From Candidatus Bathyarchaeota archaeon (GTDB lineage Archaea; Thermoproteota; Bathyarchaeia; Bathyarchaeales; Bathycorpusculaceae): a stretch of DNA of 49,736 nucleotides. The stretch lies in assembly GCA_963775685.1 (NCBI GenBank), contig CAVZJV010000003.1, positions 1-49,736 on the forward strand, in the 5' to 3' direction. The notes under the pieces are model-generated. The model ran no database searches. It worked only from the letters and a program-made list of their open reading frames with translations, and was not told where the DNA came from. The position numbers were made by a program, and so were the translations under genes. Each line of letters opens with the position of its first letter. The stretch's first letter is position 1. Of this stretch, positions 1 through 49,736 are shown piece after piece.

Positions 1-50
1 AAGCGAATGGTTTTTGTCTGGTGGCATTGCATATTACATTGTGAGATTTG

Positions 51-922
51 GTGCCGCTGATTTCAAGCTTTGACCCTTGGCGTTTAGCCTATGCACGTGT
101 CCACCAAAGCTGACGTTTAACCCATACACGGGATGCGACCACCAATGCACCTACTGCTACGCTTCCAGCTACATCCCAAACTTCAAAGATTGTCACCCCA
201 AAAAAGAAGCCCTTGCAATGCTGAAGCGGGAAGCCGCCAAACTAACCGGCCAAACCATATCTATAGCAAACTCATCCGACCCCTATCCCAACATCGAAGC
301 TTCCCAAGGTTTGACGCGACGGTGCCTTGAAATTTTAGTGGAAAACAACTGCCGAATCCAAATTATCACCAAAAGCAATATTGTAACGCGAGATGATGAT
401 TTGCTTTGCAAAATTCCTTCGACAGTTTCACTAACAATAACCTCCGACAACGACGACTTGGCAAAGGTAATCGAGCCAGCTGCACCTTTACCCAGCCAAC
501 GCCTAAGAGCTGTACAAGACCTAACCAAAGCAGGCATCCCGGTCTCAGTCCGAATCGACCCCATCATCCCCTTTGTAAATGACCACCCGCAAAAACTAAT
601 CGCAACCCTCGCAAGCATAGGCGTCAAACACGTAACCTGCTCAACCTACAAGGCAAAAGCAGATAATTGGATGCGACTAACCTCAGCTATTCCACAAATT
701 ACCGAGATGCTAAAGCCAATGTATTTTCAGCAGGGCGAGCGAATCGGGGGAAGTATACTTTTGCCAAAAGATTACCGCTTCAAGATCCTTAAGGCAACAC
801 GGGATTTAGCTGAAGCTCATGGGATGAAGTTTGGGGTTTGCCGTGAAGGCTTAACTCAGCTAAACACAGCACCCTGCGACGGTTCCTGGCTCTTGCCAAA
901 ACCTAAAGGAGGCTTTGGCTAA
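51..922 (+). CDS. Radical SAM protein, spore photoproduct lyase-like (Rv2578c/MJ0683-type) family
   Basis: NPYTGCDHQCTYCYA has the CxxxCxxC motif; SDPYP, ITKS and RIDPIIP motifs are present. The likely true start is GTG at 51 (MPLISSFDPWR), joined to ORF 77..922 by a 1-nt frameshift near 84. Confidence 0.85.
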
Positions 923-2028
923 TGCAGAACCGAGTAATAATGCTGGCTGATTTTGACTATTTCTTTGCCCAATGCGAAGAACTCCGAAACCAAGCCATCA
1001 AGGATAAACCCGTTGTCGTTGGCGTTTATTCGGGACGCACCGAGGAAAGCGGAGCCGTGAGCACCAGCAACTATATCGCCCGAAAATACGGTGTCAAATC
1101 AGGCATGCCTCTTTTCTTGGCGAAACACAAACTGGAAGGCACAGAAGCTGTCTTCTTTAAAGTAGACCATGAATACTACGACCAAATCAGTGACCGAATC
1201 ATGGAGATCTTCCGCGGCTACGCAACCTCCCTGGAACAGGTCAGCGTAGACGAGGCTTATCTGGATGTTACGGAGAAGGTTGAGGGCAGCTTCGAGAAAG
1301 CCCGCGACTATGCCCTAAAAATCAAAGCTGACGTGAAAACGCAAGTCGGCATATCATTGACAATCGGAGTTGGACCAAACAAGCTTATCGCCAAAATCGT
1401 CTGCGACAGCCAAAAACCCGACGGTTTAACCATCGTCAAGCCTGAAGAAACCGAGGTTTTTCTTGGACCACTCGCAGTTGACTGCCTCTTGGGGGTTGGC
1501 AAAAAAACTATGGTTCGCATGGAGCAGATGGGCGTTAAGACAATCGGCGACTTGGCAAAATATGATTGCCAAAAGCTCATCGAAATCTTTGGTAAAGTAT
1601 CAGGCATCTACTTCCATAACTCCGCCAACGCAATAGACAACGAACCTGTTATTGAGCATGGTGAACCTGAATCAATTAGTAGAATTGGAACCCTAAAGCA
1701 GGACACAAGAGATTTGGCGTTTATTCTGCAGAAAACCGATGAACTATCAGAATATGTATATAAAGACCTCACGGAAAGGAACCTGACTTTTAAGCAAGTT
1801 TCCATCTACATGGTTATGGTTGATTTAAGCAGCAAAACCCGTTCAGTTACACTTGAGCAGCCCGCCAAAAATAAAGAAGCTATTAGGCGAAATGTCAAGA
1901 TACTTTTTGAGAAATTCTTGGCTGAATCTACTCTTGAATTGCGTAGGGTCGGAGTTAGGATTTCTGGTTTTAACCGCGAAGAACCCTTGCAGAGTCAATT
2001 GTCAAACTTTTTCCAAAACACCCCATAA
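922..2028 (+). CDS. dinB: DNA polymerase IV (Y-family, DinB/Dpo4)
   Basis: DFDYFFAQCE, STSNYIARKYGVKSGMP, SVDEAYLD and GVGPNKLIAK motifs, plus a little-finger RRVGVRIS. The start overlaps the upstream stop (TAATG). Confidence 0.95.
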   Translation: MQNRVIMLADFDYFFAQCEELRNQAIKDKPVVVGVYSGRTEESGAVSTSNYIARKYGVKSGMPLFLAKHKLEGTEAVFFKVDHEYYDQISDRIMEIFRGYATSLEQVSVDEAYLDVTEKVEGSFEKARDYALKIKADVKTQVGISLTIGVGPNKLIAKIVCDSQKPDGLTIVKPEETEVFLGPLAVDCLLGVGKKTMVRMEQMGVKTIGDLAKYDCQKLIEIFGKVSGIYFHNSANAIDNEPVIEHGEPESISRIGTLKQDTRDLAFILQKTDELSEYVYKDLTERNLTFKQVSIYMVMVDLSSKTRSVTLEQPAKNKEAIRRNVKILFEKFLAESTLELRRVGVRISGFNREEPLQSQLSNFFQNTP

Positions 2029-2409
2029 TCATTTTCTTTACGTTCTTTCTGGAACAAGCCTTAAACTAAACGTGACTTTTTTTTTAAATCCCCTGAAATG
2101 ATCTATGAAAAGAGACGAAGTGCTGTCTATGCTTAAGAGTTAATGATTGTCTGCGAATCAACGCGGTTTTCGCCCGCTGTTTCATTAACGCCAAGTCCTA
2201 AACGTGGTCGTTGAAAATTAAGAGTCAAATGGAACGATGAAAACAAGAAAGGTTGTTTTGATAAACACTAATCAATGAACGGGATTAATGGCTACCCAAA
2301 CACAAGACGGCTACACAATTTTCCAAAAGATGTAACTTTGGGCTAGCAGCTTCCTAAAATCTAAGTAAGCTTTTTCTTTCCCCAGTACCTAAGTAATTAG
2401 TGATAACTT

Positions 2410-2997
2410 TTGTCTACCAAAAAACCAAGATTACCGCCTGACCAGCATGCTACAGACCGTATCTTGCGCTGGGGCACGGACCACCCGGGCATAACCTCGA
2501 CCAATCCACAGGTGAAACTGGAAACCTACACTTTGACGGTGAACGGCGAAGTTGACAAACCTGTAAAGCTAAGTTGGAACGATTTCATACAACTACCACA
2601 GACTGTTTCAGTTAGCGATTTTCACTGCGTAGAAGGCTGGAGCGTTCTGGATTGCAAGTGGGAAGGCGTCAAAATCAAAGATATCGAAAAACTCGTTAAA
2701 CCTAAAAACGTAGCCAAAGCGGTGACTTTTGAGTGTGCCGACAATTATACGACTTCGCTCTTTCGAGAGGAACTGGCGGGCAACGATGTGCTCTTAGCTT
2801 ACAAACTTAACGGTGAAGTTTTAGATGAAGGGCTGGGTTTCCCGGTGCGCCTTATTGTTCCAAGCAAATATGCATACAAGAGCGCGCTGTGGGTTGTGGG
2901 TTTGCGGTTTACAAGGGGCAAAGAGCTGGGCTTTTGGGAGCGACGAGGTTATAGTGATAGCGCTGATGTGTGGAAAAACGACCGTTTCAATCGCTAA
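2410..2997 (+). CDS. Molybdopterin-dependent oxidoreductase (sulfite oxidase/MsrP-like)
   Basis: RLPPDQ, DFHCVEGWS, GFPVRLIVP.KYAYKSA.W and GFWERRGY motifs. Confidence 0.9.
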   Translation: MSTKKPRLPPDQHATDRILRWGTDHPGITSTNPQVKLETYTLTVNGEVDKPVKLSWNDFIQLPQTVSVSDFHCVEGWSVLDCKWEGVKIKDIEKLVKPKNVAKAVTFECADNYTTSLFREELAGNDVLLAYKLNGEVLDEGLGFPVRLIVPSKYAYKSALWVVGLRFTRGKELGFWERRGYSDSADVWKNDRFNR

Positions 2998-3150
2998 CTC
3001 GTTTTTGAAACTGTTTAGATTTATCCACTTTGACGTATATAATTACTTGTATTTTTATCATTAATTATAGATTAATAACGGATTTAAAAGCAGGAAAATG
3101 TTTATAAGCATACTCAAATACCTCGATTGCTCTTCAAGAGATTGAAAAAT

Positions 3151-3297
3151 ATGTCACAGAAAAACAAAGCAAGACACATCTCAAACAGCCACCTAACCGT
3201 TAAAACCACGGTTGCATTAGGCAGCAGCGGCAGTTCTGTGCCTTCACAGAAAAGAAAAGAATCAGCAGAACAAACACTCTACATAAACAGAATATAG
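3151..3297 (+). CDS. Small hypothetical protein (48 aa)
   Basis: Read manually: MSQKNKARHISNSHLTVKTTVALGSSGSSVPSQKRKESAEQTLYINRI. A TTTATAA TATA-like box lies about 45 nt upstream. Confidence 0.4.
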   Translation: MSQKNKARHISNSHLTVKTTVALGSSGSSVPSQKRKESAEQTLYINRI

Positions 3298-3386
3298 CAA
3301 ACCCTTCTTGTAACAGAAAAGTTTGACAATTGAACTCTTTTATACTTGTAAATCTCCGTTTTAACGCAGCAAGAGAGAGAACAACC

Positions 3387-3830
3387 TTGGATTACACTGA
3401 AGCCAAACTCGCAAGAATCTTCATTCTAAGACTCCACCACAACGAGCGACTCCATGAAGTCATAGAAAAATTCGCATCCCAAAAACAAATCGAAAGCGCT
3501 CTCTGCTTTTTTTTAGGAGGCGCCCAAGATAAAAGCAAAGTGGTCGTCGGGCCAAAAGACGGCAACGCAATGCCACCCCAACCTATGTTCACTCTGTTAA
3601 AGGGCGTCCATGAAGGGTACGGTGTTGGAACAATCTTCACAGATGAAGAGGGCAAGCCCAAGTTGCATATGCATGCGGGTTTTGGCAGAAATGACAACAC
3701 TGTCATAGGTTGCGTACGTATGGGTGTAGATGTTTGGCAAATCGGCGAAGTAGTTATTTTGGAGTTAGCTGGCGGCGCCTCGAAAAGAGTAAAAAACATA
3801 GAAACAGGCTTTGAATTCTTGGAGTGTTAA
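3387..3830 (+). CDS. PPC/DUF296 domain protein
   Basis: RIFILRL, HEGYGVGTIF, KLHMHAGFGR and GEVVILEL motifs. Likely TTG start at 3387. Confidence 0.85.
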   Translation: MDYTEAKLARIFILRLHHNERLHEVIEKFASQKQIESALCFFLGGAQDKSKVVVGPKDGNAMPPQPMFTLLKGVHEGYGVGTIFTDEEGKPKLHMHAGFGRNDNTVIGCVRMGVDVWQIGEVVILELAGGASKRVKNIETGFEFLEC

Positions 3831-5419
3831 CCCAAGAAGCGAACAAGGAAGATTCTGTGGCCCATCCAGCCATTGAAGTCGCCCCAGAAAGGTTGATCCT
3901 GCGGGTCTCCGAACATGCCTGTGCCTGCAATCATCGCTTTAACCTGAGTGTAATCTAGTGTTGTGTTGAAGAACTGTGTATTAATTCCGAAGTCGTAGAG
4001 AATTATATATTTTACGTTTCGCTCCACGCATAGGTCCACAAATTCATTTATATTAAAGTTGGGTGTGAAGGCATCCACCGCCAAGGCTGGGTACTGCCAA
4101 ATTTGGTTGCTCGACATGTTTTTAGGTAAATAAAAGCGAAACATGTCCTGGTTAAGCAGGTTGAAAGAGCAAACCAGCACCGCCGACTGATTTTGGCTCA
4201 AATGATCCGCCAAATAGTTTGTTGCTTCCTGGATTGGAATATGGATCTGATCTCTAACTGTCATTTGATATGCATCATAGCTGCTGTATGCTATGGCTGA
4301 GGTTATGAAGACTATGAAGATTGCGGCCGCTAGCTTCTTTTGAAGTTCTACATTGATGCCCGTTTTCCGGGGGTCCCAACTTTGCAGCCGCCCATAGAGA
4401 AAAATTATGAAAGCCGCAGCTGATATGGCTAAAATAGGAAAAAGCGGAGTCACATATCTCCATTGTCTGTTAGGAATAACCGTAAAGAAAACATAAACCA
4501 CTAAAAACCAAGTAAGGAAAAAGATGTCCTGCTTGCTTCGGCGGTAAGCAAACAACCCCAGTCCAGATAATCCAAATATAATAATGGGGAGCGAAATGGG
4601 GTGAACTGCGATGTCGGTAAAGGGCCACGCCATTTCCACAATATAGTAGATGGGTAAGGGTTGGAAACGGTTGCTGTAAGCAGGTCGGTCTTGCCCGCCT
4701 TCAGACATCACATACTGAAGGGTTTGGAACTTGGTGACTCCGTCGTAGTGGTAAATCATAGCAAACCATGGGACAACCACCAAGACCACGATTACAAGAA
4801 TCAGCAGAAACTTTGCGAGACTGATTCTCAAGCGTTTTCTAGAAAGAAACAGAATACTCAAAAACATCGCTATGGCGCCGACTATAATTTGGTACTTAGC
4901 AAGAACACCTATTCCTAAAGCTAAACCGCTGAAAATCAACGTCTTGTAAGTGTCCTTAGTTATCCAAGAGTAGAAAGCAAACATTGCAACGGTGAAGAAG
5001 AAGATGAGCATTGTTTCTAGCATGGTTACTCGGGAGAGCCAAAAGAACCCGGGCATCGTACCTAGGAGGATGCTTGCGATTAAGGCGTTTTTGGATCCAT
5101 AGGTTTTCTTTGTGAACGCGAATAAAACCACCATTGACAGCAACGAAAAAGTCACTGCGACAAGTCGTCCAGCAACTTGGTTTGCGCCGAATATTTGGAA
5201 GTACCCTGTCGTAACAAGGTCGAAGATGGGCGGGTAGTAACCGTAGGTTGTCATGTAATCCCACATTTGCCCATGACTTAACATTGTGGCGCCGTACAAG
5301 TGGGGCATTTCATCCCATTGAACCGACATGTAACCCAAATTATAGAGGGCAGCCAACGCGAAGATTATTAAGAAAACCAGCAACGCCAATGTGTATTGGT
5401 GTTTTTTGACGAACCCCAC
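3827..5419 (-). CDS. Membrane glycosyltransferase, GT-C fold (family 39/ArnT-like)
   Basis: WDEMPH after the first TM helix; YPPIF, GRLVAVTFSLLS, LAKY and RYVTPLFP motifs; many TM helices. Confidence 0.85.
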   Translation of the reverse strand: MGFVKKHQYTLALLVFLIIFALAALYNLGYMSVQWDEMPHLYGATMLSHGQMWDYMTTYGYYPPIFDLVTTGYFQIFGANQVAGRLVAVTFSLLSMVVLFAFTKKTYGSKNALIASILLGTMPGFFWLSRVTMLETMLIFFFTVAMFAFYSWITKDTYKTLIFSGLALGIGVLAKYQIIVGAIAMFLSILFLSRKRLRISLAKFLLILVIVVLVVVPWFAMIYHYDGVTKFQTLQYVMSEGGQDRPAYSNRFQPLPIYYIVEMAWPFTDIAVHPISLPIIIFGLSGLGLFAYRRSKQDIFFLTWFLVVYVFFTVIPNRQWRYVTPLFPILAISAAAFIIFLYGRLQSWDPRKTGINVELQKKLAAAIFIVFITSAIAYSSYDAYQMTVRDQIHIPIQEATNYLADHLSQNQSAVLVCSFNLLNQDMFRFYLPKNMSSNQIWQYPALAVDAFTPNFNINEFVDLCVERNVKYIILYDFGINTQFFNTTLDYTQVKAMIAGTGMFGDPQDQPFWGDFNGWMGHRIFLVRFLG

Positions 5420-5625
5420 TTTACAATAAGTGGACTGTTCGCTGGCGTTGGTTGTTTGGGATATATTTAGCGACCCCTTTATGGAGTGAGAATTAGTGGC
5501 AGCATCTAAAAAGAGTTTGCGATTCCCCCAAAATGCTGGCGCAGAATTTTTTTGGGGAAATACGCAATGGATTTATCGTTAAGACCACTTTGTTTTCCCA
5601 GTTTAGAAGAGCGGAGCGGATTCAA

Positions 5626-6348
5626 TTGAAAAGCGGGGAACCTGACAGGGAAATTTCAATCCTGCTGCCAGCTTTCAACGAGGCAGGGAAGATTGAAAGA
5701 TGCGTGCGTGAAGTTGAGGCGGCTGTTAGGTCTTTTTCTAATTCGTATGAGATAATTGTGTCTGAAGACGGTAGCACCGACGGCACAGAAGTTATCGTTG
5801 CAAAAATTGCCGAATACAACCCCAACATCGTTCTTCTGCATTACCCTGCTCGTTTGGGCAAGGGCAAAGGCATCAAAAACGCCCTCAACGCCTCCAGAGG
5901 CAAAATCATAACGTTCATGGATGTTGACTTAGCAACAAACCTTGAATGCTTACCCCAGCTTCTAAACGTGGTTAAAGAACATGGTGGAATGGCAATCGGC
6001 TCCCGACATGTTGCAGGCTCGCGGGTTCAACGCGGAGTTTCCAGAACAATGTTCAGTCTCACCTACAACCTGGCAGTCAGGCTGCTTTTTCTCGACGGCA
6101 TCCGCGACCACCAATGTGGATTCAAAACCATGAGTCGCCCCGTTGCAGAGGCAGTGCTAAACGTTTCCAAATCAGACGGGTACTTCTTCGACACCGAGAT
6201 GATTGTGCGCTGCAAAAAACTGGGTTTTCCAGTGTCTGAAGTGGCAGTTCAATGGACAGAGCAGAGTAATGGCGCCTCAAAAGTTAATCCTGTGCGAGAT
6301 GCCAAGAAGATTGGTTTGGATTTGTTAGCTTTTAGGCTACGCTCTTAA
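5626..6348 (+). CDS. Glycosyltransferase family 2 (dolichyl-phosphate glycosyltransferase-like)
   Basis: ISILLPAFNE, EDGSTDGT, GKGKG, MDVD, IGSR, DHQCGFK and FDTEM motifs. Likely TTG start at 5626. Confidence 0.9.
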   Translation: MKSGEPDREISILLPAFNEAGKIERCVREVEAAVRSFSNSYEIIVSEDGSTDGTEVIVAKIAEYNPNIVLLHYPARLGKGKGIKNALNASRGKIITFMDVDLATNLECLPQLLNVVKEHGGMAIGSRHVAGSRVQRGVSRTMFSLTYNLAVRLLFLDGIRDHQCGFKTMSRPVAEAVLNVSKSDGYFFDTEMIVRCKKLGFPVSEVAVQWTEQSNGASKVNPVRDAKKIGLDLLAFRLRS

Positions 6349-7043
6349 GTGTTGCTGAATTTTTTAGCCATCCGCTTTAACCTCAAAAACTGCTGCTCAA
6401 GGTTTATGAACGCGGGCACAGTTTGACCAAAAGGCTGGCAGTGCCCATCCACTATCGCTTTGGCTACAGCTTCAACGGTTGGCTCCGCTGCTTCAATAAC
6501 TGTGTACCCGTAACCGATTTGTGGACCATAATGAGCGTCGGTTCCTGCAACACGTGAGAGCTTAAAATGCTCCGCAGCAGCCTCAGCTTTCTTAACGCTT
6601 CTTTTAAATGGGAAGGCCCGCGCGTTTATGACTTCGATGGCGTCGAATGTGCTGCTGACTTTTTCTCTTAGGCATCCTTTGAAGTATACGTAGGGGTGAC
6701 ATGCGATTGCGATTCCGCCGGCCCTGTGGATGCGCTCGACAGTTTCGACCGCGCTGAGACCTCTGGGGATAAGTTCTTTGACGTTAAGGGCGACGATGTG
6801 TCCGTCGGCGCTGGAGACTTCCATGCCGGGAATGATGAGGAAGTCGGTTTCTTTGGCGATTTTCCAAGCGCCTTCAAGCTGGTTGTGGTCGGTGACTGCG
6901 ACCGCGTTCAACCCGCGTTTCTTCGCGTAGTAAACGAGGTCTTTGCTAGTTATCAATGAATCTTTTGAGTAGGTTGTGTGAACGTGGAGGTCGGCACGTA
7001 TTTGAATTATAATTGCATCTCCATTAGTACTCTTTTGATCCAA
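6345..7043 (-). CDS. PHP-domain phosphoesterase; its N-terminus is supplied by the integrated element
   Basis: DLHVHT.YS.D, AVTDHN, PGMEVS, GHI, CHPY and GTDAH motifs. Codons upstream of D-L-H-V (above 6992) lie inside the element. The start is uncertain: TTG at 7043, or ATA/ATT at 7010/7007 after GGAG. Confidence 0.9.
   Translation of the reverse strand: MDQKSTNGDAIIIQIRADLHVHTTYSKDSLITSKDLVYYAKKRGLNAVAVTDHNQLEGAWKIAKETDFLIIPGMEVSSADGHIVALNVKELIPRGLSAVETVERIHRAGGIAIACHPYVYFKGCLREKVSSTFDAIEVINARAFPFKRSVKKAEAAAEHFKLSRVAGTDAHYGPQIGYGYTVIEAAEPTVEAVAKAIVDGHCQPFGQTVPAFINLEQQFLRLKRMAKKFSNT
6982..6992. repeat. Left attachment core ACGTGGAGGTC
   Basis: Identical to 16521-16531. Imperfect similarity extends further: 6982-7009 vs 16521-16548 match at 23/28 nt. 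Confidence 0.9.
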
Positions 7044-7115
7044 TATTTCTTGAATTTCGTATCATTAATACAACAACTTTTTTGTTCATTCAACCTTCAA
7101 TGAAACCTTTTTTCT

Positions 7116-7123
7116 TTATATAA
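7116..7123 (-). promoter_or_regulatory. Candidate element-borne TATA box for the restored PHP gene
   Basis: TTATATAA preceded on the minus strand by purine-rich GATAAG, about 75 nt upstream of the TTG at 7043. Confidence 0.3.
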
Positions 7124-7167
7124 CTTATCATCTGTGCTAACACCTAAGAGCCGCTTAAAAATAATGC

Positions 7168-7917
7168 TTAAGTTCTATTTTCCGAAGGCTCCTCATAGTC
7201 GTATGAAAAAAGTGATGTCTCTATTTTAAAGGGATTTTTATATTTCAGCCTGAGGTCTCTTTTGGGATATATCTCTTGCCCATTGAAATTGTCATTATAT
7301 GTCTCAAAGAAAGTGGTTCCCTGTTGATATTTTGGTGTAAGCATATGATATTTAAATAATCTCTCAGAAGCTGGCTTATAAACAACATTCAGTAGAAATG
7401 CTCCGGCAAGAGCGTCTCTAGTAGTCATAAGGTCTGCTTTTACGAAGTTAGCAGAAAAGTCGTGCTTGATTCCATTATAAGCTGTCCACCAATAGGGTAC
7501 TTTTCCGAATTCTTTCTTATACTCTTTAAATGGGAAAACTTCTTCGCTATTCGGCAGGCGCTTAAAAATTACCCCTTTTTCATAAAGTTTGTATTGTTCT
7601 GAAATTGATAAATAATCAATCATTTCTTGGTCTCTTTGCTCGCCCTTATGTACACCTTTTTTAATTTTAGGATTAATCATTTCAGGATATTCACTAATAA
7701 AATAGGGGTCTTGAGCAATTTTCTTAAAAGCGGAATCTATATGCGCTCCAATAACTAACATTATGTTAGCCAATCTAAAAGAGTAGGTTCGTTCATTCCC
7801 TTCCAAGTACGGGACTAATTCTAGGAAACTCTCAAACTGCCGCTCTATATCTTTGTAGTATTCCCAATAGCCACCATTTTCAAAAGTTGGGTTGAATCGA
7901 TTTTTTTCCTCTACCAT
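7168..7917 (-). CDS. Hypothetical protein, HEPN-like (candidate defence or toxin cargo)
   Basis: Pattern YW.YY..IE..F...TYS.RL...ID..FK ... PF..Y...P.WW.AYN.IKHD...A.L....ALAG.FLL, with an Nx2KH resembling the HEPN Rx4H site. Confidence 0.55.
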   Translation of the reverse strand: MVEEKNRFNPTFENGGYWEYYKDIERQFESFLELVPYLEGNERTYSFRLANIMLVIGAHIDSAFKKIAQDPYFISEYPEMINPKIKKGVHKGEQRDQEMIDYLSISEQYKLYEKGVIFKRLPNSEEVFPFKEYKKEFGKVPYWWTAYNGIKHDFSANFVKADLMTTRDALAGAFLLNVVYKPASERLFKYHMLTPKYQQGTTFFETYNDNFNGQEIYPKRDLRLKYKNPFKIETSLFSYDYEEPSENRT

Positions 7918-8139
7918 ATCACGTTATCTCTTTAATTTCCGTTTTAAGCGTTTGCACTAGCAATATTTTCGATATGAAGCAAAATCAAGAAGGGAAAACC
8001 TGCGCAAGTAAATTTTAATTATCTTCCAATTTGAATCAAATGCCTCTCTAAACAAGTCTTTAACAATAAAATAGAACAATACATTACATAGGTGAGTGAA
8101 ATGAAAACAAAGAAATCGGGGTTGTATGATGATACAAAA

Positions 8140-8270
8140 TCTTGGAATCCATTGGTCTGTTTCTTGCCTAAAGTATTTCGTAAGCATTAAAGCCTTTTCA
8201 TTTATTAGCGTATCAAGTTTTTGTTTGAATCAATCTCTAACCTGCATTTTCCAACAACCTCTCTAAAGAA
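8140..8270 (-). pseudogene. Probable decayed C-terminal fragment of a solo Cas1
   Basis: Reads FFREVVGKCRLEID/KQKLDTLINEKALMLTKYFRQETDQWIPR across a frameshift. This resembles my recollection of the C-terminal end of Bathyarchaeia Cas1 proteins (Q.I/LETLINEEALLLAKYLR.E...WIPR); not database-verified. Confidence 0.5.
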
Positions 8271-8282
8271 TTCACAGCATAA

Positions 8283-9008
8283 TTAATTCACATGTTCAAG
8301 AATTATAACAGTCACCTTTCCCAGGTCAGCATTTCCAAGCGGAACAACAATACAGTTCAAGTTAGCAGCATTTTGTTTCTCGGTTTCAGTTGAAGATTTG
8401 ATTACGCCACTTTCTATCCATGACTTTATCAATTTTTCATTGCCTGCATCATTGGCATCAACGAGATGATACAGAATTGGACTAACTTTTTTCCCCTTCT
8501 GCACTAAATGACATACTGTGTACTTATCTATCATTGGAAAGCCATCATACTGTGAGTAACCTGCCAAAGACTTAATATCAGGAACAATATGCTCCAAGCT
8601 CTCAAAAGCTGATTGAAGTAAACCATGCGCAAACCCCACTTTTAAAGCACATGCTGTCTTATTGAGCGGTTTACCTTTTTCTCCTCTAAGCAAACCGTCA
8701 ATCTGGACATACTGTGATTTTTTTCTGGATTTGTCTAATCTTGACGGACGTATAGTTCGTGTTAACTCATTATCCTGAATGTCGCCGTCTTTTACTTTTA
8801 GTTTGGCAGATACAAGATTTAATATGTCTTCATCTCTTAGGGCGTCAGGGCATTCTGTAGCTAACTGCGCTAGTTTTTCCAGCAGTAAACGTGTTTTTGA
8901 TCGTGCTCTGAACTTGACTTGCCTATAGTTGACTTTGTCAACTGTTTTATCCTTCTTTGTTAGGATAGCTTGTTCGTGTTCAGTTACCATTTTAAAAACC
9001 TTTGACAT
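8283..9008 (-). CDS. Hypothetical protein with a basic N-terminus, divergent from the RHH operon
   Basis: 241-aa ORF with GAGGT RBS; no family recognised. Confidence 0.7.
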   Translation of the reverse strand: MSKVFKMVTEHEQAILTKKDKTVDKVNYRQVKFRARSKTRLLLEKLAQLATECPDALRDEDILNLVSAKLKVKDGDIQDNELTRTIRPSRLDKSRKKSQYVQIDGLLRGEKGKPLNKTACALKVGFAHGLLQSAFESLEHIVPDIKSLAGYSQYDGFPMIDKYTVCHLVQKGKKVSPILYHLVDANDAGNEKLIKSWIESGVIKSSTETEKQNAANLNCIVVPLGNADLGKVTVIILEHVN

Positions 9009-9022
9009 TTCCTAAACCTCAG

Positions 9023-9055
9023 TGGTGACAGATTTCACGTTATTTTTTGTCACCA
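9023..9055. promoter_or_regulatory. Inverted repeat TGGTGACA-N17-TGTCACCA, candidate operator
   Basis: Perfect 8-bp arms at 9023-9030 and 9048-9055, between divergent genes. Confidence 0.55.
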
Positions 9056-9094
9056 ATCTTTACTTGCGTGGTGCATCTTAAAGGTTTAGCGGGT

Positions 9095-9259
9095 GTGATA
9101 AACACGATTGCAGAGTACCAAAAAATAATCGGTTTCCGTCTCTCCACAAAAGAACGCGAAAGCCTAGAAGCGCTCGTATCCGCGGGCAAGGTAAAAACGA
9201 TAAGCGCGGGAATCCGAGCGGCCCTAACTGATTATCTCACCAAACAACGGGAGCGTTAG
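9095..9259 (+). CDS. Ribbon-helix-helix (CopG-like) regulator
   Basis: KIIGFRLS.KE.E.LE.LV..G....IS..IR.AL.DYL pattern. Start is GTG at 9095 or ATT at 9107. Confidence 0.8.
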   Translation: MINTIAEYQKIIGFRLSTKERESLEALVSAGKVKTISAGIRAALTDYLTKQRER

Positions 9260-9261
9260 CC

Positions 9262-9351
9262 ATGACAGAACCAGAATTGAAGCAAGCGATTCAAGAATTT
9301 AAATCGATTCTTGAAGATGCACTTAAAATTCTTGACCCTGAAAAATCGTAA
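9262..9351 (+). CDS. Small helical protein (29 aa)
   Basis: MTEPELKQAIQEFKSILEDALKILDPEKS; GGGAG RBS; 2 nt after the RHH stop. Confidence 0.55.
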   Translation: MTEPELKQAIQEFKSILEDALKILDPEKS

Positions 9352-9421
9352 ATCTAATTGAATAACTGAACTTTGGAATTTTGTAAATTGGAGAAAAAAA
9401 AACAAATGAGAGAAAAAAACA

Positions 9422-9592
9422 ATGAACAATCGATACATAACAATAAAAATATCTGGCGAAGAGCATCAAATAAAACAGGCAATCGCCAAAATTGAATCTC
9501 AATTTCCCCTTTGCATAACGGGACAAATAATAAAAAACGGCAACGACGAAAACAGCCACGTTTTTTTAACAGCCGTCATTTTGGAGGCTTAA
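9422..9592 (+). CDS. Small hypothetical protein (56 aa)
   Basis: MNNRYITIKISGEEHQIKQAIAKIESQFPLCITGQIIKNGNDENSHVFLTAVILEA; its 3' end contains the GGAGG RBS of the next gene. Confidence 0.65.
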   Translation: MNNRYITIKISGEEHQIKQAIAKIESQFPLCITGQIIKNGNDENSHVFLTAVILEA

Positions 9593-9595
9593 CTT

Positions 9596-9706
9596 TTGAG
9601 CCTTATTTACACTAACCAAACTGATTTTATTCGCTGTAGATGTGGAGCGACTAATAGCAAATGGCAGGACCGCTGCCGCGTATGCGGAGAATTTCTGGGG
9701 GCGTAG
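9596..9706 (+). CDS. Small zinc-ribbon protein (36 aa)
   Basis: MSLIYTNQTDFIRCRCGATNSKWQDRCRVCGEFLGA (CxC...CxxC); TTG start after GGAGG. Confidence 0.6.
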   Translation: MSLIYTNQTDFIRCRCGATNSKWQDRCRVCGEFLGA

Positions 9707-9708
9707 GT

Positions 9709-11791
9709 ATGACCGAGCAAACTGCCCTTTATTGTCCTATCTGTAACAGCGAACTATCAGTAAGTACAGACGACTTAAAAACAAGATTCTTATAAATGCC
9801 CCACTCATGGCTTCATAACAACTCCAAAACAGGAAACCGACCCAACAATACTAAGTGATCCATTTAGAATAGAAGCTAAAGAAGTAAATGCAGAAAACGT
9901 CCAAGACGCAATCACTAAAGAAATAGCAGCTGCTAAAACAGAAGCAGACAGATTAGAGAAAATACGCTTAGGCCTAGAACAGTTAAGCATAAACCCCGAT
10001 TTAGAAGAGCTGTTTCTATCTGAAATCCATAAAACCGTTAGCTCATACGATGACCATATAGTAAAAATAGGGTTTCATGTGGCCTTATCTACTTTCGGTG
10101 AGCCGTTAAATTTAGCGTTAAAATGTGAATCGGGAGCCGGCAAAACATACAGTACCTTAGAAACTCTGCGTTTCATGCCACCGGAAAACGTGGTTGAAGT
10201 AGGTAGTCAATCCCCTAAAGTTTTCAGCCACCAAAACGGTATAAGAAAAACCGCTGACGGTGAATTATTAGATGAAAAAGATGAACCAAAAAAACCGGTA
10301 GAGAGAGACTTTGCAGACCCTAACTTTGGAATGGGAGACAGCGACAGAGAAGAATTTGCAGAAGCTAAGAAACGCTATGCAGTAGAGAAGCCGTTATGGG
10401 ATGAAAAAGTTAAGACTTCTATTTGGGAAGTCGATTCAAGAGGGATGATCTATTGCTACTTAGAAGGAATCAACCCAGAAACCTTCAAAATGATGAAAAC
10501 CACGATGTCTCACGACGCGCCATACATAGATCATATTTATGTAGATGACAAAGGCAAAAACCATACTACCCGCATAGTTGGGTCTCCAGTTATGATTTTT
10601 AACAGTTTAGACTCCGAATATATTTCGGAATTTGCCACCCGCTGCTTTACCGCTTCCCCTAACACAACCAAAGAAAAAGTGGCTGATGCAAACAGAATAA
10701 CCAATCAAAAAAGCTGTTATCCCTGGTTATATAGCGATGATGTTTTTCATAAACAATTAATTCGAGAGTACATACGCAAAATACGAGACAGTGCAAAATC
10801 TGGAAACTTACACACTATAAATCCCTTTGATGGAATAAACGAGATTTTTAGCAGAGACGCAATACGGGATATGCGTGACTTCAAAAAATATCTGGAGTTA
10901 ATGCCCAGCTTTGCACTCTTTAAACTATTTCAGCGGCCCATAATAACAATTGAAGGCAAACGCTACCTTATCCCAACAATACAGGACGCTTTAGACGCTA
11001 AAGCAGCATACAGCGCTATAATTGAAACCACTAAGATGGGAACAGAAGCGCGTGTACGTGATTTTTACTATAAAGTTGTAGCTGACAAAGTCAACGGATG
11101 CGATGCGGAAACATTAACAGATATTTACAATGATACGCGGGAACATAGTAGAAAAACAACTGTTAAAACCGTGCGTAATTGGCTTAACCGCTTAGAAGAG
11201 TTAGGTTATGTTGACGTAAGAGAAGGCCGCGAACGCAACGAACATGGAAATATCGATAGACGCTTCAATAATTATATACCTATACACCCAGCTAAAAATG
11301 CGCTAAATACGCCCGATTCAGAAACGGGCGCATTATCTGAGGCAATTCTGGAAAAGAACTTTGAAACATGGTTAAATAACGTGTCCTCTATTTCCGCCTC
11401 CCCACCCAATATTATGATGCTACGTATTGATGGAACAGCTAAATTAATCTCTGAAACAGAGCTAAAACAGATAGTATTAAAGAGAAGTATAGAAAAAACT
11501 CTTAACACCCCTCTAAATAAAAGACACGTTTTATTTAACGATACGGGTTCTAATTCGCCAATAGAGCTTGAAAGTACACCCGAATCTAAAAAGGACGTAA
11601 TCGGCGTATTATTAGAGAGTCAAACAGTTAAAGTGGAAACTGTACCTAACCACTTTTGTGGCTCTGATTGTGGACACTTTGATGCTCCCCAATGTCCTTG
11701 GAAAACCAAAAACCTGCCCAAAGAAACCCCGTTGCCTCTAAAATGCAATGGATATGCTGCACCGTTACCAACAAAGGAGGCGATTTTTTGA
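9709..11791 (+). CDS. Replication-like protein: N-terminal Zn ribbon, P-loop NTPase (helicase-like), winged HTH and C-terminal Cys cluster; one frameshift near 9790
   Basis: ATG 9709 MTEQTALYCPIC... joins YKCPTHG by a 1-nt shift and is then open into ORF 10079..11791. Walker A ESGAGKT; wHTH-like TVRNWLNRLEELGYVDV; terminal CGSDC...CPW...C. Confidence 0.7.
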
Positions 11792-12060
11792 GTCACGAAA
11801 GCAAGGAAAAAATAACATTGACAGTTAAGCAAAAGAAGCCCAGAGACAGACTTTTTCAGGTATTAAACGATATTTTAACCTTCGCTGAGCAAAAACGTAA
11901 GATTCCAAACAATAGCGACAAAATCAAGCAAGCATGGAGTCGAATTGCTATAAGCGCTATTTCGACGTATGGGCAGCTTCTCAAAGATTCGGAGTTGGAA
12001 GAAATCGAAGAGAGGCTTTCAAAATTGGAAACTGACAGTGAATTAAAAAAATATCGGTGA
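11788..12060 (+). CDS. Hypothetical element protein with a C-terminal ELEEIEERLSKLE coiled coil
   Basis: TTG start after GGAGG, overlapping the upstream TGA. Confidence 0.7.
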   Translation: MSHESKEKITLTVKQKKPRDRLFQVLNDILTFAEQKRKIPNNSDKIKQAWSRIAISAISTYGQLLKDSELEEIEERLSKLETDSELKKYR

Positions 12061-12067
12061 AAAAAAC

Positions 12068-12388
12068 ATGAGTAGTAAAACTTTCATACAGAGAATAAAA
12101 AAAATTGAACGTCCCACAACAGATCCAAGATGGTTAGTGGCAATTTTCGACGAATCAAAAAATAGCTTTTCAGGCTCTGATCTTGGCGAAGAACCTTTAA
12201 CGCCCGAGGAATTAAAAATCTGGCAGGAAAAACAAGACAAAAACACGCAAATTCTCATAATAGAAGTTGTTGAGAATAAACAAATAAATGTTAAGAACTA
12301 TGTTGACAAAAGCACCTCTGATTTGTTGAAACGTTACGAATCGCTAATCAGAAAATCAGAATCAAATTCGGAGGCTCCCAAGGCTTGA
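12068..12388 (+). CDS. Hypothetical element protein
   Basis: 106-aa ORF with GGTGA RBS and an N-terminal RIKKIE motif. Confidence 0.7.
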   Translation: MSSKTFIQRIKKIERPTTDPRWLVAIFDESKNSFSGSDLGEEPLTPEELKIWQEKQDKNTQILIIEVVENKQINVKNYVDKSTSDLLKRYESLIRKSESNSEAPKA

Positions 12389-12567
12389 TAGGTCAACGAC
12401 ATGATTTCCCCGTAACCTGCTCTTTATGCGGAGCCGAGACCACCTTACCTTTTAAACCTAATCAAGGTAAACCCGTTTTTTGCCGGAACTGCTTTCTGAA
12501 ACAAAAATCTCCCGTCAAGCAATCTAGAGAGTGCGGGTTATGGGCGCGAAGAAAAACGTTTGCTTAG
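12385..12567 (+). CDS. CxxC-x17-CxxC zinc-ribbon protein
   Basis: CSLCGAETTLPFKPNQGKPVFCRNCF. Confidence 0.8.
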   Translation: MIGQRHDFPVTCSLCGAETTLPFKPNQGKPVFCRNCFLKQKSPVKQSRECGLWARRKTFA

Positions 12568-12579
12568 CCCCTTTTTGCG

Positions 12580-12888
12580 GTGCTGTTATCTCAAACATCT
12601 AGGCTAGGCTGCCCAAAAAAATACTGTATTAACTGCAGGCTTTTTCAGAGGCGCTTTCATGAACACCGCCGCTATCTTAAACGAAAGGAAGCCGAGTTTT
12701 CTAGGCTGTCCGAAAAAATGGGTTCGGATTATATCGCTTTGCAGAAACATCTCAAGACCCTTGAAGCGATCTATAGCCAATATCCGGCGATGGCGACAGT
12801 CTGTTCGACCATGAATTTCAAAGAGCGAGAAAGAATTTGCAAGCCCGTGAGGAAACGTGCTTTTGCGTTGCAATATCGTTTAGCCTAG
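12580..12888 (+). CDS. Hypothetical protein
   Basis: 102-aa basic ORF with C...CINC; fills the operon gap, but start signals are weak. Confidence 0.4.
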   Translation: MLLSQTSRLGCPKKYCINCRLFQRRFHEHRRYLKRKEAEFSRLSEKMGSDYIALQKHLKTLEAIYSQYPAMATVCSTMNFKERERICKPVRKRAFALQYRLA

Positions 12889-12998
12889 GTCCGCAGAGGG
12901 GGGGTAGGGGGGTAACGGAGCCTATTTCGGGGTTCTTTTTTAGGTTTAAAGTGATTTTTTGCGGAATTTCAGCCCTATTATGGGGAGTTGTTTAGTTT

Positions 12999-13502
12999 AT
13001 GACGGCCACGGACGAAAAAGAAAAACTGAAAAAAGCGTTTCAAATTCTCGAATACGCGAATCCTGATGATTGAATTAATATTCTTTGTCAGCCGATAACA
13101 GCGGAAAATAAAATGAAATATGCAGATTATCTTTCAAGCGCTAAAAAATTGGTTGAAGCATATTTACATATGAATAGACGAAGATACCGAATATTCCAGA
13201 ATGCCCAGGAGCAAATTATCGATCTTTTGAAATCCAGCGAAATTTTGGAAGCGAAAGCCAAAGCGAAACTCAACCAAAACCCTTATGGTCGTGTAACGCG
13301 AGCCCAAGCTGAAGAGGCCTCCATGATCTCAAGTTTGGCAGGTTATTCTCAGGGAAAAGCAAGTATTTTGATGTTGGGTGCAACCAAAGACGTTTTTAAC
13401 GAAATCATTAAGGCCGCTAACGCGATAGGGTTTCTTAAACAAAAAATTGCGTCTTGGCAGAACACTTTTGAAGTGGATAAAAAAGGAAACATTCAGATTT
13501 GA
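12999..13502 (+). CDS. Hypothetical helical protein with an in-frame TGA at 13071-13073
   Basis: ATG 12999 follows GGGGAG and is in frame with ORF 13113..13502, separated by a single TGA. Confidence 0.55.
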
Positions 13503-13510
13503 ATGGAAAG

Positions 13511-13620
13511 TTTTTGCTTCACTGAAACGCGCGGATCTTAGCGTCCGGGTTTCGTTGACGGCCCGGGGGCTGGTTACCCACAAACGCTTTTCACCTCGGC
13601 GCGCAGCAAAGAAGCAAAAA
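13511..13620. ncRNA. GC-rich multi-stem structure (candidate ncRNA or ssDNA origin)
   Basis: Nested complementary pairs: TTTTTGCTTC/GAAGCAAAAA, CTG-aaa-CGCGC/GCGCGCAG, AGCGT/ACGCT, CCGGGT/GCCCGG and GGG/CCC. Confidence 0.45.
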
Positions 13621-13725
13621 TCTATTAATTTATAATCCATGCCTTTGTTAGTTTTTTGCGCAAATGTGCGTAGATGAAAAGTGTTATATCTCTATTATAC
13701 TGCTTACTTAAATGAGGTTTGTTAG

Positions 13726-14211
13726 TTGGGTTTTCTTGACCATAAAGGCGGAGCAGAATATCCATATTTCAAGGACGATGTTTTTAATGCTCTAATTTAC
13801 GCTGTAAATAAAATCAAAGGAATGAAAATAGAAAAATCGGATAAACTCAGCGGACATATTTTGGTTAAAGCTGGAGCGAGCTTGATGTCTTGGGGCGAAA
13901 ACATCCCCATCTCAGTAGCAGAGATAGCGTATGGAAAAACAAGAGTAGACGTGTTATCCACACCTAAAACTGGAATCCTGTTTGGCGGTGCCTTGGACTT
14001 TGGAAAGAACCGAGGCAACATTGAAAAGATTCTTGAAGGAACCTCCAGAGAACTTAGCAAATACCCTCCAGTGCCGCCTCAGACTTCTCAAAAACTGCCT
14101 GAGGGAGATATATCAGGGCGTCTTCAGAAACTTAAGTCGCTCTTAGACAGCGGTGCCATCAGTAATGATGATTACGAGAAGAGAAAACGCGAAATCCTCT
14201 CTCAACTCTAA
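13726..14211 (+). CDS. SHOCT-domain protein
   Basis: C-terminal RLQKLKSLLDSGAISNDDYEKRKREILSQL. Confidence 0.8.
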   Translation: MGFLDHKGGAEYPYFKDDVFNALIYAVNKIKGMKIEKSDKLSGHILVKAGASLMSWGENIPISVAEIAYGKTRVDVLSTPKTGILFGGALDFGKNRGNIEKILEGTSRELSKYPPVPPQTSQKLPEGDISGRLQKLKSLLDSGAISNDDYEKRKREILSQL

Positions 14212-14239
14212 GACCTGAAAAGAGGCAAAAATCAAAAAA

Positions 14240-14954
14240 ATGAAAACCAAAATTCTTCTTACCCTGTCCCTAATCATTTTCATCGCAACAGCCGCGGCTA
14301 TAAGTACCCTACCGTCTGCTCAAGCTGAAAACTGGCAAACAGTCAAAACAATAACGGGGTCATCCGACCAAACCACAAGCACCTTCACCATTACCGCAAA
14401 CGAGTGGCGAATACAATGGAGTTACACCCCGGACCTAAAATACCCTCAGTATTCAGGTTTTTACTTTTTTGTTTATCCAAAAGGTGAAACATCACATTAT
14501 GTCAGCCATGTTTCTGCTGGAGACACCCAGACCAGTAACACTGAGTACATCTACGAGGGAAAAGACAGTTACTACTTGAAAATCCTAAGTGCAAACATTC
14601 CAAGCTACACCATCACTATACAACAAAACCAAGTCAGCAGTTCCACCACCAATCCCACTAACACCTCAAACACCTCAAGCACAGAAATCCCAATGTCGGG
14701 CTTAGTAGGCCTGCTCGTAATTATCATAATAATAATTGTAATTGTAGTATTACTAATGAGCCGAAAAAAAACCCATCCCCCGGTGGTTCAATCCCAAACT
14801 ATGCCTCCCCCACCGCCGACTAATGTCTCTCAAAACAGTTCTGGAGGCGATATAGCAGGGCGTTTAGACAAGCTTAAGGGTCTCCTTGATAGAAATCTCA
14901 TAAGCAAGGAAGAATACGAGAATAGGAAAAAGGGAAATCCTCTCTCAAGTTTAA
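14240..14954 (+). CDS. Signal-peptide, single-pass membrane protein with a C-terminal SHOCT domain
   Basis: Signal peptide, beta-rich ectodomain, Ser/Thr linker, TM helix, Pro-rich linker, then SHOCT. Removing one A from the run near 14930 gives RKREILSQV*, matching the upstream paralogous tail. Confidence 0.8.
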
Positions 14955-14977
14955 ACGTGTATGGTCTCGTTGCTTCT

Positions 14978-16474
14978 TCATTGGTTTGCTTTACTAAGTT
15001 TCTTTTCTAGTTCAAGAACCCGCTTAAGCAACGCTTCTATACCTGATTTATCTGCTTCGATCCTGTTAACTTTCACTTGCAACTCTCCTATTTGCTGATC
15101 CTTCTTAGATCCATTCTGAATTAATGCATCAATTATTTGCTCTTTAGACTGGATTTTTTCGCCTAATTCTTCAAGTTTCTTTGTGTCTAAATTCTGGTTT
15201 GAAAACACGTTGAGAGCCGGATCAACCTTTAAGTATTGAGTTCTGAAATACTCGGGATACACTTCTGGGCTTTTGTCGTATCCAAGTTTCTCTGTGGAGT
15301 GCCCAATAAAGAACTCAGCTACAGGAAAATCTAAACCAGCCACAGTGCAAGCGGTGCGGAAGGTGTCTCTTAATTCGTGGCAGTGGAAGCGGTAGCGAAC
15401 CTCAGAAGGCTTCCCATATTTGCGGCTTTCCAACCCTGAAGAAAACGCTAAATTATTGAATGCTACGCTTAGGCTTTGCTTCTGAACTGGGTTTCTCTGG
15501 GAAGTAATAAACAGGGGGTCTCCAGCTTTAACAGGTTGACCCGTAAGAGTCTGCCTAACGTGAAGCCAACTCTGCAAGGCTTTAACAGCGTCTAAACCTA
15601 AGAAACTGTAGTATCGAACTTGGGTTTTTACTCGGTAGAGGCTGATCTTCACTGGGGCTTTAGACAGATCCCAAAGGTCAGGGTTTTCTCCTCCAAGTTG
15701 CTTGGCTATTTCGCTCCAGCAATTAAAATTAAAATGCTCAGTGAAAGTTGAACGATCCATACCGCTCTGCAGCATACAAAGGAAAACCGCTTTCATTCTC
15801 GGGTCAGCGTTGGTTAACAGTTGCCTTACTTCGTCTAAAGTGATAGGTTGCTGAGTTACAGTGTGCCTTGGCTCTTTATCGTTGAAGCGTATAACGTAGC
15901 TTGGCAACTCTGCTTTGTTGTGTTTGTAGAAGCTTCGGATGGCTGTATAGGTGCTTTTCTTTTTGGATGCTGGAAACCCTTTCTCGTCTAAGTAGTCTTC
16001 TATCATGTTGATGTGTTGGTAGCGGTCTTTGTCGTTTTGGGCAAACTGCTTATGCTCAAGCATAGCGTCAGCTGATTCAAAGTATCCTTTAGCTTTAACC
16101 CAGATGACATATTCAAGGAATAAATACAGGAATTTCTCTTTGGTTTCTTCGCTTCTAAGCCGCTTTAGCCAAGCTTTTATTGCTGGTGAACTCTCGACTT
16201 GTTCACGCTTAAGCTTAGATGCTGGATACTCTTTAAGGTCTAAAATCGAGTTCGCTAAGCCTTTGCTCTTCAACCGATACAACACAACATCAGCTGCTTT
16301 CCTGTTGGCTCTACCGTGCTTGTATCCGATTATTGTGATTAACTCATCTATGTTGAAGACTTTGTTTGGTTGAGCTTTCAAAGCGTTTAAGCATATTCGC
16401 TGTTTCTTCTGAAGATGCTCAGAAGTGTCTTTAACAAACTTCCAGCCTACTACTTCCTTTTTCATCCAAACCAC
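14978..16474 (-). CDS. Tyrosine recombinase / site-specific integrase
   Basis: SAM-like core-binding domain (AIRSFYKHN), QSGMDRS, RVKT, HELRDTF, FFIGH and LGY motifs; adjacent to the right att site. Confidence 0.92.
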   Translation of the reverse strand: MVWMKKEVVGWKFVKDTSEHLQKKQRICLNALKAQPNKVFNIDELITIIGYKHGRANRKAADVVLYRLKSKGLANSILDLKEYPASKLKREQVESSPAIKAWLKRLRSEETKEKFLYLFLEYVIWVKAKGYFESADAMLEHKQFAQNDKDRYQHINMIEDYLDEKGFPASKKKSTYTAIRSFYKHNKAELPSYVIRFNDKEPRHTVTQQPITLDEVRQLLTNADPRMKAVFLCMLQSGMDRSTFTEHFNFNCWSEIAKQLGGENPDLWDLSKAPVKISLYRVKTQVRYYSFLGLDAVKALQSWLHVRQTLTGQPVKAGDPLFITSQRNPVQKQSLSVAFNNLAFSSGLESRKYGKPSEVRYRFHCHELRDTFRTACTVAGLDFPVAEFFIGHSTEKLGYDKSPEVYPEYFRTQYLKVDPALNVFSNQNLDTKKLEELGEKIQSKEQIIDALIQNGSKKDQQIGELQVKVNRIEADKSGIEALLKRVLELEKKLSKANQ

Positions 16475-16501
16475 TGAAAGAGTACTATGTCAGACCCAAT
16501 A

Positions 16502-16546
16502 TTAAAACGTGTTTACCACGACGTGGAGGTCCGCATTTATCTGCAT
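16502..16546 (-). pseudogene. Stranded native 5' end of the PHP gene (MQINADLHV, then VVNTF* from element DNA)
   Basis: ATG 10 nt after the metG stop, with GAGGCG RBS; matches the PHP N-terminal motif up to the att core. Confidence 0.88.
16521..16531. repeat. Right attachment core ACGTGGAGGTC
   Basis: Identical to 6982-6992; 46 nt from the integrase start. Confidence 0.9.
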
Positions 16547-16556
16547 TAATTCGCCT

Positions 16557-18251
16557 CTATTTTGGAGGCGCCTTCGCCCTTATCTGCGCCAATTGTTCTT
16601 CGAGTTTTATTTCGTTGGAGTCTATTTTGTGGAAAAGCGGGGTTGGCTTATTTATTTTGTGCCCTGCCTCTATCGGCTGTAAGGCGTCGCTCCAGCGGCT
16701 TTTGCCGACGGTTTCAGGGAGATTTAGTGTTTGCCAAAGTTGCTGCGCCGTCTGGGGCATAAAGGGCTCCGAAACCACCGCGATTGACTTAACGACCTGC
16801 GCTGCAACGTAGAAGATTGTGCCTGCTTTTTCCCTATCAGTCTTCATCAGGTTCCACGGTTCCTTCGTGTTAAGGTACTGGTTACCTATGCGACTAATGG
16901 CGATAAGCGCATTCGCGGCGGATTGCAGCCATGAATCCTCGATTTCCTTTGCCGCACGCTCCACCTTCTCCTTTACTGCCTGCAGGACTGCTTCGTCGTC
17001 TTTGTCGAGTTTGGTAGGTACTGGGATTTGCCCGTCGAACTTGCTGTTTATGAACGAGAGAGTCCGGTGGATGAAGTTGCCGAAGGTGTCGTTTAAGTCA
17101 GCGTTGATTTTCTCCAAGAACGCGGTCCATGTGAAGTTGGTGTCTTTACTTTCGGGTCTTGTAGCGATGAGGAAGAAGCGCCAGTAGTCCAGTGGAAACA
17201 TCTCTAATGCTTCGTCTATCCATATGCCCACCCGCTGGCTTTTGGAGGCTTTTTGTCCTCTGAACTGGAGGAATTCAGTGGCGGAAATGTTCCACGGCAG
17301 ATTGTAGCCTTGACCCGAAGCCAACAGCAAGGCTGGCAATATTATGGTGTGGAAAGGAATATTATCTTTACCAACGAAGTACAGGGTTTTAGCGTCTTTG
17401 TCAAACCAGAATTCACGCCACTTCTCAGGCTGCCCTAAGCGCTGGCACAACTCGATAGTAGCAGAAACATAGCCTAAAACGGCATCCACCCAAACGTAGA
17501 TGGTTTTGCCCTCTGCTCCTTCAAACGGCGCTGGGATGCCCCATTCGACGTCACGGGTGACGGCGCGGGGTTTTAAGCCTTCTTTAATCCAGTTTAAACT
17601 AAAGTTCTTCACGTTAGTTGGCAATTGTTGGTTTTCCTTTAGGAACTGGGTTAAGGGTTCGGCGAGCCTTGATAGGTCGATGTACCAGTGCCTTGTAGTC
17701 TTCAAGGTGGGCTTGCTCTTGCAGATGACACAATACGGATTCACCAGAGCTGTGGGTTCCAGAAGTTTGCCACAGATGTCACATTGGTCGCCTCGGGCTT
17801 TTTCGCAGCCGCAGTAGGGGCATTTGCCCTCGACAAAGCGGTCGGGTAAAAACCGTTGATCATGCTCACAGTAGAGCATCTGGGTGTCTTGAGCGAATAT
17901 GTAACCGTTCTTTTGGATTTCAAGCAAGGTTTTTTGGACAAACTCTTTGTGGATGGGGCTCTCGGTGCTGGTATAGTTGTCAAAGGAGGCATTCCATCGG
18001 TGGAAAAGCTCTGCGACGCTGGCGTGGTTGCGGTCTGTCAAAGCTTTGGGTGTGATGCCCTGTTTTATGGCTTCTACCTCAATGGGTGTACCATGCGTGT
18101 CGGAGCCGCTTACCATCAAAACATCACTACCTTTAAGGCGGTAGTATCGGGCAGTAACGTCGGCGGAAAGCACCGAGCCAACAAGGTTACCAAGATGAGG
18201 CGTAACATTGATGTACGGCCAAGCGGATGTAACTAAAACTTTTTCAAGCAA
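16557..18251 (-). CDS. metG: Methionine--tRNA ligase
   Basis: TSAWPYIN..PHLGN, SGSDTHG, Zn knuckles, YVWVDA, GKDNIPFH and KASKS. Likely TTG start at 18251; no C-terminal Trbp111 domain. Confidence 0.97.
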   Translation of the reverse strand: MLEKVLVTSAWPYINVTPHLGNLVGSVLSADVTARYYRLKGSDVLMVSGSDTHGTPIEVEAIKQGITPKALTDRNHASVAELFHRWNASFDNYTSTESPIHKEFVQKTLLEIQKNGYIFAQDTQMLYCEHDQRFLPDRFVEGKCPYCGCEKARGDQCDICGKLLEPTALVNPYCVICKSKPTLKTTRHWYIDLSRLAEPLTQFLKENQQLPTNVKNFSLNWIKEGLKPRAVTRDVEWGIPAPFEGAEGKTIYVWVDAVLGYVSATIELCQRLGQPEKWREFWFDKDAKTLYFVGKDNIPFHTIILPALLLASGQGYNLPWNISATEFLQFRGQKASKSQRVGIWIDEALEMFPLDYWRFFLIATRPESKDTNFTWTAFLEKINADLNDTFGNFIHRTLSFINSKFDGQIPVPTKLDKDDEAVLQAVKEKVERAAKEIEDSWLQSAANALIAISRIGNQYLNTKEPWNLMKTDREKAGTIFYVAAQVVKSIAVVSEPFMPQTAQQLWQTLNLPETVGKSRWSDALQPIEAGHKINKPTPLFHKIDSNEIKLEEQLAQIRAKAPPK

Positions 18252-18372
18252 AGGTATCATCAACAAACCGTTTGGTGTCAACCTTATTAAAATTGCTATA
18301 AATCATTTGTAGGTTTATTTTGGTAAGGCTTAAATCATGAAAACGCGCTACCCGTAGTTTGAGGTTTCACAG

Positions 18373-19436
18373 TTGCCATATTGTCGTAGATGCGGTACTA
18401 AACTCGATGAGGATGCACATTTCTGTCACAAATGTGGAACCCCTATCGCCACTTACGTCCCATCTATACCTGCAACATTACCTGTTCCGCTCAGAAAAGA
18501 ACCCATAATCATGGCAGCAATTGTGTTGACGTCAATTTTAGTCGTGGGAGTAGTTGCCGCGGCTTTACTTACTACGCCGTTCTCGGATGTGAATATTGGA
18601 CAAACAATCCAAGACGAAACTGCAAACGTTGAAAAGTTAAACCTTAATTTTGAATCATCGACCGCGAAGGTAACCGTTTTCGCCCAAAACGTAGATAACA
18701 ATAATTTTGTAATTTCAATTTCAGGTTCTGCTTCAAAAGCCATATTCGGAGGAGAATCCGGACCCCCTGTACAAGTCACAATCTACAATGATACCGTAAA
18801 CGGAGTTCAAACCGTTACTGTAAAGCTTGAGCAGTCAACCGCTTTCTCCAGATATAACGTAGTCTGCACAATCTACGTTAACCCTGCTTTGACCCTGAAC
18901 CTCAACGTAACATCACAAGTGGGTCAAGTTAGTTGCAACTCTGAAAAGCCCACAATTTTTGACTCAACCAACCTACAAGCGTCGACGGGTGCTGTGGTCG
19001 CGAACCTTCAAAATGTGACAGTTGCAGGAAATGTAACTCTTAGACTCAAACTGGAACTGTGGACTTTCGGACAAGTCAAATCAAATTTGAAGGAAACAAC
19101 ACCGTTAGTCTTCATTCAAATACTGGATCCGTAAACATGGACGTAACCCAAACCAATTTGCTTCAAGGGAACCTTCAGATAAACGCAGTTACCGAATGGG
19201 GCTCAGTAAACGTTGGCCTGCAAATTGACGGCGACGTTGGAGCCAAAATCACCTCACAAACCGACCATGGAAGTATACATACTGATCTGCAGAATTTTTC
19301 AAGCAACCAATCCCCAATTCAATCAGACAATTACCCAGCATCAAGCAATTTCAAAGTTTACAGCTATACAGGTTTGGGCAGCATCAACATAAACGCCGCT
19401 TACCAATTATCCAGTGGACCCCCCATAAGAAACTAA
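18373..19436 (+). CDS. Zinc-ribbon, TM and beta-solenoid (DUF4097/adhesin-like) membrane protein; frameshift near 19045
   Basis: MPYCRRCG...FCHKCG followed by a TM helix. The repeating TGSV motifs continue across ORFs 18373..19134 and 19059..19436. Confidence 0.75.
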
Positions 19437-19502
19437 GTTTTTGACCCCTAAAAGTTTAAAACTGTCCTTAAACTTTTAGACAGCAAATATAAGGTGAATT
19501 TT

Positions 19503-19742
19503 TTGTCAGAACAAAAAAAGATAACACGCCAAGAGCTACAGCAAAATAACGGCAAAAACGGAAAACCAGCATACATCGCCTATCAAGGCAAAGTCTATGA
19601 GGTTACAAATAGCAGTTTTTGGCTGGAAGGCGACCACATGGGAATGCATGACGCAGGCAAAGACTTAACCGAAGAACTGGAGATGGCGCCGCACCGAGAG
19701 GAAACGTTCACAAGAGTGAAGCTTGTAGGCGAATTAGTCTAA
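19503..19742 (+). CDS. Cytochrome b5-like heme/steroid-binding protein
   Basis: GKNGKPAYIAYQGKVYEVT, W..G.H...H.AGKDLT and APH motifs. Confidence 0.9.
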   Translation: MSEQKKITRQELQQNNGKNGKPAYIAYQGKVYEVTNSSFWLEGDHMGMHDAGKDLTEELEMAPHREETFTRVKLVGELV

Positions 19743-20977
19743 AAGATGCATTGCAGCACACTATCGACCCTACGTAGACCTTTCAACACATTTTTTATGT
19801 CCTTCTCGCTTAACGTTTCTCTTATTTCATGAACTGTATTGATAGTTTGGTATACTTTGTCGAATGCAGATTTAACATCTAAATCTTTATTCATGTAATC
19901 CTCGAAATCAACCGTAATTTGGACAGCAAGCGGTCCTTCCTTTAGTGTTTTGGGTGCGGGTTTTGTATTCTTCAAATCTGCAACAAAGCGCTTAAGCAAA
20001 TCCAGCTTCTTAGTGGTTTTAGACAGCTTCTCGAATGTGAAGTTTAGTTTTTTCCTGTAAGGACCATAAATAAGAAAGAACCTTAGTTGATCTCCGCTGA
20101 AGCCTTTGGCTATCAAGTCGCTTGGGTAATAGACATTGCCTTTGCTTTTGGACATTTTTTTGCCATCCACAAACAGGTGTCCGCCGTGTAGCCAGTATCT
20201 TGAGAACTGTCGTCCTGAAACAGCTTCTGCAACCGCTAGCGTGTAGTCATGGTGTCTGACTAAATTATCGACTCCCCCGCAAGCTATGTCAACGCTGAAA
20301 CCCAAATGCTTAGTTACGATGGCTGCGTCCTGAATGTTCCACGCTGGTCGTCCCCTACCAACAGGCGTTTGAAAGCATAATGCGCTGTCTTGTTTGCATC
20401 CATGCCAAAGCACAAAGTCGCCCTTGTTCCATGGCGTACCCGGATAAGTATCTAGGTGAAATCGGCGCTTCTTCCTTGGCCATTTGCTCATATCTAGATG
20501 CGTAAGTTGGCCGAATCCCAGAAATTTTTGTGGATCAAAATAAACGTTTTTCCCGCCTTTGTAGGTGTAATAGTAAGCGGTGCCTTTTTCGATTAGCTGG
20601 GAAATGAGTTTTGCCGCTTGATCTACCGCCGTCGCAGCTCTAACGGGGTAATCAGGCTTTTTGATTTTTAATAGCTCAAAGTCCCTAAAGAAAACTGCTT
20701 CATTTTTGCTTGTTATCGCTTCTACAGATATTTTTTCTTTTTTGGCTTGCGCTAAGGCTTTGTCTTCTATGTCAGTCAACGTCATCAACCGACTAACATC
20801 GTAACCTAAATATTCTAAGTAACGCTGGAGTATGTCTTCAAATAGGAAAGTGCGGTAGTTTCCAATGTGGGCTCGCTGGTAAGTGGACGGCCCGCAAGTG
20901 TACATTTTGAGTTTTTTGTTTTCGGTGGGAGTGAAGGGCTCTATTTTTTGTGTTAAAGAATTGTAGAGGTTGAGCAC
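19739..20977 (-). CDS. Cysteine--tRNA ligase paralog (class I ligase with an altered amino-acid pocket)
   Basis: LYNSLT, MYTCGP, HIGN, TDIEDK, DFVLW and KMSKS are present, but GRPAWNIQD and HHDYT replace GRPGWHIEC and HHENE. No anticodon domain. Confidence 0.85.
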   Translation of the reverse strand: MLNLYNSLTQKIEPFTPTENKKLKMYTCGPSTYQRAHIGNYRTFLFEDILQRYLEYLGYDVSRLMTLTDIEDKALAQAKKEKISVEAITSKNEAVFFRDFELLKIKKPDYPVRAATAVDQAAKLISQLIEKGTAYYYTYKGGKNVYFDPQKFLGFGQLTHLDMSKWPRKKRRFHLDTYPGTPWNKGDFVLWHGCKQDSALCFQTPVGRGRPAWNIQDAAIVTKHLGFSVDIACGGVDNLVRHHDYTLAVAEAVSGRQFSRYWLHGGHLFVDGKKMSKSKGNVYYPSDLIAKGFSGDQLRFFLIYGPYRKKLNFTFEKLSKTTKKLDLLKRFVADLKNTKPAPKTLKEGPLAVQITVDFEDYMNKDLDVKSAFDKVYQTINTVHEIRETLSEKDIKNVLKGLRRVDSVLQCIF

Positions 20978-20991
20978 GGTTACTTCTCCAG

Positions 20992-21468
20992 TTAAAAGGA
21001 GCCTTTTTCTTCTTTATCTATCTGAATTAACGTTTTCTTTGCTTCTTCCACATGTCGTTGGGTTTGGCTTTGAGAATTAAAAATGTGGCGAACAACACCC
21101 TTCTTGTCGATGATGTAGGTAACACGTCCAGGCAGAAAACCCATAGTCGAAGGCACACCGTAGAGTTCTCTGACCTTGTTGTCTTTGTCGCTGAGAAGAA
21201 TAAATGGCAACCCGTAATGCGTAGCGAAAGACTTATGTGACTCCACACTTTGTCCGCTTATACCTAGAACTTCAGCGCCCAAACTGGTTAATTGCTCGTA
21301 GTTATCTCTGAATGTGCATGCTTCTTTAGTACAACCTGGAGTTTCGTCTTTGGGATAAAAGTACAAAACCACGTTTTTCTTTCCGAGGAATTCTGAAAGG
21401 GTAACGTTGTCGCCCATTTGGGAGTGAAGAGTAAAATCAGAGGCTTTATCACCTACTTTAATCGCCAA
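20992..21468 (-). CDS. bcp: Peroxiredoxin, BCP/PrxQ family
   Basis: YFYPKDETPGCTKEAC.FRD and GRVTYIID motifs. Confidence 0.92.
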   Translation of the reverse strand: MAIKVGDKASDFTLHSQMGDNVTLSEFLGKKNVVLYFYPKDETPGCTKEACTFRDNYEQLTSLGAEVLGISGQSVESHKSFATHYGLPFILLSDKDNKVRELYGVPSTMGFLPGRVTYIIDKKGVVRHIFNSQSQTQRHVEEAKKTLIQIDKEEKGSF

Positions 21469-21566
21469 AAAATCACCATACAATAGTGGCTCTTAAGGGC
21501 TATTATGGTTTTCGCGCTCGATTAAATGTTATAAGAGACTCTTCACATAGCAAGCATGGGATTTGT

Positions 21567-22166
21567 TTGGAAAAAACCTTGACTGTTGCCAACCATAAAT
21601 GTCGCACCTTATACAGTTTGGGTTCCGGAGTACCGGTAGTTTTTCTTCATGGTTTATCTTACAATGGCGAAATATGGCAACACATAGGCATAACCGACTT
21701 CTTAATCCAGAAGCATATTCCCTTTTTAGCGTTGGATATGCCGTATGGCATGCGGAGCCAGTGCCAGGCAAAAACCCGCAGTCCCGAGCGTAACGTAACC
21801 TTTGCCAACGAAGCTACGCAAATGGTTTTTGGCTCTCAACCACCCGTATTGGTAGGTGCGAGCATAGGGGGTAACATTGCGCTCCGATATGCCTCAAGGT
21901 TTCCTGTGAAAGGCTTATTGCTGATTGCCCCAGCAAGATCTCTCGAAGTGGATCTTGTGCAGTCTTATAGCAAATTCAAGTTTCCAACAACAATAATTTT
22001 TGGTTCAGAAGACAATATAGTAGCAAGCGAAGATATGCGCACCTTAGCCGACAAGCTACCCAAAGCCAAACTCATTATCTATGATGGAGCAAAACACTCT
22101 GCTTATAAGGACCAACCTGTCCGCTTTAAACATGATTTGATTGAGCTGTACGCTAACGTAGAATGA
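21567..22166 (+). CDS. Alpha/beta hydrolase
   Basis: FLHG, GASIGG nucleophile elbow, GSEDNIV and AKH. Confidence 0.88.
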   Translation: MEKTLTVANHKCRTLYSLGSGVPVVFLHGLSYNGEIWQHIGITDFLIQKHIPFLALDMPYGMRSQCQAKTRSPERNVTFANEATQMVFGSQPPVLVGASIGGNIALRYASRFPVKGLLLIAPARSLEVDLVQSYSKFKFPTTIIFGSEDNIVASEDMRTLADKLPKAKLIIYDGAKHSAYKDQPVRFKHDLIELYANVE

Positions 22167-22172
22167 GGAAAA

Positions 22173-22727
22173 TTATAGTTTCGCAGTTATGAGATAATGA
22201 TGGGGCCCAGCATCCCTAACATCTATGTCGTCAAAACCTGAAGCCCGTAACAAACCAGACGCGTACGCCTCGCTAAACCTTATGGAGACAGGCGGACCAA
22301 AAGTCATTTGCTTTTTTTTCCAATCCAAATCAAGTAGTCGCCCACTTGGTTTTATCATTTGTTTGGCGTTTTGGAGCACTTTTGCTGGGTCACTGAAATC
22401 ATGCAGATCCATGCTGTAGAAAACGAAATCAACGCATTGCATGCAAAGAACTGTGTCTTCTGCTTTACCCACCTTGGCAGTTATGTTGGTTAAGCGTTCT
22501 GCTTTTGCCTTGGTTTTCAGCTTTTCAATTCCAGAGGGATCAATATCGACGGCGTAGACTTTGCCGCTTGCGCCCACTTTTTTTGCTGCTAAAAGACTAA
22601 AGAAGCCGTCACCACAGCCTACGTCTACGAAAACCATGCCTTCTTGAAGTTCTTTTAGTATTTCTTCTGGATTGTACCATGACCGTCTTGTCGGTTCATC
22701 GAGACTAAAGCCGCCGTGACATCCCAC
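22173..22727 (-). CDS. Class I SAM-dependent methyltransferase
   Basis: DVGCGDG, VYAVDID, LHDF and DWKK...GPP motifs. Confidence 0.9.
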   Translation of the reverse strand: MGCHGGFSLDEPTRRSWYNPEEILKELQEGMVFVDVGCGDGFFSLLAAKKVGASGKVYAVDIDPSGIEKLKTKAKAERLTNITAKVGKAEDTVLCMQCVDFVFYSMDLHDFSDPAKVLQNAKQMIKPSGRLLDLDWKKKQMTFGPPVSIRFSEAYASGLLRASGFDDIDVRDAGPHHYLITAKL

Positions 22728-22728
22728 A

Positions 22729-23040
22729 TTAAAAACCTGCTGGCTCGGGCTTTAGGAGTTCTCGGATTTGCTTTTCGTGTACTTGCCGAGTGGTTAAGGG
22801 GTAGATTTCTCGTTCACTGTCAAAGAACATAGGGTCCTGTCCGATGATTTTTGAGAGCTTTTCGTCTGAGTCAACGTTAACTATGAGCATGCTCCCTTGC
22901 TGACCAATGAGGTGATAGGTGGCTTCAAGCGTTTTGTCTTTTTCTAAGCTATCAAAATATTTGAATTGCATAGGAAGCAATTTTGCCCATTTTTCTATGG
23001 GAACCTCGCGTTTGATTTTCTGTATGATTAAAAACTTCAT
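22729..23040 (-). CDS. Muconolactone isomerase/DUF3303-like protein
   Basis: MKFLI, G..LIVNVDS.E.L...I..DP and EIYPL pattern. Confidence 0.6.
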   Translation of the reverse strand: MKFLIIQKIKREVPIEKWAKLLPMQFKYFDSLEKDKTLEATYHLIGQQGSMLIVNVDSDEKLSKIIGQDPMFFDSEREIYPLTTRQVHEKQIRELLKPEPAGF

Positions 23041-23587
23041 AATTATCCCTAAAAAGAATGTGTCTGTTTAGTTATAAAATCTTTCTTTGAAAAAGCCATA
23101 GTTTCTTGACGTTTTTGCAGTGCAATGTATATTGTTTAATTGGGATAATAATTTTCATATTCTGTTCAAAAAATACCAAGCCTTATGCTTTCTTTCTGCA
23201 AATGTCTGCTTATATTTCTTGGGAGTGAATGTTATTTATTTTGGAGTAAAATTTTATAAAAATAGTGTACGGTAGACGGACACTTATTGAGTGTGGAGCA
23301 TATTTGTCTCGAATTGCTAAGAAAAAAAAGCCTCGACAAAGCGGGTCATCTGAGATAAAATGTTCTTTGAGGGATGAGGATTTTACTGGTTCCAAACGTT
23401 AAAGTCATGAGCGAATCCATCGAAGTTCGAGTCGCGAAGCGTATAAGCAAAATAAAAGACTCAAGAAGCCGAAACGGAAACTGAACTCATACACGACGAC
23501 TTGATAGCTAAAATAATAGAAAAAGAAATCATATCATAGAATCTTTTGCGAAACAAAAGAAAAAAAGATTTTTAGAAGAAGACATAT

Positions 23588-23740
23588 TTACGGTTTGTTC
23601 TCTCCACCTCGCCTCATCATCTCGGGAATCTTTGTGGAAGCCTTAGACATCGCGTCTTTAACTACACTCATCAATTCCTCGTTAACTTCGAGTTCAACGG
23701 TTACTTTCAACTTACCTTTCTTCTCAGGCATTTCAGTCAT
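23588..23740 (-). CDS. Small hypothetical protein (50 aa)
   Basis: MTEMPEKKGKLKVTVELEVNEELMSVVKDAMSKASTKIPEMMRRGGENKP, with a strong AGGAGGTG RBS. Confidence 0.75.
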   Translation of the reverse strand: MTEMPEKKGKLKVTVELEVNEELMSVVKDAMSKASTKIPEMMRRGGENKP

Positions 23741-23761
23741 GGAACCACCTCCTAAACTTGC

Positions 23762-24037
23762 TTAACTGTTTAGGAAAAAAAAGTTACCTAAAAGATGCAC
23801 AGCTTGTTTGCCCGTTAAATTTAAATCCATCTCGATTCGGTAGTGATATTTGCCTAGTCGTTTTGTGTGAGTTTTGTAGTCACCGATTGTCCCTGCTTTC
23901 TTGAAACGATGCAGTTGCTGGTTCATCAGAACTGTAATTGCTGTGGGCGCTAAAGGTTCAAAAACGAAAGCAACCCTCATTAGAACGCGAACTGCACTAC
24001 CGATGAGTGATTCGGAAACTGATTCTTCATTTGCCAT
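23762..24037 (-). CDS. Hypothetical protein
   Basis: 91-aa ORF with GAGG RBS, co-oriented with the 50-aa ORF. Confidence 0.65.
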   Translation of the reverse strand: MANEESVSESLIGSAVRVLMRVAFVFEPLAPTAITVLMNQQLHRFKKAGTIGDYKTHTKRLGKYHYRIEMDLNLTGKQAVHLLGNFFFLNS

Positions 24038-24177
24038 TTTTTTGCCTCAGTAAAATTTAGCCCTAAAACTACCAAATATGTTCTTGATTTGACAGACAAG
24101 AACTTGATTAACTATTAGTTAGCAGGGTTTTTTTAAGGTTGTGTGACTGTTAATAGCCAACAACAAAGCTGATTCAC

Positions 24178-24681
24178 ATGTCGATGGATGAGTTTAACAT
24201 GCAAATCTACGGCTGCAAAAAATGCAGGCTCTGGCAGGGTGCAAAGCACGGCGTACCCGGCGAGGGCCCCCTAAATACCACAGTCATGTTTGTAGGGCAA
24301 AACCCGGGTGCCGACGAGGACGAAACAGGCAGGCCATTTGTTGGCCGAGCAGGAAAATACCTCACCAAAACACTAGTCGAATTCGGCATAAAACGTGAAG
24401 ACATTTTCATAACCAACATTGTTAAGCATGTTTCCCCCCAAAACCGCAAACCCTTCGACGATGAAGTAAAGGCATGCTTACCTTACCTAATAACACAAAT
24501 TAACACCATTAAACCAAAAATAATAGTCCTGTTAGGTGCATCAGCAAAAGAAACCCCCCGAATAGACGGCATAGAATACATTCAAGTCATCCATCCGTCA
24601 GCAGCCATGCGCTTTACAAACATGCGAGAAAAATTCAGAGTGCAAATCGCTGAATTATCTAAACGAATCCAACAAAAATGA
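24178..24681 (+). CDS. Uracil-DNA glycosylase family 4
   Basis: CKKC.L, GQNPG..ED..GRPFVGRAG, TNIVK, NRKP and HPSA motifs. Confidence 0.9.
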   Translation: MSMDEFNMQIYGCKKCRLWQGAKHGVPGEGPLNTTVMFVGQNPGADEDETGRPFVGRAGKYLTKTLVEFGIKREDIFITNIVKHVSPQNRKPFDDEVKACLPYLITQINTIKPKIIVLLGASAKETPRIDGIEYIQVIHPSAAMRFTNMREKFRVQIAELSKRIQQK

Positions 24682-24795
24682 TAAATTGGGTCTTAGCGGC
24701 ATATTTGGACCCTAATATCCAAGGAATGCAGAAAACGAGGGAGGGGGAGAGTTGCACGAACCTATTTGGATTCTATTAGAAACTGGTTGCAGAAA

Positions 24796-25448
24796 TTATA
24801 GAGGGGTAGGTCGTAAAGGTCTTTTACCAATATCAAGTGCTTGCCATTTCATAGGTTGCCTAAGGATGGTTTTCAATTTTTCTGGCGCTGTTGCGGCTGG
24901 GTTGTTTAGGTATATTTCATGATGTTTGCCGCTTAGGGCGTGTCCGCTGTTTTATGTATGTATGTATTTTTGCTATGGTCGAACCTTCATCAGAAAAGGG
25001 TCCAATATACATTATTTGGGCGGCAGCTCCTTCTTTGAAGCTTTCAAACCTAACCTTAGGCAACACGCCTGGGTTCTTTTTCTTTTTCACCTTTTCAACC
25101 GCCAAGATAAAGTCTTCTGCCGTAACGAATTTTGGCTGCATTATCATAGCCGTCCACTTCCACTCGTCTTGTCGGTCCGCACTGAACTTAGTCATGTCAT
25201 CAACCCACCACAACCCCTCAAGCGGCATGACCACGTAATCGATACCCTTGCCTTTCTTAACCATAAATTTGAGCGTATAAGCGACACTAAATAACGCCTC
25301 AATAGCCTCGCTGTATTGCGGTGACGTGGGTGCACCTTCGCCTGTCAAATAACAGGAAATTCATAGCTGGAACATCAACGGCCGTAACTTCTTTTGCCGA
25401 CGGATTGTATAGGTTTTTTAGCTCTTTTTTTAAATCAATTTTATCCAA
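24796..25448 (-). CDS. GyrI-like small-molecule-binding protein; two frameshifts, near 25343 and 24945
   Basis: MDKIDLKKELKNLYNP...VDVPAMNFL, YVVMPLEGLWW and HHEIYL...PEKLKTILRQP occur in three different frames. Confidence 0.8.
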
Positions 25449-25593
25449 CAAACCCACCATGTTCATATTTGGTGTTCTGAAAATAAAAAAATAGTGTACT
25501 GTCCTTTAGCAATCGCCTAACTGCTTGACACCCAGAAATGTCAACGTTAAAACTATAAAAGAAGGAAGCCACAATTGTTTTTAGGTGAATTTT

Positions 25594-25908
25594 GTGGTAT
25601 TAGCAAGAGAGTCTTTTTGGCATTTTAAAGCAGGGAAACGTGAAGAAGGTTTTGCTGAACTGGATCGGATTCTTAACACTTTAGCAGCAGTTGCACAGGG
25701 TTTTCGCGGTTACATGTCCTTGTTATCTTACGAGGACCCCAATGCATTAACTGTCCTTACGCTTTGGCAAGATGAAGAATCAATGCAGAAGTCCAAGAAA
25801 GGCGAGTTTGCCCAGGCAATAAAAAAAGTGCAAGACCAACTTGAAAGCCCTCCACATACCGAGAATTACCGAGTATTCTCAACCCAGCTCTTTCAACATC
25901 AACAATAA
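25594..25908 (+). CDS. Antibiotic biosynthesis monooxygenase (ABM)-like protein
   Basis: GFRGY..L...D.....VLTLWQDEE pattern. Confidence 0.75.
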   Translation: MVLARESFWHFKAGKREEGFAELDRILNTLAAVAQGFRGYMSLLSYEDPNALTVLTLWQDEESMQKSKKGEFAQAIKKVQDQLESPPHTENYRVFSTQLFQHQQ

Positions 25909-25998
25909 TTTACATACCTTAGACGAAAAAGAGCCCTAACTTTAGCTTTTAAATAAGTGGGCAATAGTTTTTTCAAGCATCAGTGTCCTGTAACATAC

Positions 25999-28068
25999 CT
26001 AAGTTGCTTTCAGATTTACCGTTCCCTTCGTGTAAGGCACAAACTCGCGGATCTGTTCAATGGATGTTTTTCTTGCTTTCTCTCGCTGCTCCTTAGGCAG
26101 CTTTAGCATAAGGGACTTGAGAATTTGCTTGAGCAACTCTTTGCCTGCTAAATCGCCCGGAAGAATTACAATGTAAGATTTAGTTTTTGCCTTAACCGCC
26201 TCCACTGGGCCCCCAACAAAACTGGTTTCTTCCCCAACAATTATGCCGACACCAACCCGAAGCGGCGTGTTCCGCATCCAATTACGCTTGCCAACCACAA
26301 AAAACGCACCATGAGGAACCGACTCGCCCGAAGGACCACTCTTGCTTAACTGGTCAACTTTTACCCAGTAGACATCGGCTGTGCCCAGGTTTTCTCGCCA
26401 ACCCCTCGAGAAAGAAGCAGCGAACTCGCCCGCTTCACGAAGCGCCTGCTCACTTATCGGTTTGCCCTCTGCTTTGATGACGACAAAGGGTGAACCTGTG
26501 ATTTCAGCGTGAAAAACCACATCTTCTTGTGTGGTGTATTTTTTTATGAGAACTTCGTTGCTGACGGTGTCTTTGCCTGCAACAACTAAAAAGCCATCTG
26601 AGGATATATACCAGCGGAATTTTTCATACCACTCTTTGTTCTCCATCGCCACTTTACGTTTAGAAAGTGCCTCCATCATTTCTGCTGGCTTGAGGCTTTT
26701 GAGCTCTTCCGCCTCAGCTAATTCACGCTCGATTTTGGCGAGTTTTCTCTTAGAATCCTGAAGGGCAAAAAGGGCACCCTGAGCTTTCTCTTTAGCTCGT
26801 TTGCCGCGCTCATAATATCTGTTAGCGTTATCGAAGAGGGAATCTCGCAAGTTAAAACTGAAATGGAAATTGTCCATGCTAAGGTTTAGAGCAAGGTTTT
26901 TGCCCTCAAACCCTTCAACGTAAGCGGCAGGTGGTTTGCCTGTTTTCTTTGCAGCCAAAACGGTCGTGATGATTGTTTCCCAACTGTGTCCTTGAAGGTT
27001 TGCTTTTAGAAGGTTCTCTTGAAAGGTTTGGAGTTCATTGAAATGAGCGTAAACGGTGTCGCCGACGAGTTTGTCTCGTTCAGATTTAACTTCATCTTCG
27101 CGAATGGATTTTTCTTGCTCTGCAACCATGCGTCTTAGCCGTTCAGTTTCTTTTTGTAACTTGTCAACTTCGACACTTGAAAATGCCTTCTCAGCGGTGA
27201 TAACTCGCAGGTAAAACTCGTCAAGTGCACCATTAAAAGATTCGTAAGTTTGGGTTTTGCAGTCTTCGTACCTTTTAAGTTTGAAGGGCACAACATCGAC
27301 AAAGTTGTCCTCGTTATCCAAGATTATGTTGGGTTGAAACTTGCCCTCTAAAACTGGCGTAAGAAGGCTTTGAAGCGCATCAAAAACCGCTTTCATCTCA
27401 GCAGATGTCAAAGTGCTGGATGGCTTGGTTTTATCCACGTTTGACCGTAACAAAAGCTCTTCAGCGTACACTCCACCAATACCCAAAAACCGTGCTAATG
27501 CCCTTACAACTTCTGCTTGCCCCGCGTTTTTGAGCGCTTCTTCCACTTCATCTTGAGTTACTTTGAAAGGGTTTTTGCCGCTTGAAGGCGGAAGTTGAAG
27601 AACCACGTTGTGGAGGATGTCGCGGTCACGCATTTTTTTTAATTCTAAAGCCTGAATAATCACGTCTTTCTCGTTTGTCAAAATGATGTTTCCCTCGCCG
27701 AAGAGTTCCACCACTAACTTGAGCAAGCCAGTTTTTGTGTCAAAGTAAACGGTTACGATTCGCTCAAACTCCGTTTGCTCAATTCCCCTCAACCAAGAAT
27801 CCCTCAGATACTTTCTTAAGGTCATACAAAATGTTGGTGGCTCAGCTGGGTTTTCTTCTGCGTAACTGGTAGAATGAATTCTCCGGCCTGCCTCTATCAC
27901 TAGTCGGATTGGGGGTTTGTCAGTTTTGTGAAGTTTGAATATTAGGGTTTTTTCGTTGAGTTGGTAGATGTTGTTCACCCGCGAATCGGCTATTGTTGTT
28001 TTTAGTTCTTTGATTGCTGCTGCAATGTCAAAGCTTGAGAAATCTTTTTTCCGCAAGACATCCACCAA
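25999..28068 (-). CDS. rqcH: Ribosome quality control protein RqcH / NFACT (NEMF homolog)
   Basis: FCM.LRKYL, ELFGEGNIIL, NANRYY, WYEKFRW, GKD..SNE, FHA...GSP and GAF.V.GKRN motifs. Confidence 0.93.
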   Translation of the reverse strand: MVDVLRKKDFSSFDIAAAIKELKTTIADSRVNNIYQLNEKTLIFKLHKTDKPPIRLVIEAGRRIHSTSYAEENPAEPPTFCMTLRKYLRDSWLRGIEQTEFERIVTVYFDTKTGLLKLVVELFGEGNIILTNEKDVIIQALELKKMRDRDILHNVVLQLPPSSGKNPFKVTQDEVEEALKNAGQAEVVRALARFLGIGGVYAEELLLRSNVDKTKPSSTLTSAEMKAVFDALQSLLTPVLEGKFQPNIILDNEDNFVDVVPFKLKRYEDCKTQTYESFNGALDEFYLRVITAEKAFSSVEVDKLQKETERLRRMVAEQEKSIREDEVKSERDKLVGDTVYAHFNELQTFQENLLKANLQGHSWETIITTVLAAKKTGKPPAAYVEGFEGKNLALNLSMDNFHFSFNLRDSLFDNANRYYERGKRAKEKAQGALFALQDSKRKLAKIERELAEAEELKSLKPAEMMEALSKRKVAMENKEWYEKFRWYISSDGFLVVAGKDTVSNEVLIKKYTTQEDVVFHAEITGSPFVVIKAEGKPISEQALREAGEFAASFSRGWRENLGTADVYWVKVDQLSKSGPSGESVPHGAFFVVGKRNWMRNTPLRVGVGIIVGEETSFVGGPVEAVKAKTKSYIVILPGDLAGKELLKQILKSLMLKLPKEQREKARKTSIEQIREFVPYTKGTVNLKAT

Positions 28069-28223
28069 TGTATTGGAATCTATAGACCTTGACTATAAAA
28101 TAACCGTTTTCACCCAAAAACAGCAAATTTTGGGGAAATGAGGCTTTGGGTGGCAGAAACGATTAATACTTAGACATCTTTTTTAAGTAAGAACAAAATA
28201 TAAACAGCAAGGATTCGATTTAC

Positions 28224-28535
28224 ATGACACCTGTCGTTCAACTTTACTGGTTAAGAGTAGTATTGGGCATGGTTGCAGGAGCCGTAACAGCGTCTATAGC
28301 TGCGTTGTTTGGAGGAAGTGCAGGGATGATTGACATAACTACCCTTGTAAATAGCATCACAGTAGCTCTACTCATCTACTTCGCATCATACTACATCCTG
28401 AGAGGTTACTACAAAAACAAGATAGAGAAACAATCAAAGATTCTAAGCACAGCAATAGGAATGTACTTCTTCGCGTGGCTATCCTTCTTTGTCCTGTTCT
28501 ACACAGCATTTCTGGCATTACTCGGACTCACATAA
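28224..28535 (+). CDS. Small 3-TM membrane protein (EMC6-like)
   Basis: YWLR..LG, three TM helices and AIGMYFFAWL.F.VL.YT. Confidence 0.6.
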   Translation: MTPVVQLYWLRVVLGMVAGAVTASIAALFGGSAGMIDITTLVNSITVALLIYFASYYILRGYYKNKIEKQSKILSTAIGMYFFAWLSFFVLFYTAFLALLGLT

Positions 28536-28543
28536 GAAAAAAA

Positions 28544-29011
28544 TTATTCTTCTTTATCTGTGGAGCTTTTTAGAAAATTAGCAATAGTTGCTTGGCTCTT
28601 ATCGCTTCGCAATGTTTCAATTTTTTCTTCCTCTCCAGAAGCTTTCCCGCTTCCACTCTGTGGAGCAGGAACGTCCATACGAGTAATGATACGCATGCAA
28701 TCTGCCCAAGCCGAAAAGTATCCGCGGTCAAAATCGCCATGCAAACCGTTGCCCATGTGCGCCAAGAACTCTTTTCGGTAGGTGTTTAGCGCTACTTTGT
28801 CAGAAAAATCCATTTTTGAAAAGAAAGCATAGTCGTCGTTTGAGCTTTTACGTGAAAGATACATGCCATAAAGAGCCCTAAAGTATCCTCTGTTCCACTC
28901 GGTTTTCTGCATTTTCTGTTTAACTCTTTCCAATTCCCGTTCAGACTCGGCAAATTGCCTATTGACTAATAGCTGGAAATATCTGGTGACTAAAGCTTGT
29001 GAAATCGGCAT
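28544..29011 (-). CDS. Hypothetical protein in an operon with radA
   Basis: 155-aa ORF 2 nt after the radA stop; internal repeat WNRGYF.AL / FDRGYF.AW. Confidence 0.75.
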   Translation of the reverse strand: MPISQALVTRYFQLLVNRQFAESERELERVKQKMQKTEWNRGYFRALYGMYLSRKSSNDDYAFFSKMDFSDKVALNTYRKEFLAHMGNGLHGDFDRGYFSAWADCMRIITRMDVPAPQSGSGKASGEEEKIETLRSDKSQATIANFLKSSTDKEE

Positions 29012-29013
29012 AC

Positions 29014-30048
29014 TTAGCGTCCACGCGGTTTCGTTGCTTTCTCCTCTTCAGAGACATCCTCTATTCCGTTCTCGGTTACTTTAAGGATTTCCTCTCCTTC
29101 AGGCAAATACGGACTTGAAACAAGCCTTGCGATTCGGATTGGTCCATGGGATGCACGTCGAAGATAGATGCGGGTGTGACTGGTGTGACCGACGATGTTT
29201 CCGCCGATTGGGTGGATAGCGTCGCCGAAGAACTGGTCGGGTTTTGCCATGACTTGATTGGTTACGACTGCTACGGCGTTGAATGCTCGTGCTAATGCGA
29301 TGAGTTTGTGCATGTGTTTGTTGAGTTTTTGCTGTCTTGGCGCAAGCATTTCTCTTCCGACATATTCGCTTCGGAAATGCGCGGTTAATGAGTCCACTAT
29401 GATTAGTTTGACGTTGTTTGCTTTGATTATTTCATCTGCGTTTTCGAGCAGGAACATTTGATGGTCAGATGTATAGGCCTCCGCGTAAATGATTTTTTTA
29501 ACGGCTTCCGCTGGGTCTAAACCTGCAGCTTTAGCCATCTGAACTATACGCTCTAGCCTGAAAGTGTTTTCGGTGTCAACGTAAAGTGCTGCACCGTTTA
29601 ATCCTCCTTTTTCTGGAGGCAACTGGACGTTGATGCATAGTTGATGGCACATTTGGCTTTTTCCGCTGCCGTACTCACCGTAAAACTCAGTTATGGTTTG
29701 GGTTTCTAAGCCGCCATCCACGATTTTGTCCAAAGCCTTGCTACCTGTACTTACCCGAAGGACGGTTTGACGCATTTTGAAGAGTTCGTCAGCTCTGATA
29801 AATGAGATGCCAATGGAGGAACGTGCAGCTTCGATGACTTGGAAAGCTTTTTTCTCGCTTACTCCGACTGGTTCAAGTTCTCGACTAGTTGCCATAGCCA
29901 AGGATTCCACGGTGTGGTAACCTAGTTCTCGGAGTTTCTGTGCAGTTGCTGGACCAACTCCCGGTAGGTCTTCTATGAACTCGTATTTTTTTCTGTTTGT
30001 TTCCAGTATGGATTCTTCTTGTGGTTGTGCGTCGGAGTCTTTTGACAT
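29014..30048 (-). CDS. radA: DNA repair and recombination protein RadA
   Basis: HhH EDLPGVG, GEYGSGKSQ, DTENTFR, DSLTAHFRSEY.GR..LA.RQQKL and GGNIVGH motifs. Confidence 0.97.
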   Translation of the reverse strand: MSKDSDAQPQEESILETNRKKYEFIEDLPGVGPATAQKLRELGYHTVESLAMATSRELEPVGVSEKKAFQVIEAARSSIGISFIRADELFKMRQTVLRVSTGSKALDKIVDGGLETQTITEFYGEYGSGKSQMCHQLCINVQLPPEKGGLNGAALYVDTENTFRLERIVQMAKAAGLDPAEAVKKIIYAEAYTSDHQMFLLENADEIIKANNVKLIIVDSLTAHFRSEYVGREMLAPRQQKLNKHMHKLIALARAFNAVAVVTNQVMAKPDQFFGDAIHPIGGNIVGHTSHTRIYLRRASHGPIRIARLVSSPYLPEGEEILKVTENGIEDVSEEEKATKPRGR

Positions 30049-30369
30049 TATCTTCACACTTTTAGTGTTGATGTATGATAAGGGATATTTAAAATAAGCT
30101 GAAAAACATGCTGCGGTTGCAGTGGAGGGGTGATTGAAAGTGAAGGCGTGTAATAGTTGAGATTTTTTGTCGTCTCTTATGTAAGGTCAGATTTGTCATA
30201 AGTCTTGTCGTGACAGCTCACAGAGACCGACCCCTCACTTATAAATAGAAAATCAACTCAGAGAAGAAGTCCTATTATTTTGATAAGCTGTGCTAAAGAC
30301 TGGTTTGGTTCAGGGCGGGATTACGCCAATCCGCGAGAATTCTTCTTTGAGATTGTCTTTAATGTGCCT

Positions 30370-30483
30370 TTAGACTCTGGCATTTATTCGCATATTTGTC
30401 GCCGCCAGAGCTACACCAATTAAAAGAACAGTGAAAAGTTTCCAAGTGCGGAACACATGTTTCATTGAATATAGAAGCAGCAC
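30370..30483 (-). pseudogene. Possible N-terminal remnant of an FtsX-like ABC permease
   Basis: MLLLYSMKHVFRTWKLFTVLLIGVALAAT resembles permease first-helix motifs (from memory) but stops after 37 aa. Confidence 0.35.
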
Positions 30484-30607
30484 AGCCAATCAAGCCCATA
30501 TTTGAGGGATTTTGCTTTTAAGTCAATTTGTTAGACAACAAATCTCCATTATTCAACCGCTTGGTAGGCTAGAAAGAATTAAATCGTGAGCCTTCCTCTA
30601 CTAGCGC

Positions 30608-32003
30608 ATGAAAAGTTTTCTTGGCTACCTTACAGCAGAAAATATGAGCTTATTCACCGACTACTACGAGTTGACGATGTGTGCAAGTTACTTTGACAAC
30701 AAAAACTTTGAGCCTGCAACCTTTGACCTCTTCATTCGGCGGCTGCCAGAAAACCGAAGTTACTTCTTGTTCGCAGGCTTAGAAGAAGCGTTGCAGTACC
30801 TTCAGAGCATCAGAGTTTACCGAGGAGCATTTAGATTACTTAAAAAAGCAAGGCTTTCGAAAGGATTTTCTGAATTACCTTCGAGGCTTCAAGTTCACAG
30901 GTGACGTTTGGGCTGTTCCTGAGGGCACTGTGGCTTTTCCCAACGAACCCCTGAGTCCGCGTAACCGCCCCAATTATCGAGGCACAACTCGTCGAGACTT
31001 TTCTTTTAAACGCCATTAACTTGCAAACTATGATTGCTACCAAAGCCTCACGTGTAGTCCATCTGCCTAAGGCAAATCAGTAATCGAGTTCGGATTACGG
31101 CGAGAACCAGGGATCGACGCTGGGATGAAAGTGGCGCGTTCAAGTTACATAGCGGGGTGCCAGGGAACAAGCAATGTTCTCGCAGGGATGACTTATGGAA
31201 TTCCAGTCTTTGGCACAATGGCACACTCATTCATAATGTCCTATCCCAAGGAAATCGACGCTTTCCGCGCATTCACTAAGACTTTCCCAGATAAATCCAC
31301 TCTCCTGATAGACACCTATGACGACATCGCAGGAGCAGAGAAAGCCGCTATTGTGGCTAAAGAACTTGAAACAAAGGGCTTTAGGCTTGGCGGCGTTCGA
31401 TTGGATAGCGGCGACTTGGCAGAAACCAGCAAAAAAATCCGGAAAATCCTCGATAATCATGGTTTGGGGTATGTTAAGATTTTTGCTAGCGGTGACTTGG
31501 ATGAATTCAAAATCACGGAGCTCCTCAAAGACGAAGCAAGGATAGATGCATTTGGGGTTGGCACAAAGATGGGTACTTCCGCCGACCGTCCGTATCTGGA
31601 CGTAATTTACAAACTCTGTGAAACCCAGGTAGCAGACGGCAGTTTTTCTCCTATAATGAAGTTGAGCAAAGGCAAAATTACGTTGCCTGGACGAAAGCAG
31701 GTTTATCGGTTCAAAAACGAGGATGGCAGCTTCAAGAAAGACATTATTGGGTTGTCGGATGAGCAGGTTGAGGGTGTGCCTTTGCTTGTTAGGGTTATGG
31801 AAAAAGGCAAACTTGTTTTTACTTTTCCAACGCTTGAGGAAATCCGTGTTAGAGTCCAGGAAAACCTTCAAAAGCTCCCCCTGGAGTTTCAGGAGTTAAC
31901 GGATGCTCCAGCTTACCCAGTAGAGGTGAGCCAGCGTCTTCAAAATCTAATTGAAACAACCAAGTTACAACTAACCAAAAATGAAATAAATAATAGAGTC
32001 TAA
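30608..32003 (+). CDS. pncB: Nicotinate phosphoribosyltransferase; frameshifts near 30819, 30955 and 31065
   Basis: [40 protein letters not shown] and K.TLPGRKQ motifs distributed over several frames. Confidence 0.9.
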
Positions 32004-32301
32004 AATTGCTTTTAGATTGCCGTTTTCTTTTGTAGCGTTTTGTATTCCCGCAATGTAGTTGTTTCCACCTTGTCTACACTCTGGTTAATCCTGATCGAGA
32101 TCCTTCAAGTATTTACATTTATAAAAAACCAATTACACTTCTTTTGTAGACTATGTAACAAACCTTTTTTCTCGCCATTTAAGCATTCGTACCATTTTAG
32201 GGCATCTCTGTGCAGTTATTCGCATATTCTGTGCGGATATGGCAAACCCTTAATAGTCATTTTGAAAAACCTTAAATGCTATTCAAAAAAGGGGAAACAC
32301 G

Positions 32302-33498
32302 ATGGAAAATCGCCCAGCCATAGTTGCTGTTGGCAGAACTAAGTTTGGAGAGCACTACGGCAAAGAACCGGAAAAACTCATTGAAGAAGCTTGGCTTGCC
32401 GCTTCAAACGAATGCTGCTTAGAACGCAAAGATCTGGAAGCTTGTTACATGTCTGATTGCTTTCTTCCCATCACCAACAAGTTAGGTCTAGAAGAAGGCT
32501 TTCTCTCAGAATTAACTGAACTTCATGTCCCCATGGAAGTCACCCGCTCATTTAGTGCGGCGTTAGTAGCGGCTTGCCATGCCATTCAAGCGGGTGTCTA
32601 CAATACGGTTCTGGTAGGCGGTATCGAGAAAATGACTGACCGCTGGGACAAAATCCGCGATGACCTTATGTTGCTTGATGACCCCTGGAGCTATTATGCA
32701 GGTGGAACACCTGAATCTAATCATGAACTCATGCTTCGTGCCTATATAAAAAAACATCATATAACAGGCGAAAATATAGACAAGCTTAATACGGCGTTGG
32801 CAGAGGTTACCGTTAAGAACCATGCGAACGCAACCAAAAACAAGTTCGCCCAGTTCCAAAGAAAAATTACCATCGACCAAGTCATAAACGCAAGAAAAAC
32901 AGCCCATAAACCTTTGGGACTCTTCGATTTTGCCCCCGTCTCAGATGGCGCCTCAGCCCTTATTCTCGCCAGCGGCTCAACTGCAAAGAAGATAACTGAG
33001 CGACCAATTGATGTTTTAGCGATTGGCTCAGCAACCGACTACCTTAACTACCCCAAAAGAGAAGACCTGTCCCATTTTGTTGCAGCTGAATACGCAATGA
33101 AAAAAGCCTCCCAAATCAGCAAAGTTAAACCCTCCGACCTGCAGATTCTCGAGGTCTACGACCAATCTACAGTGATGGAGATGGTTTCTCTGGAGGACTT
33201 GGGTCTTTGTGAGCCTGGAACCGCTTGGGAAAGCATCCATGGCTGCCAAAACTGTTACAACATCGGAGACAAACAAGTATATGTAAACACCGATGGTGGA
33301 CTCAAGGCAGACGGGAACCCCTTGGGTGCAACGGGCGGTGCACAGATATTTGAGATTTACCGGCAGCTGCGCGGTGAAGCTGACGAAAGACAGGTAAAAA
33401 TTGGCAGCGATCTACCTCAGAATGGTTGTGTTTTGGAGTTTGAGGGTTTCGGAACTAAAGCGTACGTGTCCATTTTAGGAGTGAAACAAAATGAGTAG
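32302..33498 (+). CDS. Thiolase-fold protein lacking canonical catalytic residues
   Basis: GRTKFG, GGIEKM, VKNH.NA..N..AQF, SDGASA and GGLK..G.PLGATG are present, but there is no CASG and EVYD/GNP replace EVHD/GHP. Confidence 0.85.
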   Translation: MENRPAIVAVGRTKFGEHYGKEPEKLIEEAWLAASNECCLERKDLEACYMSDCFLPITNKLGLEEGFLSELTELHVPMEVTRSFSAALVAACHAIQAGVYNTVLVGGIEKMTDRWDKIRDDLMLLDDPWSYYAGGTPESNHELMLRAYIKKHHITGENIDKLNTALAEVTVKNHANATKNKFAQFQRKITIDQVINARKTAHKPLGLFDFAPVSDGASALILASGSTAKKITERPIDVLAIGSATDYLNYPKREDLSHFVAAEYAMKKASQISKVKPSDLQILEVYDQSTVMEMVSLEDLGLCEPGTAWESIHGCQNCYNIGDKQVYVNTDGGLKADGNPLGATGGAQIFEIYRQLRGEADERQVKIGSDLPQNGCVLEFEGFGTKAYVSILGVKQNE

Positions 33499-35000
33499 TG
33501 AACCGATAGAGCGGCGGGTTTCGTATTTAGGCGATCGCTTAAAATCATGCCGTTGCCAGAGCTGCGGAAAAGAATACTTTGAGGTACGCGATTACTGCAG
33601 TAACTGCGGACGTAAAAGCTTCGGGAAAATGGACAGCATAGACCTCTTTTACGACAAGGGCAAACTGGAATTCTGTACCTATGTCAACGAACCCACCAAC
33701 AAGTTCATGAAGCTCTCCAGTTACGTTTATGGGATTGTTTCTTTCCACGGTGGCAAAATCCGTGTGCCCGCCAGGCTCACAGACCAATTGATTTGTGATG
33801 GTAAGGATGTGGATCTAGAAAGTCTCGAGGGAAGAGAGGTTATTCCTCGTTTCCGAAGACGCTACTCTGTTGGAAAAAACGATGTTATTCCAACGATTTC
33901 TTTAGCTTTTACTCTTAGCCGACGAATATTACCCGCATCAGGAGTACCAAGTAGTCCAACCTGGCAAGGAGTATCAGTTGCCTGGCATCGTAGGCTATGG
34001 TGCTTACACTTCTCGCTTTCGAATAAAAGAGCAAGGATTGGAGCGCTCCGTGCCTTTCATCGACGAAGACTCAGTAACAGCAGCCGTGGAAGCTGGCAAA
34101 CTTGCCCTCATCCATTCCGGGCTTGACAGCGCGTTGGTTGGAAAAGTCTATGTTGGCTCCGAATCGAACCCGTACGCTGTTAAACCGATCGCGTCAAAGG
34201 TGGCTCAGGTTCTTCAGCTTGGAGAAGAAGATGGCGATCTTCAGGGTGTTGATGCTGTAGACACTGAATTTGCCTGCAAAGCTGGCACAAGCATGTTTAA
34301 AGACGCATCCGCTCTGGTCAGCTATCCACGATCAGGAATAGAGTATGCAATGGTTATCGGAGCCGACAACTCCCAAGCAGCTCCGAGGGGATGTGCAGGC
34401 GGAGAGTTAGATACTTACGTGGGATACGGTGGTGCCTCTTTCATCTTCGGAAAACACGATGTAATAGCTGAAGTTGAAGGCTGGTACTCATGTACTTCTG
34501 ATACCCCTGATTTCTGGCGCAGAGACGGCGAACAATATCCCATGCACGGTGGCAGATTCACAGGCGACCCCGCATACTTCAAACACGTTCGCAAATCAGC
34601 TACCAAACTCATGGAACGCCTAAACATCAAAGCATCTGACCTCAACTACTTTGTTCCTCACCAACCCAACCCTCAGTTTCCAGTCCGAATCGCAAAAGAA
34701 CTCGGATTCAAAGAAGAGCAGTATCTGCCAGCCATACAGATAACGAAGTTTGGCAACACCTACTCGGGTGCCTCGCTTGTAGGTTTAGCAGCAGTGCTTG
34801 ACGTTGCTAAGCCCGATGAACGTATCTTGGTTGCAAGTTACGGTTCAGGTGCTGGAAGCGACGCATACCTGCTTAGGACAACAAGCCAGTTGCTCGATAA
34901 ACGGAAACGGCAAAAAATAAATGTTAGATTCCAGGCTGAAAACCCATTCATTGAATACGTTGATTACACAACCTACCGAAGGCTCAAAATGGGAATGTAA
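33491..35000 (+). CDS. DUF35 (Zn ribbon/OB)-hydroxymethylglutaryl-CoA synthase fusion; frameshift near 33915
   Basis: CQSC..CSNC DUF35 domain. The shifted frame gives the linker ADEYYPHQEY...QLPGIVGYG into HMGCS, which has DED, GSES, EFACKAG, HQPN, GNTYSG and SYGSGAGSD. Confidence 0.85.
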
Positions 35001-35110
35001 ACAAGCCAAACACTTTTTGCCTTTTTAAATGGGAATCAATGTATTGGGCTTGAATTTTAACAAATACTTAATAAATCCCGAGTAAGTGAGACATAGCCGA
35101 GGGCAAAAGA

Positions 35111-36418
35111 TTGTCGTTCCTACAGGATATATTGCAGGTCATTTACGCGCCTAAAAAAGCGTTCAAGTCAATCGTTTCCAACCCTAAATATTTAGGCGCA
35201 TTAATCATTCTTCTTCTTTTTATTGGCATCCAAATTGGGTATGAGTATATCCAGTTTTCTAAAACCTACACTGAGCAGACGTCTCCAGTGATCTTCTTTA
35301 ACGGTTCTGATTTAATTGATGAGTTACCTACTTACATTAACGCATCATTATGGACGGGTAGCTCAAATGTAAACTTAACCAATAATATCAACGATCCCTT
35401 CAACTACAGTGTATATTTGGCTGGTTTCGGTGCACCACCCACAAGCCCTGATGGCTACTACAGCATCTTTGGCAACAGCAGCCTACAAATGGAAGCCTCA
35501 AACACAAACAATGTTGTAGCAGCTTTGAGCAACACCTCCAATGTTGACTGCAGCGCCACGGGTTTTCAAAACATCTCTATGACTATAAAACTGGTTTCGC
35601 CTCAGTCAGTACCCCAAAACGCCACTATAACACTTTACTCGCTTAGTGACACAAACTATTACACTTATGATTTAACCCCCAAATTATCCGACTCATCAAC
35701 TTTAGGTCAATGGAATAACCTAACAATCTCGGTTGGTCCAAACGCGCAAGGGTGGACAACAAGCGGTAACCCCACCTGGAGCAACATAACCTCATTAGTT
35801 CTCAACTTCAATTATCCCGCAGGTTCAGACGTAACCATACGCCTTGGTGCCCTCTTCTTCCGTGGACTATACCTAACACCCGTCACCTATGGAAGTCTAG
35901 GACTGGTCATTCAATTCTTGCAAGTATTTTCTCTACAATTCATATTTACATGGTTTATCTTAACAGGGCTAATCTACGGATTTTGCCGAGTCCTCAAAAA
36001 CGCAGTTCTCTGGAAACCACTCTTCGTCGCCTTAGGCTTCGCAATGTTCGTTATGGTAATACGTGCAGCTGTAAACATAATTGCAACAGGCACCATGCAA
36101 AGTGCCTATTTCCCCTTCGACTTATCTCTTGGTGTACGTTTTGACCAATTCGCCGCCTTGTATTTCCCGCCTGAAGCAGTCAACTCATTATCTACTTTCT
36201 CTCAAAATGCCTTCCAAACTATCAATTCATCAACTGCAGTCTTTACCGGAATCGTGTCAGTGATGGCTTTCATATCCTACATCTGGCTTGGAGCAGTGTG
36301 CGTAATTATCCTCGGCGAACTTAAACCAGAGTTCTCACAGATGAAACGCATCGCCTTGTCAGCCGTCGGCTTAGCTCTAACTATCCTGCTGTTGCTTTTC
36401 CTAGTAGGAATCGTTTAA
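35111..36418 (+). CDS. Yip1-like membrane protein with a large extracellular insert
   Basis: VIYAPKKAFKSI at the N-terminus, multiple TM helices and an Asn/Ser/Thr-rich ectodomain with many N-x-S/T sequons. Confidence 0.65.
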   Translation: MSFLQDILQVIYAPKKAFKSIVSNPKYLGALIILLLFIGIQIGYEYIQFSKTYTEQTSPVIFFNGSDLIDELPTYINASLWTGSSNVNLTNNINDPFNYSVYLAGFGAPPTSPDGYYSIFGNSSLQMEASNTNNVVAALSNTSNVDCSATGFQNISMTIKLVSPQSVPQNATITLYSLSDTNYYTYDLTPKLSDSSTLGQWNNLTISVGPNAQGWTTSGNPTWSNITSLVLNFNYPAGSDVTIRLGALFFRGLYLTPVTYGSLGLVIQFLQVFSLQFIFTWFILTGLIYGFCRVLKNAVLWKPLFVALGFAMFVMVIRAAVNIIATGTMQSAYFPFDLSLGVRFDQFAALYFPPEAVNSLSTFSQNAFQTINSSTAVFTGIVSVMAFISYIWLGAVCVIILGELKPEFSQMKRIALSAVGLALTILLLLFLVGIV

Positions 36419-36539
36419 ACACCCGCCCAAACCGTTCCCACTTCCTTTTCTTCTTATTTTTTAGTTCGCCCCTACTAGTCAGCAAGATTTATATGATTGA
36501 AAGTGGAAAACCGTTATCGAATAGTTAGAGGGAAAGAAA

Positions 36540-36833
36540 TTGGTTGCAATTAAAGAATTACAGGACGGCATGAAGCGGGTTAGCGTTGAAGCCAAAGTTG
36601 TAGAAAAAGGCGACCCACGAGAAGTTAAATCACGATTTAAAGATGAAACTTACCGCATAGTTGACGCTGTGGTTGCCGACGAATCTGGAAGCGTTAAACT
36701 TACGCTTTGGAACGAGCAGATTGACCAAGTTAACGTTGGCGACAACATAAAAATCGAGAACGGCTACGTCACCAGCTTCAAAAGCGAAATGCAGCTGAAT
36801 GTGGGAAAATTCGGCAAATTGACCGTCGAATAA
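36540..36833 (+). CDS. ssb: Single-stranded DNA-binding protein (single OB fold, crenarchaeal type)
   Basis: DESGSVKLTLWNEQ, IKIENGYV..FK and QLNVGKFG motifs. Confidence 0.9.
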   Translation: MVAIKELQDGMKRVSVEAKVVEKGDPREVKSRFKDETYRIVDAVVADESGSVKLTLWNEQIDQVNVGDNIKIENGYVTSFKSEMQLNVGKFGKLTVE

Positions 36834-37681
36834 GTCTCAACAATAACTTCATTTTGAATTGTAGTTAAACAAAAATTATTTTTTTATAAAAATTATTTCT
36901 CTAAATTCTTAACAAGTTGGCGGTTGAACCCTATTAGAAATTGCCTTATTTTAGAGCAGAGTAATCTGTGGTTATGATTTTAAATAAATCGCTTGGGGTC
37001 TTTGCCTGCATCTTAGTTTTTGCCTTAGCAATTCAGTTTTGTTATAACGATACGATTGCTTGAGCCCAACGGTTTTTGCTTTAAGCGGCGCAGCCATTTT
37101 AACGCCATTCCTCAAAGAGATCACATTGTTCTTTAAAAAATCCTTTGTCACTATACACACCATTACTTTGCCGCCGCAGATTACTCCAATAACGTTGCAC
37201 CCAATTTCAGTAACTATTTAAGCGCTTGACCCAACCATCCTTTTGCCCAACTTCCTCACTCTACAGATTCTTCTTCTACGGGCGGCAGCAACGCATTAAT
37301 ATGTCTACGTTGCTTTTTGTCTCAGTTCTTCTAAGGAAAAAAGCCGTGGTTTATTGATGTCCTTTTCATGTGCTCGTATGTGGCATTGTTTTTTGGGGTG
37401 GTCCACGCTAACCTTTGGGGAATGGATTTCCAAAACAGCCACATAGCAGTAATTTACGATGGCTTGTTTGCGGGTGTGCTCTTTGCGTTTGGCTTGAAAC
37501 GTTGAAGTTTCTACCAAATAAAGAAGCGTAAGAACAAAAACCATACAACTGCAGCCCAAAACAAAGCTTTATTATATTAATCTGCACAGATAAAAACAAA
37601 CTAGAAACGCGGATATTTAAGAAAATCCTTATTAATTTAATTCTTAATTGAGAACTTTCTCGTCGTTTGTGGGGAAATAAC

Positions 37682-39640
37682 GTGCAATTTGAACTTGTGG
37701 CACCATTCAATATGTCTCCCGGACAAGAAACCGCGGTTGAACAGTTAGTGAAGAACTTTGCCACAAAACCCAAACAAACACTTCTGGGAATTACGGGCAG
37801 CGGCAAAACTTTTGTCATGGCAAACGTTATCAACAAACTACAAAAACCCACCTTGATTCTGGCGCATAACAAAACGTTGGCGGCGCAGCTTTATAGTGAA
37901 TTAAAAGAACTCTTCCCAAACAACCGTGTGGAATATTTCATCAGTTTCTATGATTTCTACCAGCCAGAATCTTATTTGCCTGCTCAAGACATGTACATCG
38001 AGAAAGACTCTGACGTGAATGAGCAGATAGAAAAGATGCGTATGCACGCCGTCTCTAGCATCGTTAGCAGAAACGACACTATAATCGTCGCCAGTATAAG
38101 CTGCATTTACAGTTTAGGTAACCCAGATGACTTCCGAACCATGGCAGCGGAGTTAGAAGTGGGCAAGCAAATGTCACGCAGTCAACTCATCCATGGCCTA
38201 GTAGCCATGCAGTACGAACGCAACGACATGGTTTTGGAACCCGGCAGATTTCGAGTGCGAGGCGAAACGGTGGATGTGGTACCCTCCTACGAGAATGACA
38301 TCTTGCGTGTTGAACTCGAAGGCAACACTATTAAAAAGATTAAAGAAGTCAACTCATTAAACGGCGATGTAAAAGTCTCAGTTGACAAACTAACACTTTA
38401 CCCTGCCCGCCAATATGTCGTGCCCGAAGAAAAACACGCCTTGGCAATTGAGCACATTAAGCAGGAGCTGGAAAAGCAGCTGCTTGAGCTTCCGCCTCTT
38501 GAAGGTCACCGACTAAAACAACGCACAAATTACGACTTGGAAATGATAAAGGAACTCGGGTACTGCGGCGGCATGGAAAACTATAGCCGCCACTTCGACG
38601 GACGCAAACCCGGCGTGCCTCCCTTCACGTTGATAGATTACTTCCCCAAAGACTACATACTCATTATCGACGAGAGCCATCAAACTATCCCTCAAGCCAG
38701 AGCCATGTATAATGGTGACTACTCCCGCAAAAAGAACCTCGTCGACTTCGGTTTCCGTCTTCCAAGCGCTCTCGACAACCGACCGCTAAAGTTTGAAGAG
38801 TTTGAACAGAAGATGGGCATAGTCCTCTTCGTATCCGCGACCCCAGCAGAATATGAGTTGGAAAAGAGCGGCTCACCCGTCGAATTAATCACTCGCCCTA
38901 CAGGGCTTCTGGATCCAGAAGTCGAGATTCGTCCGATTGAGGGTCAAATGCAGAATTTGATGGTTGAAGCAAAGAAAACCATTGAACGCGGCGACCGCAT
39001 CTTAATTACAACATTGACAAAACGCATGGCTGAAGACTTGGCAGATTATCTTGCTAAGGAAGGATTTCGAGTCAGGTATATGCACTCAGACATTCAAAGC
39101 CTAGATCGCATCGAACTTGTAAGGCAACTGCGAGCGGGTGAATTTGACATTCTCGTTGGCATCAACCTGCTTCGAGAAGGCTTAGACATACCTGAAGTCG
39201 CAACCATATTCATCCTCGACGCGGATAAAGAGGGTTTTCTGCGTGATGAACGCAGCCTCATTCAAACCATCGGACGAGCTGCCAGAAATGTCAATGGTAA
39301 AGTCATCCTCTATGCCGACATAGAAACAAAGTCGATTAAACGTGCAATAGAAACTACATATTACCGGCGCAGCTTCCAGAAACGTTACAACCAACAACAC
39401 GACATAACACCTACAACCATCATAAAAGGCGTCTCAAAGAAAGAAGGCGTAATTAGAGGTACCAAGCACTTGCCAAAGTCGGATATAAGACGCCAGATTA
39501 TCGAGTTGGATGCGCAGATGCGGGAGGCAGCTGAAAAGCTGGATTTTGAACGCGCCATTGAATTGCGGGATGGAATTGCTGAACTCAATAAAGCGCTGGC
39601 TCGCAAGGTTGGAAATGAAGCGTTGAACCCAGAAGTTTAA
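37682..39640 (+). CDS. uvrB: Excinuclease ABC subunit B
   Basis: GITGSGKT, AHNKTLAAQL, YDFYQPESY, DESH, GFRLPSALDNRPL and QTIGRAARN motifs; C-terminal UVR domain. Confidence 0.97.
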   Translation: MQFELVAPFNMSPGQETAVEQLVKNFATKPKQTLLGITGSGKTFVMANVINKLQKPTLILAHNKTLAAQLYSELKELFPNNRVEYFISFYDFYQPESYLPAQDMYIEKDSDVNEQIEKMRMHAVSSIVSRNDTIIVASISCIYSLGNPDDFRTMAAELEVGKQMSRSQLIHGLVAMQYERNDMVLEPGRFRVRGETVDVVPSYENDILRVELEGNTIKKIKEVNSLNGDVKVSVDKLTLYPARQYVVPEEKHALAIEHIKQELEKQLLELPPLEGHRLKQRTNYDLEMIKELGYCGGMENYSRHFDGRKPGVPPFTLIDYFPKDYILIIDESHQTIPQARAMYNGDYSRKKNLVDFGFRLPSALDNRPLKFEEFEQKMGIVLFVSATPAEYELEKSGSPVELITRPTGLLDPEVEIRPIEGQMQNLMVEAKKTIERGDRILITTLTKRMAEDLADYLAKEGFRVRYMHSDIQSLDRIELVRQLRAGEFDILVGINLLREGLDIPEVATIFILDADKEGFLRDERSLIQTIGRAARNVNGKVILYADIETKSIKRAIETTYYRRSFQKRYNQQHDITPTTIIKGVSKKEGVIRGTKHLPKSDIRRQIIELDAQMREAAEKLDFERAIELRDGIAELNKALARKVGNEALNPEV

Positions 39641-39724
39641 GTGTTTTTCGCAAAAAGGTTCTAATCTTGCAAGATAAAACTGGTTAAAGTCTCAGAAACG
39701 AAAAAGAAAATAAGGTTTAAAGTA

Positions 39725-42628
39725 ATGCGTGACAACATTTCCATTAAGGGTGCACGGGAGCACAATCTCAAAAATATAGATTTAGAGTTGCCCCGAAACA
39801 AGTTCATAGTTATAACTGGACTTTCTGGCTCAGGAAAATCTACTCTGGCATTTGATACGATTTATGCTGAAGGACAGCGAAGATACGTTGAAAGCCTCAG
39901 CGCGTATGCAAGACAATTTTTGGGTTTGATGGATAAGCCAGATGTGGATTCGATTGATGGACTATCTCCTGCAATCTCCATTGAGCAAAAGAGCACCAGC
40001 AAAAACCCCCGTTCAACCGTCGGAACCGTGACTGAAATCTATGACTACCTCAGGCTACTTTTCGCACGCATCGGCAGCCATCATTGCCCTAAATGCGGCA
40101 GCAGTATCCATCCTCAAAGCGCGGAAAACATCACCAGCCTTATAATGGCGGACAAAGGCAAAACCCTCATCTTCCTATCCCCAATCATTCGCGGCATGAA
40201 AGGCACCTACGAACAGGTATTTGATGACCTCAAAAAAGAAGGCTACACCAAGATTCGGGTAGACCAGAAAATCTACGAGTCTGACCACATCAAAGAAGAA
40301 GTAAAATTGGTGCGGTACGAGAAACATTGGATTGAAGCTGTGATAGACACCTCCACTGTTTCTGATGAAGAGCGTTCCCGCGTTGCCGAAGCAGTCGAAG
40401 GAGCACTCAAAACAGGCAAAGGCACAATGATTGTAATCGACGCGACAAACAAGGGTGCGAGCAAGAAAAAAGAGCTCGAACGATTCGAAGGCGAAACAAT
40501 GTACAGCACATTTGGGGCATGCCCAAACCACCCTGAAATTGTTTTTGAAAGCCTTGAGCCACGCATGTTCAGCTTTAACTCGCCATTTGGCGCTTGCCCA
40601 ACCTGTCACGGCTTAGGTGAAATCACCGAGGTAACAGCTGACAAAGTGATACCTGACAAAAACCTAACAATTATGGATGGCGCCTTGGCTGTTTACAAGG
40701 GCACTATGGAACTCAGCTGGCGGGCACAGCAAATAGCAACCGTCGGCAGAAAATATGGCTTTGACGTTTTTACTCCAATTAAGGATTTTACTGAACAGCA
40801 ACTCCAGGTGCTCCTGTATGGTGATAAGGAACCAATCAACGGCAACTGGTCAAACGGCGCCAGCATGTGGATGCGCGAAGGCTGGGAAGGCATAATCCCA
40901 CAAACCATGCGGCTTTATCGCCAAACAGAGAGTGAGTGGCGCAAAGAAGACATAGAAAAATACATGACATCCAGACCCTGCGGAACATGCAAGGGCAAAA
41001 AACTCCAACCAGTTGTATTGGCTGTAAAAGTTCTGGACAAAAGCATAATTGACGTTACTGACCTCTCGATTGAAGAATGTGTCGATTTCTTCCGTGACTT
41101 GCCAGCGAAGTTGAATGAAAACGAATTATTCATAGCCAAGCAGGTTCTTAAAGAAATAAATGAACGACTTGGTTTCCTTAAGAATGTTGGTTTAGGTTAT
41201 CTTTCATTGTCCCGTGCTGCCAAGACTCTTTCGGGCGGAGAAGCGCAACGTATTCGTTTAGCAACACAGATTGGCAGCAACCTCATGGGCGTCCTATACA
41301 TTCTTGATGAACCCAGCATCGGCTTGCATCAGCGTGACAACGCCAAACTCATCAGTACACTGCAACGTCTAAGAGATTTAGGCAATACATTAATCGTTGT
41401 TGAACACGATGAGGAGACAATGCGGCATGCTGATTACATTGTTGACATGGGACCGGGCGCGGGCGTCCATGGCGGACACATCGTCGCAGAGGGTCCTCCG
41501 CAGGAAGTAATGAAAAACCCACGTAGCCTTACAGGCAAATACCTCTCAGGGGAACTAAAAATCGAAATCCCCGATGAAAGGCGCAAACCCGTTGGATATA
41601 TCACCGTTAAGGATGCACAAGAAAACAACCTCAAACACCTCAGTCTCCAGTTGCCGCTGGGCGTACTCTGCGGTGTTACAGGCGTGTCAGGCTCGGGTAA
41701 GAGCACACTAATGAACCTGACGGTTATTCCTGCAATGCGAAAAAAGTTCGGGGAACAAGTTGACAAAGTTGGAAAACATGAAGCCCTGGATGTTCCCGCA
41801 GTCGTGCGCAATGTAATAGTCATCGACCAGGACCCTATCGGGCAAACCCCTCGAAGCAACCCTGCCACATACACTAAACTCTTCGATGAAATCCGCCGCA
41901 TTTTCGCTTCCACCAAAGAAGCAAAAGCCCGTGGCTACAAAGAAGGGCGATTCAGCTTCAACGTTAGGGGAGGTAGATGCGAAACATGCCAAGGCGACGG
42001 CGTCCTTCGAATTGAAATGAATTTCCTTCCAGATGTCTACGTTCAGTGCAGCGAATGCAAGGGCAAACGTTACAACAAAGAGACCCTTTCCGTACTGTAC
42101 AAGGGCAAAAACATCGCTGAAGTTTTGGATATGACTGTGGAGGAAGCGGCCAAATTCTTTGAGAACACTCCACGGGTTTCACGCAAACTCGAAACGCTAC
42201 TGGATGTTGGGTTAGGTTATATCAAGCTGGGGCAAAGCTCAACCACCCTTTCGGGCGGAGAAAGCCAACGCATCAAAATTACTCGTGAACTCAGCAAACA
42301 CAAGTCTGGACACACCGTTTACATGTTAGATGAACCAACTACTGGCTTGCATTTTGACGACACCAAACGTCTCATAAAAGTGTTGAATCGTCTAGTGGAC
42401 AACGATAACACCGTCTACATCATCGAGCACAATCTGGACGTAATAAAAAGTTGTGATTACCTCATAGATTTGGGTCCTGAAGGGGGAGCTGGAGGAGGAC
42501 GAGTGTTAGCTCGGGGAACCCCTGAGGAAGTCTCAAAAGTTGAAGGCTCCGCCACGGGCATGTTTTTAGAAAAGATACTTAACCATAAGCCCCAAGAAAT
42601 CATGGTGACAGTGAAGCAACCTGCATGA
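39725..42628 (+). CDS. uvrA: Excinuclease ABC subunit A
   Basis: GAREHNLKN, two Walker A motifs ([16 protein letters not shown]), LSGGE twice and Zn fingers. Confidence 0.98.
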
Positions 42629-44247
42629 TCCAAATAACGTCGCCCTCTGACTTCAAAAGCTCAGACATACCCACCAATCCAGGAGTCTACCTGTACCAGG
42701 ATGAAGAAGGTGAAATCCTCTATGTTGGCAAAGCAAAAAACCTTCGTTCAAGGGTCAAGAGCTACTTTTCAACCTCTGACCAACCTATAAAGACCAAACA
42801 ATTAGTTACTAGGATTAGGAATATCGATTGGATTGTAGTCAACAGCGAGGTTGAGGCATTGCTGTTGGAAAATAAGCTGGTTAAACAGCATACACCCAAA
42901 TACAACGTTAATCTCAAAGACGCTAAAACCTTTGCTTACATCTCACTTACAAGAGAACCCTTCCCGAGAATCCTGACGAGCCGAAAGGTTTCACGTAAAC
43001 TCGAATCTTTTGGACCATACACCGATGGCTTCACACGGCAAGACCTGCAGCGTTTGGTCGTGAGGGTATTTAAAATTCGCACCTGCAAGACCATGCCCAA
43101 ACGGGCTTGCCTAAACTACCACATCCATCTCTGCACCGCCCCATGCATAGGAAAAGCAACCGCCCAACAATACACTGAACAAGTCAAAGAAGCACGCAGC
43201 TTCCTAAACGGAAATTACCAACAAACAATCGAGCAACTCAAAATCCAAATGCAAAACGCCTCCCAAAACCAACAATATGAAATAGCCTTGGAGCTCCGCA
43301 ACCAAATCCAATCCATAAGGCTTCTTACTGAGCATCAGATCGTGGACAACGAGCGACGCTTTGACCAGGACGTTTTGGCGTTTAAGCAGGTGGGTGAGAA
43401 GATGATAGCTGTCCAGATGGGTGTTCGCCGCGGGGTTTTGCTCGGCAAAAAAGATTTCAACGTTGATTTGCAACCCCAAATTGAGCAAGAGTTCCTGAAA
43501 GCTTTCTACACCACCAACCATATTCCAAGAGAAATCCTGCTAAACAAACCCTGCTGGCAGGGCACAGAAGAGAAAAAGGCGTTAGAGGAATTCCTGTCTG
43601 CGAAACGAGCTGCACCTGTTTCATTAACGATTCCCAGACGAGCGGATAAACTTGCACTCGTGAAGTTGGCAGAGAAAAACCTGGAGTCCAGCCTCGACGT
43701 CGACAGCGCACTGGTAGATTTACAAAACAACCTAAACTTGCCTGTCCTGCCACACGTAATCGAATGCTTTGACATCTCCAACTTGGGAACTGAACATGTG
43801 GTTTCAGGCATGGTCAGCTTCAAAGACGCCAAACCCGACAAGAAAAACTACCGCAAATTCAAGATCAAAACCTTCATAGGACAGGACGATTTTGCCGCAG
43901 TCAACGAAATTGTCTCCAGACGATACAAGCGCCTAACAGAAGAAAAAACTCAGCTGCCCGACCTTGTGGTCATTGACGGCGGACCTGGACAGGTCAACGC
44001 TGCAAAACATGCTTTGCAAACGCTCGGATTGCAGATTCCCCTTATCGGTTTAGCGAAGGAGCATGAGGAAATCTATTTGCCAGACGAATCAGCGCCCAGA
44101 AACTTCGATAAGAACAGCCGCATGATACTTCTGCTTAGAAAAATCCGCGACGCCGCCCACGACTTCTCGCTGGGATACAACCGCAAACGCCGACAAATGA
44201 AAATCCGGGAAGAATTCAAACAAGCGAAGCCTAAACGTACTGTTTGA
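42625..44247 (+). CDS. uvrC: Excinuclease ABC subunit C (no C-terminal HhH)
   Basis: GIY-YIG (PGVY...YVGKAKNLR.RV.SYF), Cys cluster, UVR domain, ECFDIS, DD and PDL..IDGG motifs. Confidence 0.96.
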   Translation: MIQITSPSDFKSSDIPTNPGVYLYQDEEGEILYVGKAKNLRSRVKSYFSTSDQPIKTKQLVTRIRNIDWIVVNSEVEALLLENKLVKQHTPKYNVNLKDAKTFAYISLTREPFPRILTSRKVSRKLESFGPYTDGFTRQDLQRLVVRVFKIRTCKTMPKRACLNYHIHLCTAPCIGKATAQQYTEQVKEARSFLNGNYQQTIEQLKIQMQNASQNQQYEIALELRNQIQSIRLLTEHQIVDNERRFDQDVLAFKQVGEKMIAVQMGVRRGVLLGKKDFNVDLQPQIEQEFLKAFYTTNHIPREILLNKPCWQGTEEKKALEEFLSAKRAAPVSLTIPRRADKLALVKLAEKNLESSLDVDSALVDLQNNLNLPVLPHVIECFDISNLGTEHVVSGMVSFKDAKPDKKNYRKFKIKTFIGQDDFAAVNEIVSRRYKRLTEEKTQLPDLVVIDGGPGQVNAAKHALQTLGLQIPLIGLAKEHEEIYLPDESAPRNFDKNSRMILLLRKIRDAAHDFSLGYNRKRRQMKIREEFKQAKPKRTV

Positions 44248-44640
44248 GTGTTTCTTCAAGCTGGTAAAACCCTTAATTATCATGTCCGAATGAAACACTA
44301 TCCATGGGCTAAGGCACGGCACTTCTGAAACAACTATTACTATTTTGCCTTTGCGTTTAGCGTAGAACATTTCCATGCAGGCGCCCGCCGAGAGAATGGG
44401 CAGGTAAACTACCATGATGTCGCATCGGTCAGCATCATCGAGGTCGCGCTGGACAAAGTCAAAAACTGGCACTTTGTCCCACCAGCACTCCTCGGTTCCA
44501 TTATAGAGGATCCTCTCCCTCTTCCATGGGTCGATGATTTCAAAGCCCAACTTTGAAGCAATGTCGGTGATAGTTTCGCGATAGTTCTGGTTTTTTTCCA
44601 TGCCAATGATTGGTCCTGAGATGAACACATGCTTGGCCAA
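44231..44640 (-). CDS. Nucleoside 2-deoxyribosyltransferase-like protein
   Basis: VFISGPI, DP, RDL.D..RCD and S.GA.ME.FYA motifs. A frameshift near 44265 gives the end QLEETLKQYV*. Confidence 0.8.
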
Positions 44641-44754
44641 ACTTATCAGCTGTAAATTCAACATCTCTTTGGCTAATATTCTTTCCCGATTGTGAGTGAT
44701 TTAAATAACAAGTTACTTTTTACCTTAAGCAAGAGGCTGGCGCTCTTGATTGAT

Positions 44755-45579
44755 ATGATTTCGCTTCTCCTAATCTGTATTCTTGTCGGTTTTTTGGGGT
44801 CGCTCACGGGTTTAGGAGGCGCAAGCATCTTAATTCCCATCTTAGTTTTTCTTGGCATCCCCGTCAAAGAGGCTGTTGCATCTGGGATGGTCGCAATAAT
44901 TGCAACCTCCAGCGGCTCAGCATCTTCATTTGTGAGAGAAAGAATCACCAACATTAAACTTGCTATGTACCTTGAAATGTTCACCATAATCGGAGCCATC
45001 GTCGGAGCAACAATTACCATCTTAATTGCCCCTGTTTTTCTCTACTTTTTCTTCGCTGCTTTCCTGTTAACCTCATACATCAACATCAGAAAAAGCTTAA
45101 AGGAAACCTCCTATAGGCCGCCGGAAAAGCAAGATAGACTTTCAATGTGGCTGGGGCTTGAAGGAAGCTACTTTGACAGGGCAAAGAATCAAATAGTAAA
45201 ATATAAAGCCACCCACGCTTTTCTCGGTGGATTGGGCATGCTCGTGGCTGGGCTTGCTGCAGGGATGCTTGGCATAGGTGCTGGTGCTTTCAAGGTTATT
45301 GTTCATGAGAAAATCCTCAAGCTGCCAGCAAAAGTCTCCAGTGCCACAAGCAACCTTGTCATTGGCATGACGGCGCTGGCTGGCGTGAGTGTTTACCTGT
45401 TTTCTGGCCTCTTGAACTTGACTTTGATGGCGCCTATGGCAGTGGGCGTTACCGTCGGGGCAGTCGCAGGCGGGCGTACGCTAAGCAAAATTCATGACAG
45501 AAACCTGAAGGTTCTCTTTTTGGTCATTGTTACCATTCTAATAATTCAGATGCTCTTCAAAGGAGTATCATCGCTATGA
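44755..45579 (+). CDS. TauE/SafE sulfite exporter family protein
   Basis: GSLTGLGG, IATSSGS, GMLGIGAG and KVSSATSN motifs. Confidence 0.9.
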   Translation: MISLLLICILVGFLGSLTGLGGASILIPILVFLGIPVKEAVASGMVAIIATSSGSASSFVRERITNIKLAMYLEMFTIIGAIVGATITILIAPVFLYFFFAAFLLTSYINIRKSLKETSYRPPEKQDRLSMWLGLEGSYFDRAKNQIVKYKATHAFLGGLGMLVAGLAAGMLGIGAGAFKVIVHEKILKLPAKVSSATSNLVIGMTALAGVSVYLFSGLLNLTLMAPMAVGVTVGAVAGGRTLSKIHDRNLKVLFLVIVTILIIQMLFKGVSSL

Positions 45580-45986
45580 AAGATTCTGGTGTTGGTTGCG
45601 GCGAATCCAAACTGGAAACAGTCATAAGCTACTTGCTCATAATCGGCGTTATCACAAGCGTTATTTTTGAAGTTGTTGGCATAGCTCTCTATTTTGGTGC
45701 TTATGGCAACGTGCAGGTGTCGCAATCCCAAAATGTCTTCATCTCCGGCGAGGACTTCTTTGCTTTTATAATTGCTAAAATTCAGAGCTTGTTTATTTCG
45801 GAAAATGCTGTTTTGTTTATGACAATAGGCGTTATCATCTTGATTTTAACGCCCTATGTTCGTGCCATAGCTTCAGTCATCTATTTTGCTTGGGAGCGAA
45901 ATCGAAAGTATGTTTTGATTACACTGTGTGCTCATCGTCTTAACTGTGAGTTTAGCGTTGCACTGAAATCTTGTCAACGGTTTTAA
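45576..45986 (+). CDS. DUF1634 membrane protein; 3' end probably frameshifted
   Basis: LE..IS.LL..GV..S and G...LILTP..R motifs; usual partner of TauE. Confidence 0.8.
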   Translation: MKDSGVGCGESKLETVISYLLIIGVITSVIFEVVGIALYFGAYGNVQVSQSQNVFISGEDFFAFIIAKIQSLFISENAVLFMTIGVIILILTPYVRAIASVIYFAWERNRKYVLITLCAHRLNCEFSVALKSCQRF

Positions 45987-46028
45987 TCGGTCATAAATAT
46001 CTAAACAAAATAAACAGCTATCCGCCGG

Positions 46029-46694
46029 GTGAACACAAATGAATCAACTGTCAAGCTGAATGGGTTTTTAGTCAGCAACAGCATCGCTGTTCTCGTTACC
46101 TGATTCGATGTGGGCATGATTGCATCCACCCGCCTCTTTCCCAAGACATCTATCACCAGCATAGAAGAGTACGCGAGCTCGTACAGCAGTATGAAGATGT
46201 TGGCGTTTATCCCTTCACTGATTCTCGCGCCGTTCTTTGTTGTTTTAATGCGCTCCATTTACAATTCCGCTTCAGAAGACAAAAAAAATTCTAACTCAAC
46301 TGGGATTCACTTTTACCCTCATCTGCGCTGTCATCTTAAGCCTCTACTACTACATCCAAATAACCGTCGTACAGCAAGGGCTCCTAAGCAATCAGTTAGC
46401 TGGGCTGTGGTAGTTTGCCCATACTCAACCCTCACTCGTTTTTCTGGACTTTTGCTGGGCTATGGTATGGTTTCATGGGATTCGCCTTGATCTTTACAGC
46501 TCCAGTATTTGCAGTGAAATCTGAACGTGCCATAAGATGGTTGTTTACAGCAAATGGCTTTTTCGGCATTGTGTTCTTAATCGGGAATGCTTTGGGCGTT
46601 TTCATAGCAAACATCTTGGCCAGTTTTGCTTGGGCGTTTTGTTCCCTGTAGCTGCTGTTTGTTGGCGAAGAAATTCATAAATTCACGAGCTTAA
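46029..46694 (+). pseudogene. Multi-TM hypothetical protein broken by several frameshifts
   Basis: Hydrophobic segments continue through ORFs 46110..46490 and 46415..46651 in different frames. Confidence 0.55.
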
Positions 46695-47107
46695 TTTCTA
46701 TATGGTAGTCAGTTATTCGATGAAGACATCCAAGTAATAAACAGACATCAACAGCTACTCCTGATGGCTAAGTCCACGAGAGTTTTGTCAATTTGCTGAA
46801 TATTTATTGTTTGTTAGAAGAATAACAACAGTTGTTTTTGCAAAATAGTAGAGTTTGTTTTGGTTTGGTTTTGTTGTTTAGGCTCCGTAAGGGTTGCAGG
46901 TTGAGGATAGAAAAAGTGCAGAAAGGCTAGAAAAGTCTAGTAAAGGTGACTGCTCTAGTTGCCGTTGTGAAAAGTTAGAGAATCTTAAGCACAAAACCTA
47001 CTACTTGGAGATTTCCGGTTAAGAAATCATGTAATTGTTTATTAGGTCGTCAGTTTTGCTTAGCTGCGATGAGATTGACCGATGGTATTCAAGTTGGAAT
47101 TTTATGG

Positions 47108-48599
47108 TCAGGGCTTTGTTGTTGTATGGAATTTTTTGCCGTCCTGTTTGCAGAGGTCGCGGACTATGTTGCGCCAAGTCAGACAAACAGTGTTTAGACC
47201 GATTGTGCCGATTGCCCACTGTCATACCATGTAAAAGTTGCCAAGTCCAGGCAGGGTTTTGCTGACGCCGTTTTGGGTGACTTCTTGGATGTATTCTTTG
47301 GGTGCTCCCCATGCTTGGCAGCCGCGGTAGGCACCTGTCCAGTGCATTGAGGAAATTGGTGTTACTACATCGGTGGCTTCTATGTTGTTAATGAATTTTG
47401 GGAAACGGTTTTCCAATTTTGATACGATGAGTTCGGCTACTTTCCCCTTTTCTTCTCGGTATTTTTCATTTGATACCGATAGTTCCTTCCAGTAGTCGTA
47501 GTTAGAATTCAAGACCACTTTAACAACGGTTTTGCCTGCAGGAGCGAGCGAAGCATCAAAGTTGAAGATTTCCACATTAAGCCTATCTCTTAAGGTTCCC
47601 TCCACCGTTACAGGCTGATCGAGGAAAAGCACCACCGCATGGGGGTCATCTACGAATTTTTTGGCAACGCCGTACCATACCTCCAGCCCGAAAGGCTGAG
47701 TTGGGGTAAGCTTTGTAGTAGGCATTGACTTTTTGATTTACGTATTTTCCTTCAAGCATCCCAAATATAGTGGAATATCCGTCGGCTGCAGAAACCACAA
47801 CTTCAGCTAAGTGTTCTAAGTCATCTTCAAGATGAACCCCACTAGTAACGTTATCCTTAACGATTATCTTTTTCACTTTTGAGCGGAAAAAAAACTTCCG
47901 CCAAGTTCAAAATATCGCTGCTCGATGTTTTTAGAGAGCGCCATGGAGCCCCCGATGGGCCAGCCGCCGTCGCCATTTGTTTAGCATTGCCAAGAAAATC
48001 AAAGCTAATACCGTAGGTACATCAGGGATGTCGTATTGTATAGTGGCAAATGCTTTGCGCAAGAACGGGTCGGTGAATTGTTCTGCGTATTCTTTGAGAG
48101 TTATCTTGCTGTACTTCATCAAAGTTCGCATAAGCGGAAGCATCTTTAGCTTGATTCCAACACCACCAGACATCGCGGCAAACAAATCGTATCCGCTGAA
48201 TTTTCGGGCTGCCTTATGAATTCGTCGATTAGTTTCTCATCTTGTGGTGAGAGAATTTTCATATGCTGTTGGAGCGGTTTCAAGATCCGCGTACACCGTG
48301 AAGACTTTGCCGTATGGGTCTTCCACTTGAACAAACTCCTTAAAACTATGCACGTTCAAGGATTTGATGGCGCCAAGTTCCTGCCACATGTGGTTGTTAA
48401 CTGAGTTGGGGGTTATACCAAAAACGTTGTGGACTGCATAATCAAAAGTGTAGTCCTTCCGTTTCCAAGAAACACAGACGCCTCCAGGTTTATCCTGCAT
48501 CTCAAAAACTTTGGTGCTGTAACCGTTCATCTGTCCGTAGCAGCCTGTTGCTAACCCAGCTATACCTGCCACGATTATGATCAATGACTTGGTTGCCAA
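47108..48599 (-). pseudogene. Phytoene desaturase-family FAD oxidoreductase with multiple frameshifts
   Basis: AGIAGL..GCYGQMNGY..FE...PGG.C.SW.R..Y.FD, VVSAADG, DVVTP and KTLPGL.NFYM motifs across at least five ORF pieces. Confidence 0.8.
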
Positions 48600-48766
48600 T
48601 TTGCATAACCAATCATGATTTCTAGAGACGATTTTTATATCTTTTTGCTGCCGTAGTCTAAAATAAAGAATAGTATTAATTGCCCTAAGAGTAACTTTTA
48701 TTGAACATAAAAGAAACTCTATTGCAAGTCTTATTAGCCATAGCATCAATATATGTGGGGTCAGAA

Positions 48767-49714
48767 ATGTCCAAAAGCAATTTAATGCTTGAGAAGGCAA
48801 ATGCATTCGACAAAAATGGGTTAATGAAGCGTGAAATAGATAGTGCGCTTGTTTTGCTAAAGGAATTTAGGGGAAAATATCCTTTCGCAGAGAACCCTCA
48901 GTCAATAGATCTTCTAGAACCAGACAAAATCCTTAAGGCTAACTCAAAAGAAATTGGAGAATTTTTCCATTATCTAGTTTACACCCTTAATCCTTTCGGT
49001 AATCTAACAATTCAAAACTCTAACGTTTACCAAAACATTCAAACCCAAATCAGGGATTTCAAAAACTTACTTCACTGCGCAGTTGATAAAAAGAAGTCTT
49101 TAGCTGAAAAAGTGGATGCTCCTTGGGAGAAAATAAGCGGTTTAGGTCAAGACAAAAACATAGCCAAAAAAATCATTTTTTGCTTTAATTATGAAACTGG
49201 AGCGATACTGCCCATCTTTAGCACACAACACTTGAGGCACTTCGTTAACCATATTATTGATGCACCAAATGGTCAAACAAAATATTATTCTCAAGGGCAA
49301 GAATATGCACATTTTACTTCCGAACTGCTCAAAGCTAAAGATAGTCTGCCTATAACTCGAGCTTGGGAAATAACGTATTTCGCAAGGTTCCTCTGCAACA
49401 GTTACCCACCGCCAGATAGCGAAAAACCAACAACCAACCCCTCCGGAGAAGGAAAAGCCATAAACGTAGTAACCAACGAACAGTTGGAGCTAAGAGCCTT
49501 TGTTAAACTACTCGGCGAACTTCAGTCAAAGGGAAAAATCACAGGGCTACAGTTCCGAGAGAACCGCGAATTGTGGATGCACCAGCAACCCAACGACCGA
49601 GATGTAACGGTCTGGCGACTAAAGCAACTTCTAAAAGCAGAAACCAAAAACCCTAACGCCCCCAGAAATCAATCGGATGAACCGCCAAAACGACCAGCAC
49701 GGCAAAGACTTTAA
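48767..49714 (+). CDS. Hypothetical protein
   Basis: Long ORF with likely ATG at 48767; contains an HhH-like ISGLGQDKNIAKK; no confident family. Confidence 0.7.
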   Translation: MSKSNLMLEKANAFDKNGLMKREIDSALVLLKEFRGKYPFAENPQSIDLLEPDKILKANSKEIGEFFHYLVYTLNPFGNLTIQNSNVYQNIQTQIRDFKNLLHCAVDKKKSLAEKVDAPWEKISGLGQDKNIAKKIIFCFNYETGAILPIFSTQHLRHFVNHIIDAPNGQTKYYSQGQEYAHFTSELLKAKDSLPITRAWEITYFARFLCNSYPPPDSEKPTTNPSGEGKAINVVTNEQLELRAFVKLLGELQSKGKITGLQFRENRELWMHQQPNDRDVTVWRLKQLLKAETKNPNAPRNQSDEPPKRPARQRL

Positions 49715-49736
49715 GTAAATATTGGCGGGTCCGACG

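What the first reader, a model, noticed from the sequence alone, without database searches (positions are those of the whole stretch)
6982..16546. Integrative element that inserts into the metal-binding motif of a PHP gene and rebuilds the gene with its own recoded N-terminus
Seen: the direct repeat (GACCTCCACGT on the minus strand) encodes D-L-H-V of the PHP DLHxH motif. At the right end the native start remains 10 nt after metG: ATG CAG ATA AAT GCG GAC CTC CAC GT (MQINADLHV). At the left end the element supplies ATT CAA ATA CGT GCC GAC CTC CAC GT (IQIRADLHV). The Q and A codons differ synonymously (CAG/CAA, GCG/GCC), which suggests selection on the peptide rather than a recent duplication. 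Known: archaeal tyrosine-integrase elements mostly target tRNA genes and typically restore a gene's 3' end. Inference: this family targets a protein gene at a conserved catalytic motif and replaces its 5' end, start codon and promoter, placing a host phosphoesterase under element control.
Basis: partly seen in the sequence, partly recalled or inferred. Interest (0 to 1): 0.9.

Follow-up and report, generated by a model that had tools for sequence, protein, structure and literature searches.

The report
Archaeal mobile element rebuilding a gene start
A 9.5-kb mobile DNA element in an uncultured archaeon sits exactly on the codons for the metal-binding motif at the start of a host enzyme gene and supplies a substitute gene start, and its relatives do the same at a second enzyme gene that shares the motif.

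Summary
An 11-nt direct repeat (6982-6992 and 16521-16531; 23 of 28 nt if extended) brackets a 9539-bp low-GC segment. The segment carries a tyrosine integrase next to metG. The repeat encodes D-L-H-V of a PHP metallohydrolase. The closest relative, G127, has the empty site, and 88 of 104 same-genus genomes keep metG within 90 nt of the PHP gene.

The host is a Bathyarchaeia genome. Every close integrase homologue with enough upstream sequence (11 of 11, 50-95% identical) has a displaced gene start, M-x-x-x-A-D-[LF]-H, 60-100 nt upstream on the same strand. None of 88 distant homologues does. Five of these sit behind metG. At least five sit in endonuclease Q, a different PHP-fold gene, and on the integrase tree those integrases form one nested clade.

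At six junctions the inserted DNA continues the target frame with a new N-terminus. Four or five of these have a canonical start codon; G093 has none. In an AlphaFold model the supplied residues form the first half of beta-strand 1.

Excision, the promoter and translation of the rebuilt gene are untested. I rate this a new variant of a known kind: a target-restoring integrative element that acts on 5' ends defined by a catalytic motif.

The parts
6345..6992 (-). Host part of the PHP metallohydrolase gene, from the D of DLHVH to the stop. It is intact.
   Evidence: PF02811 and PF13263; NCBIfam CehA/McbA metallohydrolase domain, 97.9 bits against a cut-off of 80; 90% identical to the G127 orthologue.
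6982..6992 (.). attL copy of the 11-nt core (D-L-H-V codons on the minus strand).
6993..7043 (-). Element-supplied in-frame 5' extension of the PHP ORF, (M)DQKSTNGDAIIIQIRA. It has a TTG at 7043 and ATT/ATA codons at -7, -6 and -5.
   Evidence: In the AlphaFold2 model residues 13-21 form beta-strand 1.
6993..7125 (-). Conserved element arm of about 130 nt. It is also conserved in the G093 element and carries GGAGAT (7017-7022) and TTATATAA (7116-7123). Inferred roles: integrase arm sites and/or a promoter and ribosome-binding site for the rebuilt gene.
   Evidence: Alignment of the G000 and G093 arms; sequence. The function is inferred only.
7168..7917 (-). Cargo ORF of 249 aa with no family match.
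8283..9008 (-). Cargo ORF of 241 aa with no family match.
9047..9259 (+). 70-aa ORF with a weak ribbon-helix-helix match. It is 65% identical to an ORF in the decayed G088 insertion.
   Evidence: RHH_1, E 0.024, below the cut-off.
10079..11791 (+). 570-aa protein with a GAGKT P-loop motif, probably a replication protein (a lead only).
   Evidence: ESM Atlas neighbours include clusters named DNA primase and clusters carrying PF27228; weak PHROG matches to DnaD-like and replication-initiation proteins; no Pfam or NCBIfam match. The P-loop motif was read by eye.
11692..12060 (+). 122-aa protein. Apart from the integrase it is the only cargo gene shared with the endonuclease-Q-type elements (G111, L067, L063).
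13726..14211 (+). SHOCT-domain protein, 89% identical in the sister element L062.
14240..15010 (+). Membrane protein with a SHOCT-like tail. It is missing from a related element seen in two public runs.
   Evidence: (joint 14205 to 14996).
14978..16474 (-). Tyrosine integrase. It is intact in the integrated state and probably starts at the ATG at 16465.
   Evidence: PF00589, 36.9 bits against a cut-off of 27.1; invariant R241, K283, H366, R369, H392 and Y399 in 24 sequences; single copy in the genome.
16498..16507 (-). AT-rich TATA-like box between the core and the integrase gene. It is conserved in position among family members (inferred integrase promoter).
   Evidence: The function is inferred.
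16521..16531 (.). attR copy of the 11-nt core.
16502..16546 (-). Displaced native PHP start, now a 14-codon chimeric ORF (MQINADLHVVVNTF*).
   Evidence: The native type MQI[KRN]A is seen in relatives.
16557..18281 (-). metG, the host gene that directly precedes the PHP gene at empty sites.

Best explanation
Window 6993-16531 is an integrated, plasmid-like mobile element of a Bathyarchaeia genome.

Shown: its tyrosine integrase belongs to a clade whose attachment core is the codon string for A-D-L-H-(V/I/L). This string encodes the end of beta-strand 1 and the first metal-binding histidine, and it lies at the extreme 5' end of PHP-fold genes. The element has recombined there with the PHP metallohydrolase gene that follows metG.

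Shown: the recombination leaves the native promoter region, start codon and first 8 codons stranded beside the integrase gene. It joins the gene body to an element arm that continues the reading frame with a substitute N-terminus.

Inferred: the arm also supplies a ribosome-binding-like GGAG, a TATA-like box and a start codon (the TTG at 7043, or one of the ATT/ATA codons at -7, -6 and -5). If so, the gene stays functional but is initiated from element DNA.

Shown: sister integrases use the same motif codons of endonuclease Q, so the clade has switched between two non-orthologous genes through the shared motif.
For: Insertion in G000:
- The core occurs twice against 0.01 expected, and GC drops inside the segment.
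- The empty attB of G127 matches attR to the left of the core and attL to the right of it, with break-points flanking the core.
- 17 of the 19 relatives' loci have metG directly upstream of a PHP gene starting with an M/L-x-I-x-A type N-terminus (MQIKA, MQIRA, MLIRA, MRITA, MQINA or M(T)TIQIRA). The other 2 are extra, non-syntenic copies.
- By my hand tally congeners have both genes on one contig. The gap is 90 nt or less in 88, 180-265 nt in 8, 0.8-1.4 kb in 6, and over 9 kb in 2 (G093 and G045).
- Contigs of a relative in two public runs join 6994 to 16536, which is an empty site.

Site specificity of the family:
- G093 carries a 9613-bp element with a 51%-identical integrase and the same GACCTCCACGT at both ends.
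- L062 has a 95%-identical integrase in a host whose metG is only 80% identical, and the junction lies at the same base.
- 10 of 11 close homologues have the A-D-L-H codon string 60-100 nt upstream on the same strand, and the 11th has A-D-F-H. None of 88 distant homologues has it, and 43 of those had at least 500 nt of upstream sequence available (hand tally).
- metG flanks 5 of the close homologues.
- The endonuclease Q target is shown by the downstream gene in L067, L066 and G111 (PDB 5zb8, E 1.8e-71). It is shown by the FMN-reductase flank in G111 and L063.
- 15-nt direct repeats flank the element in G111 (GCGGACTTGCACATC, 4.0 kb apart) and in L067 (ATTGCTGATCTACAT).
- 13 of 13 relatives have empty endonuclease Q sites beginning M/L-x-x-I-A-DLH[IV]H (mostly M[RK]VIA). 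G007 has the same flank as the G111 attR.
- In the integrase tree the motif-targeting clade has support 96/96, and the endonuclease-Q group forms a nested clade with support 99/97.

Rebuilding of the gene:
- At 6 of 6 left junctions (G000, G093, G045, G111, L066, L067) the frame stays open for at least 13 codons upstream (read by eye for G111), and Ala at -1 is kept. A hydrophobic residue at -3 is kept in all but G111, which has V at -3 and Y at -2.
- Canonical starts are present in L066 and L067 (GTG), G111 (TTG), G045 (TTG) and G000 (TTG at -17).
- Differences at conserved residues are synonymous: the A codon in G000 and G093, and the I, A and D codons in L066.
- In the AlphaFold2 model (mean pLDDT 90.9) beta-strand 1 spans residues 13-21, so IQIRA is structural.
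- dN/dS on the G000 PHP branch is 0.05-0.12, similar to the G127 branch.
- Extra PHP copies with an element-type leader evolve at dN/dS of about 0.10.
Against: - No circular junction, excision product or transcript was seen. The only public runs that hold the region are stored as contigs, hold a small share of it, and come from relatives.
- G093 has no ATG, GTG or TTG between the upstream in-frame stop and DLHVH. The G000 TTG lies 17 codons upstream.
- The gene is dispensable in some congeners, because the matches in G114, G021, G079, G002 (syntenic copy) and G071 (syntenic copy) are broken or partial. Restoration is therefore not forced.
- dN/dS cannot date the insertion, and dS is near saturation.
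- In G111 the endonuclease Q frame breaks between the motif and the rest of the gene, and the integrase is split. This may be decay or long-read assembly error.
- L071, a frameshifted integrase copy, shows no motif upstream. The host gene at L065 is unknown.
- All genomes are metagenome-assembled.
Confidence: 0.8

Rival explanations
1. Same element and same site, but integration switches the PHP gene off. The similarity of the element arm to the gene's 5' end only reflects the attP/attB homology that the integrase needs. The gene would return only on excision (regulated gene integrity).
For: - G093 has no canonical start codon upstream of the motif, and G000 has only a distant TTG.
- The gene is broken in several congeners, so its loss is tolerated.
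- The endonuclease Q frame is broken in the G111 carrier.
Against: - All 6 left junctions stay in frame and keep Ala at -1.
- 4-5 of the 6 have canonical starts preceded by purine-rich GGAG/AGGA-like motifs (the motifs were read by eye).
- Four unoccupied relatives (G004, G051, G063, G133) also lack a canonical start. G133 and G063 have ATC at -5 directly after a stop, so near-cognate initiation may be normal for this gene.
- The arm is conserved over about 130 nt between elements that otherwise share only the integrase.
Confidence: 0.3
2. The 'recoded' N-terminus is not shaped by selection inside the element. It is a PHP 5' allele picked up from an earlier host, through crossover position or imprecise excision, that has since drifted.
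For: - Relatives G006, G017, G018 and G065 natively start M(T)TIQIRADLHVH with nearly the same codons as the G000 arm.
- Cores differ between elements and match their own hosts: 11 nt in G000 and G093, and different 15-nt strings in G111 and L067.
Against: - This does not conflict with functional restoration, and it does not explain why the frame and key residues persist in all six junctions.
- The arm lacks the ATG that those native alleles have.
Confidence: 0.45
3. The repeat is chance, and the segment is an unspecific island or an assembly mis-join.
For: Short repeats are common: at least 60 direct-repeat families were found in 11.5 kb.
Against: - The core has a chance expectation of 0.01.
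- The break-points against the empty site are clean.
- The same junction appears in independent assemblies L062, L069, L142 and G093.
Confidence: 0.02

Closest known systems
Genomic islands in tRNA/tmRNA genes (the Islander principle)
   Same: A tyrosine integrase splits a conserved gene. Island sequence regenerates the gene, and a displaced fragment marks the other end. I saw only the abstract of PMC4383910, in the listing.
   Different: The target here is a protein-coding gene. The regenerated part is the 5' end, including the start codon and upstream signals, not the 3' end of an RNA gene.
Thaumarchaeal integrated elements in protein-coding genes (Krupovic et al. 2019, PMC6563490)
   Same: These are archaeal elements with short att sites inside protein genes. 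NitEve-E2 replaces the last 8 nt and the stop codon with element sequence (passages read).
   Different: All 14 of the 68 elements that sit in protein genes use 3'-distal regions. None is reported at a 5' end or at a catalytic motif.
Phage 21 / e14 integration in icd of E. coli (recalled, no call)
   Same: The element carries a diverged copy of the gene end, so the protein stays whole. Differences are largely synonymous.
   Different: That case involves the 3' end of a bacterial gene. No promoter or start replacement occurs, and no switching between paralogues is known to me.
Archaeal integrases with attP outside the gene (pNOB8-like, 'type II') versus SSV-type 'suicidal' integrases (PMC7253208 abstract seen in the listing; the type names are recalled)
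   Same: The integrase gene stays whole after integration, and attP lies just upstream of it.
   Different: I did not test membership in any named archaeal integrase family. The XerA model scores 31.6 bits against a cut-off of 220. Distant relatives at 30-38% identity lack the N-terminal residues of about 1-97.
Integrase clade that repeatedly targets prophage late genes (PMC10111431; abstract only, in the listing)
   Same: One integrase clade is found in several different protein-gene targets.
   Different: Those are bacterial satellites that interrupt genes. Here the shared feature of the targets is a catalytic-motif codon string at the gene start.

Membership tests
Tyrosine recombinase / phage integrase (PF00589) | Profile match above the curated cut-off | tested here: met
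   36.9 bits against a cut-off of 27.1, residues 274-394; PHROG 1 integrase, E 2.5e-10.
Tyrosine recombinase / phage integrase (PF00589) | Catalytic R-K-H-R-H/W-Y residues | tested here: met
   R241, K283, H366, R369, H392 and Y399 are invariant in 24 aligned family members. Assigning them to the catalytic roles is my reading of the motifs (RYRFHxHELRD, LGYDKSP), not a structural test.
Site-specific, target-restoring integrative element | Direct repeats at both ends with an integrase gene at one end | tested here: met
Site-specific, target-restoring integrative element | Empty site in relatives with break-points at the repeat | tested here: met
   G127; 17 of 19 loci; genus tally; joint in public contigs.
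Site-specific, target-restoring integrative element | Same site used by independent elements | tested here: met
   G093, L062, L069 and L142 at the metG-linked PHP gene; G111, L063, L066 and L067 at endonuclease Q.
Site-specific, target-restoring integrative element | Excision to a circle (attP) and regenerated attB | not testable with these tools
   No raw reads of the source were available. The runs found hold small shares as contigs, and the viral-contig scan found nothing.
Site-specific, target-restoring integrative element | Target gene remains functional | tested here: inconclusive
   The frame and key residues are kept at 6 of 6 junctions, canonical starts occur at 4-5 of 6, and the fold model is good. 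No expression data exist.
SSV-type (self-splitting) archaeal integrases | attP inside the integrase ORF, so the gene is split on integration | tested here: not met
   The integrase ORF is whole in the integrated state, and the core lies about 45 nt upstream of its start (16521-16531 against ATG 16465 / GTG 16474).
PHP superfamily (target gene in the window) | PHP and PHP_C profile matches and an N-terminal DLHxH motif | tested here: met
   PF02811 (45.5 bits) and PF13263 (41.8 bits); CehA/McbA domain model above its cut-off; D18, H20 and H22 are invariant in 16 sequences.
Endonuclease Q (second target) | Full-length similarity to solved EndoQ | tested here: met
   L067 gene against 5zb8/7k30: E 1.8e-71, residues 13-430 aligned to 4-393. 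TIGR00375 scores 228 bits, below its equivalog cut-off of 326.6.

The most novel reading that the evidence does not exclude
This integrase clade uses the codons of a catalytic motif (A-D-L-H-x-H, the first metal ligands of the PHP fold) as a portable landing pad. That lets it hop between non-orthologous PHP-fold genes, namely a CehA/McbA-like phosphoesterase and the DNA-repair nuclease endonuclease Q.

Each element would carry a 5' gene cassette (TATA-like box, GGAG, start codon, first beta-strand residues) that takes over initiation of the host enzyme. The element, not the host, would then set the level of a nuclease or phosphoesterase.

The same junction can be mobilised as a unit. Intact extra PHP copies with element-type leaders and element-derived flanks sit at unrelated loci in G001, G002 and G071. 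In G002 and G071 the syntenic copy is decayed.
Probability: 0.4. Interest if true: 0.8.

Novelty: new variant of a known kind. Interest (0 to 1): 0.68.

Why it matters
- The elements land on a protein-level constant, the first metal-binding motif of a fold. This parallels the use of tRNA genes and explains how one integrase clade can move between unrelated genes that share the fold.
- The restored part is the 5' end, so the host gene's start signals are replaced by element DNA. This gives a testable route by which a mobile element could control a host repair nuclease (endonuclease Q) or phosphoesterase.
- Published archaeal cases in protein genes that I could read are at 3'-distal regions.
- The family offers integrases with short, defined cores (11-15 nt) for Bathyarchaeia, a group I recall as lacking genetic tools (recalled, no call).
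- The family also provides a natural series of attB variants for studying how tyrosine integrases read their targets.

Tried and rejected
- Are the larger metG-PHP gaps in some congeners element remnants? No. The 0.8-1.4 kb gaps in G020, G047, G107, G065 and G002 are homologous to each other. The 200-nt gaps hold the tail of the same host gene. None of them matched any element by blastn.
- More left arms in the genus: the pattern from the arm matched exactly only in G000 and G093. The 4 one-mismatch hits equal the background, because the reversed control pattern gave 5 hits.
- Free or viral forms: the IMG/VR scan with the integrase alignment found no relative.
- RNA evidence: no RNA holder was listed. 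The two DNA runs are contigs with shares of 0.07-0.08. Laying them showed relatives, not the window's own strain.
- The 38-kb insertion in G045 held no integrase of this family by tblastn. It holds beta-helix/NosD proteins and a DDE transposase.
- Cargo annotation: Pfam, PHROGs and NCBIfam gave nothing firm for 7168-7917, 8283-9008, 10079-11791 or 11692-12060.
- dN/dS could not tell an old silent insertion from a recent one.
- Literature: no paper holds 'endonuclease Q' together with 'integrase' and 'integration site'. Searches found no description of this family. Supplementary tables were closed and might list further archaeal att sites. The paper on regulated gene integrity (Mageeney et al. 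2020) is recalled only and was not held.
- I first read the G093 integrase as a pseudogene because one search reported 3 TAA stops. It is in fact an intact 449-aa ORF that is shorter at the C-terminus.
- Complex prediction, fold search and the RNA tools were not used.

Full report
**1. What is in the window**

The 11-nt string ACGTGGAGGTC occurs twice in the window, at 6982-6992 and 16521-16531. Chance expectation is 0.01. It extends to an imperfect 28-nt repeat (23 of 28 identical) with a spacing of 9539. Between the copies GC content falls from about 0.52 to 0.33-0.42.

All three flanking genes lie on the minus strand. metG occupies 16557-18281. A tyrosine integrase occupies 14978-16474 (PF00589). 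A PHP metallohydrolase has its body at 6345-6992 (PF02811 and PF13263; CehA/McbA model).

Read on the minus strand, the repeat encodes D-L-H-V of the N-terminal DLHVH motif. Ten nucleotides after the metG stop lies a stranded start that now reads MQINADLHVVVNTF-stop. At the other end the PHP frame runs from element DNA...(TTG)DQKSTNGDAIIIQIRA, into DLHVHTTYS.... The window holds no tRNA gene.

**2. It is an insertion**

The closest relative with the site, G127, has a PHP protein 90% identical and a metG 92% identical. It has metG followed by MQIKADLHVH. Its sequence matches G000 attR up to the core and attL from the core onward.

Nineteen loci were fetched for relatives. In 17, metG lies directly upstream of a PHP gene that begins with an M/L-x-I-x-A type N-terminus (MQIKA, MQIRA, MLIRA, MRITA, MQINA or M(T)TIQIRA). 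The other two are extra copies elsewhere in the genome.

I tallied the coordinates by hand. 104 congeners have both genes on one contig. The gap is 90 nt or less in 88, 180-265 nt in 8, 0.8-1.4 kb in 6, and more than 9 kb in 2 (G093 and G045). Five further genomes could not be scored: G124 and G070 have the genes on different contigs, G088 has no PHP match, G009 is partial, and G126 has no metG match.

The middle-sized gaps hold an additional host gene or its tail, not element DNA. Contigs of a relative (about 85% identical) in two public runs join 6994 to 16536.

**3. The site is specific to a family of integrases**

Record titles place the relatives in Bathyarchaeia. G093 carries a 9613-bp element with the same GACCTCCACGT at both ends. 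Its integrase is 51% identical and lies in the same place and orientation. No other cargo similarity was detectable.

The protein search found 33 integrases at E of 1e-10 or below, and 32 of them were 49-95% identical. Scans of metagenome and genome contigs returned 105 loci.

Eleven close homologues have the N-terminus present and enough upstream sequence. Ten of them have the codon string for A-D-L-H 60-100 nt upstream of the integrase start on the same strand, preceded by a start codon. The eleventh (L070) has A-D-F-H. None of the 88 distant homologues (under 45% identity) has the string within 700 nt, and 43 of those had at least 500 nt available (hand tally).

Exceptions and blanks:
- L071, a frameshifted copy, shows no motif.
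- L068, L072 and L073 start at contig ends.
- L164 and L166 are fragments.

**4. Two different target genes**

In G000, L062, L069, L142 and L143 (which is G093) the displaced start follows metG.

In G111, L066 and L067 the far end of the element abuts a gene beginning ...ADLH[IM]H[GS]R[FY]SRATSE. The L067 gene matches solved endonuclease Q with E 1.8e-71. Direct repeats of 15 nt flank these elements: GCGGACTTGCACATC in G111, 4.0 kb apart, and ATTGCTGATCTACAT in L067.

In G111 and L063 the upstream host gene is an FMN reductase. In 13 of 13 relatives endonuclease Q is unoccupied and begins M/L-x-x-I-A-DLH[IV]H (mostly M[RK]VIA). FMN reductase lies upstream in 10 of them. G007 shares the flank of the G111 attR. 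L064 has the same leader as these empty sites. The targets of L070 and L065 remain unproven.

On a maximum-likelihood tree of 18 integrases the motif-targeting clade is supported at 96/96. The seven endonuclease-Q-type or unassigned rows form a nested clade at 99/97. This fits one switch of target between two genes that share only the PHP-fold N-terminus.

**5. Is the gene rebuilt?**

Shown:
- At six left junctions (G000, G093, G045, G111, L066, L067) the frame upstream of the core stays open for at least 13 codons (read by eye for G111), and Ala at -1 is kept. A hydrophobic residue at -3 is kept in all but G111, which has V at -3 and Y at -2: QIRA, KILA, QIRA, RVYA, RVIA and RVIA.
- Canonical starts exist in L066 and L067 (GTG), G111 and G045 (TTG), and G000 (TTG, 17 codons upstream). 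G093 has none.
- G000 and G093 share a conserved arm of about 130 nt with TTATATAA and GGAGAT. An ATT follows 5 nt after the GGAG in both.
- Four unoccupied relatives (G004, G051, G063, G133) also lack a canonical start. G133 and G063 have ATC at -5 directly after a stop codon. Near-cognate initiation may therefore be normal for this gene.
- An AlphaFold2 model of the rebuilt protein has mean pLDDT 90.9. Residues 1-7 are disordered and beta-strand 1 spans residues 13-21, so the element-supplied IQIRA is half of that strand.
- dN/dS on the G000 branch is 0.05-0.12, like the unoccupied G127 branch.

Not shown: any transcript, protein or promoter activity. I put the odds that the rebuilt gene is expressed at roughly 0.55-0.6.

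**6. Origin of the 'recoded' arm**

The synonymous differences are real. However, the G000 arm is nearly identical to the native 5' codons of congeners that begin M(T)TIQIRADLHVH (G006, G017, G018, G065). Each element's core also matches its own host.

The arm is therefore best read as a host-derived allele carried in attP, as in tRNA-targeting islands. Purifying selection on it is plausible but not proven from six junctions.

**7. The element itself**

The integrase gene is whole, so this is not the self-splitting type. An AT-rich TATA-like box lies between the core and the integrase start, and its position is conserved among family members.

Cargo differs between elements. Only a protein of about 100-120 aa (11692-12060 here) recurs, in G111, L063 and L067. 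G000 has a 570-aa P-loop protein whose Atlas neighbours are primase-like, which is a lead only. L067 has a D5-type primase-helicase. No capsid or other virion gene was recognised. I read these as plasmid-like integrative elements.

**8. Comparison with what is known**

The general logic is known for tRNA-gene islands: an integrase splits a conserved gene, the element restores it, and a displaced fragment marks the far end (abstract of PMC4383910, seen in a listing).

For archaea, att sites in protein genes are on record (PMC8371274, section 19). In Thaumarchaeota, 14 of 68 elements use protein genes, all at 3'-distal regions, and one replaces the stop codon (PMC6563490, passages). I found no paper on endonuclease Q or PHP genes as integration targets and none describing this family.

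What is new is the combination of three features:
- restoration at the 5' end, including the start signals;
- a core that is the codon string of a catalytic motif;
- use of that motif in two non-orthologous genes by one integrase clade.

**9. Verdict**

I class it as a new variant of a known kind, with interest 0.68.

All genomes are metagenome-assembled. Several are long-read bins, where frame breaks may be sequencing errors.

Noticed in passing
L021 (G002:C3), L022 (G001:C3), L061 (G071:C2): Intact extra copies of the PHP gene, 89-91% identical to G000's, sit at unrelated loci. In G001 the copy lies beside RNA polymerase, L7Ae and KH-domain genes. In G002 it lies beside methyltransferase and radical-SAM genes. 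Each copy has a leader, (M)NKTKDPNKFQ[VI]RA, like the G045 left junction, and 3' flanks 87% identical to DNA in the decayed G088 insertion. dN/dS among the copies is about 0.10. In G002 and G071 the syntenic copy is broken. This suggests the element-PHP junction has been mobilised as a unit.
   Followed up: partly
L046/L047 (G045:C2:218300-258000): A 38-kb insertion occupies the same site. The displaced start MQINADL remains after metG, and the PHP gene is preceded by TTG-MKDPDKIQIRA. The content includes several beta-helix/NosD proteins and a DDE transposase. No integrase of this family was found by tblastn.
   Followed up: partly
L060 (G088:C57:19000-24200): This is a decayed occupant of the site. 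The native MQINA codons are fused to a stretch resembling the C-terminal coiled-coil tail of the integrase, followed by element-like DNA. No PHP match was found in this 69%-complete genome. Its metG region is 98% identical to that of G045.
   Followed up: partly
L052 (G004), L055 (G063), L056 (G051), L057 (G133): These unoccupied PHP genes have no ATG, GTG or TTG between the upstream in-frame stop and DLHVH. In G133 an ATC at -5 follows a TAA directly. This points to possible near-cognate start codons in this genus.
   Followed up: no
L010, L049, L050, L051, L024 (G020, G047, G107, G065, G002): A conserved stretch of about 0.8-0.9 kb, apparently an extra host gene, lies between metG and the PHP gene in some species. 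Species with 200-nt gaps keep only its 3' tail.
   Followed up: partly
L024 (G002:C7:188000-199000): The syntenic metG looks chimeric: residues 11-364 are 52% identical and residues 364-570 are 90% identical to G000's. The adjacent PHP gene matches only in three fragments (query residues 11-215).
   Followed up: no
window 14206-14995: A related element (about 93% identical) in two public metagenome runs lacks the gene for the 256-aa SHOCT-tailed membrane protein. It has 41 other letters in its place.
   Followed up: no
L144 (G111:C1) 13925-14119 and 11044-11112: The endonuclease Q frame shifts between the DLHIH motif and the rest of the gene, and the integrase is split into ORFs of 353 and 158 aa. 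This is either decay or long-read assembly error.
   Followed up: no
window 22801-23800: There is a second GC dip (0.35-0.37) downstream of the element. I did not examine it.
   Followed up: no
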